Shown: in pieces, positions 1 to 64,000 of the stretch
How the letters are laid out: each line of letters begins with the position of its first letter
Numbering within the stretch: the stretch's first letter is position 1
Assembly: GCA_965205975.1 (NCBI GenBank)
Contig: OZ242195.1
Span: forward strand, 32,001-96,000
DNA from: Candidatus Latescibacterota bacterium
GTDB lineage: Bacteria > Latescibacterota > UBA2968
Direction: 5' to 3'
DNA length: 64,000 nucleotides
Program-made: the position numbers and the translations under genes
The notes under the pieces: generated by a model
Database searches by the model: none
Told to the model about the DNA's origin: nothing
The model's input: the letters and a program-made list of their open reading frames with translations, nothing else

Positions 1-1772
1 GTTGGTGCGAGATCAGTAATCATAAAATCGGCGTCAATATCTACGCTTTGTTCTACCACCTGTGTTGCAACCAATACACACCCGTTTGGTCGGTTTCCGT
101 TTTTTCCCAACTTTTCCATCCACTCATCTTCAAGGTCTTCTCGCCGATACACGGGAAAACGCGAGTGCAACAACCCCACATCTCCAGCACCTTCAGTCCG
201 TTCTGCGAGTACAGCTCGATAGCTTTCTTGTGCATCATCAACCGTGTTATTGATCCACAACACACATTGGCCCTCTTGCGCCCGTTCTACGGCAAGCTCA
301 GCTAATTCTCGGCGACTTTGGGATGTAATATGTGTATAAATCGTTTGTCCTTCTGGTGGTTTGACTGATTTTACACCAGCTTGTTGATGACCAAATGTAA
401 TCAGGGGATAAGCATCTACTTCTGGAATTGATTTATCTGGAAAAAAGGAAGCTCGACGTTCATGGGTCAATGTAGCCGATAGTATAATCACCGTACAACC
501 CAATTTCAGCAACGTCTGAACCAGTCTGTCCAAAAGTGTTCCCGTATAGACATCGTAACTATGCACCTCGTCGAGAATCACGACCTTACCAGCAAGGCCA
601 AAAGCACGGACAAAATAATGTTTGACTTTTAATACACTCAACAGTGCCTGATCAATTGTGCCGACTCCAAAAGGCCAAAGCAGAGATCGTTTGGATGGAT
701 GAAACCATGCATTGCCTGAACGCAGTTCTTCACCTCCAACCTGAAGATGAAGCCAGGCTGTCCCATGAATGAGATTAGCTCCTTGGTCGCCTACCACAAT
801 TTTGTCTAAAAATTGATTGACTCGCTCATGAATGCGATTACTTGTCAAACGTGTAGGAAGTGCAAAATAAAGACCGTGATGGTATCCTTCTCTCATCAAA
901 CGATACGCCGCATAAAGTGCGGCTTCTGTTTTCCCCTGTCCCATGGGTGCTTCCAGAACATAAAGCCCTGGTTGTGTTACAGTTTTGACAAAAGCAGTTT
1001 GTGATTGATAGGGAGAATTTTCAAAAATTTCTTCAAATGAAAGGTTGGATTTCAAATTTGGGAAAAACCAACCGCAAGCATCTAAGGCTTCAGATGCTTT
1101 AGAGAACACATTTACATCTTCTGGCAAACCTTCAGCAGGAAAAAATGTTGTATCTGAACCGATCCAGTCGGAAACACAGGTCATACCACTGAGCAAGGCA
1201 ATCTGCTCATCTGTTGGGGGATCAGATGGCAAATTGCCGAAAATGGCGAGCAATCGTTCTAACAATATTCGTCGTTCCTTAGCCCATGATTCTCCTCCGT
1301 ACACACCACTTGTATCCTGATGAGGAGTTTCGCGTTTACCATGATGAATACCCAATACTTGGCCCCAACGCTCCCAGCCTTTTGGGAACTCACCTCTCAT
1401 TTGGTAATAGGCCACCAAGGCCGCTTCGCTTACATTTGCGTGATAGGGAGTAAAACCGCTATCATCCATTTGGGCTAGGCCCTGTACACGCTTTTCCAAT
1501 TCTTCGCGCGAAGAACCAAATATTTTCTTTTGAAATCCCGGTGCCACCTTGCCAATGTCGTGTGGAGCTATTAACGCAGGAGCTTCTTGCGGGATTTGTT
1601 CCTGCATATTGGCAGGCAACCGTTTCATCAGTTCTTTCGCGACAGCACCCACATACGTACAATGATCTTCAACACTCAAACCAGGGCGATGATCTTCTGT
1701 TGTTTTTGCAACACACTGGTCATAAGGAATGACAGGGATTTCTGACGTTTTTCTTCGTCGAAATTTGGCCAT
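1..1772 (-). CDS. cas3: CRISPR-associated helicase/nuclease Cas3 (HD + SF2 helicase), type I-E-like; 3' part lies beyond the left edge of the window
   Basis: Manual minus-strand translation from ATG 1772 (RBS AAGGAG): MAKFRRRK...EDHC...PHDIGK...IHHG (HD domain), EAPMGQGKTEAAL (Walker A), GVGTIDQALL, VVILDEVHSYD (codon 572, in frame), VVEQSVDIDADFMITDLAP at the window edge. Missing from the ORF track, presumably because no stop lies in the window. Confidence 0.93.
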   Translation of the reverse strand, partial: MAKFRRRKTSEIPVIPYDQCVAKTTEDHRPGLSVEDHCTYVGAVAKELMKRLPANMQEQIPQEAPALIAPHDIGKVAPGFQKKIFGSSREELEKRVQGLAQMDDSGFTPYHANVSEAALVAYYQMRGEFPKGWERWGQVLGIHHGKRETPHQDTSGVYGGESWAKERRILLERLLAIFGNLPSDPPTDEQIALLSGMTCVSDWIGSDTTFFPAEGLPEDVNVFSKASEALDACGWFFPNLKSNLSFEEIFENSPYQSQTAFVKTVTQPGLYVLEAPMGQGKTEAALYAAYRLMREGYHHGLYFALPTRLTSNRIHERVNQFLDKIVVGDQGANLIHGTAWLHLQVGGEELRSGNAWFHPSKRSLLWPFGVGTIDQALLSVLKVKHYFVRAFGLAGKVVILDEVHSYDVYTGTLLDRLVQTLLKLGCTVIILSATLTHERRASFFPDKSIPEVDAYPLITFGHQQAGVKSVKPPEGQTIYTHITSQSRRELAELAVERAQEGQCVLWINNTVDDAQESYRAVLAERTEGAGDVGLLHSRFPVYRREDLEDEWMEKLGKNGNRPNGCVLVATQVVEQSVDIDADFMITDLAP

Positions 1773-1805
1773 ATAACTGCTCCTTAGATGGAAATTTACT
1801 GCACA

Positions 1806-1833
1806 AATATATACTATTTCTCAGGTGACGCAA
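1806..1833 (-). promoter_or_regulatory. Candidate sigma70 promoter of cas3
   Basis: TTGCGT-16 nt-TATATT on the minus strand just upstream of the cas3 RBS. Confidence 0.35.
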
Positions 1834-1853
1834 GCATAGTAATTTTTTATATT

Positions 1854-1916
1854 TCATACACCCTCCCCGCCGCAATCATATCCTGTGCGATCACCTGTCA
1901 CAAATCCTCTGATTCT
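1854..1916. repeat. Direct repeat: degenerate copy of the 3' end of the WYL gene (partner 2534-2596)
   Basis: 58/63 identical to 2534-2596 (offset 680). This copy has a CGA->TGA nonsense change in the WYL frame. Confidence 0.9.
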
Positions 1917-2012
1917 GACTTTTCACATTTAAGCCCTTATTAAAGGTCTGATTCCACGATAATTTCCTTCCAAAAAGTTGCTTTTCATTCCGAAGTTGGC
2001 TATATCTTATTC

Positions 2013-2073
2013 AGCGACCAGAATGGGCCGGTATCAACCGACTCTGGACAATGTCCCTGGCCGCTACTTTTTT
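2013..2073 (+). other. Structured leader / hairpin followed by a T-tract
   Basis: AGCGACCAG...CTGGCCGCT closing stem, internal CGGT-ATCA-ACCG and GGACA-A-TGTCC palindromes, then TTTTTT. Confidence 0.35.
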
Positions 2074-2129
2074 GATCTCCTGCTCATACATTTTCCTTTA
2101 CCGCTTGCGTGAAAAAAGAGGAGTTACTC

Positions 2130-2330
2130 ATGCTTAGCACAGCTTTGGGTATTGTGAAAGACGGAAAAATCGAAACGTTAGAAAGCATTACATTGCCTGA
2201 GGGGCAAAAGGTATTGGTCACTATGTTGCCCGACGATGATATTTTTTGGCAAGAAGCCAGCCAGGGAACCTTGAAACAGATTTGGGACAATAAAGAGGAC
2301 GATGTGTATGCCCGATTACTCGATAAATGA
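2130..2330 (+). CDS. Putative antitoxin (AF2212/DUF104-like), of the kind usually upstream of a MazF/PemK toxin
   Basis: RBS GAGGAG; MLSTALGIVKDGKIETLESITLPEGQKVLVT...IWDNKEDDVYARLL pattern. Confidence 0.6.
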   Translation: MLSTALGIVKDGKIETLESITLPEGQKVLVTMLPDDDIFWQEASQGTLKQIWDNKEDDVYARLLDK

Positions 2331-2481
2331 TATTGAACCATTGTTGAAGCAGAATGGACAAACGACAGACGCCGATATTGCAAGACAACGAGAAATTGCC
2401 CGACGTATGCGCGAAGCACGCGACAAAATGCCTCCACCTGGTATGTCAATAAAAGAGATGGTGGAGGAAGGGCGTGTGTAA
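2308..2481 (+). pseudogene. Chimeric remnant: MazF/PemK-like N-terminus (MPDYSINDI) joined to a VapB/Phd-like antitoxin tail (..MSIKEMVEEGRV)
   Basis: 57-codon ORF overlapping the antitoxin end, below the ORF-track cutoff; resemblance judged by eye. Confidence 0.4.
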
Positions 2482-2520
2482 TAATGGGTTAGAGACAATG
2501 ACTTTGCTCTGATCTCCTGA

Positions 2521-3516
2521 TCACTTTCCCTTCTCATACATCCTCCCCGCCGCAATCATATCCTTTGCGATGACCTGTCGCAAATCCTCTGGTTCTATCA
2601 CCTCGCAATCTGCGCCCCAGCCTCTGATCCAGGGTTTCATCTCCAGCGTGTGGCTCACGGTTAATGTCATGAGACAGCCGCCATCTGGCAGGGCGTCAAT
2701 GGTATCGACGCAGGGCCAGTCCGATTCCCGCACGCGGTATGCCACATTGGGCGAGAAGCGAAGTTTGACGACAATGCGTTCATCGCCGCCCATTACGCCC
2801 CATGCTTGTGTGAGATAATCGTAGGGATCGAAATTGTCCCGAATCTGATATGACGAGTCGAGAATTTTGACCTGCTGTACACGCTCGATTTTGAACTCTC
2901 GGATGTCGTGGCGCAGATGGTCATACCCGATGACATAACAGGCATATCCCACGGGCGATGGCTCGATAAAATAGGGGTCAAAAATTCGCTCTGTCACATC
3001 ACCCTTTTCAGGATTCCAGTAAACTATATACACTTGACGGCGTGTTGCCCAGGCCAGAGTCAGGGTCTCTAACACGCCTAAATAATCCGACCATAGACGC
3101 CGCCGATCTGCAGCAGATGCCGTTCGCGTGATGTGTTCGCCTATTGGCTCAGGCATGGCACTGGCCAGCTTATTCAGGGCCGATACCGCGTGCGGATTGT
3201 GTTTGTCGCCATAAGCGGCAAGCAACCGCGCTGCCAGATAAAGGGCCAGTGCTTCGTCCAAATTTAAATGAACTGGAAGCAAATCGAACTGTGCGCCTTC
3301 AACCAGATGCCAAAGTCGGCCTTCATAATAAACTGGTAGCCGTCCGCTCTCAGATAATTGCATGATATACCGCCGGGCTGTTCGTTCCGATACATTGAGA
3401 AGATCGGCAATTTCTCGAGTTCGGAATCCCTCTGGTCGTTGCCGCGCAAAAATCTGTACCTGCAACAACCTTTCGTTTTTGGTCTCAGCATCTATAACTG
3501 GCATGGCTTTCTCCAT
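2521..3516 (-). CDS. HTH-WYL-WCX transcriptional regulator (PafBC/DriD/BrxR-like)
   Basis: N-terminal wHTH (REIADLLNVSERTARRYI), WYL core (YVIGYDHLRHDIREFKIERV), WCX tail (WIRGWGADCEVIEPEDLR). Confidence 0.92.
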   Translation of the reverse strand: MEKAMPVIDAETKNERLLQVQIFARQRPEGFRTREIADLLNVSERTARRYIMQLSESGRLPVYYEGRLWHLVEGAQFDLLPVHLNLDEALALYLAARLLAAYGDKHNPHAVSALNKLASAMPEPIGEHITRTASAADRRRLWSDYLGVLETLTLAWATRRQVYIVYWNPEKGDVTERIFDPYFIEPSPVGYACYVIGYDHLRHDIREFKIERVQQVKILDSSYQIRDNFDPYDYLTQAWGVMGGDERIVVKLRFSPNVAYRVRESDWPCVDTIDALPDGGCLMTLTVSHTLEMKPWIRGWGADCEVIEPEDLRQVIAKDMIAAGRMYEKGK

Positions 3517-3540
3517 TTTTCAGGATAATATAGTTTGGAA

Positions 3541-3559
3541 GCGGACAGTTTTTGTCCGC
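3541..3559. promoter_or_regulatory. Palindromic operator candidate upstream of the WYL gene
   Basis: Perfect inverted repeat GCGGACA-N5-TGTCCGC, about 25 bp upstream of the start codon. Confidence 0.5.
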
Positions 3560-3654
3560 AAAAATAAAAAAGTTTTTTCTTTGCAAAGAAAATCAAAACA
3601 GGGCGCATTGGAAGGTGGGATTTTGATGACGGTACAGGCAAAATAAGAGCCGGG

Positions 3655-3735
3655 GGATTGTACATCCCACCGGCTAATAAGTTCAGAGATTGAAATGTTA
3701 ATATCAAGAGCGATTGTGCTTGGTTTTGCATTCAT
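3655..3735 (-). pseudogene. Degenerate PIN/VapC toxin N-terminal stub
   Basis: MNAKPSTIALDINISISELISR resembles the PIN start motif (hhLDTNhhhS) and overlaps the end of an antitoxin-like tail. Confidence 0.35.
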
Positions 3736-4174
3736 CTACAGCCTGATCTATCCTGGCGGATAAGTCATCCACATCTTTGAAAGCTTCTGCTACGCGATCA
3801 AAAACGGCAAAATCTTCTGCTTTCTGGTGGAAAACAGGTATCCCATCTCGCCTAATAGTTTGCCAGAAGGGTGCTTCATAGTCCTGGTGGTATATCCATT
3901 CCTCCGCGGTAAGTACTATAAGTGAAGGCACAACCTCGGTGCCAATTGCGAGCATGTATCCAGGGTCGGCAACAGACTTCTTTGTTTCCCAATCTCCTTC
4001 GTGGATGACAACGAGAACGTCCAGGTCAGAATCCTCATTGGATGATCCCCGCGCTTTGGATCCAAAGATAATGATATCTTTGATAAGATTCGCAAATTGC
4101 GCTACCAAAGCTTTCTGGTAAGCGTCAAGCCAAATGCGTTCTTCGCTCGTCAATGTTAAATTTTTTAAAGTCAT
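3704..4174 (-). CDS. Minimal nucleotidyltransferase (MNT antitoxin family) with an extra antitoxin-like C-terminal tail; no HEPN partner
   Basis: IIFGSKARG...DSDLDVLVV motif; about 40 additional residues after RRDGIPVF. Confidence 0.8.
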   Translation of the reverse strand: MTLKNLTLTSEERIWLDAYQKALVAQFANLIKDIIIFGSKARGSSNEDSDLDVLVVIHEGDWETKKSVADPGYMLAIGTEVVPSLIVLTAEEWIYHQDYEAPFWQTIRRDGIPVFHQKAEDFAVFDRVAEAFKDVDDLSARIDQAVDECKTKHNRS

Positions 4175-4224
4175 AAGTTCTGAAGATGTGTGAAGTTACG
4201 CGCAGCTTCCGCTCTTTTTTCAAA

Positions 4225-4506
4225 TCAATTCGAGGTGGTTAGAGAGCGATGGGTCATGCCTACGATTTCACCGGTAAGGTCATTGATTTCAACGACCTTA
4301 AACGAACGGTTCTTCCAGTCTTGTCCCCCGAGGTTGGCTGCCAGGCTCCGCCGTTCCCAGGGGCGAGAGAAACCTATGGTTATTTTCCAGGCATTTGCTG
4401 TTTCGTCGAATACCACCTCTTCAAGACCCAGGTCCTGAACTTCCTCGTCGGCAAATAGTTCGGTTATGTATTTGTTCGCCGCCCGCACGGCTTCTTTTAC
4501 ATTCAT
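4225..4506 (-). CDS. Small hypothetical protein
   Basis: 93 aa, RBS GGAGG, globular-looking composition (LGLEEV...WKITIGF). Confidence 0.65.
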   Translation of the reverse strand: MNVKEAVRAANKYITELFADEEVQDLGLEEVVFDETANAWKITIGFSRPWERRSLAANLGGQDWKNRSFKVVEINDLTGEIVGMTHRSLTTSN

Positions 4507-4602
4507 TTATGCCTCCATACAGTCTTATCATTTTTTTTAGATTAAATTTTCAAAAAAGTAACCAATTTAGACTGCTAAGAAAAGCGTTTCTATTACAAAA
4601 AA

Positions 4603-5571
4603 TTAAAAAAGTGAGAGTTGGACGGGGTCTTGTTCTGGAGTGGGTTGTCTGGCAGGTCTGTCATCGGGATAGCACACGGCTTTGAAGGGGCAGGTGGTAC
4701 ACAGGTGGGTATTTGTCGTCATGGGGAAAGTGTCTTGCGAAGCGGTGTTTTGCTCGGGATCGTCGAGGAGGGCGCGCATTTTCTGGACGCTTTCGGTGAC
4801 GAATATACGGGTCTGGTCGAGATCGTCGGGAGAGAGGGATAGGGTGCTTTCGGTGCTGGTTTGCAGGTAGATGTCCTGGAGTTGCAGGTCGGGTAATGCG
4901 ACGTCCCACTGCGAGGTGGCGTACAGGGCGTACACAGCGAGTTGGTGGCGGTCGGCCTGGCGTTCGCGTCCGGTTTTCCAGTCGAAGATATAGACAGATT
5001 TGTCGCGGCGAATTGCCACGTCGAGCACGACCCAGATTTTGGTACTGGCAAGGGTAAAATCTGTGAGGTCCTCAATGGTGAGATAGTCTTCGGGACGGGC
5101 AGATTGCAGGGTGGTGTAGGCATCAGAGGCGAAAAAAGCGTTGAGACTGGTCGAGATGTGAGTGGCCGACTTGTTCTGATCGGTTTCGGTAAAGGGTTCG
5201 TTGTAATAGTGTTCAAACAAATTGGTGTATTGAGAGGCCGAATAGCGCCAGAGATGGTCCGCGGATTCTTGCAGGCGTTGGCGGAATAAATTTTGCGCGT
5301 AGGTCTCGACGGCAAAGGGGAGAATATCGCGTCCCAGTTTCAGGGCATTGAGCGTGTTGCTGATGGCGTCGTGAACCACGGTACCGACGAGTTGCGGAAC
5401 CGTGGTTATTTTTTTCAGGCGATAGAGCAATTGGGTTTGTTCGTCGGCGTCTTTGTCCCAGCCGCCCCAACTACCGTAGTAGTTGAAGTAGTATTGTCGC
5501 TTGCACGATTCAAACATGCGATGGCGAGAAGGCGACCAGGAAAATTCGTTTTGGAAATTGGACATGTTCAA
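4603..5571 (-). CDS. PD-(D/E)XK nuclease (RecB/AddB/Cas4-like) with 4-Cys Fe-S motif and C-terminal clamp-binding motif
   Basis: WSPSR..FESC, GTVVH, LDVA...IFDWKTG, QLAVYALY, CTTCPFKAVC; ends QLSLF; overlaps the aroA stop. Confidence 0.85.
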   Translation of the reverse strand: MNMSNFQNEFSWSPSRHRMFESCKRQYYFNYYGSWGGWDKDADEQTQLLYRLKKITTVPQLVGTVVHDAISNTLNALKLGRDILPFAVETYAQNLFRQRLQESADHLWRYSASQYTNLFEHYYNEPFTETDQNKSATHISTSLNAFFASDAYTTLQSARPEDYLTIEDLTDFTLASTKIWVVLDVAIRRDKSVYIFDWKTGRERQADRHQLAVYALYATSQWDVALPDLQLQDIYLQTSTESTLSLSPDDLDQTRIFVTESVQKMRALLDDPEQNTASQDTFPMTTNTHLCTTCPFKAVCYPDDRPARQPTPEQDPVQLSLF

Positions 5572-6842
5572 TAAAGTGCGTTTAAGACGTCAAAATACGT
5601 GGGAAATGTTTTGTTGACGCAGTCGGGGTCGTTTATGACAATGCCGGGGATTTTTAGGCCGATCAGCGATAGGCTCATCGCCATGCGGTGGTCGTCGTAC
5701 GTGTCCAGTTCCGCGGGTTGGATGTGGTCTGCGGGATAGACTGTGAGGCCATCGGCGCGGGTGTCAACGCGCACGCCGAGTTTGTTCAGTTCGGTTTTGA
5801 GTGCGGCGATGCGGTCGGTTTCATGGAGGCGGAGGACGGCTACGTTGCGTACGCTGATTGGATCAGAGGCAAACGGGGCCAGGGCGCACAGGGTTGGCAC
5901 GATGTCGGGCGTGGCGTTCATGTCGATGTCGAGGCCCGACAGGCGGCCTGTTCCACGCACTGCAATGCCTTCGGGGTCTTTGTTTACATCACATCCCATT
6001 TTGGAGAGGATATCGACAAAGCCGATGTCGCCTTGAATGGATTGCGCCGTTAAATTGGGTACGCGCACGCGACCGCGGGTGAGTGCGGCTGCGGCAAAGA
6101 AATAAGAGGCATTGGACGCATCGGGTTCGATCTGGTAGGTGCGGGAATGATAGCGCTGGCCAGCGCGTATGGTGAAAGAGCGGTAATTATTATTGGTGAT
6201 TTCAATGCCGAAGTCGCGCATGACGGCAATGGTGAGGTCGATATACGGTTTGGATACGAGGTCGCCTTTGACGTGGATTTCGACATCGGTTTGGGCGTAG
6301 GATGCCACCTGAAGCAGGGCCGTGAAATACTGGCTGCTTTTGTTGCCGTTCATGGTGGTGCGGCCGCCTTTGAGGCCAGAGGCGACGATGAGCGCGGGGG
6401 GGCATAGCCCGTCCTTGCCTTCACAGCGCGCGGTTACGCCGAGGGGGGTGAGGCCGTCGAGGAGGTCCTGAATGGGGCGCTCGCGCATCCGTTCGACGCC
6501 GTCTATGGTATAGGTTCCGGTGCCCAGGCCGAGATATGCCGCGAGAAAGCGCGCTGAGGTGCCCGAGTTGCCAATGTGAAGTTCTGCCTGATCAGCGGGG
6601 ATGTGCCCGCCTGTGCCATAGACGCGAAATGTGTTATCTGACTCATCTACGCGAATGCCCAGATCGCGCAGGGCATTGGCCATATATCGCGTGTCATCGC
6701 TCATGAGTGCGTTGTTGAGGTGGCTGATACCGTCTGCGAGGGCGGCGATTAGCAAAACGCGGTTGGTGATGCTTTTAGAACCCGGAATCGCGACATCTGC
6801 ATTGATTGGGGTTGTCAGGGGTTGGATTTTAAGAGTTTTCAT
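5568..6842 (-). CDS. aroA: 3-phosphoshikimate 1-carboxyvinyltransferase (EPSP synthase)
   Basis: PGSKSITNR, GNSGTSARF, SSQYFTALL, ETDRI, DDHRMAM motifs. Confidence 0.97.
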   Translation of the reverse strand: MKTLKIQPLTTPINADVAIPGSKSITNRVLLIAALADGISHLNNALMSDDTRYMANALRDLGIRVDESDNTFRVYGTGGHIPADQAELHIGNSGTSARFLAAYLGLGTGTYTIDGVERMRERPIQDLLDGLTPLGVTARCEGKDGLCPPALIVASGLKGGRTTMNGNKSSQYFTALLQVASYAQTDVEIHVKGDLVSKPYIDLTIAVMRDFGIEITNNNYRSFTIRAGQRYHSRTYQIEPDASNASYFFAAAALTRGRVRVPNLTAQSIQGDIGFVDILSKMGCDVNKDPEGIAVRGTGRLSGLDIDMNATPDIVPTLCALAPFASDPISVRNVAVLRLHETDRIAALKTELNKLGVRVDTRADGLTVYPADHIQPAELDTYDDHRMAMSLSLIGLKIPGIVINDPDCVNKTFPTYFDVLNALY

Positions 6843-7082
6843 AGGTAGGAAAATAAATTAAAAATTAAAAATGAACAAGGCACAATGGTTGCCCTGTCGG
6901 TGTTTTTTCGATGTCCTGTTTTAATGGCGTTACACCCTGCCATTCTGTCGCTTGATTTTTCTATCACTCGGTTTTAGATTAGAAAGCAGATTGTGATATT
7001 CTCTCCTAATTCTTTTCCCTCTCTCCAATTTCTTTTTTTCGAGATGCCCTCCCCCAACATCTCCATTTACGGGAGCGTGTTG

Positions 7083-10000
7083 ATGAAATCCTCTGACTTT
7101 GTCCATTTGCATAGCCACACGATGTATAGCCTGCTCGATGGTGCGTCGAGAATAGAAGATATTGCCCAGGTAGCCGCCGAATGGGGCATGCCTGCGGTTG
7201 CGATGACCGATCACGGCAATCTTTTCGGTGCCATTGATTTTTATCGGGCGATGAGAGATGTGGGCGTCAATCCGATTATTGGGTGCGAAGTTTATTGCGC
7301 GATTGGGAGCCGATTTGACAGAAAATCTGCGCCGGGTCTTCAGGGCAATTCGAACCATCTGGTTTTGCTGGTGAAAAATTATACGGGCTATAAAAATTTG
7401 ATCAAGTTGGTATCTGCCGGGTATCTCGAGGGCTTTTATTACAATCCCCGCATAGACAAAGATTTGCTGCGCCAGCATTCGGAAGGGCTGATTTGCCTGT
7501 CGGCGTGCATCGGGGGCGAGATCCCCTATTTGATCGAACGCGAGGGATACAAAGCGGCGCAAAAGGCTGTGGAAACATATCTCGATATTTTTGGCGATGA
7601 TTATTATCTGGAGATTCAGCGGCACGGCATTGATAAAGAAAAAAAGATCAATCCCGGATTGGTCAAGCTACACGAGGAGATGGGTGTGCCTCTGGTGGCG
7701 ACGAATGATTCGCATTTTACGCGGGCTGAAGACCACGAAGCGCATGCGGCTCTCGTCGCTATTCAGACGGGTAAGACATTGGACGATCCCAAGCGCATGT
7801 GTTATCCCGAAGGCGTGTATTTTAAGTCGGCAGAAGAGATGTACGAGCTGTTTCGGGATATGCCGCACGTTTTGGAACCCACGCTCGAAATTGCCGAAAA
7901 ATGCAATCTGGAGATTTCTTTTGATGAATACCGCGCGCCCGATTTTCCCTTGCCAGAGAGGTATGATGCGGCCAGCGATTATCTCGGCGATCTGGCGCGC
8001 GCGGGGATGGAGGCGCGGTGTAAATCTGTGACCTCTGAGCATGAGGAACGCCTGAAGTTTGAGTTGGACGTGATCGATCAGACGGGATATCCGGGCTATT
8101 TTTTGATTTTGCACGATTTGATGCAGTTTTCCAATGCCTCAGATATCCGCGCAGGCGCGCGTGGGTCTGCTGTGAGTAGTCTGGTGGCTTACGCACTGGG
8201 CATAACGGCTGTGGATCCCATCGAATACGGGCTGGTGTTTGAGCGATTTTTGAATCCCGAGCGGATTTCGCCGCCCGATATCGATCTCGATATCGCTGAC
8301 CGCGATCGCGAGCAGGTCATCGATTACGTGGTGCAAAAATACGGGCGCGACAATGTGTGTCAGGTCATTACGTTTGGCACTATGGGCGCGAAGGGCGTGA
8401 TCCGCGATGTGGGGCGGGTGTTGGACCGGCCATTTGCAGAAGTTGATAAAATTTCAAAGCTGGTGCCTGCAGAATTGAAGATGACGCTCAATAAAGCACT
8501 CGATCAGGTGCCTGAGTTGCGTCAGATTGCAGAAGATGGGGACACGGGGCAAAAGATGATCGGCATAGGAAAGCAACTCGAAGGGCTAGCGCGCCATGCG
8601 TCGATTCACGCGGCTGCGGTGGTGATTACGCCCGAGCCTGTGACCGAGTTTATGCCCGTTTACAAAGCGCCCAAGGGCGGCGAGGTGATGACGCAGTACA
8701 ATATGCACCATGTGGAAGACCTGGGCTTTTTGAAGATGGATTTTTTGGGGCTTCGCAATTTGACGGTGATTGACGATGCCGTGAAGATGGTGAAGGAGAA
8801 TTACGGCGTGGATGTGGATGTGGATAATTTGCCTCTGGACGATGAGGCGACCTATCGCCTGTTTGGTCGGGGCGATACGACCGGAGTGTTCCAGTTTGAA
8901 AGCGCGGGCATGAAGGGCTATTTGCAACAACTGAAGCCGGATACGATTGGTGATATTATTGCGATGAACGCGCTTTATCGCCCGGGACCGATGCAGTATA
9001 TTCCCAACTACGTTGACCGCAAGCACGGGCGGGAAGAGGTGACATATAACGACGAGAAGATGCGCCCGGCTCTGGAGGAGACGTACGGCATCATTACTTA
9101 TCAGGAACAGGTGCAACGCCTGTGCCGCGACCTCGCTGGATTTACACTTGCCAAAGCCGATGGCATCCGCAAGGCCATGGGGAAGAAGTTGGCCGATGTG
9201 ATGGAACAGTATCGGCTCGAATTTTTAGAGGGTGCGACAGCCAATGGCGTTGAAAAAACAGTCGCACAACAGATATGGCAAGATATCGAGGTTTTCTCGG
9301 GCTATGGGTTCAACAAGGCGCACAGTGCGGGCTATTCGATGGTGGCTTACCAGTGCGCGTATCTCAAGGCGCATTATCCGGCCGAGTTTATGGCGGCCAA
9401 TCTCAACAGTGAAATTGGCGATATCGAGCGTCTGGTCGTTCTGGTCGAAGAATGCCGCCGGATGGGTCTGGACGTATTACCTCCGGATGTGAATGAAGGG
9501 CAGGTCGATTTTATGGCTGCCAAAAACGAGATTCGAATGGGTATGGCTGCTATTCGCAATGTGGGGCGTAGCGCGGTTCAAGCGATTGTAGCTGCGCGTG
9601 AAGATGGGCCTTTTGAGTCGCTATTTGATTTTTGCGACCGCGTGGATTCTCAGGCTGTGAATAGGCGGTGTGTTGAAAGTCTGATTAAAGCCGGTGCTTA
9701 TGATTGCGTGCCCGGGCATCGCGCGCAGTTGTTCGGAGCCTTAGACCGCGCACTGGAGATGGCGCAATCTGTACAGGCTGATCGTGCCCGGGGGCAAATT
9801 TCCATGTTTGAAATGGTCGAGATGCAGACGCAGGCGGTGAACGACCAATCGTTACCCGAGGTTGAGGAATGGACTGAGAGAGAACGCCTCGCTTATGAAA
9901 AAGATATGCTGGGCTTTTATCTTTCGGGACATCCGCTGGAACGCTACAGAACCGATTTGTCGGAGATGGGTATGCGGTCGGTAAATGATCTGACGGGATT

Positions 10001-10586
10001 GCCCGATGGTGCAGAGGTGCAGATTGGGGGCGTTTTAACCGAAGTTAAACCGCATACGACACGCGATGGTCGGCCCATGGCTTTTGGCACGCTGGAAGAT
10101 TTGAGCGGCGCGGTTGACCTCGTGGTGTTTTCCGATCATTTTGAAAAATTGCGCGAGCAACTGCTGGCCGATGAAATGGTGGTTTTACAAGGTCGGTTTT
10201 CCGCACGCAATGGCCGGTCTTCGGTGCAGGTTGAGAATGTGATGCCTATTGAGCAAGCGCGCGAGCAACTGGCCGATACCGTCAATGTGATGTTGTCGGG
10301 TGATTTAATACGGATGGAGCGACTCAAATCACTGCATACTCTGTGTCTGAAACATCCGGGCAACTGTCAGTTGCGATTACATCTGAAATTGGAGCGCGAC
10401 CACTCCACCATCATCCTGTCCCGTCAGGTTCAGGTGTTGCCTTCCGATGTCTTGTTGCGAGAAATTGCCGAACTCACGGGTGGCAGGGCCAATGCGTGGG
10501 TATCAACTGAGGCGGGGCGCGCTCGACGCGCGGCGAGACGCCAATCCGATGAAATGGTCTTAGAAGAGGGACTTGTAACGGCGTGA
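7083..10586 (+). CDS. dnaE: DNA polymerase III alpha subunit
   Basis: FVHLHSHTMYS and TDHGN (PHP), FERFLNPERISPPDIDLD, YGFNKAHS, internal clamp motif QISMF, OB fold; start moved to ATG 7083. Confidence 0.97.
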   Translation: MKSSDFVHLHSHTMYSLLDGASRIEDIAQVAAEWGMPAVAMTDHGNLFGAIDFYRAMRDVGVNPIIGCEVYCAIGSRFDRKSAPGLQGNSNHLVLLVKNYTGYKNLIKLVSAGYLEGFYYNPRIDKDLLRQHSEGLICLSACIGGEIPYLIEREGYKAAQKAVETYLDIFGDDYYLEIQRHGIDKEKKINPGLVKLHEEMGVPLVATNDSHFTRAEDHEAHAALVAIQTGKTLDDPKRMCYPEGVYFKSAEEMYELFRDMPHVLEPTLEIAEKCNLEISFDEYRAPDFPLPERYDAASDYLGDLARAGMEARCKSVTSEHEERLKFELDVIDQTGYPGYFLILHDLMQFSNASDIRAGARGSAVSSLVAYALGITAVDPIEYGLVFERFLNPERISPPDIDLDIADRDREQVIDYVVQKYGRDNVCQVITFGTMGAKGVIRDVGRVLDRPFAEVDKISKLVPAELKMTLNKALDQVPELRQIAEDGDTGQKMIGIGKQLEGLARHASIHAAAVVITPEPVTEFMPVYKAPKGGEVMTQYNMHHVEDLGFLKMDFLGLRNLTVIDDAVKMVKENYGVDVDVDNLPLDDEATYRLFGRGDTTGVFQFESAGMKGYLQQLKPDTIGDIIAMNALYRPGPMQYIPNYVDRKHGREEVTYNDEKMRPALEETYGIITYQEQVQRLCRDLAGFTLAKADGIRKAMGKKLADVMEQYRLEFLEGATANGVEKTVAQQIWQDIEVFSGYGFNKAHSAGYSMVAYQCAYLKAHYPAEFMAANLNSEIGDIERLVVLVEECRRMGLDVLPPDVNEGQVDFMAAKNEIRMGMAAIRNVGRSAVQAIVAAREDGPFESLFDFCDRVDSQAVNRRCVESLIKAGAYDCVPGHRAQLFGALDRALEMAQSVQADRARGQISMFEMVEMQTQAVNDQSLPEVEEWTERERLAYEKDMLGFYLSGHPLERYRTDLSEMGMRSVNDLTGLPDGAEVQIGGVLTEVKPHTTRDGRPMAFGTLEDLSGAVDLVVFSDHFEKLREQLLADEMVVLQGRFSARNGRSSVQVENVMPIEQAREQLADTVNVMLSGDLIRMERLKSLHTLCLKHPGNCQLRLHLKLERDHSTIILSRQVQVLPSDVLLREIAELTGGRANAWVSTEAGRARRAARRQSDEMVLEEGLVTA

Positions 10587-10619
10587 TGGGAGGTGAGAGT
10601 AGCATCCGCAGATAGACGC

Positions 10620-10657
10620 AAAAAAAAGGCGAGAGGCCATCCGGCCTCTCGCCTTTT
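10620..10657. terminator. Bidirectional intrinsic terminator between convergent dnaE and rodA
   Basis: AAAAGGCGAGAGGCC-ATCC-GGCCTCTCGCCTTTT. Confidence 0.85.
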
Positions 10658-10675
10658 GCATTTTACATCACACCC

Positions 10676-11896
10676 TTAATAATCCTCATACCTGTTGGCG
10701 TAAATGTTGAGTAACAGACCAACGAGAATCATATTTGTGATGAGCGTGGAGCCTCCGTAGCTCAGGAAAGGCAATGGGAGGCCCGTGACGGGCATGATGC
10801 CAATGGTCATGCCGATGTTGACAAAAATGTGGAAGAGGAGAATGGTCGCCAGCCCGATCGCAATCAAGCTGGAGAAGCGGTTTTTGGTCTGGACGGCAAT
10901 GGACAAGGCACGCCATAAGATGAATATAAACAATGCCAAAATAAAAAAGGCACCGAGAAATCCGAATTCTTCGCATATAACGGAAAAAATAAAGTCGGTG
11001 TGTTGTTCCGGTAAAAAGGCGAGTTTGGTTTGTGTGCCTTCTAAAAATCCCTTGCCTGTGAGGCCGCCAGACCCAATGGCGATTTTGGACTGAATGACCT
11101 GATAGCCCGCGCCGAGTTTGTCCATATCGGGGTCGAGAAAGGTGAGGATGCGGCGTTTTTGGTAGTCGTGGAGTTTGTTTTCCCATACATAAGGTGCGGC
11201 GATAGCAACCGTGAGATTGACCAATAGCAAGATGCTTGCGGTGAATAAACGGGGGCGTTCATAGAGAAGGAGGCCAATGAGAATTACTACTATTGCGGCC
11301 AGCATCCAGGGGTGAAAAGCACATATCAGGGTGAGGGCAGGAGAGACTAAAAAAAACAGATGTATGGGTCTGGCACCGGCCCAGAAGAACATGGGTAGGA
11401 TGAGGATGCTAAAAACCAGAGCGGTACCCAGATCGGGTTGCTTAAAGACGAGCAATATGGGCAAGAGAACGAGCAACAGAGGTGGGACAAAGGCACGTGC
11501 GCGGGTCAGGTCGCGGTTGGGATAGGCCAAAAAGCGTGCGAGTACCAGGACGGTCGTTATCTTGGCGAATTCAGAAGGTTGTATGTGAATAGGACCAATG
11601 TTGAACCAGCGCCGGTCCCCCAATTCGAGCACGAGTATCAAAAGTGTAACTGTCAGGCCATAGAGGACATACGCAAAGGCGTAAAAAAGTTTGAGGGGAA
11701 TGACCATGGTGATGATCATGGCAATCAACCCGAGTAAAGCCCAGATAATTTGCTTTTCATAAATATTGCCGGCCAGGCCCAGATCCCAATTGTAGCTGGC
11801 ACTGTATATGGTGGTAATGCCCATACCAATGCCCAGGCATATCGCTGAGAGGAGGCCGATGTCGAGGTCGCGTCGAACAAAAAGAGAAAGATTCAC
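10676..11896 (-). CDS. rodA: Rod shape-determining SEDS glycosyltransferase RodA
   Basis: Multi-TM; IQPSEFAK, QPDLGTA, PEQHTDFIF, PVTGLPLPFLSYGGS; follows PBP2. Confidence 0.95.
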   Translation of the reverse strand: MNLSLFVRRDLDIGLLSAICLGIGMGITTIYSASYNWDLGLAGNIYEKQIIWALLGLIAMIITMVIPLKLFYAFAYVLYGLTVTLLILVLELGDRRWFNIGPIHIQPSEFAKITTVLVLARFLAYPNRDLTRARAFVPPLLLVLLPILLVFKQPDLGTALVFSILILPMFFWAGARPIHLFFLVSPALTLICAFHPWMLAAIVVILIGLLLYERPRLFTASILLLVNLTVAIAAPYVWENKLHDYQKRRILTFLDPDMDKLGAGYQVIQSKIAIGSGGLTGKGFLEGTQTKLAFLPEQHTDFIFSVICEEFGFLGAFFILALFIFILWRALSIAVQTKNRFSSLIAIGLATILLFHIFVNIGMTIGIMPVTGLPLPFLSYGGSTLITNMILVGLLLNIYANRYEDY

Positions 11897-11918
11897 AACT
11901 ACCTCGAAAAATGAGAGG

Positions 11919-13790
11919 TTACTGGTTAGTGACTACAAATAATTCGTCGGTGCGTTTTGGCTTTGGCACAGCTTGTTCAAAATAGGCTTCGAGCGTTTTT
12001 TGTGCAATAGGTGCGGCAACAAGGCCTCCCGAACCGCCGTTTTCAACAATTACGGCAATGGCAATGCGCGGGTTTTCTGCCGGTGCATAAGCGACAAACC
12101 AGGCGTGGTCTTCACCATGAGGATTTTGTGCAGTGCCTGTTTTTCCCGCAACGACAATATTGGGTAAACGGGCGCGATGACCAGTGCCGCCAGGGCTGTT
12201 GACCACATCTACCATTATGCTTCGCACTGTTTTAATCACCTCTTTCGAGATGGGTAGAGATGTGGTTTCCCCCTTTGTACCTTTGATTACCTGCGGAGTG
12301 GGTAACTGATCGGTTGCCAGTGCACTGGTATAGCGCACTACCTGAAGGGGAGTTGCCAGAAGTTCCCCTTGCCCAATGGTCAGGTTGAGCATATTGCCAC
12401 CAGCCAAGAAGCCGTGCCTTTGTTTGTAATAGGCGCGGTCGGGTAGCAGACCGCGTGCTTCACCATCGCCTCCCGAAGCAATGTCGATATTTGTCAATTC
12501 ACCAAATTTGAACATAGCGGCATATCGATGCCAGTCGTCAATACCCACTTTGCGGCCAAGTTGATAAAAGAATACATCACAAGATTTTACGAGTGCTTGC
12601 CGCAGGTTGATTGTTCCACAGCCTCTTTTGTTGTGACATCTAAATCGGCGATCACCGACAACCATGCCCCCTGTGCAGGGATGCAAGCGATATTCATCGG
12701 CTTTGAGTATGCCCATGTCCAAAGCGGCGATTGATGTTATCATTTTAAATACCGAAGCTGGTGGATATTCGCCCTTAAGGCTGCGATTGAGCAAGGGTTT
12801 GGATGGATCTGTTTGCAAAAGCTGCCACGCTTTGGGGTCTCGAATAGATCGCGGATGAAATCCGGGTTTGCTGACTATGGCGATGATTTCGCCAGACTGC
12901 GGATGCATCGCTACGAGGCTGCCGCGCATGCTGTCTGCAAAGGCGTGCTCGGCGGCATGTTGCACGCGCCAGTCGATCGTGAGCGACAGATCTTTGCCGG
13001 GAATAGGAGGATCTGTTTTTTCGGGGAAACTACCCACTTCGCGGCCTCTGGCATTTACTTCGATGTATTTGACGCCCTTATGGCCCCGCATTCGGTCTTC
13101 AAACATGCGCTCAATGCCTCGTTTTCCAATGCGGTCGTCGTAGCGATAGCCTTCTGCTTTCAGACGAGAATATTGCGAGGCGTTGATCAGCCCGAGATAG
13201 CCCAGAGTATGCGATGCTAATGGAAAGGAGTGACTCATGTGGTGCCGCGCGTGTGAAGATTCGGTGGATATTTCCGAGGGCGTGTCAAAGATGGGATAGC
13301 CCCTGCGGGGTTCAATTTGGATTTCGACACCGGGGAAATCATAGCGATTTTCTTCGATAATGGAAACGGCTTCAAAGTCAACATCGCGTTTGAGGTTGAT
13401 CGGATCGTAATAATGCCGGTTAGGAGATTGCAGTTTTTCTGTTATGGTTTCACAGGGCAGATCTACAATTTGCCCGAGGCGTTCGAGAAGCCCATTGCAT
13501 TTGCCTTCTTCAATATTTGCCAAAAAGCGAGGGGGAATGACCGAGATGTTATAAGACGGTCTGTTATCGACCAAAATGATGCCATTGCGGTCGCGGATCA
13601 GACCGCGATTGGCCTGGATGATGACGGGCTGCATGGTATTCTTTTCGGATTTAATGCGATACTGTTCCCATTCGGCGATCTGCAACATATAGAGACGGAT
13701 GCCCAATATGGCAAAGAGGAATGCCATTGCACCGAAAAGAATGCGTGCGCGCCGTGCGCGAATGCCGTTATGTGTGAAGTCATTCTGCAT
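11919..13790 (-). CDS. mrdA: Penicillin-binding protein 2
   Basis: N-terminal TM, RGLIRDRNG, SVFK (SxxK), SCD, KTGTAQ; lies between mreD and rodA. Confidence 0.93.
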   Translation of the reverse strand: MQNDFTHNGIRARRARILFGAMAFLFAILGIRLYMLQIAEWEQYRIKSEKNTMQPVIIQANRGLIRDRNGIILVDNRPSYNISVIPPRFLANIEEGKCNGLLERLGQIVDLPCETITEKLQSPNRHYYDPINLKRDVDFEAVSIIEENRYDFPGVEIQIEPRRGYPIFDTPSEISTESSHARHHMSHSFPLASHTLGYLGLINASQYSRLKAEGYRYDDRIGKRGIERMFEDRMRGHKGVKYIEVNARGREVGSFPEKTDPPIPGKDLSLTIDWRVQHAAEHAFADSMRGSLVAMHPQSGEIIAIVSKPGFHPRSIRDPKAWQLLQTDPSKPLLNRSLKGEYPPASVFKMITSIAALDMGILKADEYRLHPCTGGMVVGDRRFRCHNKRGCGTINLRQALVKSCDVFFYQLGRKVGIDDWHRYAAMFKFGELTNIDIASGGDGEARGLLPDRAYYKQRHGFLAGGNMLNLTIGQGELLATPLQVVRYTSALATDQLPTPQVIKGTKGETTSLPISKEVIKTVRSIMVDVVNSPGGTGHRARLPNIVVAGKTGTAQNPHGEDHAWFVAYAPAENPRIAIAVIVENGGSGGLVAAPIAQKTLEAYFEQAVPKPKRTDELFVVTNQ

Positions 13791-14259
13791 GGGATTCAAT
13801 ATTGAGAAGTGAGAAAAAGGTGAGGACAAACGCCACTGCTGTGCCCAGCGCAGCAGTGTAAAGGCTTGTACCCAATCCGACGCTCAAAATTTTGATTGGT
13901 TGCAAAATAAATAAAAAGAAAATTATATCGTGTAGAAGTGTTGCTAAAAATAAAATAGTAGCCTGTGCTCGCAGGGTTTCTGCAGCGATGCCTCCGCGAC
14001 TATAACCCGCAAAAAAACCAATCAGGCTGTTGGCAAGGGCATTGGTGCCCAAACGCGAGCCGGGGTCGTATATGTCGATGAGCAATCCCGATATAAAACC
14101 CAGTGCTGTCGCTTCAATTTGTCCCCGGGTAAAGGCAATAAAAACCAGTATGATAATGACGATATCCGGTGCGATACCGTAAATTGCGAAGATATCGATC
14201 CAGGATGCCTGGAGAAGCAGAGCCAAACAAATGAACAAAATATTGCGGGCGATAATCAT
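13780..14259 (-). CDS. mreD: Rod shape-determining protein MreD
   Basis: 159-aa hydrophobic protein with PD motif and GLLID, immediately upstream of mrdA. Confidence 0.85.
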   Translation of the reverse strand: MIIARNILFICLALLLQASWIDIFAIYGIAPDIVIIILVFIAFTRGQIEATALGFISGLLIDIYDPGSRLGTNALANSLIGFFAGYSRGGIAAETLRAQATILFLATLLHDIIFFLFILQPIKILSVGLGTSLYTAALGTAVAFVLTFFSLLNIESHAE

Positions 14260-14263
14260 ATGG

Positions 14264-14293
14264 GTAAGGGGCGGGTTTTAAACCCGCCCGTAC
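14264..14293. repeat. REP-like palindrome
   Basis: GTAAG-GGGCGGGTTT-T-AAACCCGCCC-GTAC with GTA/TAC ends and no T-tract. Confidence 0.55.
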
Positions 14294-14304
14294 GGTCAGT
14301 TTCA

Positions 14305-16152
14305 TTAATCCGCAATTTCTCTAACGCGAATGCGGGTGCCGGGCCGCAAGCGCGATGGGCTTCGAATGTCGTTCCAGGATTGTAGGGCTGCAACACTGGT
14401 ATCAAAAGCACGCGCAATGCTCCACAGGGTATCACCCGTGCGTACTGTATAAAAGATGGGAGATTCCGATGTTCCATCTTTGGGTACCCACAATGTGAGG
14501 CGATCGCCCGGGTGAATGGGACGATTGGTATTCAGATTATTCCACGCACGCAGGTGTGAAACCGTGATTCCTTTTCGTTTGGCAATCCCCCATAGGGTAT
14601 CGCCAGTACGCACAGTAACATTGATCTGGCGATAGTGTTTGGGGTCGGGCCTTTGGTCAATATTCTTTGTTTGAAATACTGGGCGCGCCTGTGTTGCAGC
14701 AGACAGGCGTTGGGCGTGGGGATACATTGGAATGCTGAGTTTCTGACCGATTTGCAGGCGACGAGGGTTGGTGATGCCATTGGCCGCTTGCAGATCGGAT
14801 GCCGACACCCCTACGCGGGATGCAATGCCCGATAAGGTGTCTCCGCGTTTGACCACATAGTCGATAAGTTGGATTTTTTTATGCTCTGGTATTTGTGCGT
14901 AAGTGGCTCTAAATTTCGCACCTGCGCCCTTTGGCACGCGCAAATTATAGGCGTTTCGCCGCATGGCGGGCGGTGTATATGGGCGGCGCAATTCGGGGTT
15001 GAGTTGTTTCAGCCAGGTGTAGGTAGTGCCCGCACATTCCGCTGCCAAATGCAGGTTCACAGGTTCTGTTAAAGCGACTTTGTCATAAGACAGGGGAGGT
15101 TGATAGACAACATCTTTAAAGCCAAAAAAAGCGGGATCTTTGGCAATGACGACAGCTGCCATAAACTTGGGTACATGATTGCGGGTTTCTCTGGGCAGTA
15201 CGTCGATTTCCCAAAAGTCGCGGGTTTTAGATTTTGCAATGGCGCGATCCATCCGGCCCTGTCCGCAGTTGTAGGCTGCGACAACCAGATGCCAATCTTT
15301 AAAGTGCTCGTATAGGTGATTGAGATGTCGCGCAGCAGCATGTGTGGATTTTTCGGGGTTCATGCGATCGTCGATATAGGTGTTGCGTCGCAGGCCATAG
15401 AGCAAGCCAGTGCGGTACATAAATTGCCACATGCCCAGGGCGTATGCACGCGAGAGCGCGCGGGGATTAAATCCACTTTCGATCATGGCTTTGTACGCGA
15501 GGTCCACAGGCAAGCCCTGTTCGCGGAAAATTGTCTGGATCATGGGCAAATAGGCGGTGGAGCGAGACAGACTGCGTTCAAAGAAGTCGCGCTTTTCCGT
15601 GAGGAAATATTGGATATAAGCTCTGACTTCGGGTGTCAGGTCAATAGGTACATCGGCTTGCCCTGCCAGTACTCTTATTTTTAGTTCACGATAGTGCGGA
15701 TGATGCAAGAGGTCGGCAACTATAGATTCGGGAAGGGTATTGAGCAGGGTTGCCAGCGGTGTATGCGGCGGTATGGGCGCACGGGACAGAATCGCGTGAT
15801 AGCGTTCGAGTGTGAAACGCATTATCGCGGTCCATTTGGCGGCTGTATTCGGTTCGGCAACAAAACGCTGGCGCAACATGTGCGCTGCCGTATCGAGTAG
15901 AGCTCTTACGCGAAGAGAGTGGGTTTCGGCGGCGGCGTTTTGAAGCAGGTCATAGAGACGGTCGCCCGTGGGCTCTATATCTTCTATCAATACGGGCTTT
16001 GTTGGTATAATGGGTTCTGCAACTTTTGGCACAGTTACGGGTGCAGGCGCAGGTGCAGGCGCAGGTGCAGGCGCAGGTGCAAGAGGGGTGCGTGCGGTGG
16101 TTGCACAACCGCCAAAAATTAGAACTGCAATAAGACACAGGTTATACCGCAT
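14305..16152 (-). CDS. MltD-like lytic transglycosylase lipoprotein with 3 LysM domains
   Basis: Lipobox FGGC, (AP)n linker, AMIESGFNP, GMWQFM, AAYNCG, three V.xGDTL LysM repeats. Confidence 0.9.
   Translation of the reverse strand: MRYNLCLIAVLIFGGCATTARTPLAPAPAPAPAPAPAPVTVPKVAEPIIPTKPVLIEDIEPTGDRLYDLLQNAAAETHSLRVRALLDTAAHMLRQRFVAEPNTAAKWTAIMRFTLERYHAILSRAPIPPHTPLATLLNTLPESIVADLLHHPHYRELKIRVLAGQADVPIDLTPEVRAYIQYFLTEKRDFFERSLSRSTAYLPMIQTIFREQGLPVDLAYKAMIESGFNPRALSRAYALGMWQFMYRTGLLYGLRRNTYIDDRMNPEKSTHAAARHLNHLYEHFKDWHLVVAAYNCGQGRMDRAIAKSKTRDFWEIDVLPRETRNHVPKFMAAVVIAKDPAFFGFKDVVYQPPLSYDKVALTEPVNLHLAAECAGTTYTWLKQLNPELRRPYTPPAMRRNAYNLRVPKGAGAKFRATYAQIPEHKKIQLIDYVVKRGDTLSGIASRVGVSASDLQAANGITNPRRLQIGQKLSIPMYPHAQRLSAATQARPVFQTKNIDQRPDPKHYRQINVTVRTGDTLWGIAKRKGITVSHLRAWNNLNTNRPIHPGDRLTLWVPKDGTSESPIFYTVRTGDTLWSIARAFDTSVAALQSWNDIRSPSRLRPGTRIRVREIAD
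16039..16082. repeat. 12-bp coding tandem repeat (Ala-Pro linker)
   Basis: (GGTGCAGGCGCA) about 3.5 copies. Confidence 0.85.
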
Positions 16153-16165
16153 GGCCGTATTCGCG

Positions 16166-16897
16166 TTATTGAGAAGATTTTGCCTGTACAATGAATGCTG
16201 TTTCATAGCCTTTCTTTGTTACCTCCTCGAGTAATATTTCCGCATCGTTGCGCGTCTGAAAATTGCCGACGCGCACCTTGAAATAAGGGGGTTCAAAATC
16301 GATAAAAACATCATCGCGCGTCAGTTGAACACGCGCTTGCATTTGTGCATTTTCCGCTGAGCCTCGCGTCGATGACGAAAAGATTTGAATTCTAAACCCC
16401 GATGTGGCATCGCTTTCTGGTTGCACATTGGCAACTGGTGTGCGAACTACGTAAGCATCGGGAAAGCCTAATGCTCTAATGGCGTCGCGCAGTATTTGGG
16501 CCGATTCGGGCGTGCGACTGTTGCCCGCTTGAATTTTGTAGAGTTGGATATCTTCGTCGAGATGAATATATGTCAGGACCTGAGCCTCGCGCTGAATTTG
16601 TTCGCGCAAGGCTTCTGCCCGGTTGTGATCGCGAAGGGCTGCAACTTGAACGCGGAAGCCCTCAATTTGTGATACTTCCGCAGGGGGCATTGCTTCGGTG
16701 CGTACAGGTGTTTGCAACACCGGGTCGTCGTCCATGAGGGTCTGCGGATCAAATTCTTCTCGCACCACCGATGAATCAACTGCCGATGAATCAGCCATCG
16801 GTGAATCAGCCGGAGGAGCGAGTTGGGTCTGCTGTGCGACACAGCCGATCAGGAACACGACAAACAAGACAAATAACAAGATGTTTTTTCTTATCAT
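16166..16897 (-). CDS. SPOR-domain lipoprotein (two SPOR domains)
   Basis: Lipobox LIGC; GFRVQV...YKIQAG and GFRIQI...FKVRVGNF. Confidence 0.85.
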   Translation of the reverse strand: MIRKNILLFVLFVVFLIGCVAQQTQLAPPADSPMADSSAVDSSVVREEFDPQTLMDDDPVLQTPVRTEAMPPAEVSQIEGFRVQVAALRDHNRAEALREQIQREAQVLTYIHLDEDIQLYKIQAGNSRTPESAQILRDAIRALGFPDAYVVRTPVANVQPESDATSGFRIQIFSSSTRGSAENAQMQARVQLTRDDVFIDFEPPYFKVRVGNFQTRNDAEILLEEVTKKGYETAFIVQAKSSQ

Positions 16898-17087
16898 TTT
16901 GCCTCCACAAACAGTTGTCAGTTTTATTTTTTAAGCTTTATGCGTGACACTCACACTTTAAGAAGGCATGCAAAATTAGTCAATAACTTATATTGCGTAA
17001 TTTATCGAAAAAAGCACTATTTCCCCCTATATCTTGTATATCTCAAAAAAATAATAAAGGTGCTTAATTATGCAATAAACCAGGGCT

Positions 17088-18125
17088 TCACTCTCCAAAC
17101 CACCGCTCAAATATTTCTGTGTAATTGTCTTTTGCCACGCCTTTTTCCGTTATGATCGCCGTGACGAGATTGTTGGGGGTCACGTCAAAGGCGGGATTGT
17201 ACACCTGGATGCCACTGGGCGCGGTTTTCCGGCCCATGCCGTGTGTGATTTCTTCTGTTTCGCGCTCTTCTATGGGAATTTGCGCGCCAGTGTCGCGTTT
17301 CATGTCAATGGTAGATAAGGGTGCGGCCACGTAAAAGGGCACTTGATGCGCTTTGGCCAAAATGGCCAGTCCATAGGTGCCGATTTTGTTGGCTACGTCT
17401 CCGTTTTTGGCAATGCGATCTGCTCCGACAACGATGCTGTCGATGTTTTTTTCGCGCAGCACCGCAGCGGCCATGCTATCGCATATTACGGTGACATCTA
17501 CACCGCTTTGATTCAGTTCCCACGCCGTGAGGCGCGATCCCTGTAAGAGCGGGCGGGTTTCGTCGGCATAGACCGCGACTTGTTTGCCCGCTTCAACTGC
17601 GGCGTAAACCACTGCGAGGGCTGTGCCGTAGTCAGCGGTGGCCAGGCCACCCGCATTGCAGTGGGTCAATACAGTCGCTTGCGAAGATAGCAATTCTGCA
17701 CCATTGCGACCAATTTGGCGACATATTCGTTTGTCGTCTTCAAAAATTTTATGGGCTTCTTTGAGCAGGTGATTGCGTTTTTCAGCGGGTGAATGATTAT
17801 CTGCTTTGGCGAGGACCTTTTCCTGGCGATCGAGTGCCCAAAAGAGGTTGACGGCTGTGGGACGCGTTTGCGCCAATTTTTGAATGCTTTCTGCGACATA
17901 CCGATCAAAGTCGGCATGTCGCGCTATGGCCTCTTGCGCTGCAATCACGACGCCATAAGCAGCCGCTACGCCAATGGCTGGCGCGCCGCGTACCCTCAAG
18001 CTGACGATGGCCTCTGCCACTGTATTGACGTCGCGGCAAGTGATAAATTTGTACTTTTCGGGCAATAAGGTTTGGTCGATGAGGCGCAGGGCATCATTTT
18101 CCCATGTGATGGTTGGTACGGGCAT
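17088..18125 (-). CDS. mtnA: S-methyl-5-thioribose-1-phosphate isomerase
   Basis: VRGAPAIG, RPTAVNL, THCNAGGLAT, ETRPLLQG, NKIGTY, NPAFDVTP. Confidence 0.96.
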   Translation of the reverse strand: MPVPTITWENDALRLIDQTLLPEKYKFITCRDVNTVAEAIVSLRVRGAPAIGVAAAYGVVIAAQEAIARHADFDRYVAESIQKLAQTRPTAVNLFWALDRQEKVLAKADNHSPAEKRNHLLKEAHKIFEDDKRICRQIGRNGAELLSSQATVLTHCNAGGLATADYGTALAVVYAAVEAGKQVAVYADETRPLLQGSRLTAWELNQSGVDVTVICDSMAAAVLREKNIDSIVVGADRIAKNGDVANKIGTYGLAILAKAHQVPFYVAAPLSTIDMKRDTGAQIPIEERETEEITHGMGRKTAPSGIQVYNPAFDVTPNNLVTAIITEKGVAKDNYTEIFERWFGE

Positions 18126-18141
18126 TGGCCATCTCCAGTTG

Positions 18142-18525
18142 TCACGGGTCGCGGATTAAATTGTCTATTACTACATCGTCCTCAATACGCTCTATTGGCG
18201 CGTCGCGCCACAGGCGTTCCAGACCGTAAAATTGGCGCGATTCTTGTTGAAATATATGTACGACAATGTCGAAAAAGTCGATCAGTACCCATTTCCGTAT
18301 ATCATATCCTTCGACCTGATAAGGGGGTTGCCCTTCTGCTTTGAGACCCTCGATTACCGCATCGGCTAATGCGCGAACATGCACATCGGATGTTCCCGTG
18401 CAAATGATAAAGTAATCGACAAAGTCGGCTGTTTGGCGCAGGTCAATGGCAATGAGGTCTTCTGGTTTGCGCGATAGCAACTGTTCAATACAGGCACTGC
18501 GAACGTTTTCGGTGGTATCTGACAA
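18142..18525 (-). CDS. rsfS: Ribosome silencing factor
   Basis: DYFIICTG, WVLIDF.DIVVHIF, RQFYGLERLW; TTG start with AGGAG. Confidence 0.93.
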   Translation of the reverse strand: MSDTTENVRSACIEQLLSRKPEDLIAIDLRQTADFVDYFIICTGTSDVHVRALADAVIEGLKAEGQPPYQVEGYDIRKWVLIDFFDIVVHIFQQESRQFYGLERLWRDAPIERIEDDVVIDNLIRDP

Positions 18526-18535
18526 ATTGAAACTC

Positions 18536-18952
18536 CTATTTAAATATTTCCAGTCCGCGATAATCTCGCCCAATGATAACGGTGACTTCCTCGATGCGAA
18601 AGGGATCGGGTGTTTTTTGCTGGATCACATTGGGCGTACCGAGCACATCCGCGACTTGCTGGGCATATTCTATTTTGCCCAGGCGGTCTATGACAATGGT
18701 CTCGGGAAAGTTGAAATTTTCAGCATTGCCCAGGGTCATGACATCTATGCCAAAATCGCGTAGTTTTTGCCCGACCTCGGTTGCAATGCCGCCTGTACCA
18801 CAGCCATTGAGAATTTCAACGCGAATATTGTGAGAGATCTGGGGTGCTTCGGGCACGACATCGGGCACCGTTTGCGGTTCCCAATAGGCTTTTGTTGCAA
18901 AGACCAGACCGACGATGAGCAGACCGACGAGAATCCATAACCAGCGTTTCAT
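18536..18952 (-). CDS. LytR C-terminal domain protein
   Basis: N-terminal TM, VEILNGCG..G.A, VTVIIGRDY. Confidence 0.85.
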   Translation of the reverse strand: MKRWLWILVGLLIVGLVFATKAYWEPQTVPDVVPEAPQISHNIRVEILNGCGTGGIATEVGQKLRDFGIDVMTLGNAENFNFPETIVIDRLGKIEYAQQVADVLGTPNVIQQKTPDPFRIEEVTVIIGRDYRGLEIFK

Positions 18953-18970
18953 GTTGATAAATATAAGGAT

Positions 18971-19009
18971 AAAAAAAAAGGGACGCCAGTCTTACGCGCT
19001 GGCGTCCCT
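18971..19009 (-). terminator. Intrinsic terminator
   Basis: AGGGACGCCAG/CTGGCGTCCCT stem with a T9 run on the minus strand, after gene 19029-19490. Confidence 0.8.
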
Positions 19010-19028
19010 ATCTGTTAATATCGCGCTT

Positions 19029-19490
19029 TTAATAGCGTCTGTATCTGTCGTTGTAATAATAGGGATAGCCATTGAAGGTGCTGAATCCAAATTCGATGCG
19101 AATATTGGGCTTGGGCTGGTACAAAAGGCTGACATTGGGAACGACGACTTGAACGCCACCCGATGAGGTCGAACCGTAGCGCGTATTACCCGACATTTGA
19201 TTGACCAGGCCAACTTGCGCTCTGACGATGAGCGGTTTGGATATCTGGTAGGTGATGTCGTTGAGATAATACTGGTTCAGGCCACCGCCATATCCCGAGC
19301 TGTAACTGACCCCAATGGTGTGGTTAAATTTGAGCTTTTTCAGGTCGAACAAACCGCTGGTGGTTTTTAACCCGTTCACGAGGTTTTCACCTGCGAGCGG
19401 AATTTTGTTTTGCGGCTGAATGCCAATGTCTGCCCGTGCCTGTGTCGCAATCAAGGCTACAACTGCAAGTGTGCAAATCCATTTGTGCAT
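19029..19490 (-). CDS. Secreted hypothetical protein
   Basis: Signal peptide (ARA-D), RBS, beta-rich 153 aa. Confidence 0.7.
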   Translation of the reverse strand: MHKWICTLAVVALIATQARADIGIQPQNKIPLAGENLVNGLKTTSGLFDLKKLKFNHTIGVSYSSGYGGGLNQYYLNDITYQISKPLIVRAQVGLVNQMSGNTRYGSTSSGGVQVVVPNVSLLYQPKPNIRIEFGFSTFNGYPYYYNDRYRRY

Positions 19491-19604
19491 GTATAAAACC
19501 CCCTTTCCGTTATGAACAGGATACAGAATCTGAGATGGGATGTCAAGTGTTCTATTTTCTTAGACACCTGAGCCTATCTATGTGTTCCACAATAGAAATT
19601 GCGC

Positions 19605-19633
19605 TTGAAAGCAAGGGGTGAGATGGCTATACT
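19605..19633 (+). promoter_or_regulatory. Sigma70 promoter of the TA operon
   Basis: TTGAAA-17 nt-TATACT. Confidence 0.65.
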
Positions 19634-19663
19634 TATGTGTGTTCTACGAGAAAGGAGAATGAC

Positions 19664-19939
19664 ATGGCAGAACAAATATCTACAACAGACGCACCTCTAT
19701 CGTGTCCGACGTTAGAAAAATTGTCGAAGGAAGAGCAAGAGATGTTATTCGATGCTTTTGAGAAGGCTATCGAACTGGCAGAAAAAGCAGGTTTCTCAGA
19801 AGCTGAAATTTTTCAGTTTCTTGAAGACGTGATCGATGTTCGTGCATCTGAACAGATCCTGGATAAGATGGAGAGAACCGGAGAGAAACCAATGACTCTG
19901 GAGGAGTTCAAAAAAGAATTGGACATGCAGAGTGAATAG
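19664..19939 (+). CDS. Putative antitoxin of a RelE/ParE toxin
   Basis: RBS AAGGAG; acidic; LEDVIDVRA...MTLEEFKKEL tail; overlaps the toxin start. Confidence 0.75.
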   Translation: MAEQISTTDAPLSCPTLEKLSKEEQEMLFDAFEKAIELAEKAGFSEAEIFQFLEDVIDVRASEQILDKMERTGEKPMTLEEFKKELDMQSE

Positions 19940-20201
19940 GGCTTATACGGTTGAAATTACATCTGTTGCTCGACGTCAGATAAGGCACTTATCCAGATCC
20001 ATGCAGGATAGAATTATTTCTCGACTGTACGCTTTAGCTGATAATCCACGCCCACCGGGTGTTATCAAGATGAAAGGTCGCCGCAGGCGTGATGAATATC
20101 GAATACGAGTGGGGAATTATCGCGTGATCTACCAGATTAACGATGATATGCTGGTTGTGTTGATTGTTCGTATAGCTGATAGACGGGAAGCATATAGATA
20201 A
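19932..20201 (+). CDS. RelE/ParE family toxin
   Basis: YTVEIT...LADNPRPPG..K...YRIRVGNYRVIYQI...IADRREAYR. Confidence 0.9.
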   Translation: MNRAYTVEITSVARRQIRHLSRSMQDRIISRLYALADNPRPPGVIKMKGRRRRDEYRIRVGNYRVIYQINDDMLVVLIVRIADRREAYR

Positions 20202-20251
20202 ATAGATGAATATCCAACGCATCTTCGCACTGCGCATCAACAGGTTCGCGC

Positions 20252-23200
20252 CTACAAGGGTGGCGATAAAGAGAGCGGAGAGGGGTTTTTCCTTTCTTCA
20301 GAAAAATACATCGCCTTGAATCGTTCCATTTGTTTGATTTTATCGATCAGAACTCGTTCGTGTTGCGAACTCGCCACATTCCGGACAAGGAACTTGGCAT
20401 CCACATCAGTCAATCTTAGTACCAGGTAATTCGCAATAGCTGAAAAAACAGAGACGTTGAAGTCCTTTGCTTCCTGTGAGGCAAGTACCAGCGAAATACC
20501 GTATTTCCGACATTCCTTGGCCATGGTAGGGATAAGTTTGAGGCCCGCGGCGCGGTGTGCCTCGTCGAAGATCAACGCATGAGTGACGCGATCATGGATG
20601 CCTCGTCGAAACATGTCCTTATAAAGGCTATAAAACACCAATGAGGCAAAAGCCCGTTGAAGGTTATCATTTTGTGTTGTGTGAATACGAATGACTATCG
20701 GTTGTTCACTTTCCCATAAACTGCTACGCGACTCACGGAGATTAAAGAATCCGTAGTCTTCAAGTTCTTCCAGACGAGCAAGTAATGTGGCCAATCCACG
20801 GTCCAGTTTCTCGTCACGCAGAATCTCAACGAAACGGCTAAACGACGGCTCTTGTAAATCTGTGGTGCCTGCGTTGGCATTTCCCCACCCTGCTTCGGTA
20901 AAGCTGTCTTTGATTGCCCTGCGGATACGCTCGGTCTGAATGTCGCCGAGTTCTGGATAAATCGCCGCGAAGATGTCCCGTATTGCGCCTGCCACGTCGA
21001 GATGCGCCATACGGGATTCCCGATTTACTACCTCTAGCGGGTTGAAACCCAGACCATCAAAATCGATGAACCGAACTGAATCAACCGACTGCTCGAGTTT
21101 CTCGTCAATGTCCTGATGGTAGGAGAAGATGATCGGGCAGATTTCTGCTGCGACCATCTGCTGACACAGATTCAGAAGGCAGGTGGTCTTGCCCATCCCC
21201 GGCAATCCCGCGATTAGAAGATGGGGGTTGCCCTTTACTGTTAGCGGCCAGTCAACTTTTGCATTTGTAATGGAATCTGTTCCCAAATAGATTGAGGGCA
21301 CAGTGTCAACGGAGGCTTCTACACGTTCAACCGATATTTGTTGAGAGTCTATACTGTCCTTGGATCCATCATCGGTCCGTTCTGACGATGAGCGGGTTTC
21401 AGGCTCAGAGTTATTTGTGGGTAAACTAAAGCCCGAATCAGGTAAAAGACTGGGGCCGAATAGGAATGTCTCAGTGTTCCAATTGTCGGGAGAAATTTTC
21501 AACGGACTCGCCCCAGCATACTCGGGACAAAATATCCATCCTCGATCTCCATTTTCGTCTATATTCAGTTTGTAGTCACTACCTTTTCCAATCATGCGAT
21601 TGATCTCTGACACGAGTTCGGTATGACGTACCGAGGGCAAATGGTGTCTGCGTGCCTTATCCACATAAAAGCGCAGTACACGGGCGAGCTTGGCGCGACG
21701 AATTGCTCGAAATGCAGAGCACCCTTCATGCGAATACCAATCATTCCAGCGTTTGCGCATTCCCTCAATCTGATCTCGAACACGACTTAAGACATCCGGG
21801 GATCTCGCAGCACGTAGATCTCGACGGTATTTGACCTCAATGAATCGGAATATCAGTCCTTTTCTCGGTGCCGTAGTCACATAAATCAGATCAGGTCTCA
21901 CATTCTTCTCTCCAACATCCTTGTCCTTCAACGGTGGCAACAGGTCTCGAACATCATCTACGGGAACAATGAAACCGCGTTTTAGCGACAACCAGCATGG
22001 ATCTTCTCCGCTCACCTGTCTGCAATTTGCCTGCGAAAAAGCGAGTGCGATCAACTCCGAAATCGGTGGTTTGTCTCCGGTTAGGCGAATAGCGAGCCGT
22101 CCGCTGAGAGCCTTTAAATGCTCAAGTAGAAACTCCGCATTTCGACGGCTACGACTCAGCCCCATCTGGTCTAAGGCGGCATCGAGCAGCACGCGCACCT
22201 CATCTAGGTTACTGGTAGAAGTGATGAGTTGTAAGCAGCCCAGGTCTTCCCGTTCTGGAACGCAATTGATCACGTAAGCATCGTAGATTTCCCCATTATC
22301 CCGAGGAGAATCAAAATATTCGATGCCAGCGTTCCGATCCAGCGTAATGACCCAGTCACAAAGCCGATGGAGAGCCTTGAGGTTGTCCGCCTTTTCCGGT
22401 GAGATTGCTGTGTGTAGCACCGGTAGCTTTCCATTTTCAGCACCGACATGGTGTGCTACAGTGCTTTGTATGGCGTGCTGCAAATGCGTCAGACGTTCGG
22501 TATGCCTGCGCTCTGATGGGTGCTTCTCGCCATCTGTTGCCGGTGGAATCGTATTATGCCACATCGGCGTGGGCTTTGTGGTGAAGTCGCGCTCGTAGAA
22601 GGAAAGTAGGCCGAATGCGTGGAACGGACTATCGCCCGATGGTTTCTGTTCATCCGATGCAACTTGCGACTCGAACGTATCAAATGCGATGGCAACATGG
22701 GCGGCGGTCTCAGGCTCAGATTGATCTTTCCGTGCCCAGCGTAATCTGGGCATGTTCACCCCGCCGGGCAGACTCAAGGATTCGAGCATCCATCGATCAT
22801 CAGTTGACACTACACCAGCACCACTGCGCCGCCGTTCCCGCGCCTCGACGATGAATCTGCCTGCGATTCCTTGTTGCTCCTCGGACGGATACATCTCCAG
22901 CGAAAAGACAGGTGCTTCTCGCGATTCTTCCTCTGAATCAACAGATAGCCCATCCTCGTCATCGGCTCTGTGCAGATGGTCGTGTACATAGCCCAACGAC
23001 CTGGCAATAGTCAGACCATCTCCCGCTCGAAGCGCGTGAACGTGAAGTAGCCGAGATGTGTTGTGGCAATCCAGGTACTTGACTATCTCGTCACCAACTA
23101 CCCTTGCGCTTTGTCCCCCTACCGTTGGAGCGTTGTCCATTGATTCGCCTTCCCCCAGCGCACGCGCAAGAATTGCTACAGCAGCTTTGGGTTCCTTGTC

Positions 23201-25198
23201 AGTGTCGGAGACCATACCGACCGCATGAAAGCCGAGGGTGTCCGCAAAAACAAACGATCCGCCAGCCAGATTTGGGAGAAAGGCAGGAAACATGGCACCG
23301 TCCAAGCACTGAAGTTCATCCCTTATGGCTTTCGCCTTTTGATCCTGCTCAAAGGCCGCGTGAAGAACGAGGTTGTCATAAGCGGCATGCCACGCAACGC
23401 GCAACGGGTGCATTGGCAGGACGATCAAGCCGATCGTTCGCCCTGCAAGGGACTGCACCTCCACGGTATTACATAATACCATGGATGGGTCACCGCTCTC
23501 CAGTAAGTGAGTCCAGGCGCGTATGTACTCTTTAACCGAATCAAATGCCTTTGTCTTATCGTCATAGATGTAGCCTACCACACTGTTGCTCTTACAGACG
23601 CAGTCGGCCAATTTCCGGCTCGCTGCGATGGCTCGATACCATGCTTTCCCATTGCCTTCACAGCGAATGAAATCCACTTCTCCCGCTTGGGCTCCAGATG
23701 CACGTACTTTAACGCGCCAACGCCCTGGTATTCCGGCCCTACCCATCCACTGCTTTTCTACTTCTCGGATTAGCGGTGGGCAAGACACGCGAAAACTCAA
23801 CCGTTTTGACGCCGTCGTGCGTAACAGCACCGAGTTGCCTTTTTCATCAAAGCTAAAACCCGCTGGATTATCGACGATAGCCGAGACGCTCTCCCTATCA
23901 TTGAGTTCGACCATCCCCTCACTAAAGGTGCGAACCTTTTTGCCAGCACCCCCCGCAGTCTTGTCAGGTGGCTCGCCAAAGCGAATGAAGAATTCTTCGC
24001 TCTCTTGAGATTCAACCACATCGTTACCAACAACGGAAACCACTACCTTGGCAGAGACGAGAGAGTCTTCATTTGACAATGGGAAGTCGTCGTTGCTGAA
24101 TCGGCACTTCTCCTCCCTTTTTCCCGAATGGACCACTTCGCGTACGGCAAGTTCTTCATCCATGTCTGTCAGGATGGCAATATGGTACTCAACGGCATTT
24201 TTTTCTAAGTTGCCAGGCCTTGTCTTCCATCTGATTTCCAAATTCGAATAGGCAGCCGAAGTCTCGGGTTCTGGATCCAAAATTAGTTCTGGCGGTTCGT
24301 CATCGGGTCGTTCTCGCAATCCCGACCACTTGGCAATCGTCCCATTTCGGTTGCGCCAAGACACAAGTTCAATTGATTCGATGTCAGTTGCGTTCTCTAT
24401 CTGCAATGCGCCCACCCACAAGTGTTTCTTGTCTACCAGTTTCTCTAATGCTGGCAGAAGAGATTGGGTTTCCGCGGTGTGCAAAAAGCCTTCAAGATCG
24501 CGGCGTTGTTCATCTGTCAATTTGGCCAGCCGTAGCGATTCAATGCGCGCTGGGATAGTGAGACCAAAGGCTGCCGTTCCCAACAAGTGATCCACAAATC
24601 GGCGTGCAAAGTCCAACTCTTCCTTCGGGGCCGGTTCATCGAATTTTTTTACTGGCCACAGGCCGAGTAGGTGAAAATACGCACCGGGATGCCGTTTGTG
24701 CGCAGCAATCCGGCACAAGAAATCGAATACTGTCCAGGGTGAAATACTGTACTGAGTACCGAATCCTGCAGCTTTCTTTATCGCGTCTTCGGCATACTGG
24801 CGATCCGCGCGGGACAATTGGCGTGTCACCTCTGCGGCAGCCAGTCGTTGAGCTTCCCTAAACAGTCCTGCCTCATCAACTTCCCGCGACGCGCTGTAAA
24901 TGCCATCCATGCCAGCACCGGCACGATCTGTGTCCACCAGTAGCAAGGTTGCTTCGCCTTTCGTCTCGCGTACCTCGACAGCATGGTCCGCTGTAATAGT
25001 TCGTGTTTCGGCATTATCCGAATCCGCGACCCGTCGGATCTGCCAATCCTGTAGGCTGAAGTTCGCGTCCTTAGCAAGCCTTTCCACCACATCCGGCGTC
25101 AGACAACGGACGAAGGCCATAGCACCGGATTCAGCTTGACCCAGTATGTTTGAAAACGCATTCCCGAGTATTTGCCCATGTAATTTGGTCCACTCCAT
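20252..25198 (-). CDS. DndH/Mad8-like protein: large N-terminal region, PD-(D/E)XK nuclease motif, C-terminal HerA/FtsK-like ATPase
   Basis: RPDLIYV...FIEVKYR; GLPGMGKT (21185-21208), LIFDEAHR, ECRKYGISLVLASQ. Confidence 0.8.
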   Translation of the reverse strand: MEWTKLHGQILGNAFSNILGQAESGAMAFVRCLTPDVVERLAKDANFSLQDWQIRRVADSDNAETRTITADHAVEVRETKGEATLLLVDTDRAGAGMDGIYSASREVDEAGLFREAQRLAAAEVTRQLSRADRQYAEDAIKKAAGFGTQYSISPWTVFDFLCRIAAHKRHPGAYFHLLGLWPVKKFDEPAPKEELDFARRFVDHLLGTAAFGLTIPARIESLRLAKLTDEQRRDLEGFLHTAETQSLLPALEKLVDKKHLWVGALQIENATDIESIELVSWRNRNGTIAKWSGLRERPDDEPPELILDPEPETSAAYSNLEIRWKTRPGNLEKNAVEYHIAILTDMDEELAVREVVHSGKREEKCRFSNDDFPLSNEDSLVSAKVVVSVVGNDVVESQESEEFFIRFGEPPDKTAGGAGKKVRTFSEGMVELNDRESVSAIVDNPAGFSFDEKGNSVLLRTTASKRLSFRVSCPPLIREVEKQWMGRAGIPGRWRVKVRASGAQAGEVDFIRCEGNGKAWYRAIAASRKLADCVCKSNSVVGYIYDDKTKAFDSVKEYIRAWTHLLESGDPSMVLCNTVEVQSLAGRTIGLIVLPMHPLRVAWHAAYDNLVLHAAFEQDQKAKAIRDELQCLDGAMFPAFLPNLAGGSFVFADTLGFHAVGMVSDTDKEPKAAVAILARALGEGESMDNAPTVGGQSARVVGDEIVKYLDCHNTSRLLHVHALRAGDGLTIARSLGYVHDHLHRADDEDGLSVDSEEESREAPVFSLEMYPSEEQQGIAGRFIVEARERRRSGAGVVSTDDRWMLESLSLPGGVNMPRLRWARKDQSEPETAAHVAIAFDTFESQVASDEQKPSGDSPFHAFGLLSFYERDFTTKPTPMWHNTIPPATDGEKHPSERRHTERLTHLQHAIQSTVAHHVGAENGKLPVLHTAISPEKADNLKALHRLCDWVITLDRNAGIEYFDSPRDNGEIYDAYVINCVPEREDLGCLQLITSTSNLDEVRVLLDAALDQMGLSRSRRNAEFLLEHLKALSGRLAIRLTGDKPPISELIALAFSQANCRQVSGEDPCWLSLKRGFIVPVDDVRDLLPPLKDKDVGEKNVRPDLIYVTTAPRKGLIFRFIEVKYRRDLRAARSPDVLSRVRDQIEGMRKRWNDWYSHEGCSAFRAIRRAKLARVLRFYVDKARRHHLPSVRHTELVSEINRMIGKGSDYKLNIDENGDRGWIFCPEYAGASPLKISPDNWNTETFLFGPSLLPDSGFSLPTNNSEPETRSSSERTDDGSKDSIDSQQISVERVEASVDTVPSIYLGTDSITNAKVDWPLTVKGNPHLLIAGLPGMGKTTCLLNLCQQMVAAEICPIIFSYHQDIDEKLEQSVDSVRFIDFDGLGFNPLEVVNRESRMAHLDVAGAIRDIFAAIYPELGDIQTERIRRAIKDSFTEAGWGNANAGTTDLQEPSFSRFVEILRDEKLDRGLATLLARLEELEDYGFFNLRESRSSLWESEQPIVIRIHTTQNDNLQRAFASLVFYSLYKDMFRRGIHDRVTHALIFDEAHRAAGLKLIPTMAKECRKYGISLVLASQEAKDFNVSVFSAIANYLVLRLTDVDAKFLVRNVASSQHERVLIDKIKQMERFKAMYFSEERKNPSPLSLSPPL

Positions 25199-25199
25199 A

Positions 25200-27008
25200 T
25201 CAATTCTCCACTTCAGTCTCAAAGCGAGGCTTCAGCCGCTTCATTGCTTCTGCATCATTGACGCCCACTAAAAGTCCCAGATCACGCAGACGTCGCTCCA
25301 AAATCGCGCGATTCCTTTGCAACAATTCGTTGGAAATAGTCATCCCTGGTGGGGCAGTATCCACATGGAATCCATAGTGTTCGCGCAAAATTTCCATAAA
25401 CTCTTTGAACGAGAGGGTGCGAGGCCCCGATTTATTACCACTTCGTAACAAGTGACGATGGACAAGATAGTCCAGGACCGAATCGGTGAATACAAGAGAA
25501 CGCACATCGCGTTTGCGGCGCGTTGTACTTCCACTAAGACCACGCGTCGTCGCCCTTTTCGCCGCCAGCCCATTCGGACGCCCGGTGTGCAAGATTGAGT
25601 CAATCATTCCCATAAACTTGGTACGAGAGCTTGATCCTATGAGAACCATTAAACCATCGGCAAATCGCCAGACTGGATTCGGCTGATTATCTGCATTGCC
25701 AAGAATCTCCGCAGCATCGGCATAGTCGTTCGCTACTTCTGCAGCCAACTTGTTAGCATCATCTTCAATTCTGAACGAAATTCGTTGCGCTTCCAAGTGG
25801 CGATTGTGCAGCAAGTCCCCTAACAGATTTAGCCACTCGGTAGCATAAGGTCGGGTAGCAATACCCTGAGTTTTGATTTTTTGATTGTCCTGCGCATGAT
25901 AATCCAGCAGTCGCAGTGCCATTAGAATAGCGGGAAGGCGTTCCAAGCGCCGCATATGGTCGTCCATTGACTGCTCAGCTATATCCCGAATGCTGCGCTC
26001 TATCCCATTAGAGCAATCAATGAATAATGGAGCGGGTAACTGCTTCTTTTTTTCTGGAATGATACCCGTATCCGACCACCGTAATAATAACTCTATTGTA
26101 CTGGTAAGAATGGTCATCAGACCAATGGCAATACAGGACTCCAGCATTTCCACTAAGGCGTATCGCGGCACCAAGGCGGAGTATGAGCGCACGAAACGGC
26201 GAATGTCCTCGGAGAAGTTCTGCGCCGCTTGCTCGGCAATGGGGCGTTGATTGGAGATTGGGCCCGCTTCCCTACCACGTATCTTATCCGGTGCCCTTTC
26301 AAGTTGCTGAGCGAGTCGAACCATCAATAGTTGGTCCAATCCTACTAAATTGTTTTCCTCCTCAAACCGCTCCGATGCCAAGTCTCCTGAAAATTCTCCA
26401 TGGCGGATAACGCCTTGGCTAAAAGCATCCAACAAAACATTATCTTCGTAGTTTTTTCCTACGGGGAACCATGTTAGCTTCTTATTTTCGCTCAGCTCAA
26501 CGGACTCGCCCTTCTTTTGATCAGCCAGCAGGGCCACGATCATCTCGGGAACGTAGCGGAGGTTCACTACTTTTTCTGGTAAATCAATCCAACTCGCCAT
26601 ATAATGGGCTGGTGCAACGCGCTGGATCTGCTGGTCCCGTCCCAAACCGTGCTTGACATTTTCAAGGCAGAAACAGAGTAATAAGTCGCCAAGGATGGCT
26701 TTTTCGGGGTCGCTATTAAAACCGTCTAACTCTTCTATGTTGGAAAGCCTCTCTGCGATGCGCTCAATATTCACCGACCGTCTTATTTGGCTGGGCGATC
26801 CATTTTTGTCTCCAAAGGTCTTTAGAAAATTTCCAATACCTCTGCGTTGACCGAAACGGAACATGTAGAAAACAGCGGGAAGAATAGAAGATAATGCGAA
26901 ATCCTGTACCGAAACTGGCAGTACTTTATCGTAGTTACCAGACCAGATTTCTCGGGTCATTTTGCGGCCTAGAATATCATCAACGAGTGAGCGAGCAGTA
27001 TCGGCCAT
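25200..27008 (-). CDS. DndG/Mad7-like helical protein
   Basis: 602 aa, tightly packed between F-like and H-like genes; C-terminal LERRLRDLGLLVGVNDAEA. Confidence 0.65.
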   Translation of the reverse strand: MADTARSLVDDILGRKMTREIWSGNYDKVLPVSVQDFALSSILPAVFYMFRFGQRRGIGNFLKTFGDKNGSPSQIRRSVNIERIAERLSNIEELDGFNSDPEKAILGDLLLCFCLENVKHGLGRDQQIQRVAPAHYMASWIDLPEKVVNLRYVPEMIVALLADQKKGESVELSENKKLTWFPVGKNYEDNVLLDAFSQGVIRHGEFSGDLASERFEEENNLVGLDQLLMVRLAQQLERAPDKIRGREAGPISNQRPIAEQAAQNFSEDIRRFVRSYSALVPRYALVEMLESCIAIGLMTILTSTIELLLRWSDTGIIPEKKKQLPAPLFIDCSNGIERSIRDIAEQSMDDHMRRLERLPAILMALRLLDYHAQDNQKIKTQGIATRPYATEWLNLLGDLLHNRHLEAQRISFRIEDDANKLAAEVANDYADAAEILGNADNQPNPVWRFADGLMVLIGSSSRTKFMGMIDSILHTGRPNGLAAKRATTRGLSGSTTRRKRDVRSLVFTDSVLDYLVHRHLLRSGNKSGPRTLSFKEFMEILREHYGFHVDTAPPGMTISNELLQRNRAILERRLRDLGLLVGVNDAEAMKRLKPRFETEVEN

Positions 27009-27018
27009 TTTTCGTCTC

Positions 27019-30000
27019 CTACATCAGTTGTTGAATAATCATCCGTTGTTGAACGTCTGTACCATCACTTTCGACGATCTCAGCAGAAATTTCATAAATT
27101 GCATCATCGTGCATTGGATTATAGGCCAATATCTTGCGATCATCCTCGCGAACCAGTCGCTGCACAAAGATAGATAATTGTGCAAATGTATCATCCGTCG
27201 AGACATCGCCCAACTGGTAACCGTCGTTCAGTTCCAGCAACAGGTGAAATAGATCGGCACCAAGACGCAGACGCTCTTTCCGTCCATCCCGATAGCGGTA
27301 GATCAAAAAGGCTTGGCGATGCAGGTGATCAAGTCCCGCGGCTTCAGCGGGCAGGTTGGCTTCGAGCCGAAAAGCGGTGATAGGCTTTTCTACCCAGAAT
27401 GCCGTTTCAGTAGGGGTGCGGGGAGTAATACGCAGTGGGACGATCCCGGAACGCTTAAATGCTTGAGGTGGCAGGTTTTCCAAGCGTGCAATCCCTCCGC
27501 ATAGTTTTTGGCAAAGATCGTCTAGATTGTCCTTGTCAATTGGAAGGCTCTGGAACTTTGGATAATGCCGAGCTTGGGCTAAGCTCAGGGCATTAGGATC
27601 ACCGGTAAGTTCGACGACCTCGTCTTGGATCCATTCAAAATAAGCTCGCCGTCGCGCTGATTCCAATTCCATCTCTGCATAATGGGTAACACCGATATTA
27701 GTATCGGTAGATGGTGTACGCAGCAGTTTCCGATCAATCTGTGGATGGGCTTCGAGAGCCGGGTCAAAACGTATCAGTTCTCGTAAAACTTCGCCCTGTC
27801 GTCCCGGTGACTCTGTCGAAAAGGCGCGATCCCAATAGGGCAATAGAGTGTCCTTACCCTTGTGATAGTCGTGGCAGAAGTGAACCCCAAATAGGATATA
27901 TACCAGTGCGGCCCTTAGTTCACGGATAGTGATGTGGGTTTCGCCGCGGAAATGAACAGCTTGCAACATCTCGAACAGTCGTTGCCGGGCGCGGGTACGG
28001 CGTTCCTTTAAATCCAAACTAGGTAATCCGTCAGGCCCAAATAACCGCATAGCGCGGCGGACCTCACACCGATCCTGAGCCGAACACGTTTCGCAGGGTG
28101 CCCAAATTTCGGATGCCTTCTCGCCACCGTAAAGGATATTTAGCAACTCATTAAGAAAGCCGGTTTCAATGTCTGTTGCATCAGCGGTTATACCTCCCAC
28201 GAGAGAACGCTGGTTGAGATTGATGAATCGAATGTGCGATTCGGAGACAGACCTCTCGCTGTTGAGCAGGCTGTCAAGCACCTGCGTTAAGGGCGTTTCT
28301 CCACCATGATGGTATTCTACATCTTCCATCCATTCCAGGAGGCGGCCGTCATTGATCGCGAGAAGATGTACAATATCCTCATCGGGTGGGCCTTCTTGAA
28401 ATGGTTCCAGAAATTCATCCAGTAACTCATCCGCTGATCGTCCTTGCCAAGATGCCGAACCATCAAGATTCATGCGCACCGTCAGGCCGTCATCCATTTG
28501 CTTTTCGAGAATGCGCTCTGAGGAAGTGTGGTTGCCAAACCCGAGACGACTGGCCAGGTGCTGAAGCAACGCGGTCTTGCCGTCCCCAGCATTACCGCAC
28601 AGGACGACGAGGCGAACCTGCCGTTTCTGTATCTGATCGAACAGCGATTGCTCTAAGTTTGTTTCAACATAGGTTTGCGAGGCAAAATCTGTGTCGAGGC
28701 CGCGTGTTTCGCTATTACCCCAGCGGGAACCGGGATAGGATTGCAGTAGAGATTGGAGCCAAGGTATTTCGTTCTCACTGCGAGCGCGAGGTTCCGATAG
28801 TGGCTTTGAGATGTCGCTGCCTCCCTTACCAACGGATTCTTCTCCGTCTTCGGCGTCAATGGAGCCGGGTGAGAGCAAAACGGCCTTCGCTTCGGTAGCT
28901 GATGCAAATCGTTGCTCGGGGTCGGGATTTGTAGCTTGATCTATAAATGCGGCGACGGTTGGGTACTCGTCGAGCTCGACGTTATCCCAATTCAATCCGC
29001 GGTCCTTGGCTTGGTTGCCATTGTACATAAACGGCTTCTTTTCAAAAAGCACATGGAAGAAACTCGCTGCCAATGCAAAGAAATCATCCGAGGGCGTAGC
29101 TGGGCGGTCTTCAAGGTGCGTATGCGCGCTATACATGATGGTCCCGGCAGCGGCTGGCGTCCCTGCCTTGATAACGCAGTCGTAGTCGGTCAAAACGATC
29201 TCGCTATCGGCAACAATCATGTTGCGCGGGCTGACATCGCCATGTACCAAACCGTTACGGTGCAGGACATCCAACGCATCGCAAATCGTCCGTAGCCAAC
29301 GCAAGGATAGGGCCTCTCCCGACTCTTCATGGAAGTCTTCGGCAAGAATGGGGATTAGTCCGGAAAGTTCGCTTAAGGGCTCGCCTTCTATCCAGGCCAT
29401 CAATGCAACGATTTTGTTGTCGCGCCACTCATCCGCTGTCTCGAAGATCGTTGAAAGTGCTGTCGAATGATGGAGGTGTGAGTGCGCCAAATTGTATGAC
29501 TGAAGGACTCGCTTGCCCGTTTTCTCATTCCGGACAACTTTGGCAACGTAGGCACCGAGGTCTCCGCCAGTCGAGTCATCAATCTTTACCACCTTGAATG
29601 TGGTGCCGACTCCACCTGAACCCAGACGCGAAACGATGCGGTAATCTCGACCGCGAAAGTTCACAATTTGATCTTCAGTCCAGAATCGGGCTGGTGGCGC
29701 GGCGACTGTAGGCAGTTCACCCAATAGGATAGATATCGAGTCGCGGAGATCCTGCAAGGTGCTACGCTCCGCTGGATCATCTACCATCCCCTTAACCAGC
29801 ATCTCTTTGGCATTCTGACTTTTATCATCACTTCGTTCTGAGAATAGCACGGATAGACTGGCACACAATGAGTACACATCGGAGCGACGATCCGCTGCAC
29901 CGAGTCCTTGGGCACGCACCTCGGGAGCAATCGCATTGTCTCCTTCGTCTTCTGCACTGCTGGAAATCGCCACAGTAATATCGTCGGGAATTCGAGCGTG

Positions 30001-31026
30001 TTGGAAACCGGTCAGGATCGGTGTGTTATCATGTTTGACGAGAATCGTGTCAGGCGTGAGGTTTCGATGAAGCATGGGTTCTTCACCTTCGTCCGTTTCA
30101 TGCAGTTCCATCAATGCGTCAACTGTATGCCGAGCGAAGGCTATGCGTGTCTTCGTATCCCATGTGTCATCTTCTGTGCGTTGCTTAATACTGGGAGCCG
30201 CCGGATCTGCAACTGTGAAGAACCACATCTCGCCCGCATACCCCGGTGCTTCTTGGAACGAGTCGTCAATACGCGGTGCCCAGGAGTGGAGTTGCAGTCG
30301 GTGCAGTGCGTCAAATTCCCGCCGCGCCCTCGACTCTGGATTTCGTTGGTCGGTTGCCGACACATCGTAGAGATGCAGGAGCACGCGATTACGCCGTTTG
30401 GAATGCGTGCCTTTGTAGATTCGGTGAAATCGTTCATCTGAAGGCGTCTGAAGTACCAGATTGACATAGCCCGCCATGGGTCTCAGATCGCCATCGGCCA
30501 ACACACTGGTCTTTGGATACAGAGCCTTTCCCAGTATCTTGACTTGCGGCGGCGATAATGATGTAGGCTCATCCAGTGCCACAGCACCTTGCCAGGTTTT
30601 TAATGTGTGGAACGAAACGCCGCGGACTTTCTGGCCCTCAAGAGGTTTGACCTTTAAGGCGTCCTGTGTAACCAGGAACACCCCATCCACCCGGTCGAGA
30701 TTGGCGACCTTTCGACGTAATGTGGTACCGACCTTGCGCGCTTTAGCCATTACGCGTTCGGCCTCATGTTCTACGCGTTCAGCATTTTGCTTCACCCAAG
30801 TTGAGGTCCAGTGTTTGACCTCAATGACCCGGATTCCAGGCGGGCCAATAGCTACAATGTCGATTTCATCTGATTGACGTTGATGGGTAGTGGAAAACGC
30901 GAGGTTTGTCAACAGCAGCCATTCTCCATCGCCTAATTCAGAAATCAGACCCGACTTAAGTCGCTCAATGGCCTTCTGTTCGCTATCATTGGCGACAGGC
31001 CCACAGTTAATAAGAGTTACTTTCAT
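27019..31026 (-). CDS. Mad6-like protein: NERD + pseudokinase + Ser/Thr kinase + DndF-like P-loop ATPase
   Basis: NERD (SEQ...EIDIVAIG...VIEVKHW); HRNLTP (degenerate); GSGGVG, VAK, HGDVSPRN; CGNAGDGKT (28573-28596), AINDGRL, CxxC..C; start MKVTL at 31026. Confidence 0.82.
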   Translation of the reverse strand: MKVTLINCGPVANDSEQKAIERLKSGLISELGDGEWLLLTNLAFSTTHQRQSDEIDIVAIGPPGIRVIEVKHWTSTWVKQNAERVEHEAERVMAKARKVGTTLRRKVANLDRVDGVFLVTQDALKVKPLEGQKVRGVSFHTLKTWQGAVALDEPTSLSPPQVKILGKALYPKTSVLADGDLRPMAGYVNLVLQTPSDERFHRIYKGTHSKRRNRVLLHLYDVSATDQRNPESRARREFDALHRLQLHSWAPRIDDSFQEAPGYAGEMWFFTVADPAAPSIKQRTEDDTWDTKTRIAFARHTVDALMELHETDEGEEPMLHRNLTPDTILVKHDNTPILTGFQHARIPDDITVAISSSAEDEGDNAIAPEVRAQGLGAADRRSDVYSLCASLSVLFSERSDDKSQNAKEMLVKGMVDDPAERSTLQDLRDSISILLGELPTVAAPPARFWTEDQIVNFRGRDYRIVSRLGSGGVGTTFKVVKIDDSTGGDLGAYVAKVVRNEKTGKRVLQSYNLAHSHLHHSTALSTIFETADEWRDNKIVALMAWIEGEPLSELSGLIPILAEDFHEESGEALSLRWLRTICDALDVLHRNGLVHGDVSPRNMIVADSEIVLTDYDCVIKAGTPAAAGTIMYSAHTHLEDRPATPSDDFFALAASFFHVLFEKKPFMYNGNQAKDRGLNWDNVELDEYPTVAAFIDQATNPDPEQRFASATEAKAVLLSPGSIDAEDGEESVGKGGSDISKPLSEPRARSENEIPWLQSLLQSYPGSRWGNSETRGLDTDFASQTYVETNLEQSLFDQIQKRQVRLVVLCGNAGDGKTALLQHLASRLGFGNHTSSERILEKQMDDGLTVRMNLDGSASWQGRSADELLDEFLEPFQEGPPDEDIVHLLAINDGRLLEWMEDVEYHHGGETPLTQVLDSLLNSERSVSESHIRFINLNQRSLVGGITADATDIETGFLNELLNILYGGEKASEIWAPCETCSAQDRCEVRRAMRLFGPDGLPSLDLKERRTRARQRLFEMLQAVHFRGETHITIRELRAALVYILFGVHFCHDYHKGKDTLLPYWDRAFSTESPGRQGEVLRELIRFDPALEAHPQIDRKLLRTPSTDTNIGVTHYAEMELESARRRAYFEWIQDEVVELTGDPNALSLAQARHYPKFQSLPIDKDNLDDLCQKLCGGIARLENLPPQAFKRSGIVPLRITPRTPTETAFWVEKPITAFRLEANLPAEAAGLDHLHRQAFLIYRYRDGRKERLRLGADLFHLLLELNDGYQLGDVSTDDTFAQLSIFVQRLVREDDRKILAYNPMHDDAIYEISAEIVESDGTDVQQRMIIQQLM

Positions 31027-31270
31027 AAATACCTTCTTCCCGTTCGTCATCACGAGCATTTAGAATACTCGAAGGCCGAACGCGGGTTCCCGTCGCTTCC
31101 TTGCGCTCGCGGACTCTGTGCAGCCACTCTTCAACCGAGGGCCGCGATGCGATTCGTTCCAACTCTTCGCGGAGAAATGCCTGCATGGACTGGCGTTGGC
31201 GGGCGGCACGGACAGCAAGCGCGTCGTGTACATCTTCCGGGACGTTCTCTATGGTGATTTGTACTGGCAT
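31007..31270 (-). CDS. FitA/VapB-like ribbon-helix-helix antitoxin, orphan
   Basis: QITIENVPEDVHDALAVRAA...SMQAFLREEL; no PIN gene follows. Confidence 0.8.
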   Translation of the reverse strand: MPVQITIENVPEDVHDALAVRAARQRQSMQAFLREELERIASRPSVEEWLHRVRERKEATGTRVRPSSILNARDDEREEGIYESNSY

Positions 31271-31297
31271 GATGGTTTAGTCCTCATGATAATGTGG

Positions 31298-32422
31298 TTA
31301 TTTCGTCTTGTCCATCAACCTGGCAAATTCGTCGAAGAGATAATCGGCATCGTGCGGACCGGCAGAGGCTTCGGGGTGGTATTGGACGGAGAAGGCGGGC
31401 AGTTCGCGGTGGCGCAGGCCCTCGAGGGTGTTGTCGTTGAGATTGATGTGGGTGAGTGCTACGACTTCTCGGTCGAGGGTGTTGAGATCGACGCAGAAAC
31501 CGTGGTTTTGTGCGGTGATTTCGACTTTGCCCGTGCTGGCGTGTTGCACGGGCTGATTGGCACCCCGGTGACCAAATTTGAGTTTGTACGTTTTTCCACC
31601 CAGTGCCAGGCCGAGAAGCTGATGGCCCAGGCATATTCCAAAGGTAGGGCGTTCGCGGATCAATTTGCGGATGTTTTTGACCGCATAAGTCACGGGTTCT
31701 GGATCGCCCGGGCCGTTGGATAAAAATATGCCGTCGGGATCGATTTCGAGGAGTTGCTCTGCGGGTGTGTCGGCGGGGAAAACAGTTACATCGCAGCCGC
31801 GGTCAACGAGGTAGCGCAAGATGTTGTGTTTGATACCAAAGTCGTAAGCCGCCACGCGGTATTTGGCTTTTTGCTTAAGATGTCTGGTCTGGCCGGTTTT
31901 GAGATCGCAAAGGCCCTCGGCCCAGTGGTAGGGTTCTGAGCAGGTGACGTTTTGCACGAGGTCGCGGCCGATCAGGCCGGGGAAGGCGCGCGCTTTTTGA
32001 ACGAGGCTGTCGGTGTCGAGATCGGTGGTTGACAGTACGCCTTTCATTGCGCCTTGACGGCGGATGTGTCGTACGAGGGCGCGGGTGTCAATGCCTTCAA
32101 TGCCAGGTATGTTGTGTTCTTTTAGAAAGTCGCCGAGGGCAATGGTCGATCGCCAGTTGCTGGGGTATGGACAGTATTCTTTGACCACAAAGCCTGAGAC
32201 CTGGGGTTTGTGCGATTCAAAGTCGGATGGATTGATGCCGTAGTTGCCAATGAGTGGATAGGTCATGGTTACGATCTGGCTGTTATAAGACGGGTCTGTG
32301 AGGATTTCCTGATATCCCGTCATGCTGGTGTTGAAGACGACTTCCCCTTCGCATTCGACTTCTGCGCCAAAGGATTTGCCTTTGAAAATTGTGCCGTCTT
32401 CCAATGCGAGAATCGCTTCCAT
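31298..32422 (-). CDS. carA: Carbamoyl-phosphate synthase small subunit
   Basis: [34 protein letters not shown]. Confidence 0.98.
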
Positions 32423-32435
32423 GAATGTCTTTCCT

Positions 32436-33707
32436 TTATTGTTTGTACGTCACTCGACCACCCAGTATTGTCATTGTAGCCCGGCCTTTTAATGACCATC
32501 CGTGAAAGGGCGTGTTGCGCGATTTGGATTTGAACTGATTGGCATCTACAATCCATTTGAGATCGGGATTGATGACTGTGATGTCGGCGGGTTTGCCGAG
32601 GGAGAGACTGCCGCCTTCGATGCCGAGGATGCGCGCGGGTTCTATGGTGAGTTTGGCAATTGTATCTGAGAGGGGGAGCAGGTTGGTGTGGACGAGTTTG
32701 GTGAAGATGACACCGACAGCGGTTTCGAGGCCGAGTATGCCATTGGGTGCGTTGATAAATGCATCCAATTTTTCTTTTATTGTATGTGGCGCGTGGTCTG
32801 TGGCGAGTGCGTCAATGGTGCCGTCCTGTAAGCCAGCGATTATGGCTTCTCGGTCTTCGCTGGAACGCAGTGGCGGACTCATTTTGCCCGCCGTGCCGAG
32901 TACGCGCACGTCTTCATCGGTCAATGCAATGTGATGGGGCGAGGCTTCGCAGGTGACGGGCAGGCCCTCTGCTTTGGCTTTTCGCACGAGTTCGGCAGCG
33001 CGTTTGACGCTGAGATGCAGGATGTGGAGACGCCCTCGAGTTTGGCGCACGAGTTCGATGTCGCGCGCGTTCATGGCGGCTTCGCCTTCGGCGGGCATGC
33101 CTTTCAGGCCGAGTTCTCGGGAGACCACGCCTTCGTGCATGTGTCCGCCGCGCGTGAGTTCAAAGACTTCGGAGTGGGGATAAACCGCAAAATCGTTGGC
33201 GGCGGCGCGCTCCAAAAGTTGGCGCATCAAGGCTTCGGATTCTATGGGGAGGCCGTCGTCGGAAAATCCAACAGCACCTGCTTTGAGCAGGGCATCGGTA
33301 TCGGTGAGTTTTTCGCCCTGCATTTTTTCGGTTGCACAGGCAATGGGATATACGCGGGCATCTGCCGATTTTGCCTGTTGGGCGATGTATTGGACAATTT
33401 CTGGGCTGTCCATCGGCGGTTCTGTATTGGGCAAACAGGCTACAGATGTGAAGCCTCCGGCGGCAGCGGCTTCACATCCGGTTTTGATGGTTTCTTTTTC
33501 TGGAAAACCCGGATCGCGCAGGTGGACGTGCATATCAATGAGACCGGGTACGACGATTTGGCCTGAGATATCAATGGCTTTGGCACTTGCGGCGATATGC
33601 GGTTCAATACGCGCGATGCGACCGCGCTGGATGAGCAGGTCGGCTATCTCATCACGATTGTTGGCCGGGTCGAGGATGCGACCGTTTTTGAGCAGGAGAT
33701 CGGACAT
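32436..33707 (-). CDS. pyrC: Dihydroorotase (long, multifunctional-complex type)
   Basis: [34 protein letters not shown]. Confidence 0.95.
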
Positions 33708-33731
33708 TAGAAAGGGTGTAAATATCCTCTC

Positions 33732-35033
33732 TCAATCTGCGAAAACGGATTCGGGTACGCGGTCGCGATAGGCTTCGATGGGCGGTAGATTGCCATCGGC
33801 TTCGGTTTCGAGAGGACGCAGGCCGGTGAGGATTTCGAGGTCGTCGCGGATGTCGGCCTGTGCCAGATAGGCTTCAGAGGCTTCGACTTCACCCAGGTCG
33901 AGCGTGTTGGGGATCCAGAGTACGCGGGCGTCTTCTGGCGCGATGAGTCCAATGGATTCGAGGGCGATGTCGAGAACTTCAGCGTCTGTGTCGCAGTGTA
34001 GCGGAACAGCACCTGCTGAAACGTGTTGTCCGGTGATGACGTTGGTATAGGTGGCGTGATAGTTGATTTTATCGACGAGACGCCGGGTGGTAAATTCAGC
34101 CATGCCGATGCCGGTAGCGTTGCCGTGTGTGGCTTCGGTGAGGTCGCGCACAAAGATGCGCAAGACGCGCGGGGTTTCGTCACCCATTGCGCGGCGGTCA
34201 TTGCGTTTGCGCCCGATGACGTTGGTGTCCATGCCCGAGCCGGAGATATTTTTGCCCATTTCGTCGATGATGAGCAGATCGACATCATCGAAGGGAAGAG
34301 AGGGGCACCATTCTTTGGATTTGGCTTGAAGTACTTTTTCGCGTTCTTCAAAGTCTGCCGCGGGAATGGCTTCGATGAGCGCGGTTTCGTCATAGCCATT
34401 TTCAAGGGTTGCTACGCCAAAGGTGATGGGCATTTCCTCGCGCACGACTTTGCCGACCAAGCGTACGATTTTATCAAAGGAATGGTGGATGATCGCGCGG
34501 TGATACACCGAGGCGCCTTTGTGTTTGCCCAGGCCAATGAGCATCATTTTCATCAGCCCGCTTTCAATTTCACCGGCAAATCCCGTATGCGGTTTGACGC
34601 GGTTGACCACAATGACGTGATCGGCTTCGGATGCGTGTTTGTCAAAGTAGATGGGCATGCCAAAATCCGATACGCCGATCTGGACGACATCCATCGACGA
34701 TTTGATTGGGCAACCCATTGTGCCTTCGGTGATGCCATATCCGGCCAGGACCTGGATTTGTCCCTCGGCTGTGCCCCCGCCGTGCGATCCCATTGCGGGT
34801 ACGATGTAGGGAACGGCACCAATGGCTTTCATTTCTTCGACGATGGTTTTGATGATGATGTCGATGTTGGCGACGCCACGGCTGCCCGCGGTTATGGCGA
34901 CGGTTTGACCGGGTTTGATGACAGAACTGGGATTGATCCTGGCGATTTCATCGCGCACAGTACCGGCGATGTCATCGACGCGAGGGGCGTCGAAGTGCTG
35001 GCGAATGCGGAACATTTGTGGGTAAGTCGGCAT
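33732..35033 (-). CDS. LarA-superfamily (DUF2088/DUF362-like) racemase/epimerase candidate
   Basis: AITAGSRG, VPAMGSHGG, NRVKPHT, GLGKHKGA, GKNISGSGMDTNVIGR. Confidence 0.7.
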   Translation of the reverse strand: MPTYPQMFRIRQHFDAPRVDDIAGTVRDEIARINPSSVIKPGQTVAITAGSRGVANIDIIIKTIVEEMKAIGAVPYIVPAMGSHGGGTAEGQIQVLAGYGITEGTMGCPIKSSMDVVQIGVSDFGMPIYFDKHASEADHVIVVNRVKPHTGFAGEIESGLMKMMLIGLGKHKGASVYHRAIIHHSFDKIVRLVGKVVREEMPITFGVATLENGYDETALIEAIPAADFEEREKVLQAKSKEWCPSLPFDDVDLLIIDEMGKNISGSGMDTNVIGRKRNDRRAMGDETPRVLRIFVRDLTEATHGNATGIGMAEFTTRRLVDKINYHATYTNVITGQHVSAGAVPLHCDTDAEVLDIALESIGLIAPEDARVLWIPNTLDLGEVEASEAYLAQADIRDDLEILTGLRPLETEADGNLPPIEAYRDRVPESVFAD

Positions 35034-35060
35034 GGTGTATCCTCCTGTTGTGATTTGCTA

Positions 35061-36221
35061 TCACATGGATTCTTCGTAAAGGGCGATTACGTCTTTTATC
35101 GTTGTTTTGCGCGGGTTGACCTGGATATTGCCGCTTTTCATCGCGTCTTCGGCCATGACATGGATGCCTTCGGCTTTTGCACCGGCTTCGCCCAATGTGG
35201 CGGGAATGCCTACGTCTTCGGATAGATTTTGTACGGCTTCAACGGCGAGAACAGATGCGTCAACAGTGCTCAGTCCATCTACATCTTCACCCATGGCGGC
35301 GGCGATGTCGGCGAATTTCTCCGGGCAGGCATAGCGATTGTAGGTCATGATGCGGGTGAGCAAGATCGAGTTGGCAATCCCGTGTGGCACGCCGTAGTGA
35401 CCGCCGACTGGATGTGACATGGCATGTACGTTTCCCAGGCGCGTTTGTGAGAATGCGAACCCGGCCATGGTGCTGCCGATGATCATGTTTTGCGTGGCCT
35501 CGTGATTGTGGTCGCTGTACGCGGCTTGTCGCAAATTTTGAGAGATGAGGCGGATGGCGTGCAGGGCCATGCCTTCAGAGATGGGGTTGGACATTAGAGA
35601 CACATAGGATTCAATGGCGTGTGTCAATGCATCCATTCCGGTCGCTGCAGCAATGGGCAGTGGCAATGCGACGGCCATATCGGCATCGAGAATGCCCACA
35701 TCGGGAATGACATAGGGACCTGCGACGGTGCCTTTGAAATGGTTGTCGTCGGTAATGACGGCAAAGGGCGTGACTTCACTGGCTGTGCCATAGGTGGTGG
35801 GGACGCACAGGAGAAAGGGGATGGGACCGGGAACGGGTTTTTCGCCGATAAAATAATCGGTGATTTTTCCCCCGTGATTGACGAGTACGCCCGAGGTTTT
35901 TGCCACGTCCATTGAGGATCCCCCGCCAATGGCGAGCAGGAAGTCGCAATTTTCCGACTGGTATTGTGCGGCACATTCCTCGACATTGCGAATGGGGGGG
36001 TTGGGTTCAACGCCGTCGTAAATGGTGTAGGAGAGGTGCGCTTTGTCGAGTATTTCTGTAACGCGCGCGACAACGCCAGCCTGGACGAGGCCCCTGTCGG
36101 TGACGATTTGTGCCTTTTTTATCTGCTGTTCGTTCAAAATTTGGGGGATGTTGCCAATAGTCCCTCGCCCCATGATGAGGCGCGTGGGACCGTAATAACT
36201 AAAGTGATCTTGAAACGCCAC
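35061..36221 (-). CDS. Iron-containing alcohol dehydrogenase
   Basis: GGGSSMD, VPTT.GT.SE, GMDALTHAIE, HAMSH, HG. Confidence 0.93.
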   Translation of the reverse strand: MAFQDHFSYYGPTRLIMGRGTIGNIPQILNEQQIKKAQIVTDRGLVQAGVVARVTEILDKAHLSYTIYDGVEPNPPIRNVEECAAQYQSENCDFLLAIGGGSSMDVAKTSGVLVNHGGKITDYFIGEKPVPGPIPFLLCVPTTYGTASEVTPFAVITDDNHFKGTVAGPYVIPDVGILDADMAVALPLPIAAATGMDALTHAIESYVSLMSNPISEGMALHAIRLISQNLRQAAYSDHNHEATQNMIIGSTMAGFAFSQTRLGNVHAMSHPVGGHYGVPHGIANSILLTRIMTYNRYACPEKFADIAAAMGEDVDGLSTVDASVLAVEAVQNLSEDVGIPATLGEAGAKAEGIHVMAEDAMKSGNIQVNPRKTTIKDVIALYEESM

Positions 36222-36325
36222 GAGCAAACTCCTGTGTGATTTTTATTCTTCCGATAGTAGCTAAAAAAAGAAAATGGTTTTTGATGGTGTTGTCAATGAC
36301 ATAAAAACACACCCGTGGCGTTGGT

Positions 36326-39325
36326 TTAGAACGATGTGCCGAGGCGGACATAGTAGCCGACGCCCTCTGGATCGGTGAATCGGTATGCTACGCCGAGGCG
36401 ATAGCGGATTGCCGAATAGAGGACGTAATAGTCGATGATAATCTCGGTGCCAGCCGAGAGGAGTGGGCGTGACTGCGATGTGTCGCGTCCCCAGGTGTTG
36501 GCGGCGTCGGCGAAGAATGTCCAGAAGATGCGGTTGTAGTGTATCGGCCACGCCCGCAAGCCGCGATTCTCCAATGCGAGGGGGGCGCGGTATTCCAGGG
36601 ATGCGGACCAGGCGTGCTGTCCCGACCGCGTAGATGTATCGTATCCTCGTGCCGGGAAAGTGATCGACTCAGCGCCTCCGAGGTCGAAGTAGGCGTTATC
36701 GCTGCCCGGACCTCGAGATGCGCCAGCACTCGCGCGCAGTGCCAGCACGGGTGCTGCAAATTGGCGTCCTGGAAACCAGAGAGGCAGTCGCGCATAGGTC
36801 CTGACAGTGCCTCTGATGTCATCGACTGAGTGGTCATTTGAGGCGCGGGAGAGGTCGTGGCGTCGCCTGATGCGAACGGAGAACGATGTGCCGGTCGCCT
36901 GTCCCATCTGAAAGGCGGATGAGCGCGCATTGGTGGCAGAGAAACGCACCGATAGTTCGCCCAAGGTGCTGCGCGGATCGTCGAGTCGGAACCGATGGGT
37001 TTTTCGTAGCGCGGAGTCCAGTACTTCTCGATACTCTCGCACGAGTCCGCCGGAGACTGTGAATGAGACACTGCTTCGCGCCTTTGGCTTTACCAGCGTC
37101 ATTGATCCTGAGGCGCGGCGTTCCCGCTCGAGGACGAAGAAGGTTTCGGTTGGAGCATCGGTACTCTCCCGGTATAATCTGGCACTGTCTTCGTCCCAGT
37201 CCTGCGATAGCGATAAACCGAGCGATGGGTTCCCCAGGCCGCGGTACTGGTACGACAGATTGCCTGCTACTCTTTCGTCAGAATACGATCTAACTGGCAG
37301 GAAGATGCGGGCACCAACGGTGTATGCGTGACGGCGCACGAGATCGATCCCTGATGTGCGAGCGCCGATGGATGTACCGAGTACTTCAGTGCGGGGTATT
37401 TCCGTTTCTTCCTTACGATGGGCAGGTACTGCTATGGGGTAATTCCAGATGGGTTCCCAGTAGTAGGGGCGCAGGGTCGCAAGCGGCGAGTAGGCGCGTA
37501 CCTGTCCCTCAGCGCGTCCGCGTGATCTGTTGGCGACCTCGGTAACGGTGTGTGTCGAGTCCGTGCGAGGCGCGGGCGGCGCGGTTGTGGGATTGAATGG
37601 AATCCGTTCGATTTCCCAGCCATCGACGTGGTAAGCCGAGAAGTAGAGCCAGCGACCCGACGGATCGACGCTGGGATACGCCGCCCCTGTGCGGAGATTG
37701 GTTAGCATGACGGGGGGCGAGACTTGCCCGTTATCGACTTTTGCCGCGAGTACATTCGAAATGCCGCTGCGGTCAGATGCCCAGACCAGCCACTGCCCGT
37801 TGGTACTCCAGGAAGGGGCGAAGTCGAGGGCGCGGTCATGGGTTACTTCGCAGACGAGTTTGCCGTGTGCATCGAGGAGGACGATGTCGTGGTGCCCTCG
37901 GGTCCAGCGGGTCGCCGCAATCCATTGTCCATTGGGTGAGATTGCCGGGTACGCCCAGTGGATATCCGGGTTGGGAGGGACCAGCGTCTCAATGGCGCCG
38001 TTGCTGAGATTGACCCGCGCCAGCCCGCTGGTTCCCCCTCCTTCGGCGATAGCGACTGCCCAGCCTGCGGGGCCAACTGATGGGGAGGTTAAGCGGCCGC
38101 GAGTTGTTATCCGTCGTACATCACTGCTCGGCGTTACGCGGTAGAGATCTCTAAATCTGCGATAGCGACCAGCAAATTCATATTGCGCGAATACGATGTC
38201 GCCATCGGGGATGAAGGCAAATGTGGTGCTGCCGTTGGTCAGGGTTACGGTCGATTCACCACTGCCATCTAATCTGGTAGATACCAGTTTGGCATCTGAT
38301 CGTCCATCTGATCGGATGTAGTACAGTGTTTTGCCATCGGGCGATACTTTCGGGTGGTATGCATAGCGGGCACCGCGGGTTATCGCCTGTGGCTCGGTGA
38401 TTGCACCGAATCTGGCGAGGTGGGTGTCCAGTTTTGCCGCCGCCACCCGCTGTGTATCTGCCCACGCTTTCCACTCACTCGTCAAGGTGGTGCCAAAGGC
38501 GCTGCGACCAGCAGCATCGAGGCGGTAGGGGATCCACTGTTTTTCCACTGCTTTGACGAAGGCTATCATGCGGTCGCGCCCGTATTTTTGTATCAGGTGT
38601 TCGAAGAAGAGCGATCCGTAAGCATAAGCACGGGTGCCCCCCGGCCACTGGGGCGAGTTGCCGCTTGTCTGGTCGATGGACTCGAACCTCCCTTCGAGAG
38701 CTGCTGTTCGCAGTACCATTCTGTGGAATGTTCCATGAAGGCGCCCGGTGCCAGTCAGTGCGGATTCGTACCAGACGGCAATGCCTTCACGCACCCACCG
38801 TGGGGTAGCGCGTGCGGGGATTGTAAAAGCCGGGACTGGCAGGCGTTCGACTGGAGAAAATGAGATGTAGGGGGACGGTACGCGTCCAAATGGTTTGTGC
38901 AACAAGCTATAGCGGCCCGGGCGATCAATGTGGAATATGTGCGTCAGTTCGTGTACGATGACGTTTTCCAGCCGATCGTTGTAATAAGCACGTCCGAAAG
39001 AGTCAATCGGTGGGCGGGCGTAGATGGTGATTCGGTTTGAGGGACGCACACTCGCGTATCCATTCGAGACGTCGATGTGATCGGTTAGTACAAGATCGAT
39101 TATTCCGCGGGGCGCAGCGATGAATTGTTCGGATAACCGGGCGTGCGCCCATTCTGCGCGTTCCGCTGCCCTGCGTCCCAGGTCTTCGAGATGTGCGGGA
39201 AACGTGACGCGAAAGTGTTCTGTATCGAGTGTTCGCCACGATTCGTTTGGTGCAATGCGTTGCGCCGATGCAGACGCCGTGCATAAGGCGATGACGGCGA
39301 GTACGATCTTTATTCCTGCACCCAT
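36326..39325 (-). CDS. Outer-membrane protein: zinc-peptidase-like domain + PD40/TolB-like propeller + Omp85-like barrel
   Basis: Signal peptide, HELTH and WVREGIA, SPDG/SPNG repeats, C-terminal YYVRLGTSF beta-signal. Confidence 0.7.
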   Translation of the reverse strand: MGAGIKIVLAVIALCTASASAQRIAPNESWRTLDTEHFRVTFPAHLEDLGRRAAERAEWAHARLSEQFIAAPRGIIDLVLTDHIDVSNGYASVRPSNRITIYARPPIDSFGRAYYNDRLENVIVHELTHIFHIDRPGRYSLLHKPFGRVPSPYISFSPVERLPVPAFTIPARATPRWVREGIAVWYESALTGTGRLHGTFHRMVLRTAALEGRFESIDQTSGNSPQWPGGTRAYAYGSLFFEHLIQKYGRDRMIAFVKAVEKQWIPYRLDAAGRSAFGTTLTSEWKAWADTQRVAAAKLDTHLARFGAITEPQAITRGARYAYHPKVSPDGKTLYYIRSDGRSDAKLVSTRLDGSGESTVTLTNGSTTFAFIPDGDIVFAQYEFAGRYRRFRDLYRVTPSSDVRRITTRGRLTSPSVGPAGWAVAIAEGGGTSGLARVNLSNGAIETLVPPNPDIHWAYPAISPNGQWIAATRWTRGHHDIVLLDAHGKLVCEVTHDRALDFAPSWSTNGQWLVWASDRSGISNVLAAKVDNGQVSPPVMLTNLRTGAAYPSVDPSGRWLYFSAYHVDGWEIERIPFNPTTAPPAPRTDSTHTVTEVANRSRGRAEGQVRAYSPLATLRPYYWEPIWNYPIAVPAHRKEETEIPRTEVLGTSIGARTSGIDLVRRHAYTVGARIFLPVRSYSDERVAGNLSYQYRGLGNPSLGLSLSQDWDEDSARLYRESTDAPTETFFVLERERRASGSMTLVKPKARSSVSFTVSGGLVREYREVLDSALRKTHRFRLDDPRSTLGELSVRFSATNARSSAFQMGQATGTSFSVRIRRRHDLSRASNDHSVDDIRGTVRTYARLPLWFPGRQFAAPVLALRASAGASRGPGSDNAYFDLGGAESITFPARGYDTSTRSGQHAWSASLEYRAPLALENRGLRAWPIHYNRIFWTFFADAANTWGRDTSQSRPLLSAGTEIIIDYYVLYSAIRYRLGVAYRFTDPEGVGYYVRLGTSF

Positions 39326-39338
39326 CCTCAATCTCTTA

Positions 39339-41327
39339 TTAAAAATTGTGGAAACCGTGTCCCGAGCCTGGGAACCAGATGAGGTCTATGACCATTCCGA
39401 CGCCAATGCCGGTGCAATAGCCAATTACTGTGCCGTAGAAAAAGGGTTTTGCGCGTTCGTAGAGGCGGGGGCCGCCAAAATGGACGATGAGGAGTTTGGC
39501 CGCCCAGACCATGAGTATGCTCAGGGCGTAATAGCGCGGTCCCGTTGTGTATTGAAATGCGAGGCCGAGGGGATGCAGCGGCCAGCGGGGAAACCATGTG
39601 CGCAGGCCCGCCAATAATGCGGCTATTCCTGCGCCCAGAAGCCAGATGCTGAGTTTTTGAAGGTCGAAAGATGTTTTTTCGGTTTCGCCCAACGCGCGTC
39701 CAATTCCGCCAAAAATACCCAGTGGGCCTTCCCAGAGGGTCCAGGAACGCAGGAAGAGCGCGGAGTCGCGATAACAATAGTAGATGATGGTGGCGGCACA
39801 GACAAAGAAGCCCATGGTGAATGCGAGAAAGACGACGCTATTCGTCCAGTGTTTGCCTCGTTCTGCGGGCACGTCGTCCATGGCTTTGAAGTGGTGGGGC
39901 AATACCTGCATGGTTTGAATGCGTCCGCCGCCGTAGAATACGCCGCTGTTGACGAGGTGCATTGCGGTCATTTCGCGGGTCGATAGGGTGGCTGTGCCGA
40001 GAATGGAGTTGACAAAGCCCGATCCTTTGATCCACACGGGGAAGAGATATCCAAATCCGCTGGCGGCAATGAATTTGGAGGTTGCAAAATACGCGATGAA
40101 CATCAATAGCAGATGGACAACTGCAAGGGATAGCGACATGCCCAGGGATATGAAAAAGCTACAGAGATATAGCACGGAAATGATCAGGCCGATAACGGCG
40201 AAGCGATAGGAAATGGGGCCATCGCCGCGTTCGCCGTTTAAGGCGGTTTTTGCGACATGTATCAGATGCCGTCGCGCGATCCATACAGACCAGACGACGA
40301 GTACGGTCATTGCACCGTGGCTTTCCAGGTTGATGATTTCTCCGCCTTTGGCAACTTGTCCTTCTAACCCGACTGTGAAACCCGTGCGGTTGATGACGCC
40401 CATTTTGACCACGGCGAAGAGGCCAAAGAACCAGAAGCTGAACAGAAGATCCAGGCTACACAAATATCCGAGGCCAATGACCAGGGGTAAGACGCGCAAA
40501 TAGACGGGCGGAAAGCTCTGTGCAACGGTCATGGATTTGGTGTTGATGCTGTCAAAGAGGGTGATGCGGGGTACGTTGGGGAACCAGAAGTTGATGATGT
40601 TCCATCCAATGATGCCCGCAGTCCAGGCAAAGCCGGCCCAGAAGACGGGGTCTCGGAAAATTTTGGGCAGTGCGCGGCCTTCGCCAAAGCCTTCCATGAG
40701 GTCCATGGGGAAATTGACGAGTGGGTAGGTTAAGCGTTCGGCATCGGCCCATTGGCGATGAAAAATGGCGATGACAAAAAATCCGGCGGCCATGAAGGCG
40801 AAGACGCCAGAGAACCACCATAAGACGGAGGGCAGCCAGCCTGTCCAGGGAACGTATTCGCCCGTGTGCAGGCCAAAGTAGAAGCGGTCCATGATCCAGG
40901 GCGTGGGTTCGGGAAATGCCCAGTGGGGTAGTTCGTCTAAGAACAACTCTGCCCAGCGATTTTCTGGCGATGCAAAAAAATGGGGGGCGGGCAATGCGCC
41001 GATAAAGTATCCCATCCAGCCGACGCCGGGCATCATGCCCACGATCCACATGGTGGCAAAGATGACCATCATTTCATGGCGTGAGAGTACAGATTTGGGC
41101 GAGAATCGGGCGATGAACATGTTGATCACGACCCAGATGAGGAATCCCATGATGAGTGCGACGGGAAAACTGGATTTGACCATCGATCCCGCGTGGAGTA
41201 CGATTTCGAGGACATTTTGAGAATAGGCCATCAGGCCAGCGGTGAGCAAGCCAAGGAGGATGGATCGCCCGGTGATGCGCGGGGATTCGGTCGGTTGAAT
41301 TTGAGGATCGGGTTGTGAAATAGCCAT
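39339..41327 (-). CDS. Polytopic membrane protein (DUF6785-like / OPT-like putative transporter)
   Basis: ITGRSILLG, RQWADAERLTYPL, WPLHPLG; many TM segments. Confidence 0.7.
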   Translation of the reverse strand: MAISQPDPQIQPTESPRITGRSILLGLLTAGLMAYSQNVLEIVLHAGSMVKSSFPVALIMGFLIWVVINMFIARFSPKSVLSRHEMMVIFATMWIVGMMPGVGWMGYFIGALPAPHFFASPENRWAELFLDELPHWAFPEPTPWIMDRFYFGLHTGEYVPWTGWLPSVLWWFSGVFAFMAAGFFVIAIFHRQWADAERLTYPLVNFPMDLMEGFGEGRALPKIFRDPVFWAGFAWTAGIIGWNIINFWFPNVPRITLFDSINTKSMTVAQSFPPVYLRVLPLVIGLGYLCSLDLLFSFWFFGLFAVVKMGVINRTGFTVGLEGQVAKGGEIINLESHGAMTVLVVWSVWIARRHLIHVAKTALNGERGDGPISYRFAVIGLIISVLYLCSFFISLGMSLSLAVVHLLLMFIAYFATSKFIAASGFGYLFPVWIKGSGFVNSILGTATLSTREMTAMHLVNSGVFYGGGRIQTMQVLPHHFKAMDDVPAERGKHWTNSVVFLAFTMGFFVCAATIIYYCYRDSALFLRSWTLWEGPLGIFGGIGRALGETEKTSFDLQKLSIWLLGAGIAALLAGLRTWFPRWPLHPLGLAFQYTTGPRYYALSILMVWAAKLLIVHFGGPRLYERAKPFFYGTVIGYCTGIGVGMVIDLIWFPGSGHGFHNF

Positions 41328-41433
41328 TTTTTACTCCGTATTTAGAATGCGCGTTAATATACGATGCCTGAACATAGGTGTCAAACGCATGGGGTTGTGT
41401 TTGTCTATTTGTGATATTGGGGTTATTATGGGA

Positions 41434-41494
41434 GGGGCTGGGGGTTGGGAACTGGGGGCTGAGGATTTCACACTTCATACTTCACACTCCACAC
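41434..41494. repeat. Two adjacent heptamer tandem arrays (STRR-like)
   Basis: GGGGCTG GGGGTTG GGAACTG GGGGCTG, then TTCACAC TTCATAC TTCACAC TCCACAC. Confidence 0.8.
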
Positions 41495-41500
41495 TTTCTT

Positions 41501-41755
41501 ATGGCACGCAAAGATATTCGAACCATTTCGATTTTTTGTGCGAAATGTAAATCACTTCTGTACAAATACCGCAAGGGTGGGCGAGGCGGATTGGTGAAGT
41601 GCATGGTGGAGCGGATAGCTGAAGATCATACCCGGGGGGATATGAAATGTCCAAAATGCGGGCAGGCGTTTGCGAGGTTCAGGATGTATGGAGGACAGGC
41701 CGCGCACAAAATTATACAGGGAAAGGTTTTTACTAAGGGAATGAGTCGGCGGTAA
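41501..41755 (+). CDS. Small zinc-ribbon protein
   Basis: CAKC...LYKYRKGG.G.LVKC...CPKC; start moved to ATG 41501. Confidence 0.7.
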   Translation: MARKDIRTISIFCAKCKSLLYKYRKGGRGGLVKCMVERIAEDHTRGDMKCPKCGQAFARFRMYGGQAAHKIIQGKVFTKGMSRR

Positions 41756-41776
41756 TAAAAAAGGAGCGAGAACAAG

Positions 41777-42985
41777 ATGGCTAAATTTGTCGCGAATTAC
41801 GATGAAGACAAGGTGCCCGATTACACATTGCCCGATCCGTTGGTTTTTGAAGATGGGACAAAGGTCGAAGATGCGGCTCTATGGGAAAGACGGCGGGCAG
41901 AGATTTTGTCTTTGTTTGAATCTCAGGTGTATGGTAAGATGCCGGGTGCTACGGCGGACATGCATTTTGAGACGCGGTTTGTGAATGGGGATGCGTTGGA
42001 TGGTATTTGCAAGGAAGTTCGGGTTTATTTTTTGAAGGATGCCAAAGAGCCGCGAATGGATATTTTAATTTTTTTGCCAAAAGACGCTGATGGACCCGTG
42101 CCGTTGTTTGTGGGATTGAATTTTGGGGGGAATCATACCGTTCATGCCGATCCCGAAATCGCGTTGTCCGAGCAGTGGATGCGCTCGAAGACGGAGGGAG
42201 TTTTGGATCATCGGGCGACGGAAGCAGCGCGCGGTAAGGCTGCAAGCAGGTGGCCTGTGGGGAGGATTTTGGCAAGGGGCTACGGTTTGGCTACGATTTA
42301 TTGCGGGGATCTGGATCCGGATTATGACGATGGGTTTCAAAATGGTGTGCATCCGCTTTTTGATAGGCAAAACACCGGGGATGACTGGGGGGCTATTGGC
42401 GCGTGGGCGTGGGGATTGATGAGGGCGATGGATTATTTTAAAAGCGATGAGGCGATTGATCACGCGCGGGTTGCTGTGATGGGGCATTCGCGATTGGGCA
42501 AGACGGCGTTGTGGGCTGGCGCGCAAGACGAACGGTTTGCCCTTGTGATTTCAAATAATTCGGGTTGTGGGGGTGCCGCGCTGTCCCGCCGTCGATATGG
42601 CGAAACTGTGGGGCGGATTAATACCAGTTTTCCACACTGGTTTTGCGATAATTTTAAGCGGTATAATGAGTGCGAGGACGATTTGCCCATTGATCAGCAT
42701 TTGCTCATTGCTCTGATGGCGCCTCGTCCGGTTTATGTTGCCAGTGCAGAAGAAGACCGCTGGGCGGATCCAAAGGGGGAGTTTTTGGGCGCGAAACACG
42801 CCGATGCGGTTTATCGTTTGTTGGGAACAGATGGTCTGGGTGCTGAAAATATGCCGCGTGTTCACGAGCCGATTACGAGCCGAATTGGGTATCATATTCG
42901 CGCAGGTGGGCACGCAGTGACGGATTACGATTGGGATCGGTATATGGATTTTGCCGATAAACACTGGGAAAGGAGTTCGGCCTGA
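41777..42985 (+). CDS. CE15 glucuronoyl esterase-like alpha/beta hydrolase
   Basis: [16 protein letters not shown] nucleophile motif, DQH.LIAL.APRP, WADPKGE. Confidence 0.88.
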
Positions 42986-43008
42986 AATTGGAACAGAAAG
43001 GAATAGCT

Positions 43009-44061
43009 ATGGCAACTCAAACAGAACGATCTTACGCGCTTAAAGCGGTGCCGGGATTTTATTCGACGTATTCGGGTATTCAGATTGCGGCGCAGACGTC
43101 GGATAATGCGAGCGATGAAGATTTGCAATTTATGCAGCAACTCGGCGTGGAATGGATGATGGTCGGCGTTGACGACCAGGAGAACCAGAATGCCGATTAT
43201 TACAGGGCATTGAAAGACAGGTTTGCAAAATACGGTTTGCAGATTTACCGCATTGCCAATCGCAGTGTACACAATATGCCCGAAGTGACCCTGAATTTGC
43301 CTGGGCGCGATGAGAAGGTCGAGGAATTTATCACTTTTATTCGCAATCTGGGAGAGGCGGGTATTCCGTACAATACGTATGCACACATGGGCAATGGGAT
43401 TTGGAGTTCGGGACGCATAACGCGGCGTGGGGGCATGGATGCGCGGACGCTCGATATCGAGAATGCCACTGGGCATTGGGACGGTCAAATTTTTGAAGGC
43501 GAATTGACACATGGACGAGTATATAGCGAGGATGAGCTTTGGGAAAATTACGAGTATATGATCCGTAAGGTCGCGCCTGTTGCCGAAGAATCAGGTGTTT
43601 ATATCGGTATTCATCCCGATGATCCTCCCGTGTATCCTCTGGGCGGGATTCCGCGCTGTATGTTTGGCAATTTTAAGGGGTACAAGCAGGCGATGGATAT
43701 TGCGGATAGTCCAAATATCGGGGTTTGTTTGTGCGTGGGGTGCTGGCTCGAAGGGGGTAAAGAAGGCATGGGCGTGGATGTGATTGAGGCGATTCACTAT
43801 TTTGCCAGCCGCAAGAAGCTGTTTAAGGTTCATTTTCGCAATGTTTCAAATCCGATGCCAGAGCCGTGGGCAGAGACTTTGATGGACGATGGGTACCAGG
43901 ATATGCATGCGGTGATGAAAGCACTGCGAGAGGTGGAATTTGATGGGGCGATTATCCCCGATCATATTCCGCAGATTCTGGGAGGTCATCGCGCGGGGGT
44001 GGCGTATTCGATTGCCTATATGCGCGCGCTGGTTCAGGCTGTGAATAGTGAAGTGGGTTAG
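43009..44061 (+). CDS. Mannonate dehydratase (UxuA) family protein
   Basis: PVAEE.GV..GIHPDDPP, VHFRNV, IIPDH. Confidence 0.85.
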   Translation: MATQTERSYALKAVPGFYSTYSGIQIAAQTSDNASDEDLQFMQQLGVEWMMVGVDDQENQNADYYRALKDRFAKYGLQIYRIANRSVHNMPEVTLNLPGRDEKVEEFITFIRNLGEAGIPYNTYAHMGNGIWSSGRITRRGGMDARTLDIENATGHWDGQIFEGELTHGRVYSEDELWENYEYMIRKVAPVAEESGVYIGIHPDDPPVYPLGGIPRCMFGNFKGYKQAMDIADSPNIGVCLCVGCWLEGGKEGMGVDVIEAIHYFASRKKLFKVHFRNVSNPMPEPWAETLMDDGYQDMHAVMKALREVEFDGAIIPDHIPQILGGHRAGVAYSIAYMRALVQAVNSEVG

Positions 44062-44064
44062 GGG

Positions 44065-45525
44065 TTACGGTCCACGTTTGTCTGTCGCGATGATTGTACC
44101 GGCGGGCAATAAGGCGTCAAGTCGGTTTGGCAGGTTGTCGCCGATGCTGTGCAGCCATGTCATGAGTTGGTCGCGCAGGTCGTTTTCCTCGGTTGATATG
44201 TGGGGTTGTCCACTCAGGTTTTTCATTTCGTGTGGATCGGTTTGCAGGTCGTAAAATTCGTCGATGTCTTGCGGATTCCACACGTATTTGTATCGTTCGT
44301 TTCGAATGGCGCGCACTTCAAAGCTGTAACCGTTGTAGCGGTAATAGGTGCCATAGGCGATTTGCGGCCAGTCTGGAGGACGACTTTGCGTACCGACAAG
44401 AGGGAGAAGGTTGCGCCCTTCGCGCGGTTGGTCGGCGGATGATTCGGCGCGGATGAGAGAGAAGAGGGTTTCGCCGATGTCGAGCAATGAGACATAAGCA
44501 TCCTGGGTTGCAGGTGGTGTGTCGGGCGCGCGAATGATGAGTGGGATGCGCCAGACTTCTTCGTAAAAATAAGCCCCTTTGTCAAATCGGTTGTGCGCGC
44601 CTTCCATGTCGCCGTGATCAGATGTGAAAACAACGGTTGTTGTATCGGCGAGATTGAGTCGGTCTAAGGTGTCGAGAATGCGTCCGATGGCTTCATCGAC
44701 CATTGTGATGTGTGCGTGGGAATAGGCGATAACGGTTTTCCATTCTTCTTCGTCAAGCGGGGAGGTGTCCATGCATCCCCACCAGGGTGTCGAATGGAAA
44801 TAGGGGCGTCCCTCGCAGTTGTCGCTCAGGTTTGTGGGTAGTTCGACGCGCGTGCGGAGTTCTTGAGCGAGTTTGACGTATTCTTCGGGCAGGTGATGTG
44901 GAAAGTGTGGCGGTGCGGAAGATACGGTGAGGAAGAAGGGTTTGTTTTGGCGGCTCTTAGCCCATGTTTCGAGAAATTTTACGCCTTTGTTTATGGTGGG
45001 AAAGGGCTGGATATTTTCTTTTGGTTGCGGTGAATCCCCCCAAAATGGCGCGCGCCCTTTGATGAGGTTTTTGGTTTGATTGGCGTAGCTGGCAACGGTC
45101 TTTTCATAGGTGTGATCATTGGTTTGTGGGTGGTATGGCTTTGAGTGTATTTCGACGTTGGGATCGAAGCCGTGTGCGCCGCGTTTTTCAGGGTTGATAT
45201 GCCCGAGGTGCCACTTTCCGTAGTAACCGACGTGATAGCCGAGGCGCACGGCTTCGTCAATCCAGGTTTTTTGATGGAGTGGCATGGATTCCTGGAGGGA
45301 ATAGCCGACGGATTGGTTGTCGTAAACGCCATTTTGATGCGGCCAGCGAGCCGTGAGCAGTGTGCCCCGGGCGGGTGTGCAGAGAGGGCAAGATGTGAAA
45401 GCATTTGTGAATACCGTGCCTTCAGATGACAGGCGGTCAATATTCGGCGTGGGAATGTCTGCACCGAGAAAGCCAAATGCCCATGCAGGCCATTGGTCAG
45501 TGAGGATAAATAAGACGTTTTGCAT
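44065..45525 (-). CDS. Sulfatase (Cys-type, formylglycine-dependent)
   Basis: NVLFILTDQ, CTPAR, GKWHLG, TSDHG, YDLQTDPHE. Confidence 0.93.
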   Translation of the reverse strand: MQNVLFILTDQWPAWAFGFLGADIPTPNIDRLSSEGTVFTNAFTSCPLCTPARGTLLTARWPHQNGVYDNQSVGYSLQESMPLHQKTWIDEAVRLGYHVGYYGKWHLGHINPEKRGAHGFDPNVEIHSKPYHPQTNDHTYEKTVASYANQTKNLIKGRAPFWGDSPQPKENIQPFPTINKGVKFLETWAKSRQNKPFFLTVSSAPPHFPHHLPEEYVKLAQELRTRVELPTNLSDNCEGRPYFHSTPWWGCMDTSPLDEEEWKTVIAYSHAHITMVDEAIGRILDTLDRLNLADTTTVVFTSDHGDMEGAHNRFDKGAYFYEEVWRIPLIIRAPDTPPATQDAYVSLLDIGETLFSLIRAESSADQPREGRNLLPLVGTQSRPPDWPQIAYGTYYRYNGYSFEVRAIRNERYKYVWNPQDIDEFYDLQTDPHEMKNLSGQPHISTEENDLRDQLMTWLHSIGDNLPNRLDALLPAGTIIATDKRGP

Positions 45526-45541
45526 GATCAGAAGCCTTTCT

Positions 45542-45624
45542 TCTGCGTAAAACGCTCAAATTACTCGCGTTTTTTCTGCGTTTATCTGCGAAAAACGCTC
45601 AAGTTATTCGCGTTTTTTTCTGCG
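45542..45624. repeat. Tandem duplication of about 40 bp built from TCTGCG units
   Basis: 45542-45580 and 45585-45624 are near-identical; related to the CGCAGAT repeats at 10601 and 47697. Confidence 0.8.
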
Positions 45625-45805
45625 GATAGTGCTTTTCGATAATAAACCGATCTTTGCGGTATTTCGCAATCTCTGATTTGCCCTTGATAGATGCACATAT
45701 AGTCACTATATTATATCACCTCTTATTCTCCTCCCCTGAAGTTGTTTTTCCTTCCCCATGGCCTTTCTGTTATCATCACCTTCCAAACAAGGGTAGGAAT
45801 ATATT

Positions 45806-47686
45806 ATGGCAACGGCAATAAAATCGCGCACTTCCAACACGACGCAACTCGATTTGCTCTCGCAACCGAGGACCACTGGTAAAGCCAATGGCAAGAAAAA
45901 TGGCGCCCATAATTACGACGAGAGCAAGATCAAAACCCTTTCTTCGCTCGAGCATATTCGTTTGCGCACGGGTATGTACATTGGGCGGCTCGGCTCGGGT
46001 GCTGATCCCGATGATGGGATATACGTTTTGCTCAAAGAGGTTGTCGATAATGCCGTTGATGAATTTATTTCGGGTTTTGGCACAAAAATTGATGTGACTA
46101 TTGACGCCAATCACGTCAGTGTGCGCGACTATGGGCGCGGCGTTCCGCTCGGCAAAATTGTCGAGTGCGTTTCTGTGATCAATACCGGTGCCAAATACAA
46201 TGACGATGTTTTCCAATTTAGCGTGGGCCTCAACGGCGTGGGTAGCAAAGCGGTCAACGCGCTTTCTACGGATTTTCGCGTGGTGGCCTATCGCGATGGC
46301 AAGTACGCCGAAGCCCGCTTTACTCGTGGGAAACTCATTGGCGAAAAAAAGGGGAGGACTCGGGAACCAGATGGCTCCTTTTTTGAGTTCACGCCCGATC
46401 CAGAAATTTTTGAGGAATACGATTACAATTTCGAATACGTCGAGCGCCGCATGTGGAACTACGCCTGCCTCAATAGCGGTCTCACGCTCGTTTTTAACAA
46501 ACAGAAATTCGTCTCAAAACGCGGCTTGCTCGATTTTCTCAGCCGCGAGGTCGATGATTCGGCACTTTATGAACCCGCGTATTACAAGGGGCAATATCTC
46601 GAATTTGCATTTACCCACACGTCCAATTATGGGGAGAACTATTTTTCTTTTGTGAATGGGCAATACACTATTGACGGTGGTACGCATCAAAGTGCTTTTC
46701 GAGAGGGCATCTTAAAAGGTGTCAATGAATTTTACAAGAAGAATTACAGCGGTGTGGATGTGCGGGAATCCATCAATGGTGCTGTTGCGGTCAAGCTGAA
46801 AGAACCCGTTTTTGAATCGCAAACAAAAAACAAACTCGGCAATACCGAAGTGCGCTCGTGGATTGTTTCTGAAACGCGCAGTGCTGTGGTCGATTTTTTG
46901 CACAAGAATACCACGGCGGCGCAAAAACTCCAGGAGAAGATCAACCACAACGAACGCCTGCGGAGAGAACTCAACGATGTTAAGAAAAAGGCAAAGGAAG
47001 TCGCCCGCAAAGTCGCTATCAAAATCCCGCATTTCAAGGATTGTAAATATCACAAGGGCGACAAAAAACGCGGCGATGAATCTACTATTTTTATTACCGA
47101 AGGTCCATCTGCTGCCGGGTCTATGGTTGCCGCCCGCGATGTGGAGACTCAGGCTATTTTTGGTCTGAAGGGCGTGCCCCTCAATGTGTTTGGAAAAACA
47201 AAAGCCGCGATTTATAAGAATGAAGAGCTCTACAATCTCATGACGGCTTTGGGTATTGAAGACAGCGTTGAAAATCTCCGTTTCAACAATGTGGTCATTG
47301 CTACGGATGCCGATTACGATGGCTTCCATATCCGCAATTTGCTGATGACTTTTTTCCTCAATTACTTCGAAGAACTCGTTACTTCTGGTCATGTCTATAT
47401 TCTGGAGACGCCGATTTTTCGCGTGCGGAATAGCCGTGAGACGCGCTATTGTTATAGCGAGAAAGAACGCAATCAGGCTGTTGCAGATTTGCGAAATCCC
47501 GAGGTTACGCGCTTCAAGGGGTTGGGGGAGATTTCACCCGGTGAATTTGGACAGTTTATCGGAGAGGACATGCGCCTGATCAAAGTAGGCGTGCGCTCTC
47601 TTGCCGAGGTTTCAAATACCCTCGAATTTTACATGGGAAAGAATACGCCCGATCGCAGAGATTATATTGTTGAGCATTTGATTTAG
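45806..47686 (+). CDS. parE: DNA topoisomerase IV subunit B
   Basis: EHIRLRTGMYIG, EVVDNAVDE, GLNGVG, TEGPSA, TDADYDG, RFKGLGE. Confidence 0.9.
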   Translation: MATAIKSRTSNTTQLDLLSQPRTTGKANGKKNGAHNYDESKIKTLSSLEHIRLRTGMYIGRLGSGADPDDGIYVLLKEVVDNAVDEFISGFGTKIDVTIDANHVSVRDYGRGVPLGKIVECVSVINTGAKYNDDVFQFSVGLNGVGSKAVNALSTDFRVVAYRDGKYAEARFTRGKLIGEKKGRTREPDGSFFEFTPDPEIFEEYDYNFEYVERRMWNYACLNSGLTLVFNKQKFVSKRGLLDFLSREVDDSALYEPAYYKGQYLEFAFTHTSNYGENYFSFVNGQYTIDGGTHQSAFREGILKGVNEFYKKNYSGVDVRESINGAVAVKLKEPVFESQTKNKLGNTEVRSWIVSETRSAVVDFLHKNTTAAQKLQEKINHNERLRRELNDVKKKAKEVARKVAIKIPHFKDCKYHKGDKKRGDESTIFITEGPSAAGSMVAARDVETQAIFGLKGVPLNVFGKTKAAIYKNEELYNLMTALGIEDSVENLRFNNVVIATDADYDGFHIRNLLMTFFLNYFEELVTSGHVYILETPIFRVRNSRETRYCYSEKERNQAVADLRNPEVTRFKGLGEISPGEFGQFIGEDMRLIKVGVRSLAEVSNTLEFYMGKNTPDRRDYIVEHLI

Positions 47687-47696
47687 AGGATTGAAA

Positions 47697-47732
47697 AGCA
47701 TCCGCAGATGAACGCAGATGGGCGCAGATGAA
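47697..47732. repeat. Decamer-period repeat (CGCAGATG x3)
   Basis: AGCATCCGCAGATGAACGCAGATGGGCGCAGATGAA; first 13 bp identical to 10601-10613. Confidence 0.8.
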
Positions 47733-47809
47733 TACAGTACAACTCAAAAGGAAAAACGGGTCAAGTCCAAACTATTTTCTAACCCGAATTATCGCACTCA
47801 AGGTAAAAA

Positions 47810-48727
47810 ATGACAAAAAAGATCAGAGCTACATCTCCGATATTTTTAGATGAAAAATCGGAAGAAAATGCCAATGGCATTTATATCCGAAGCCGGCGGC
47901 GGCGTATTGTATTTGGATGGTATGGTGGTAAGTTTTCGCATTTGGACTGGCTACTTCCGCTTCTTCCAGAGTGCCATCACTATTGCGAGCCGTTTGCCGG
48001 TTCAGGGGCAGTACTGCTGAATCGGGTGCCATCCCCTGTTGAGACCTACAATGATATTGATGGTGAGGTTGTAAACTTCTTTCGCGTATTGCGCGATCAA
48101 CACGAAGAACTGATAAGAGCCATAGCACTGACGCCATTTTCCCGTGAGGAGTATTATCACGCTATTCATACAACAAATGGTGTCAGCGATATTGAACGGG
48201 CCAGATGCTTTTATATCAAAGCGAGGCAGACCAGGACTGGACTTGCCCAAACAGCATCGCTGGGGCGTTGGGCGAACTGCAAAAATACGAGTCGCGCCGG
48301 AATGTCAGGCGTGGTATCTCGTTGGCTCGGCGGGGTGGGAGCTTTGGATGATATTGCACAGCGCCTTATGCGAGTTCAGATTGAGAACCGTCCTGCGGTG
48401 GATGTGATCCGTCTTTATGACAGTCCCAAAACTTTGTTTTATTGCGACCCACCGTATTTGCATGCGACTCGTGGAGATGTTAAGTCTTACGGTTTTGAGA
48501 TGGATGAAGAACAGCACCGAGAATTTGCAGAGGTTGTCAATGGGTGCAGTGGCATGGTTGCTGTTTCTGGCTATGAGCATCCACTCATGGATAAGCTGTT
48601 CGAGCCGGGAAAATGGTTTAAGACTTTGGGATCGCGCAAAACCATTCATTCGACTAAGGGTACTCGCCAGGAAGTGCTTTGGACCAATTATGATCCCAAA
48701 AAGCAGATGGGAATATTTGCAGCATGA
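47810..48727 (+). CDS. Dam/D12-class N6-adenine DNA methyltransferase, orphan
   Basis: WYGGK, EPFAGSG, NDID, YCDPPY, EVLW. Confidence 0.92.
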   Translation: MTKKIRATSPIFLDEKSEENANGIYIRSRRRRIVFGWYGGKFSHLDWLLPLLPECHHYCEPFAGSGAVLLNRVPSPVETYNDIDGEVVNFFRVLRDQHEELIRAIALTPFSREEYYHAIHTTNGVSDIERARCFYIKARQTRTGLAQTASLGRWANCKNTSRAGMSGVVSRWLGGVGALDDIAQRLMRVQIENRPAVDVIRLYDSPKTLFYCDPPYLHATRGDVKSYGFEMDEEQHREFAEVVNGCSGMVAVSGYEHPLMDKLFEPGKWFKTLGSRKTIHSTKGTRQEVLWTNYDPKKQMGIFAA

Positions 48728-48822
48728 AGGCATTAGTTTTGAATGAGCCAGATTCGGCTGTAAGTCAATCGCTCAAAGAGGCGTTTTTGGCCCTGCGGCA
48801 AGTAGCTGAGAGTAGTGAGTAA
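48724..48822 (+). pseudogene. 32-codon stub coupled (ATGA) to the methyltransferase; possible truncated endonuclease
   Basis: MKALVLNEPDSAVSQSLKEAFLALRQVAESSE*; identity inferred from position only. Confidence 0.3.
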
Positions 48823-48950
48823 ACGCTATTTGTCATCGTGTCCTACAGGTTTTCATCCTGTTTATCCTTTCATCTTGCATATCCTGATGAACTGGTCTGT
48901 AAATCGACCAATTGTACACCGCTCCTGACGATTTTTATAGAGGACAAACA

Positions 48951-50852
48951 ATGGCTTATATCGACAAGTTATTTGACCTGTATTTTTTAGAACACGCTTC
49001 TTATGTCGTGAAAGACAGGGCGATTCCCGACATTGACGATGGGTTCAAGCCCGTACAGCGCCGCATTTTACACGCGCTTAAAGAGCAGGACGATGGGAAA
49101 TTTCACAAGGTAGCCAATGTCGTGGGGCAGACGATGAAATATCACCCCCACGGCGATCAGTCGATTTACGGTGCGCTGGTTCATCTGGCGAACAAAGATC
49201 TGTTTATCGATAAACAGGGCAATTTCGGCAATATTTATACTGGCGACGAAGCCTCGGCTGCGCGCTATATCGAATGCCGATTGACCCCGCTCGCCAAAGA
49301 TGTGCTCTTTAATCCGGAAATTACCGAATACATTGAGTCCTACGATGGTCGCAATAACGAACCCGTTGTTTTTCCGGCGAAGATTCCCGTGCTTCTCGCG
49401 CAGGGTACCGAAGGGATTGCGCCGGGTATGACCACACGGGTTTTGTCCCACAATTTGATCGAATTGTTGCAGGCGCAAATTGCCTATCTCCAGGGGGAGG
49501 ATTTTCAGGTCTTTCCCGATTTCGCGACGGGCGGTTTTGTCGATGTCACCGAATATGCAGACGGCAATGGCAAAGTGCTCGTGCGTGCCAAGCTCGATAC
49601 CAAAAATTCCAAACGCATTGTCGTGCGCGAATTGCCTTTTGGCTCTACGTCTGACTCTCTCATCGCTTCGATTGAAGGTGCAGCCCGGAAAAACAAGCTC
49701 AAAATCGCGGGTATTAGCGATTATACAGGTGAGGGAGTCGAGATTGAAATTCGCCTTGCCCGGGGCGTGCATACCAAAGATACGGTGGATGCGCTTTACG
49801 CTTTTACCGACTGCGAGCAATCTATCAGTGTCAGTGCTCTCGTTATCAAGGACCATCGTCCCTATATCGCCACGGTGAGCGATATTCTCAAACACAATGC
49901 CGACCGATTGGTTGATGTTCTCACGGCAGAGCTTAAAATTGAGCAGCGCCAGGTGCGGGACAGGTTGCACGCCAGGATCCTCGAACAGATTTTTATTGAA
50001 AACCGCGTTTATAAGGCAATTGAGGAAGTCGCCGATTCCAGTGCGATTCACGAGGCGGTACGCACGGGTCTCGAGCCTTTTTTTGGTACAATCAGGCGCA
50101 AGGTCACGTCAGAAGACCTCGATACGCTTTTACAAATTCCCATTCGGCGCATTTCGCTTTACGATATCACCAGAGCAAAAAGAGAGATGCGTGAGATGCG
50201 CGCGCGGCTCAGAGAGATCAAGACCAATCTCGACAATATTACGGGCTTTACCATTGATTTTCTCGAATATCTGATTGATGAATACAAGGACCAGTATCCT
50301 CGCCGTACCGAGGTTACTTCTTTTGATCAGGTGGATGCCCGCGAGGTGGCACAGCGCAATCTCAAGTTGCGCTATGATAAGAAGACGGGTTATCTCGGTT
50401 ATGATGTCAATGGCAGTACGCTTATGGATGTGTCGCAATACGACCGTGTGCTCGTGATTCGCAAAAATGGCACTTATTCTCTGCACGAAGCACCCGACCG
50501 TCTCTTTGTGGATAAGGGTATGCTGTTTTGCGATTTTGTCGATTCCGAACGGGTGTACACGGTTATCTACCGGGACAAGAAGACCAATTATCCCTGTATC
50601 AAGCGTTGTAAGCTGGACACATTTATTCTGAATAGAGGTTATGAACTCGTGCCACCGGGATGCCGCTTGCTCAAGCTTACAACCGACCGAGATGTCGAGG
50701 TTCACGTATCGTATAAACCCAAACCTCTTCTGCGTATCCTCAATGAAGAATTTGCGATCGAAGACTATGCGATTCGCGGCAAAACTGCCAAAGGCAGGCG
50801 CCTATCAGCGCGCGAGGTTAAAAGCGCCAAATTTGTAAAGCCTAAAGTTTGA
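48951..50852 (+). CDS. parC: DNA topoisomerase IV subunit A (short C-terminal domain)
   Basis: RAIPDIDDGFKPVQRR, YHPHGD, AARYIE. Confidence 0.9.
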   Translation: MAYIDKLFDLYFLEHASYVVKDRAIPDIDDGFKPVQRRILHALKEQDDGKFHKVANVVGQTMKYHPHGDQSIYGALVHLANKDLFIDKQGNFGNIYTGDEASAARYIECRLTPLAKDVLFNPEITEYIESYDGRNNEPVVFPAKIPVLLAQGTEGIAPGMTTRVLSHNLIELLQAQIAYLQGEDFQVFPDFATGGFVDVTEYADGNGKVLVRAKLDTKNSKRIVVRELPFGSTSDSLIASIEGAARKNKLKIAGISDYTGEGVEIEIRLARGVHTKDTVDALYAFTDCEQSISVSALVIKDHRPYIATVSDILKHNADRLVDVLTAELKIEQRQVRDRLHARILEQIFIENRVYKAIEEVADSSAIHEAVRTGLEPFFGTIRRKVTSEDLDTLLQIPIRRISLYDITRAKREMREMRARLREIKTNLDNITGFTIDFLEYLIDEYKDQYPRRTEVTSFDQVDAREVAQRNLKLRYDKKTGYLGYDVNGSTLMDVSQYDRVLVIRKNGTYSLHEAPDRLFVDKGMLFCDFVDSERVYTVIYRDKKTNYPCIKRCKLDTFILNRGYELVPPGCRLLKLTTDRDVEVHVSYKPKPLLRILNEEFAIEDYAIRGKTAKGRRLSAREVKSAKFVKPKV

Positions 50853-50943
50853 TATAAAACAGCATGATGGGTTGGATACAGATGGACTAAAACCTTTGTA
50901 TCAAAAGCAAACAGGTTCCTATTGATTAAAAGGATTTTGTGTT

Positions 50944-51591
50944 ATGCCGAAGTTTCTTGTCATTGGTCGGTATGTATTTTTCATCTACTCTGCTGATGAG
51001 GTGGAGCGCGCACATATTCATGTGCGAGTCAGAGCATCGGCATTTCCTACGGCGAAGTTCTGGTTGGTTCCTGTTGTCGAGTTAGCATATAACAATGGTT
51101 TTAAGCGTAAAGAAATTTCAGATATCAGGAAACTGGCTGTGAAACACGCGCAAGAATTGTTGACAAAATGGAACGCAGAGTTTAATCAGAATCAAGCAAT
51201 GGATAACGGCGAAATACGTGAGGCACTCCTTCGCGGTTATGATAAAGTGCGCTGGTTGGATGAGGCAAAGCGTTTGGAATGCCACCGTCCGTCTATTTTG
51301 GATATTCGGTTCGATGAGTCACACATGCATGTTTATCTTGATGACGGTCGGAGTATCTCTGTACCGTTACGGTGGTATCCGCGTTTGTACTTCGGCTCGC
51401 CAGAAGATCGGGCGGATTGGGAACTGTGGTGTCACGAAAGCGAAGATGTGTATGATGTGATTGCTTGGGAAACCCTAGATGAACACATACGTCTTGAAAG
51501 TTTGTTGGCAGGACGAGCGAGCCGTGAAAGTGTAACATCTATACGTCGATGGTTAAAAGGGGAAAGATTGTACGAAGTATATGATGAATAA
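50944..51591 (+). CDS. Fused DUF4160 (HicA-like) + DUF2442 protein
   Basis: N-half FFIYS.D...AHIHV...AKFWLVPVVELAYN.GF; C-half V.LDDGR.ISVPL.WYPRL...I.W..LDEHI...LL.G; no internal stop. Confidence 0.8.
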   Translation: MPKFLVIGRYVFFIYSADEVERAHIHVRVRASAFPTAKFWLVPVVELAYNNGFKRKEISDIRKLAVKHAQELLTKWNAEFNQNQAMDNGEIREALLRGYDKVRWLDEAKRLECHRPSILDIRFDESHMHVYLDDGRSISVPLRWYPRLYFGSPEDRADWELWCHESEDVYDVIAWETLDEHIRLESLLAGRASRESVTSIRRWLKGERLYEVYDE

Positions 51592-51608
51592 TGTACTTGC
51601 GGGAAGGG

Positions 51609-51809
51609 TTAATGAGTAAAATGAATTTGAATTTCCCTTTGAATTTCGGGATCAGCGGCCATTTCGCTTAACTGTGCATCACCTTCTGTTTTGTCAGAGA
51701 TATTTTCTCGTATGCGGTGGCTTACGCGCTCAATAAGGAGCAATTGCTCATCTAAGGATAACCGGCTGATATTGTCTTCTAATTCAGAAAGAAGAGATGG
51801 TGCAGACAT
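51609..51809 (-). CDS. Small antitoxin-like protein, probably C-terminally truncated, no toxin partner
   Basis: RBS AAGGAG; LSLDEQLLLIERV...EMAADPEIQRE. Confidence 0.5.
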   Translation of the reverse strand: MSAPSLLSELEDNISRLSLDEQLLLIERVSHRIRENISDKTEGDAQLSEMAADPEIQREIQIHFTH

Positions 51810-51970
51810 GGTTGTTCTCCTTAAATCATCCCGCTCAAAATGGGCGCGGGTGATTTTTCTTTTGAAACCTCAAAATGTCTATTAACTTCCTGATCTACAC
51901 GGCGACATGAAGTATAGAAAGAATTTAGAAAAAAACAAGACCAGATGTCCTTTCAAACTGGAGAATCTCA

Positions 51971-53302
51971 ATGAACAGTTTTGCACCTGTTGATTTATGC
52001 GATGTGCGAAAGCAGGATTTGGATCACGTATGGCATCCTTTGATGCAATATGAGGGCAGGAGCGAAGATGATTTGCTCGTTATTGTGTCGGCAGATGGGT
52101 GTGAGATCACGGATTCGGATGGGAAAACGTATCTCGATGCGTATGGCGGGATATGGAATGTCAATGTGGGGTATGGGCGGGATGAGATTGTCGAAGCTGT
52201 GTATGAACAGATGAAAACACTCCCGTTTTATCCCATGACGCAGATCAATGTGCCCGCGGCGCGACTCGCTGCGCGGTTGGCGGAATTGTCACCGGGCGAT
52301 CTCACTCATTTCTATTTTGTCAATAGTGGTTCAGAGGCTAATGAAACTGCGATTAAAGTTGCGCGACAATACGGCAGGGCGACGCATCCGGGCGAAAGTC
52401 GCTTTAAAATTATCTGCCGGTATAAGGGCTATCACGGCTTTACGATGGGGTCTATGTCTGCGACCGGACAGGTGAGGCGGCGAGCACCGTTTGAACCTCT
52501 GGCACCGGGATTTATCCACGTTGAGTTGCCCACTGCCGATGCCCACGGAGCGGATGAGATCGCGCGGGTTATTGAACGCGAGGGTCCCGATACGGTCGCT
52601 GCTGTTCTTGCGGAACCTGTTGTTGGCGGTGGTGGTGTGCATGTCCCGCCCGACGATTATTTTCCCGCCCTGCGCGATGTGTGCGACCACTATGGTTGTT
52701 TGCTGATGTTTGATGAGGTGATTACTGGATTTGGGCGTACTGGAAAATTGTTTGCTGCCGAGCACTGGGGTGTTGTGCCCGATGTGATGACGATTGCCAA
52801 GGGCGTGTCGAGCGGGTACCTGCCGCTGGGGGCATGTGCTGTTACCGAAAAGGTCTGGTCGGCATTTTTGGGAGGGGCGGATGAGGGAAAAGAATTTGCT
52901 CAGGTTTCCACGTATGGCGGGCATCCGGCATGTTGTGTTGCGGCGCTGGCTAATCTCGAGATTCTGACCCGGGAACGGCTGTGGGAAAATTCGGAAACTG
53001 TGGGTGCGTACTTGTTGGCGCGGCTCAAAGATATGTCATCGCCTCTGATCAAAGAAGTGAGAGGTCTGGGGCTTATGCTCGCGGTTGAGCTTCAAAGCGA
53101 GGATGGGACGGAACTGGATAGCGAGAGGACGAAAAAATTTGGCAGCGCGCTTCGAGATGCGGGTGTGATTACCGGGAAGATGAGTCATGTTATGGTGGGA
53201 TCAGAGCCTGTTTTTACACTGGCACCCCCTCTGATTCTTACGGAGGAGCAAGCCGACCGAATAGCAGGTGCGTTTGTGACTGCGTTGCGGGCTATAAGTT
53301 GA
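51971..53302 (+). CDS. Class III PLP aminotransferase
   Basis: NSGSEANE, YHG, FDEVITGFGRTG, AKG, TYGGHP. Confidence 0.93.
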   Translation: MNSFAPVDLCDVRKQDLDHVWHPLMQYEGRSEDDLLVIVSADGCEITDSDGKTYLDAYGGIWNVNVGYGRDEIVEAVYEQMKTLPFYPMTQINVPAARLAARLAELSPGDLTHFYFVNSGSEANETAIKVARQYGRATHPGESRFKIICRYKGYHGFTMGSMSATGQVRRRAPFEPLAPGFIHVELPTADAHGADEIARVIEREGPDTVAAVLAEPVVGGGGVHVPPDDYFPALRDVCDHYGCLLMFDEVITGFGRTGKLFAAEHWGVVPDVMTIAKGVSSGYLPLGACAVTEKVWSAFLGGADEGKEFAQVSTYGGHPACCVAALANLEILTRERLWENSETVGAYLLARLKDMSSPLIKEVRGLGLMLAVELQSEDGTELDSERTKKFGSALRDAGVITGKMSHVMVGSEPVFTLAPPLILTEEQADRIAGAFVTALRAIS

Positions 53303-53324
53303 GTCGGTAAAAAAGGAAACCGCG

Positions 53325-53804
53325 ATGATCAATGCGACCTTATGCTATGTCAAAAATGGCAATAAAACGCTGATGCTGCACCGAGTGAAAAAGGAAAATG
53401 ACATACACGAGGGCAAATGGAATGGCCTGGGTGGCAAAATGGAAGCGGGCGAGACGCCTGAGGAATGCGTGATTCGAGAGGTGCGCGAAGAGAGTGGCCT
53501 GCAGATTCAAAATCCCGCTTTGAGAGGGGTACTCACGTTTCCAAAATTTGATGGGATCAATGACTGGTTGGCTTTTGTGTTTACCGCGGAGAGGTTCACG
53601 GGTGAGTTGATTGACTCGAGTGAAGGTATCCTGAAATGGATTGACGACTCAGAACTGCTCGATCTCAATCTTTGGGAAGGCGACAAAATTTTTCTGAAGT
53701 GGTTACACCAGGATGCGTTTTTTTCAGGGAAATTTACGTATGAAAACAAACGGTTGATCGCTCATGATGTCGTGTTTCACACACTGTCTGGATCTGTGCC
53801 ATGA
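53325..53804 (+). CDS. Nudix hydrolase (MutT / 8-oxo-dGTPase-like)
   Basis: GGKMEAGETPEECVIREVREESGL Nudix box. Confidence 0.92.
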   Translation: MINATLCYVKNGNKTLMLHRVKKENDIHEGKWNGLGGKMEAGETPEECVIREVREESGLQIQNPALRGVLTFPKFDGINDWLAFVFTAERFTGELIDSSEGILKWIDDSELLDLNLWEGDKIFLKWLHQDAFFSGKFTYENKRLIAHDVVFHTLSGSVP

Positions 53805-53974
53805 ACGAAAAAGCCGAAGCAATTAAAAAGAGATACCGGTATCGCCGCCTGATTCTCACGGGCAAAATTGGCCTGTCCAGACACGCGGCGGTCAAATTCA
53901 TCGGCGCAGATACGGCGTATCACCTGTATGCCCGTGCAACGCCTCGGTCTCGTGCGGCAGAGAAAAGCGCGTGA
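53801..53974 (+). CDS. Small basic hypothetical protein (57 aa)
   Basis: ATGA overlap with the Nudix stop; MNEKAEAIKKRYRYRRLILTGK... Confidence 0.4.
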   Translation: MNEKAEAIKKRYRYRRLILTGKIGLSRHAAVKFIGADTAYHLYARATPRSRAAEKSA

Positions 53975-54016
53975 TGCGATGGTCTTATCAGAGCTTCAGC
54001 TTTGAGAGTATGTCAA

Positions 54017-54832
54017 TTAACCGACAGACCCATAGCGAATCTCGTGATAATCGCGATCACTCGTAATCGGAACGGGTTTCCCTTCCAGAAATGCCCACTT
54101 TCCCACATCACACGCCGAAGCGCGAACAAATCCATTGATATACGAACGCCGCGGCTCATCCGTCGTATTTGGTACCGAGCCGTGAACCGTATAAGACGTG
54201 AACATCACCACATCACCCGGCATTGCCTCGCAAGGTACAGCCGATGACACATCCACCTGATCTTCAATTTCTCCCTTTGCATAGCGCGTCACCTTCAAAT
54301 TTCCCAACCTGTGACTGCCGGGAACAATGTGCAAACAACCATTGGCAATCGTTGCCTTATCCACCACAATAATGGTCTGCACATAATTGTTCACCTGATC
54401 GCGAAACGCAGGCGTAGGGCGGATATCCTGATGCCATGGAAAGTGAATATCTCCCCCAGGCATCTTGAAATTGATCTGATTGATATACTGCTTAAACGAT
54501 GTACCGATCAACGGTTCTAACAGAACGGGAAACTTCGCACTATTCCGAATCTCCTCAAACGCGGGATGAATGAGAGAAGGCCACTGGACTTTTCGCAGAT
54601 ACGGAACAGCCTTTGTGCCAACCATCGGTCTGGGCGTCTGCAAGTGAATATGCACCTCGCGGTCTTTGCCCTGAAGAATTGCATCGGGAAGATCTGTCCG
54701 CGCTGCCAGTTCGAGAATATAGTCATATCCTTCTCGCAAACGCGCAATCTCATCCCCATCAAACACACCCCGCGCAATGTGGTATCCCCGCTCCTTGAAA
54801 GCCTCAACATCTTCTTTGCTCAACGTATTCAT
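54017..54832 (-). CDS. Phytanoyl-CoA dioxygenase family Fe(II)/2OG oxygenase
   Basis: PWHQD, NGCL.IVPGSH, VHGS..N...RR. Confidence 0.9.
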   Translation of the reverse strand: MNTLSKEDVEAFKERGYHIARGVFDGDEIARLREGYDYILELAARTDLPDAILQGKDREVHIHLQTPRPMVGTKAVPYLRKVQWPSLIHPAFEEIRNSAKFPVLLEPLIGTSFKQYINQINFKMPGGDIHFPWHQDIRPTPAFRDQVNNYVQTIIVVDKATIANGCLHIVPGSHRLGNLKVTRYAKGEIEDQVDVSSAVPCEAMPGDVVMFTSYTVHGSVPNTTDEPRRSYINGFVRASACDVGKWAFLEGKPVPITSDRDYHEIRYGSVG

Positions 54833-54944
54833 TTCATTTTTCCTTGTCGTTTTAACTACCTAATAGACCACTTAAGCAGTATAATGGGTCAGTGGTCAGA
54901 AATCAAACTGGTTCTGAGATCGAATAGTGGATCGCGCATTCCAT

Positions 54945-55087
54945 TTGAGATTGTAAAAGAATTAGAACAAGCACTCGCAGAATGGGAATCGCAACTCGTC
55001 GCGTCTCTCTGGCCCTCAAGGCGAATTCTCAAAATTTCCCTCAAGCCCTATGGCCTGGGCGATGAAACGTACGATTTTCCCATCTAA
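54945..55087 (+). pseudogene. Possible C-terminal gene remnant (sulfatase-like tail)
   Basis: EIVKELEQALAEWESQLVASLWP...; no credible start. Confidence 0.3.
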
Positions 55088-55104
55088 AATAAGGAATCAT
55101 TCAA

Positions 55105-55962
55105 ATGGACCTCATTATCAACTCCAAATTTTTCGATCAGTATTCCGTGCCTGAACTGGGCGAAAAAGCGATTGAATTGGGCTACGACGGCATTGACCTG
55201 TGCGTGCGTCCGGGCCATCCCATTCACGCAGACAATGTAATTGAGGCATTGCCCAAAGCAGCCGAAATCTGGCGCAGTCAGGACCTGGTCTGCCCTATGA
55301 TAACCGCGCCCGTGACACTCGTAGATCCAGAATCACCTGAAATAGAAAAATACTATATCGCCTGTGCCGAAGCCGAAATCCCCCGTCTCAAAATCGGATT
55401 CTGGAAATATCAGCCCGGCGATGATTACTGGCAGGTTGTGGATACAGCGCGGAGAGATCTGGCAAAAATTGTGGTTCTGAGCGAAAAATACGGCGTGCAG
55501 ACCTGCTATCAGATTCACAGCGGGCCTTGCCTGGGAAGCAACTGCGCGGGATTGATGCACCTCATCAACGGCTTTGACCCACAATACGTGGGCGCGTACC
55601 CCGATTTCGGACACCTCGCACTGGATGGAGAAGACTGGGCAATGGGATTGGCGATGATTCGGGATTATATCTCAGTCGTGGGCATTAAAGATGCGTATTA
55701 TCTACCGCAACCGGAAGGTCAAACACCGCGCTATCGTCCCTGCTTCACAAAAGCTGGAGAAGGATGCGTAGATTGGCATCGTTGCCTGGGGCTATTGCAC
55801 GAGATGGGATTTGATGGACCCTTATCCGTCCACACCGAATACAAATTTGACGAAACTATCATCCGTCAAGTCGGTTACGCGCAAACATCGCCTCCAAATT
55901 TGGAAGCATGGGCAAAAGAAGACGCGGATTATCTTCGGAAAATTATCGCAGACATTGCATAA
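55105..55962 (+). CDS. Sugar-phosphate isomerase/epimerase (xylose isomerase-like TIM barrel)
   Basis: GYDGIDL, DFGH, IKD, GEG.VDW, SVHTE. Confidence 0.85.
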   Translation: MDLIINSKFFDQYSVPELGEKAIELGYDGIDLCVRPGHPIHADNVIEALPKAAEIWRSQDLVCPMITAPVTLVDPESPEIEKYYIACAEAEIPRLKIGFWKYQPGDDYWQVVDTARRDLAKIVVLSEKYGVQTCYQIHSGPCLGSNCAGLMHLINGFDPQYVGAYPDFGHLALDGEDWAMGLAMIRDYISVVGIKDAYYLPQPEGQTPRYRPCFTKAGEGCVDWHRCLGLLHEMGFDGPLSVHTEYKFDETIIRQVGYAQTSPPNLEAWAKEDADYLRKIIADIA

Positions 55963-55975
55963 AGAGAGGTTCACA

Positions 55976-57292
55976 ATGCGTACAGCAAAAGCCGGTTGGG
56001 CGCAGTTTGATTCAACGCCGCCACTGGGGCTGCCTATGGGTGGTCGCGGTCCGCGGTTTTCACCCGGGTCTGAGGTGCTCGATCCTCTGGCCGCGCAGGC
56101 GGTTGTTATTGAGGATCAAAAGGGCTATCGCACGGTCTGGATTTCGATTGATATGATTGGGATGACATGGCATGTGACGAGTCGTTTGCGCTGTGAGTTA
56201 GCTTCAATAACCGGCATACCTTTTGAAGCGATTATTGTCAATTTTTCACATACGCACAGCGGTCCCATGTCCGGGTTTGAGGGATATGCTACGACTGTGG
56301 CTAAACCAGAAGAACTCGAGGCTTATGAAATTGATTTGCTGTCTCGTACGGTGAAAATGGTGATTGAAGCCATCGAGAATATGCGAGCGGTCTCTGTTTG
56401 TGTGCATCGCGGTACGTCGGAGATTGGGATTAACAGGCGCAGGCGAGGTGCCGATGGCAGTATGGGGATGAGGCCGAATCCAGATGGATATATGAATCGG
56501 GATCTCTGGGTGCTCGATCTCGCCGCAGAAGACTGTCGTTGTGTGGTGTTTAACTATGGCTGCCATCCGGTGATGGTTTACGGTTTTGCCTGGGATGGTA
56601 TTTCTGCTGATTTTCCCGGGGTCTGTCGCAATCGGTTGGTCGAATCTCTCGGTCCGAATACCCACGCGCAGTTTATTCAAGGGCTTGCCGGCAATATTCG
56701 ACCGCGCCGTCTCGCGGGGGCAGACGCATTTCGAAAATCTACGCCGGAGGATGTTGTTGCGACGGGTGCTCAACTCGCGGATGATGTTCTCTCGGCTATG
56801 GACAAGGGCGGTGAATTGCTGGCATTGGATCTCAATTGCGTTTCGGGATTTGCGCTGGCACCGCGCGACCAAGATGCGATTCCGCCTCTTGATCATTGGG
56901 AAGCACTTGCCAAAAGCGAGGGAGAACTTGAACAAAATCTCGGTGCGTACTGGGTCGAGCGTTTGGGGTCTGGCATACCGCCAGCGCGTTTTTTTCCCTG
57001 GTCATTGGGCCTTATTCGCCTGACGGGAAAACACACCATTGCGTGGTTTGGCAACGAGGTTGTTGCGGAGTGGCTCCCCTTGCTGAGAACTTATCTCAAT
57101 GATCCGAATCTCATTGCCTGGGGATATTGTCAGGATGGGCGCAATTACATGCCGACAGACGCGCTTATTCCCGAGGGTGGGTATGAGGTTGATAGTGCGA
57201 ATGCGTACACCAAAGCGGGTCCTGGTCCGTTCCAGATTGGCATTGACGAGGTGACCGAGAAGACATTTCTCGAGCTGGTCGAACGGCTGTGA
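55976..57292 (+). CDS. Neutral-ceramidase-like metal-dependent amidohydrolase
   Basis: DPL.AQA, SHTHSGP, NRR, NYGCHP, SADFPG, QGLAGN, GGYE. Confidence 0.75.
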   Translation: MRTAKAGWAQFDSTPPLGLPMGGRGPRFSPGSEVLDPLAAQAVVIEDQKGYRTVWISIDMIGMTWHVTSRLRCELASITGIPFEAIIVNFSHTHSGPMSGFEGYATTVAKPEELEAYEIDLLSRTVKMVIEAIENMRAVSVCVHRGTSEIGINRRRRGADGSMGMRPNPDGYMNRDLWVLDLAAEDCRCVVFNYGCHPVMVYGFAWDGISADFPGVCRNRLVESLGPNTHAQFIQGLAGNIRPRRLAGADAFRKSTPEDVVATGAQLADDVLSAMDKGGELLALDLNCVSGFALAPRDQDAIPPLDHWEALAKSEGELEQNLGAYWVERLGSGIPPARFFPWSLGLIRLTGKHTIAWFGNEVVAEWLPLLRTYLNDPNLIAWGYCQDGRNYMPTDALIPEGGYEVDSANAYTKAGPGPFQIGIDEVTEKTFLELVERL

Positions 57293-57295
57293 TGG

Positions 57296-58387
57296 TTAGT
57301 TCTGATTAGATCGCCTGCCTCGTCCGCGGCGACGCTGTTCACGCCACCGCTGGTATGCCTCTTCGTCAAACTCGATAACGGGGATCTCACCTTGCCAGGC
57401 CCTGGCAATGATAGGCATGATACGCGATGTCGCCAATTGGAAATCCCGCCCAAAAGGTCTCGGATTTGGAAACCATTTCCACAGGAGAGCGCCTGTGATC
57501 CGCGGTTCGTTTTCAATGGCTTCGAGCGCGACGCGCCAGCACATTTCCTGCAAGGGACGCGCGCCATCGTCATCCACGCGATATGTCCACGGTTCTGACG
57601 CTGCTTTATAAGATTGGTTGTATCCCAATTCGGCAAATACGATGTTGCGATCCATTTTTTTAGCATAAGCTCGCAATTCTTTTAGCAGACGATCCCATCC
57701 ACTTCGGAGGTCGGTCTCTGTGGGATTTTGATTTTTTGTTATCGGAAAATAGCCCTGAATACCGATCACATCCAGGGCATCCCAGAATGGCACGCGCGTG
57801 TAATCCGTCCAATTCGCCGCATAGGTGATCTGTCCTTTATATATTTTTCGCACGTCTGCAATCAGGGCGCGCCATTCGGCTTCGTGATGCAGGGTTTTGT
57901 CCAGTTCTGTTCCTATGACAAATGCATCGGCGTCTTTGCAGGCTTCGGCTACGGCCAAAATCCAGGCGCGATAATCTGCCCAGAAGCGCGTCCATTCTTC
58001 CTCAGAGCGAAACGCAATTTCGCCCCGCCACTCAAATCCCGACCGCCAGTATGCCAGATGGGGCTTGATGCAAATTTTCAATCCCCGTTTGTGGGCTTCT
58101 ACAATGGGTCGCGTCCAGTGAGCGGGAGCCAATTCACCGGCGCCTTCAAATCGCCTCACCCTGACCGATCCATCCTGCGAAATGCCCGCATAGGGATGGG
58201 TCGCAACCCAGTTTGCCCCCAGAATTTCAATATCCCGCAGCGTTGAAACCATTTCGTCACTCGCCCAATCTCGCCCACCTCCGTGCGTTGAAATCGTGAT
58301 CCCCCGCATTGGCGTATCATTGTCAAATGCCTGGGGCTCAAACGCGGTTAATAAGCTGAATAATAGAATGGTGCAATAACGAGGCAT
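57296..58387 (-). CDS. Secreted glycoside hydrolase, GH113-like TIM barrel
   Basis: Signal peptide; IKPH...WRG, IGTEL, TYAANW, FWDALDVIGIQGYFP, FAELGY. Confidence 0.8.
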   Translation of the reverse strand: MPRYCTILLFSLLTAFEPQAFDNDTPMRGITISTHGGGRDWASDEMVSTLRDIEILGANWVATHPYAGISQDGSVRVRRFEGAGELAPAHWTRPIVEAHKRGLKICIKPHLAYWRSGFEWRGEIAFRSEEEWTRFWADYRAWILAVAEACKDADAFVIGTELDKTLHHEAEWRALIADVRKIYKGQITYAANWTDYTRVPFWDALDVIGIQGYFPITKNQNPTETDLRSGWDRLLKELRAYAKKMDRNIVFAELGYNQSYKAASEPWTYRVDDDGARPLQEMCWRVALEAIENEPRITGALLWKWFPNPRPFGRDFQLATSRIMPIIARAWQGEIPVIEFDEEAYQRWREQRRRGRGRRSNQN

Positions 58388-58406
58388 GACAGCCTTTCAT
58401 TTAGAC

Positions 58407-58433
58407 AAAAAAGGCGCAGTTCGCACTGCGCCT
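58407..58433 (-). terminator. Intrinsic terminator after gltD
   Basis: AGGCGCAGT/ACTGCGCCT stem with a T6 run on the minus strand. Confidence 0.75.
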
Positions 58434-58464
58434 CCCTTTATTTGAGATTTGATATGACGACCTG

Positions 58465-59958
<1,494 letters not shown>

Positions 59959-59971
59959 AAGTGCTCCTTTT

Positions 59972-62900
59972 TTAAGCTTCAACTTCCACGCCACGGCGGA
60001 ATGCTTCGAGCCATGCATCTTCGCCTTTCAAACCCTCTTGTTGCGCGGTTTCATAAGCAGAGAGAATGCGTTTGTAGGGTTTGGGGAAGACTTTGACGAA
60101 TTTGGGCAACATGTCATCCCAATGGACGAGGATGTGTTGCGCCACGCTGCTCTCGGTGTAGTCGGCGTGTTTGGTGATCATGCTTTTGAGTTCTTCAATG
60201 TCTTCATCGTTTTGGACGGGTTCGAGATCGACGAGTTCGGGATTGCAGCGTATGTGGAAATCGCCATCTTCGTCGAGCACATAAGCTATGCCTCCGGACA
60301 TGCCGGCTGCAAAGTTGCGTCCGGTTTTGCCCAAAATGACAGCCATCCCACCTGTCATATACTCACATCCGTGATCGCCAATGCCTTCGACGACTGCGCT
60401 AACGCCCGAGTTTCGCACGCAGAAGCGCTCGCCCGCTTGACCGCGGATGAAAGCCTGGCCATTGGTCGCACCGTAGAAAGATACGTTGCCGATGATGATG
60501 TTGTCTTCGGCTTTGAAGGTGGATCCCTCGCGCGGATAGACAATCAGTTTGCTGCCGCACAAGCCCTTGCCAAAGTAATCATTGGCGTCGCCTTCGAGGC
60601 GGAAGGTAATGCCCGGCGGCGTAAAGGCTGCAAAAGATTGTCCGGCCGATCCCTCAAAGGTGATGTCAATGGTGTCTTCGGGCAGGCCATCGGGTCCGAA
60701 CCTGCGGGTGATTTCACTGCCGAGAATGGTGCCGACCACGCGGTTGGTATTTTTGATATCGAATTTTGCGCGGACTTTGCTGCCATCCTTGAGGGCGGGT
60801 TCGCAAAGTTCGAGCAAGATCTGGTTGTCCATCGCATTTTCGAGACCGTGATCCTGTTCGATCTGGCAATAACGGCCAATTTCAGGATCGGCGTCTGGTT
60901 TTTCAAGAATGGGGGACAGGTCCAGATATTTCGCTTTCCAGTGGTCGGTTTTTGCCTGGTGGAGCAGGTCGGTGCGACCGATGAGTTCAGCGATGGTGCG
61001 CACGCCGAGTTGCGCCATTATTTCGCGCATGTCCTGTGCGATAAAACGCAAGAAATTGACGACCTGATCGGGGTCGCCCATAAATTTTTTGCGCAGTTCG
61101 GGATGCTGCGTGGCCACACCTACAGGACAGGTGTCGAGGTGGCAAACGCGCATCATGATGCAGCCCATGGCGACGAGTGCTGTGGTTGCAAATCCAAATT
61201 CTTCGGCACCGAGCAGGGCTGCAATAATTACATCGCGTCCGGTTTTGAGTTGTCCGTCGGTTTCGACTATGATGCGCGACCTCAGATTGTTGAGTACCAG
61301 GGTTTGGTGGGTTTCGGCAACGCCGAATTCCCAGGGCAGGCCAGCGTGTTTGATGCTGGTTTGCGGCGATGCGCCGGTGCCTCCGTCAAGGCCAGAGATG
61401 AGTACCACATCGCCGTGACCTTTGGACACGCCCGCTGCGACGATGCCTACATTGATTTCTGCGACGAGTTTGACGTTAATTCTGGCATGGTGGTTGGCAT
61501 TTTTGAGATCGTGAATGAGCTGCGCCAGATCTTCGATGGAGTAAATATCGTGATGCGGCGGCGGTGAGATGAGTTCTACGCCCGGTGTGGAGTGCCGAAC
61601 CGTGGCAATCCACGGATACACTTTATTGCCAGGCAATTCGCCGCCTTCGCCAGGCTTGGCGCCCTGCGCCATTTTGATCTGCAATTCTTTGGCATTGACC
61701 AGATAATTGCTGGTGACGCCAAAGCGCCCAGAAGCCACTTGTTTGATGGCGCTGTTTTTGGAATCGCCATTGGGCTCGAGGGTATAACGCGCCGGGTCTT
61801 CGCCGCCTTCGCCGGTGTTGCTTTTGCCACCCAGACGATTCATCGCAATAGCGAGTGCTTCATGCGCTTCTTTAGATATCGATCCATAGGACATGGCACC
61901 GGACTTAAAGCGTCTGGTGATTGCTTCGACGGGTTCAACTTCGTCAATGGGAATGGGTTCGCTGGCATAGTTGAAGTCCAGGAGACCGCGCAGAGTCGCC
62001 AGGTTTTTGGCCTGTTGGTTGATGAGGGTGATATATTCTTTGTACACGTCGTAATCGTTGGTGCGCGTAGCGTGCTGGAGCTTGTGAATCGTTAGGGGAT
62101 TAAAGAGGTGATATTCCCCACCTTGCCGCCACTGAAAATGCCCGCCTACATCGAGGGTGCTGCCATTGACTGGAATTTCGGGATATGCATCGCGATGCCG
62201 CATCAGGGCTTCTCGGGCAATGACATCGAGGCCAATGCCATCTATGCGGGAATCTGTCCAGGTAAAGTATTGATCAATGATGTTTTTTGAAATGCCAACG
62301 GCTTCAAAAATTTGAGCACCCCGATAAGACTTGATGGTGGAGATGCCCATTTTGGCCATGACTTTGACCACGCCTTTGGTTGCGGATTTGACATATCCTT
62401 TGACCGCATCGCGATAGGAGATATCGGTTAATTGCTTTTCAGAGATCATGTCGGCGAGGCTTTCATAAGCCATATAGGGGTTGATCGCCTGAGCGCCATA
62501 GCCGATGAGCAAGCAGAAGTGATGCACTTCACGGGGTTCACCTGTTTCGAGGGCAATCCCGACTTTGGTGCGCTTACCTTCTCGGATGAGATGGTGATGG
62601 AGACCGCTCATGGCCAGGAGCGCGGGAATGGGGGCGTGGTCTTTATCGACACCGCGGTCTGAAAGAATGAGTATGGTATAACCGTTTTCAATGGCGTTGT
62701 CGGCTTCTGCACACAATTTGTGCATGGCTTTTTCGAGGCTGGCTTCACCATCGGCCACATTGAAGAGCATGGGAATGGTGGTGGCTTTGAGCCCCGGGCG
62801 GTCAACGCTGCGCAATTGCTCGAGTTCCTCATTGGTCAAAACGGGCGTGTCGAGATGGATTTGCCTGCAACTTTCGGGTTCGGGAATCAGCAGATTGCGC

Positions 62901-64000
62901 TCGGGACCAATGGTAGCGTCAGCCGAGGTGATGACCTCTTCTTTTAAGGGATCGAGGGGTGGGTTGGTCACCTGGGCAAAGAGCTGTTTGAAGTAGTTGT
63001 AGAGCAAGTGCGGTTTGTTGGACAATACCGCTAATGGTGCGTCGTTGCCCATTGATCCGACGGGATCGCGCCCAATTTTGGACATGGGACCAACAAAAAT
63101 TTTGAGGTCTTCAAACGTATAGCCAAAAGCCTGTTGCCGCATGAGCACTTCGGCGTGATTTGTGGGGGGGGCAATGGGTGCGACTGCGGGCAGGTCTTTG
63201 AGCGAAATGAGATGGTCGTTGAGCCATTGTTGGTAGGGATGCTCGGAGATCATTGACTGTTTGACTTCGTCATCGGAAATGATACGGCCCTTTTCGGTAT
63301 CGACGAGAAGGATGCGACCGGGTTGCAATCGACCTTTGTAAGCGATGCGTTCGGGTTCTAATTCGCAGACACCTGCCTCAGAACTGAGGATGAGCAGGTC
63401 GTCTTTGGTGACGTAATAACGCGAAGGACGCAAGCCATTGCGATCGAGGCAGGCTCCCACGACTTCGCCATCGGTAAAGCCAATAGAAGCCGGACCATCC
63501 CAGGGTTCCATGAGGCAGGAATGGTATTCGTAGAAGGCGCGCCTTTCGGGACTCATGCTCTCGTGGTTTTCCCAGGGTTCGGGAATCATCATGACGGCTG
63601 CATGCGCCATTGAGCGGCCAGATAGAGACAGAAATTCAAAGCAGTTGTCAAAGATTGCGGAATCCGAACCGTCTTCGTAGAGGATGGGGACTATTTTTTG
63701 TACGTCATCACCCCAGAGCGCTGAAGCCAGCATGGCCTGTCGGGTTTTCATCCAGTTTTGATTCCCGCGCAGGGTGTTGATTTCGCCGTTGTGGATGAGG
63801 TAGCGATAGGGATGCGACCTTTCCCAGGAGGGAAAGGTGTTGGTGGAAAACCGGGAATGCACGAGGACAATCGCGGCTTCCATGCGGTGATCTTGCAGGT
63901 CGGGATAAAATTCGGGCACCTGCATGGGGGTGAGCATGCCTTTGTAAACAATGGTGCGCGACGACAAGCTGGGGATGTAAAAATTTTCGTCGTGCCCGGC
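59972..64000 (-). CDS. gltB: Glutamate synthase large subunit (5' end beyond the right edge of the window)
   Basis: [45 protein letters not shown] repeats. Confidence 0.98.

Follow-up and report, generated by a model that had tools for sequence, protein, structure and literature searches.

A kinase-fused, DndFGH/MADS-like gene trio from Candidatus Latescibacterota as a test case for stand-alone DndFGH

The DndFGH and SspFGH complexes tested so far damage unmarked self DNA, yet comparative work finds most DndFGH operons without a marking partner, and it therefore matters whether a member of this family can defend its host while lacking its own DNA mark. The question is posed by three genes in the window, a stretch of 64,000 nucleotides of contig OZ242195.1 from a Candidatus Latescibacterota bacterium, whose sequences relate them to the arm that cuts DNA in two known anti-phage systems, DndFGH and MADS.

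Architecture of the F, G and H subunits

The trio occupies the minus strand, with gaps of 10 and 1 bp between the genes and no internal stops, in agreement with the three intact, tightly packed, co-directional ORFs of the initial annotation. A scan for promoters and terminators stayed at the level of chance (9 found versus 12.7 expected). The F subunit (DndF/Mad6-like, 1335 aa, 27019..31026) combines a NERD nuclease, a pseudokinase, a Ser/Thr/Tyr kinase and a derived P-loop core with a Cys/His cluster, all encoded on the same strand. The NERD domain (aa 14–85, 30772..30987) matches PF08378 over the cut-off (E 5e-10), and its residues D56, E69 and K71 are present in 49 of 49 relatives. The pseudokinase, whose limits (about aa 190–440, 29707..30459) are estimated from motifs, is without the Lys/Gly loop and has the catalytic loop HRN, where Asn replaces the catalytic Asp in 42/49. 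The adjoining kinase (aa 462–708, 28903..29643) matches PF00069 (E 5e-22) and is predicted to be active, with K496, D597, N602 and D614 found in 49/49.

The DndF core (27022..28689) has an invariant P-loop, CGNAGDGKT, with the Walker A motif, N853/D855 and N892 present in all 49 relatives, as are the four cysteines of the cluster C978/C981/C987/C1051/H1055. Judged by these residues, it shows the features by which DndF cores have been defined (PMC10853773), namely a derived P-loop, an intact Walker A motif, an Asn-type Walker B/ND motif and an optional Zn insert. Residues 786–1048 of F resemble SspF (E 5e-19) and the profile of the F family finds a DptF (E 7e-21), although against curated families F reaches only 175 bits for MAD6 (cut-off 460) and 22.6 bits for DptF (cut-off 50).

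The G subunit (DndG/Mad7-like, 602 aa, 25200..27008, minus strand) is predicted to bind DNA and scores 136 bits against MAD7 (cut-off 410). In its structure model (pLDDT 87), G appears to have the DndG winged-helix fold that the DndFGH definition of PMC10853773 asks for: the sole match at E<=0.001 is DndG 7EXX (prob 1.00, E 9e-4, TM 0.52 on target, rmsd 9.3), the next match lying at E 0.3.

The H subunit (DndH/Mad8-like, 1648 aa, 20252..25198, minus strand) joins a MAD8-like body to a PD-(D/E)XK nuclease and a DptH-type HerA ATPase, and by this combination the trio links the MADS core to DndFGH. The nuclease motif (21821..21901, minus strand) retains D1103 and E1121 in 45/48 relatives each and K1123 in 43/48, and the HerA/FtsK-class ATPase (aa 1305–1637, 20288..21286, minus strand) retains Walker A (GxxGMGKT), DEAH as Walker B, R1564 as Arg finger and Q1575 as Gln sensor in 48/48. 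This is the layout given for DndH in PMC10853773, in which an active REase precedes a HerA/FtsK ATPase that has an Arg finger and a Gln sensor, and the best PDB match of H is DptH (7ES4, E 7e-7). At the N-terminus of DndH, PMC10853773 places several domains, among them an inactive adenine methylase with TRDs. The modelled front of H contains alpha/beta, helical, beta-sandwich and Rossmann-like segments in the order expected for DndH; Foldseek returned beta-sandwich likenesses only, and no PDB match came from sequence profiles made for G, for the F core and for the H front. Neither a methylase profile match nor an [NDS]PP[FYW] motif was found in the H front, and profile comparison of H with the methylases of its own genome found nothing. 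Preservation of the catalytic motifs, as initially claimed, extends across the family, in which they are kept in 43–49 of 48–49 relatives and are invariant over 38–90% identity.

Family relationships and history of the locus

Of 63 related loci, which come from many phyla, 58 keep the F-G-H order. Of the rest, four are cut by a contig end or lie close to one, and one is a lone fragment; all three genes are full length in 37/63 (37–92% identity, many phyla). Together with the absence of a conserved linked marker, this order supports the stand-alone reading across the family, and profiles, G fold and motifs likewise support the Mad6-7-8/DndFGH-like identity. All three proteins are homologous to the MADS core Mad6-Mad7-Mad8 (Maestri et al., bioRxiv 10.1101/2023.03.30.534895), with a common NERD-kinase-kinase-P-loop layout and GNAGDGKT motif. 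However, identity to MADS-type cores is 19–26%, and the trio forms its own clade in a tree that includes one DptF only. No MAD8, DptG or DptH model is among the curated matches at E<=0.01, and DptF, MAD6 and MAD7 stay under their cut-offs. The trio also lacks mad1-5, its H ATPase is of the DptH rather than the MAD8 type, and MADS-type cores have a methylase upstream in 4/5 plasmids.

Relative to DndBCDE-DndFGH of Salmonella Cerro 87 (PMC11662687), the G fold (7EXX), the H ATPase (7ES4) and, weakly, the F core (DptF) are similar, but the F subunit here is longer by about 750 residues, which make up the nuclease and kinases, and dndBCDE is neither linked nor co-occurring at genome level. Weak likeness to SspF and SspG of SspABCD-SspFGH (PMC8092258) is seen in the F core and towards the end of G; sspBCD genes are absent from the locus. 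PglW of type 2 BREX shares the NERD-pseudokinase-kinase front (PADLOC E 3e-11; PMC12839542) but differs in its C-terminal half, and pglX and pglZ are missing from the locus.

No substantial difference separates the trio from the stand-alone DndFGH proposed on computational grounds by Rakesh, Aravind and Krishnan in 2024 (PMC10853773), in which NERD, an inactive kinase and an active kinase are fused to DndF: the F architecture, F-G-H order, DndG fold, nuclease and HerA in H and lack of linked modification genes are the same. By sequence the trio is a member of this predicted kind, so neither the fusion nor the stand-alone idea, which PMC12839542 restates with the same NERD-kinase-kinase fusion, is new here. 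The literature searched holds no experimental test yet of a stand-alone kinase-fused DndFGH.

The flanking genes are those initially named, and neither toxin-antitoxin remnant nor pair is a conserved part of the trio. A RelB-like antitoxin and ParE/RelE toxin pair (19637..20201, plus strand) forms the downstream border, and on the other side, next to carA, an orphan FitA/VapB-like RHH antitoxin (31007..31270, minus strand) overlaps the F start. In G073, G077 and G078 an intact vapC comes after this antitoxin, and the first 23 nt of F come next; the gene that the orphan has lost is thus vapC, and a recent deletion of mad1-5 upstream is rejected. We also reject the assembly break near ~31030 considered in the initial annotation, since separately assembled public contigs span 24248–31077 and 29036–31077 with 0 differences (their runs may stem from the very sample that gave the window) and the closest relative, G084, has the same junction.

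Within the genus the trio was gained and lost as a block at a single site, where six relatives retain only the first 23 nt of F, and its sequence and distribution identify it as a mobile cassette of three genes in the DndFGH/MADS-core family. Such losses, together with split genes at several loci, would also be expected of a mainly abortive or anti-plasmid system, or of weakly expressed, mildly toxic cargo that hosts tend to lose, and in PMC10853773 NERD and kinase are given suicide roles and HerA is credited with intercepting plasmids. We regard this explanation as improbable, as the motif invariance argues for selection on function and the gene splits, in metagenome-assembled genomes (MAGs), may be assembly errors.

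Candidate sources of a DNA mark

No conserved marking gene adjoins the trio across the 63 loci. The 319 flanking ORFs scanned have no match to DndC/D/E or SspB/C/D, and the mad2 methylase and mad5 specificity subunit are absent upstream of the trio and not conserved at the 63 loci. Methylases of differing kinds lie beside the trio at 7/63 loci. On one Rhizobium plasmid two methylases are found directly downstream of it, and a type I R-S-M operon is directly upstream at L058. Two 'SspH' matches were rejected, that upstream of L023 being a housekeeping FtsK adjoining lolA and that upstream of L033 its homolog.

The initial statement that no modification genes are linked holds at the locus. The genome nevertheless contains, far from the trio, a full modification cluster (dndB-dndB-dndC-dndD-dndE) with its own adjacent nuclease module, pbeA/pbeC (G000:C1:5,337,988-5,349,467). 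This goes half way towards the cognate modification operon elsewhere in the genome that, by the initial annotation, would remove the stand-alone claim. With a G of DndG fold and an H motor closest to DptH, the trio could be the restriction arm of this cluster. The cluster does not look cognate, however, because G084, which carries a 90–92% identical trio at the same site on one contig, has neither dndC nor a strong SspD match, and because such genes are not enriched where the trio occurs: a phosphorothioate synthase, counted as DndC over cut-off or as SspD at E<=1e-40, is present in 4/12 trio genomes versus 53/168 in the phylum, and DndC in 2/12 trio genomes of the phylum and 14/62 overall. 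Fisher tests (p 0.23, 1.0, 0.14) are descriptive only, kin not being independent, and most genomes surveyed are MAGs, in which gene absence is weak evidence. We consider pairing with the distant cluster highly improbable. SspD has no match at E<=1e-40 in the trio's genome, nor did tblastn with SspB/SspC/SspD of G339 find anything there. Weak SspD-like matches in G082 and G084 fall in a different operon with a PP-loop-like gene, a helicase, a GHKL ATPase and a PLD; for three of these, the PP-loop, ATPase and PLD genes, no counterpart was found in the trio's genome.

Alternatively, the trio may borrow a mark that its host already makes, type I m6A or phosphorothioate, and so tell marked self from unmarked foreign DNA. 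The nearest tested relatives all read a mark, SspFGH accepts one shared with another system, and DndC or SspD occurs somewhere in 29/62 trio genomes. A borrowed methylation mark is conceivable, since HsdS is found in 53/65 genomes, among them each of the six chromosome-level genomes (G129, G171, G208, G210, G211, G213) that carry an intact trio and have no DndC or SspD match. The trio's own genome has 14 N6-methylase matches; its best match to MAD2 reaches 81 bits (cut-off 720). Yet an HsdR match (in one case weak and broken) is found no more than about 16 kb from each of its eight type I-like methylases, and a search for an orphan HsdM-HsdS pair as partner yielded none. No marker class is common to all trio genomes, G196 lacking HsdS and G203 (Sphingobium AN558, draft, intact trio) lacking a DndC, strong SspD or HsdS match, and a cassette passing between phyla at 55–70% identity would presumably face differing motifs in each host. 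Borrowing is credible, but on balance unlikely.

A possible mark-free mode of action

We lean, by a small margin over even, towards a trio that needs no DNA mark of its own to defend against DNA of phages or plasmids and that stays off until an infection cue, the model that PMC10853773 also proposes. By analogy with tested DndFGH, a 2:2:1 complex with translocation-coupled nicking (PMC11662687), F, G and H would form one complex, in which G and the front of H would bind DNA, the HerA motor would translocate and the PD-(D/E)XK domain would nick. More tentatively, because the motor would meet no mark on self DNA at which to stall, F may use its P-loop/lid core to sense an invader-derived nucleotide or protein and license cutting; the kinase and NERD domains would serve as a switch, or as a fallback by which the infected cell is killed. 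Points against mark-free defence are the dndBCDE cluster, the frequency of DndC/SspD and HsdS in trio genomes, the methylase-adjoining loci and the parallel with MAD6, a protein that also carries this kinase pair but operates together with a methylase.

Mark-free defence needs a brake, given the damage that tested DndFGH and SspFGH do to unmarked self DNA. It is conceivable, though rather doubtful, that the built-in kinase replaces the mark by phosphorylating its own complex and keeping the nuclease-motor off until the P-loop core reads a phage cue; the phage kinase JSS1_004 acts against DndFGH by the same trick (PMC12345140). If true, this would be restriction without modification, under protein-level control, in a family whose members are believed to depend on a mark. 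The clade is intact and widespread, the search for a linked or co-occurring marker found none, and in this it is a clean case, and the trio is a good test case for stand-alone DndFGH, which cultured carriers (Rhizobium phaseoli R630, R. anhuiense T24 and Sphingobium AN558) make directly testable.

Architecture and affinities of the trio

The trio occupies the reverse strand within a single 5,559,252-base contig, where F (31026–27019, 1335 aa), G (27008–25200, 602 aa) and H (25198–20252, 1648 aa) are separated by 10 bp and 1 bp, respectively, in agreement with the three intact, co-directional and packed ORFs of the initial annotation. Each gene is present once in the genome, whose closest named relatives belong to Ca. 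Latescibacterota. F has Pfam matches over cut-off to NERD and protein kinase, and scores below cut-off against the NCBIfam models MAD6 (175/460 bits) and DptF (22.6/50), as does G against MAD7 (136/410 bits); H matches only HerA-type ATPases in NCBIfam, all below cut-off. Among the PADLOC models, SspF matches the core of F and DndH the ATPase of H. The query and the full-length members of a 63-locus survey set were aligned, giving 49 complete F and 48 complete H sequences. With motif roles assigned from PMC10853773 and general background, the NERD residues D56, E69 and K71, the kinase residues K496, D597, N602 and D614 and the P-loop CGNAGDGKT are invariant in F, and in 42 of 49 proteins the first kinase has its catalytic Asp replaced by Asn. 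In H, 43–45 of 48 proteins keep the nuclease residues and all 48 have the HerA Walker A and Walker B motifs, R1564 and Q1575; the catalytic motifs are indeed preserved, and the trio is real and intact.

The predicted structure of G (pLDDT 87, pTM 0.90) has DndG (7EXX) as its sole match at E ≤ 0.001 (probability 1.00, TM 0.52 on the target, rmsd 9.3), and a sequence search of the PDB with H ranks the DptH ATPase (7ES4) first. Together with the MAD6 and MAD7 homology, these matches uphold the proposed likeness to DndFGH and Mad6-8, and by analogy the trio is predicted to act like them. A model of H residues 1–1190 (pLDDT 81) has the segment order given for DndH in PMC10853773; a structure search with it recovered beta-sandwich likenesses only, and profile comparisons gave no confirmation of the inactive methylase domain expected from DndH. 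The family profile of H aligns with MAD8-type proteins over residues ~590–1190 (E 1e-27 to 1e-49), hardly extending to the ATPase, and with a DptH over residues 1256–1647 (E 3e-31). H therefore resembles a MAD8-type body joined to a DptH-type motor, a mixed make-up that agrees with the HerA capture idea in PMC10853773.

A rapid maximum-likelihood tree built on the F core (SH-aLRT support, no bootstrap, long-branch warnings; 36 rows, namely 21 chosen loci, the query, four other trio members, six MADS-type, three Ssp and one DptF) places the trio in a clade of 26 rows (SH-aLRT 96) separate from the MADS-type clade (92). Among kinase-fused relatives with 19–26% identity, four of five annotated plasmids carry an N6 methylase upstream, the Piscinibacter plasmid displaying the full eight-gene layout and those of Hymenobacter, Chondrinema and Bacteroides a methylase and HsdS; on the fifth plasmid an ATPase gene takes its place. 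The trio fits the broad definition of DndFGH; by defining features it is neither MADS nor a phosphorothioate-dependent system.

Two plasmid loci show other arrangements. Upstream of the MADS-type core of Bacillus thuringiensis pKK1 (L133:6992–22523), which has no annotated methylase, lie genes for a 255-aa protein and for a 1308-aa ATPase with a weak BrxC/D match, another set of partners for such a core. In Priestia megaterium, dptFGH with a 798-aa DptF (L137:11473–20739) lies beside a Dam-type methylase and an AlwI-type nuclease, with no dndBCDE within the 25 kb shown.

Neighbourhoods and insertion site

Among 8000 candidates scored, 1314 are relatives of G, and the 50% library contains 212 G clusters at E ≤ 1e-30. 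Across 63 loci from species genomes (at least 3 kb of flank upstream at 45 and downstream at 44), F and G are adjacent in 62, with H next in line in 58, a recurrent three-gene locus; of the other five, four are interrupted at or close to a contig end and one is a lone fragment. The complete set of three full-length genes is present at 37 loci. One locus flagged unpublished (L021, genome G169) is a row in these counts and in those of 50, 62 and 65 genomes. No flanking family was seen more than seven times, and 319 of 520 flanking ORFs (at least 110 aa, within 3.5 kb) gave zero PADLOC matches to DndC/D/E and SspB/C/D at E ≤ 1e-12. Methylases of type I, C5 and N4/N6 kinds lie on one side or the other of the trio at seven of the 63 loci (L015, L025, L035, L041, L058, L064 and L070), and another defence model matches at 24, a raw count with no background control. 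The trio travels alone. Outside this set, four further gammaproteobacterial-class loci besides a MAD7 locus include two whose ORF listings alone show no obvious marker gene upstream (G218, G383), one cut upstream (G441) and one of ssp type (G339).

Within the genus, 20 other genomes include one with the trio at the same site (the closest relative, G084) and one with it elsewhere (G082). Six retain at this site only the first 23 nt of F, ending at the same base; in three of these an intact vapC separates the antitoxin from the remnant, and the other three share the vapC loss of the present genome. This pattern indicates that the former order was carA-vapB-vapC-F, that the orphan antitoxin evidently results from vapC loss and that the trio was evidently lost as a block. 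Empty-site joints also occur in public contigs of runs containing the trio. The site downstream of carA (31004–31048, 19589–19912; L097–L111) is a hot spot in the genus, where vapBC, the trio, RelBE-like pairs and insertion sequences are gained and lost. In G141, a genome from a different family, F is immediately preceded by a homolog of the orphan RHH antitoxin (L045:5342), and G085 carries a 287-aa F remnant (L116, C1:880056), in which an internal deletion fuses the NERD start to the kinase start, and no G match.

Candidate marks elsewhere in the genome

That no modification genes are linked to the trio holds at the locus, as in the flank scan, but not genome-wide: dndB, dndB, dndC, dndD and dndE with pbeC and pbeA lie at C1:5,337,988–5,349,467 (L012:12989–19804, L013:1–4467), about 260–270 kb away if the contig is circular. 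MAD2 over cut-off was not found in the genome. The dnd cluster is complete; pbeA and pbeC come ahead of it, as do two small ORFs of 79 and 165 aa that match no family. It constitutes a phosphorothioation system equipped with a nuclease module of its own. Pairing of the trio with these dnd genes of the same genome is very improbable, given that G084 carries a 90–92% identical trio at the same site without dndC.

Of the 168 genomes of the phylum, 12 carry the trio, 13 have DndC over cut-off and 44 have SspD, with DndC or SspD in 53/168 overall versus 4/12 trio genomes; in the two trio-richest genera, either occurs in 4/10 genomes with the trio versus 29/42 without. Across all phyla, 14 of 62 trio genomes have DndC, 19 have strong SspD and 29 have at least one of the two. 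Marker absence is weak evidence in MAGs. Of 29 chromosome-level trio assemblies, 12 lack both; six of these carry the trio intact and yield no PP-loop match at a threshold as loose as E ≤ 1e-8.

Because HsdS is present in 53 of 65 genomes, the trio could borrow an existing methylation mark of its host, which we consider unlikely, although with an appreciable chance; the type I-like methylases of the present genome each lie near HsdR matches. This genome is very rich in restriction-modification (14 N6-methylase, 18 HsdS-domain and 12 HsdR matches), several of the genes being split or spread over 10–16 kb by inserted genes. G082 (L091:8389–13208) and G084 (L094:7666–12461) share a four-gene operon, not found in the present genome, encoding a 296-aa PP-loop-like protein with a weak SspD match, an SF2 helicase, a GHKL/MORC-type ATPase and a PLD-like nuclease, possibly a modification-linked defence system; such weak matches number two in G084 and five in G197.

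Predicted mode of action

In the accessible text of PMC11662687, tested DndFGH is a 2:2:1 complex that translocates and nicks, in which the self-DNA mark represses ATP hydrolysis and which harms the cell without the mark; SspFGH does likewise (PMC8092258). Since no mark goes with the cassette, the trio complex would be off by default and licensed once the F core reads a cue of infection, and the kinase and NERD would serve as a switch or back-up, a reading that we favour slightly. That the trio is instead abortive, anti-plasmid or decaying seems improbable. A self-kinase brake is conceivable because phosphorylation by a phage kinase switches DndFGH off, as described in PMC12345140, but MAD6 of MADS has kinases yet works with a methylase; mad6-8 are required in MADS, where the mark is m6A (bioRxiv 10.1101/2023.03.30.534895, as far as accessible).

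Among papers readable without subscription, our searches listed no experiment on a kinase-fused trio that lacks a marker. Two Rhizobium plasmids carry the trio at 38–43% identity, one with two methylases directly downstream and the other with none. In R. anhuiense pRA_T24_3, these are N4/N6 methylase genes on the same strand after H (L090:22179–25174), one with a MerR-type HTH, and the pair is missing from the R. phaseoli locus; the two loci form a natural pair for tests of marker dependence. DndF fused to NERD, an inactive and an active kinase is described in the available text of PMC10853773 and repeated in that of PMC12839542; the former reports the full set of eight dnd genes in just 316 taxa versus 1798 with DndFGH parts and proposes stand-alone DndFGH action. 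The trio is a further member of this already proposed kinase-fused, stand-alone DndFGH.
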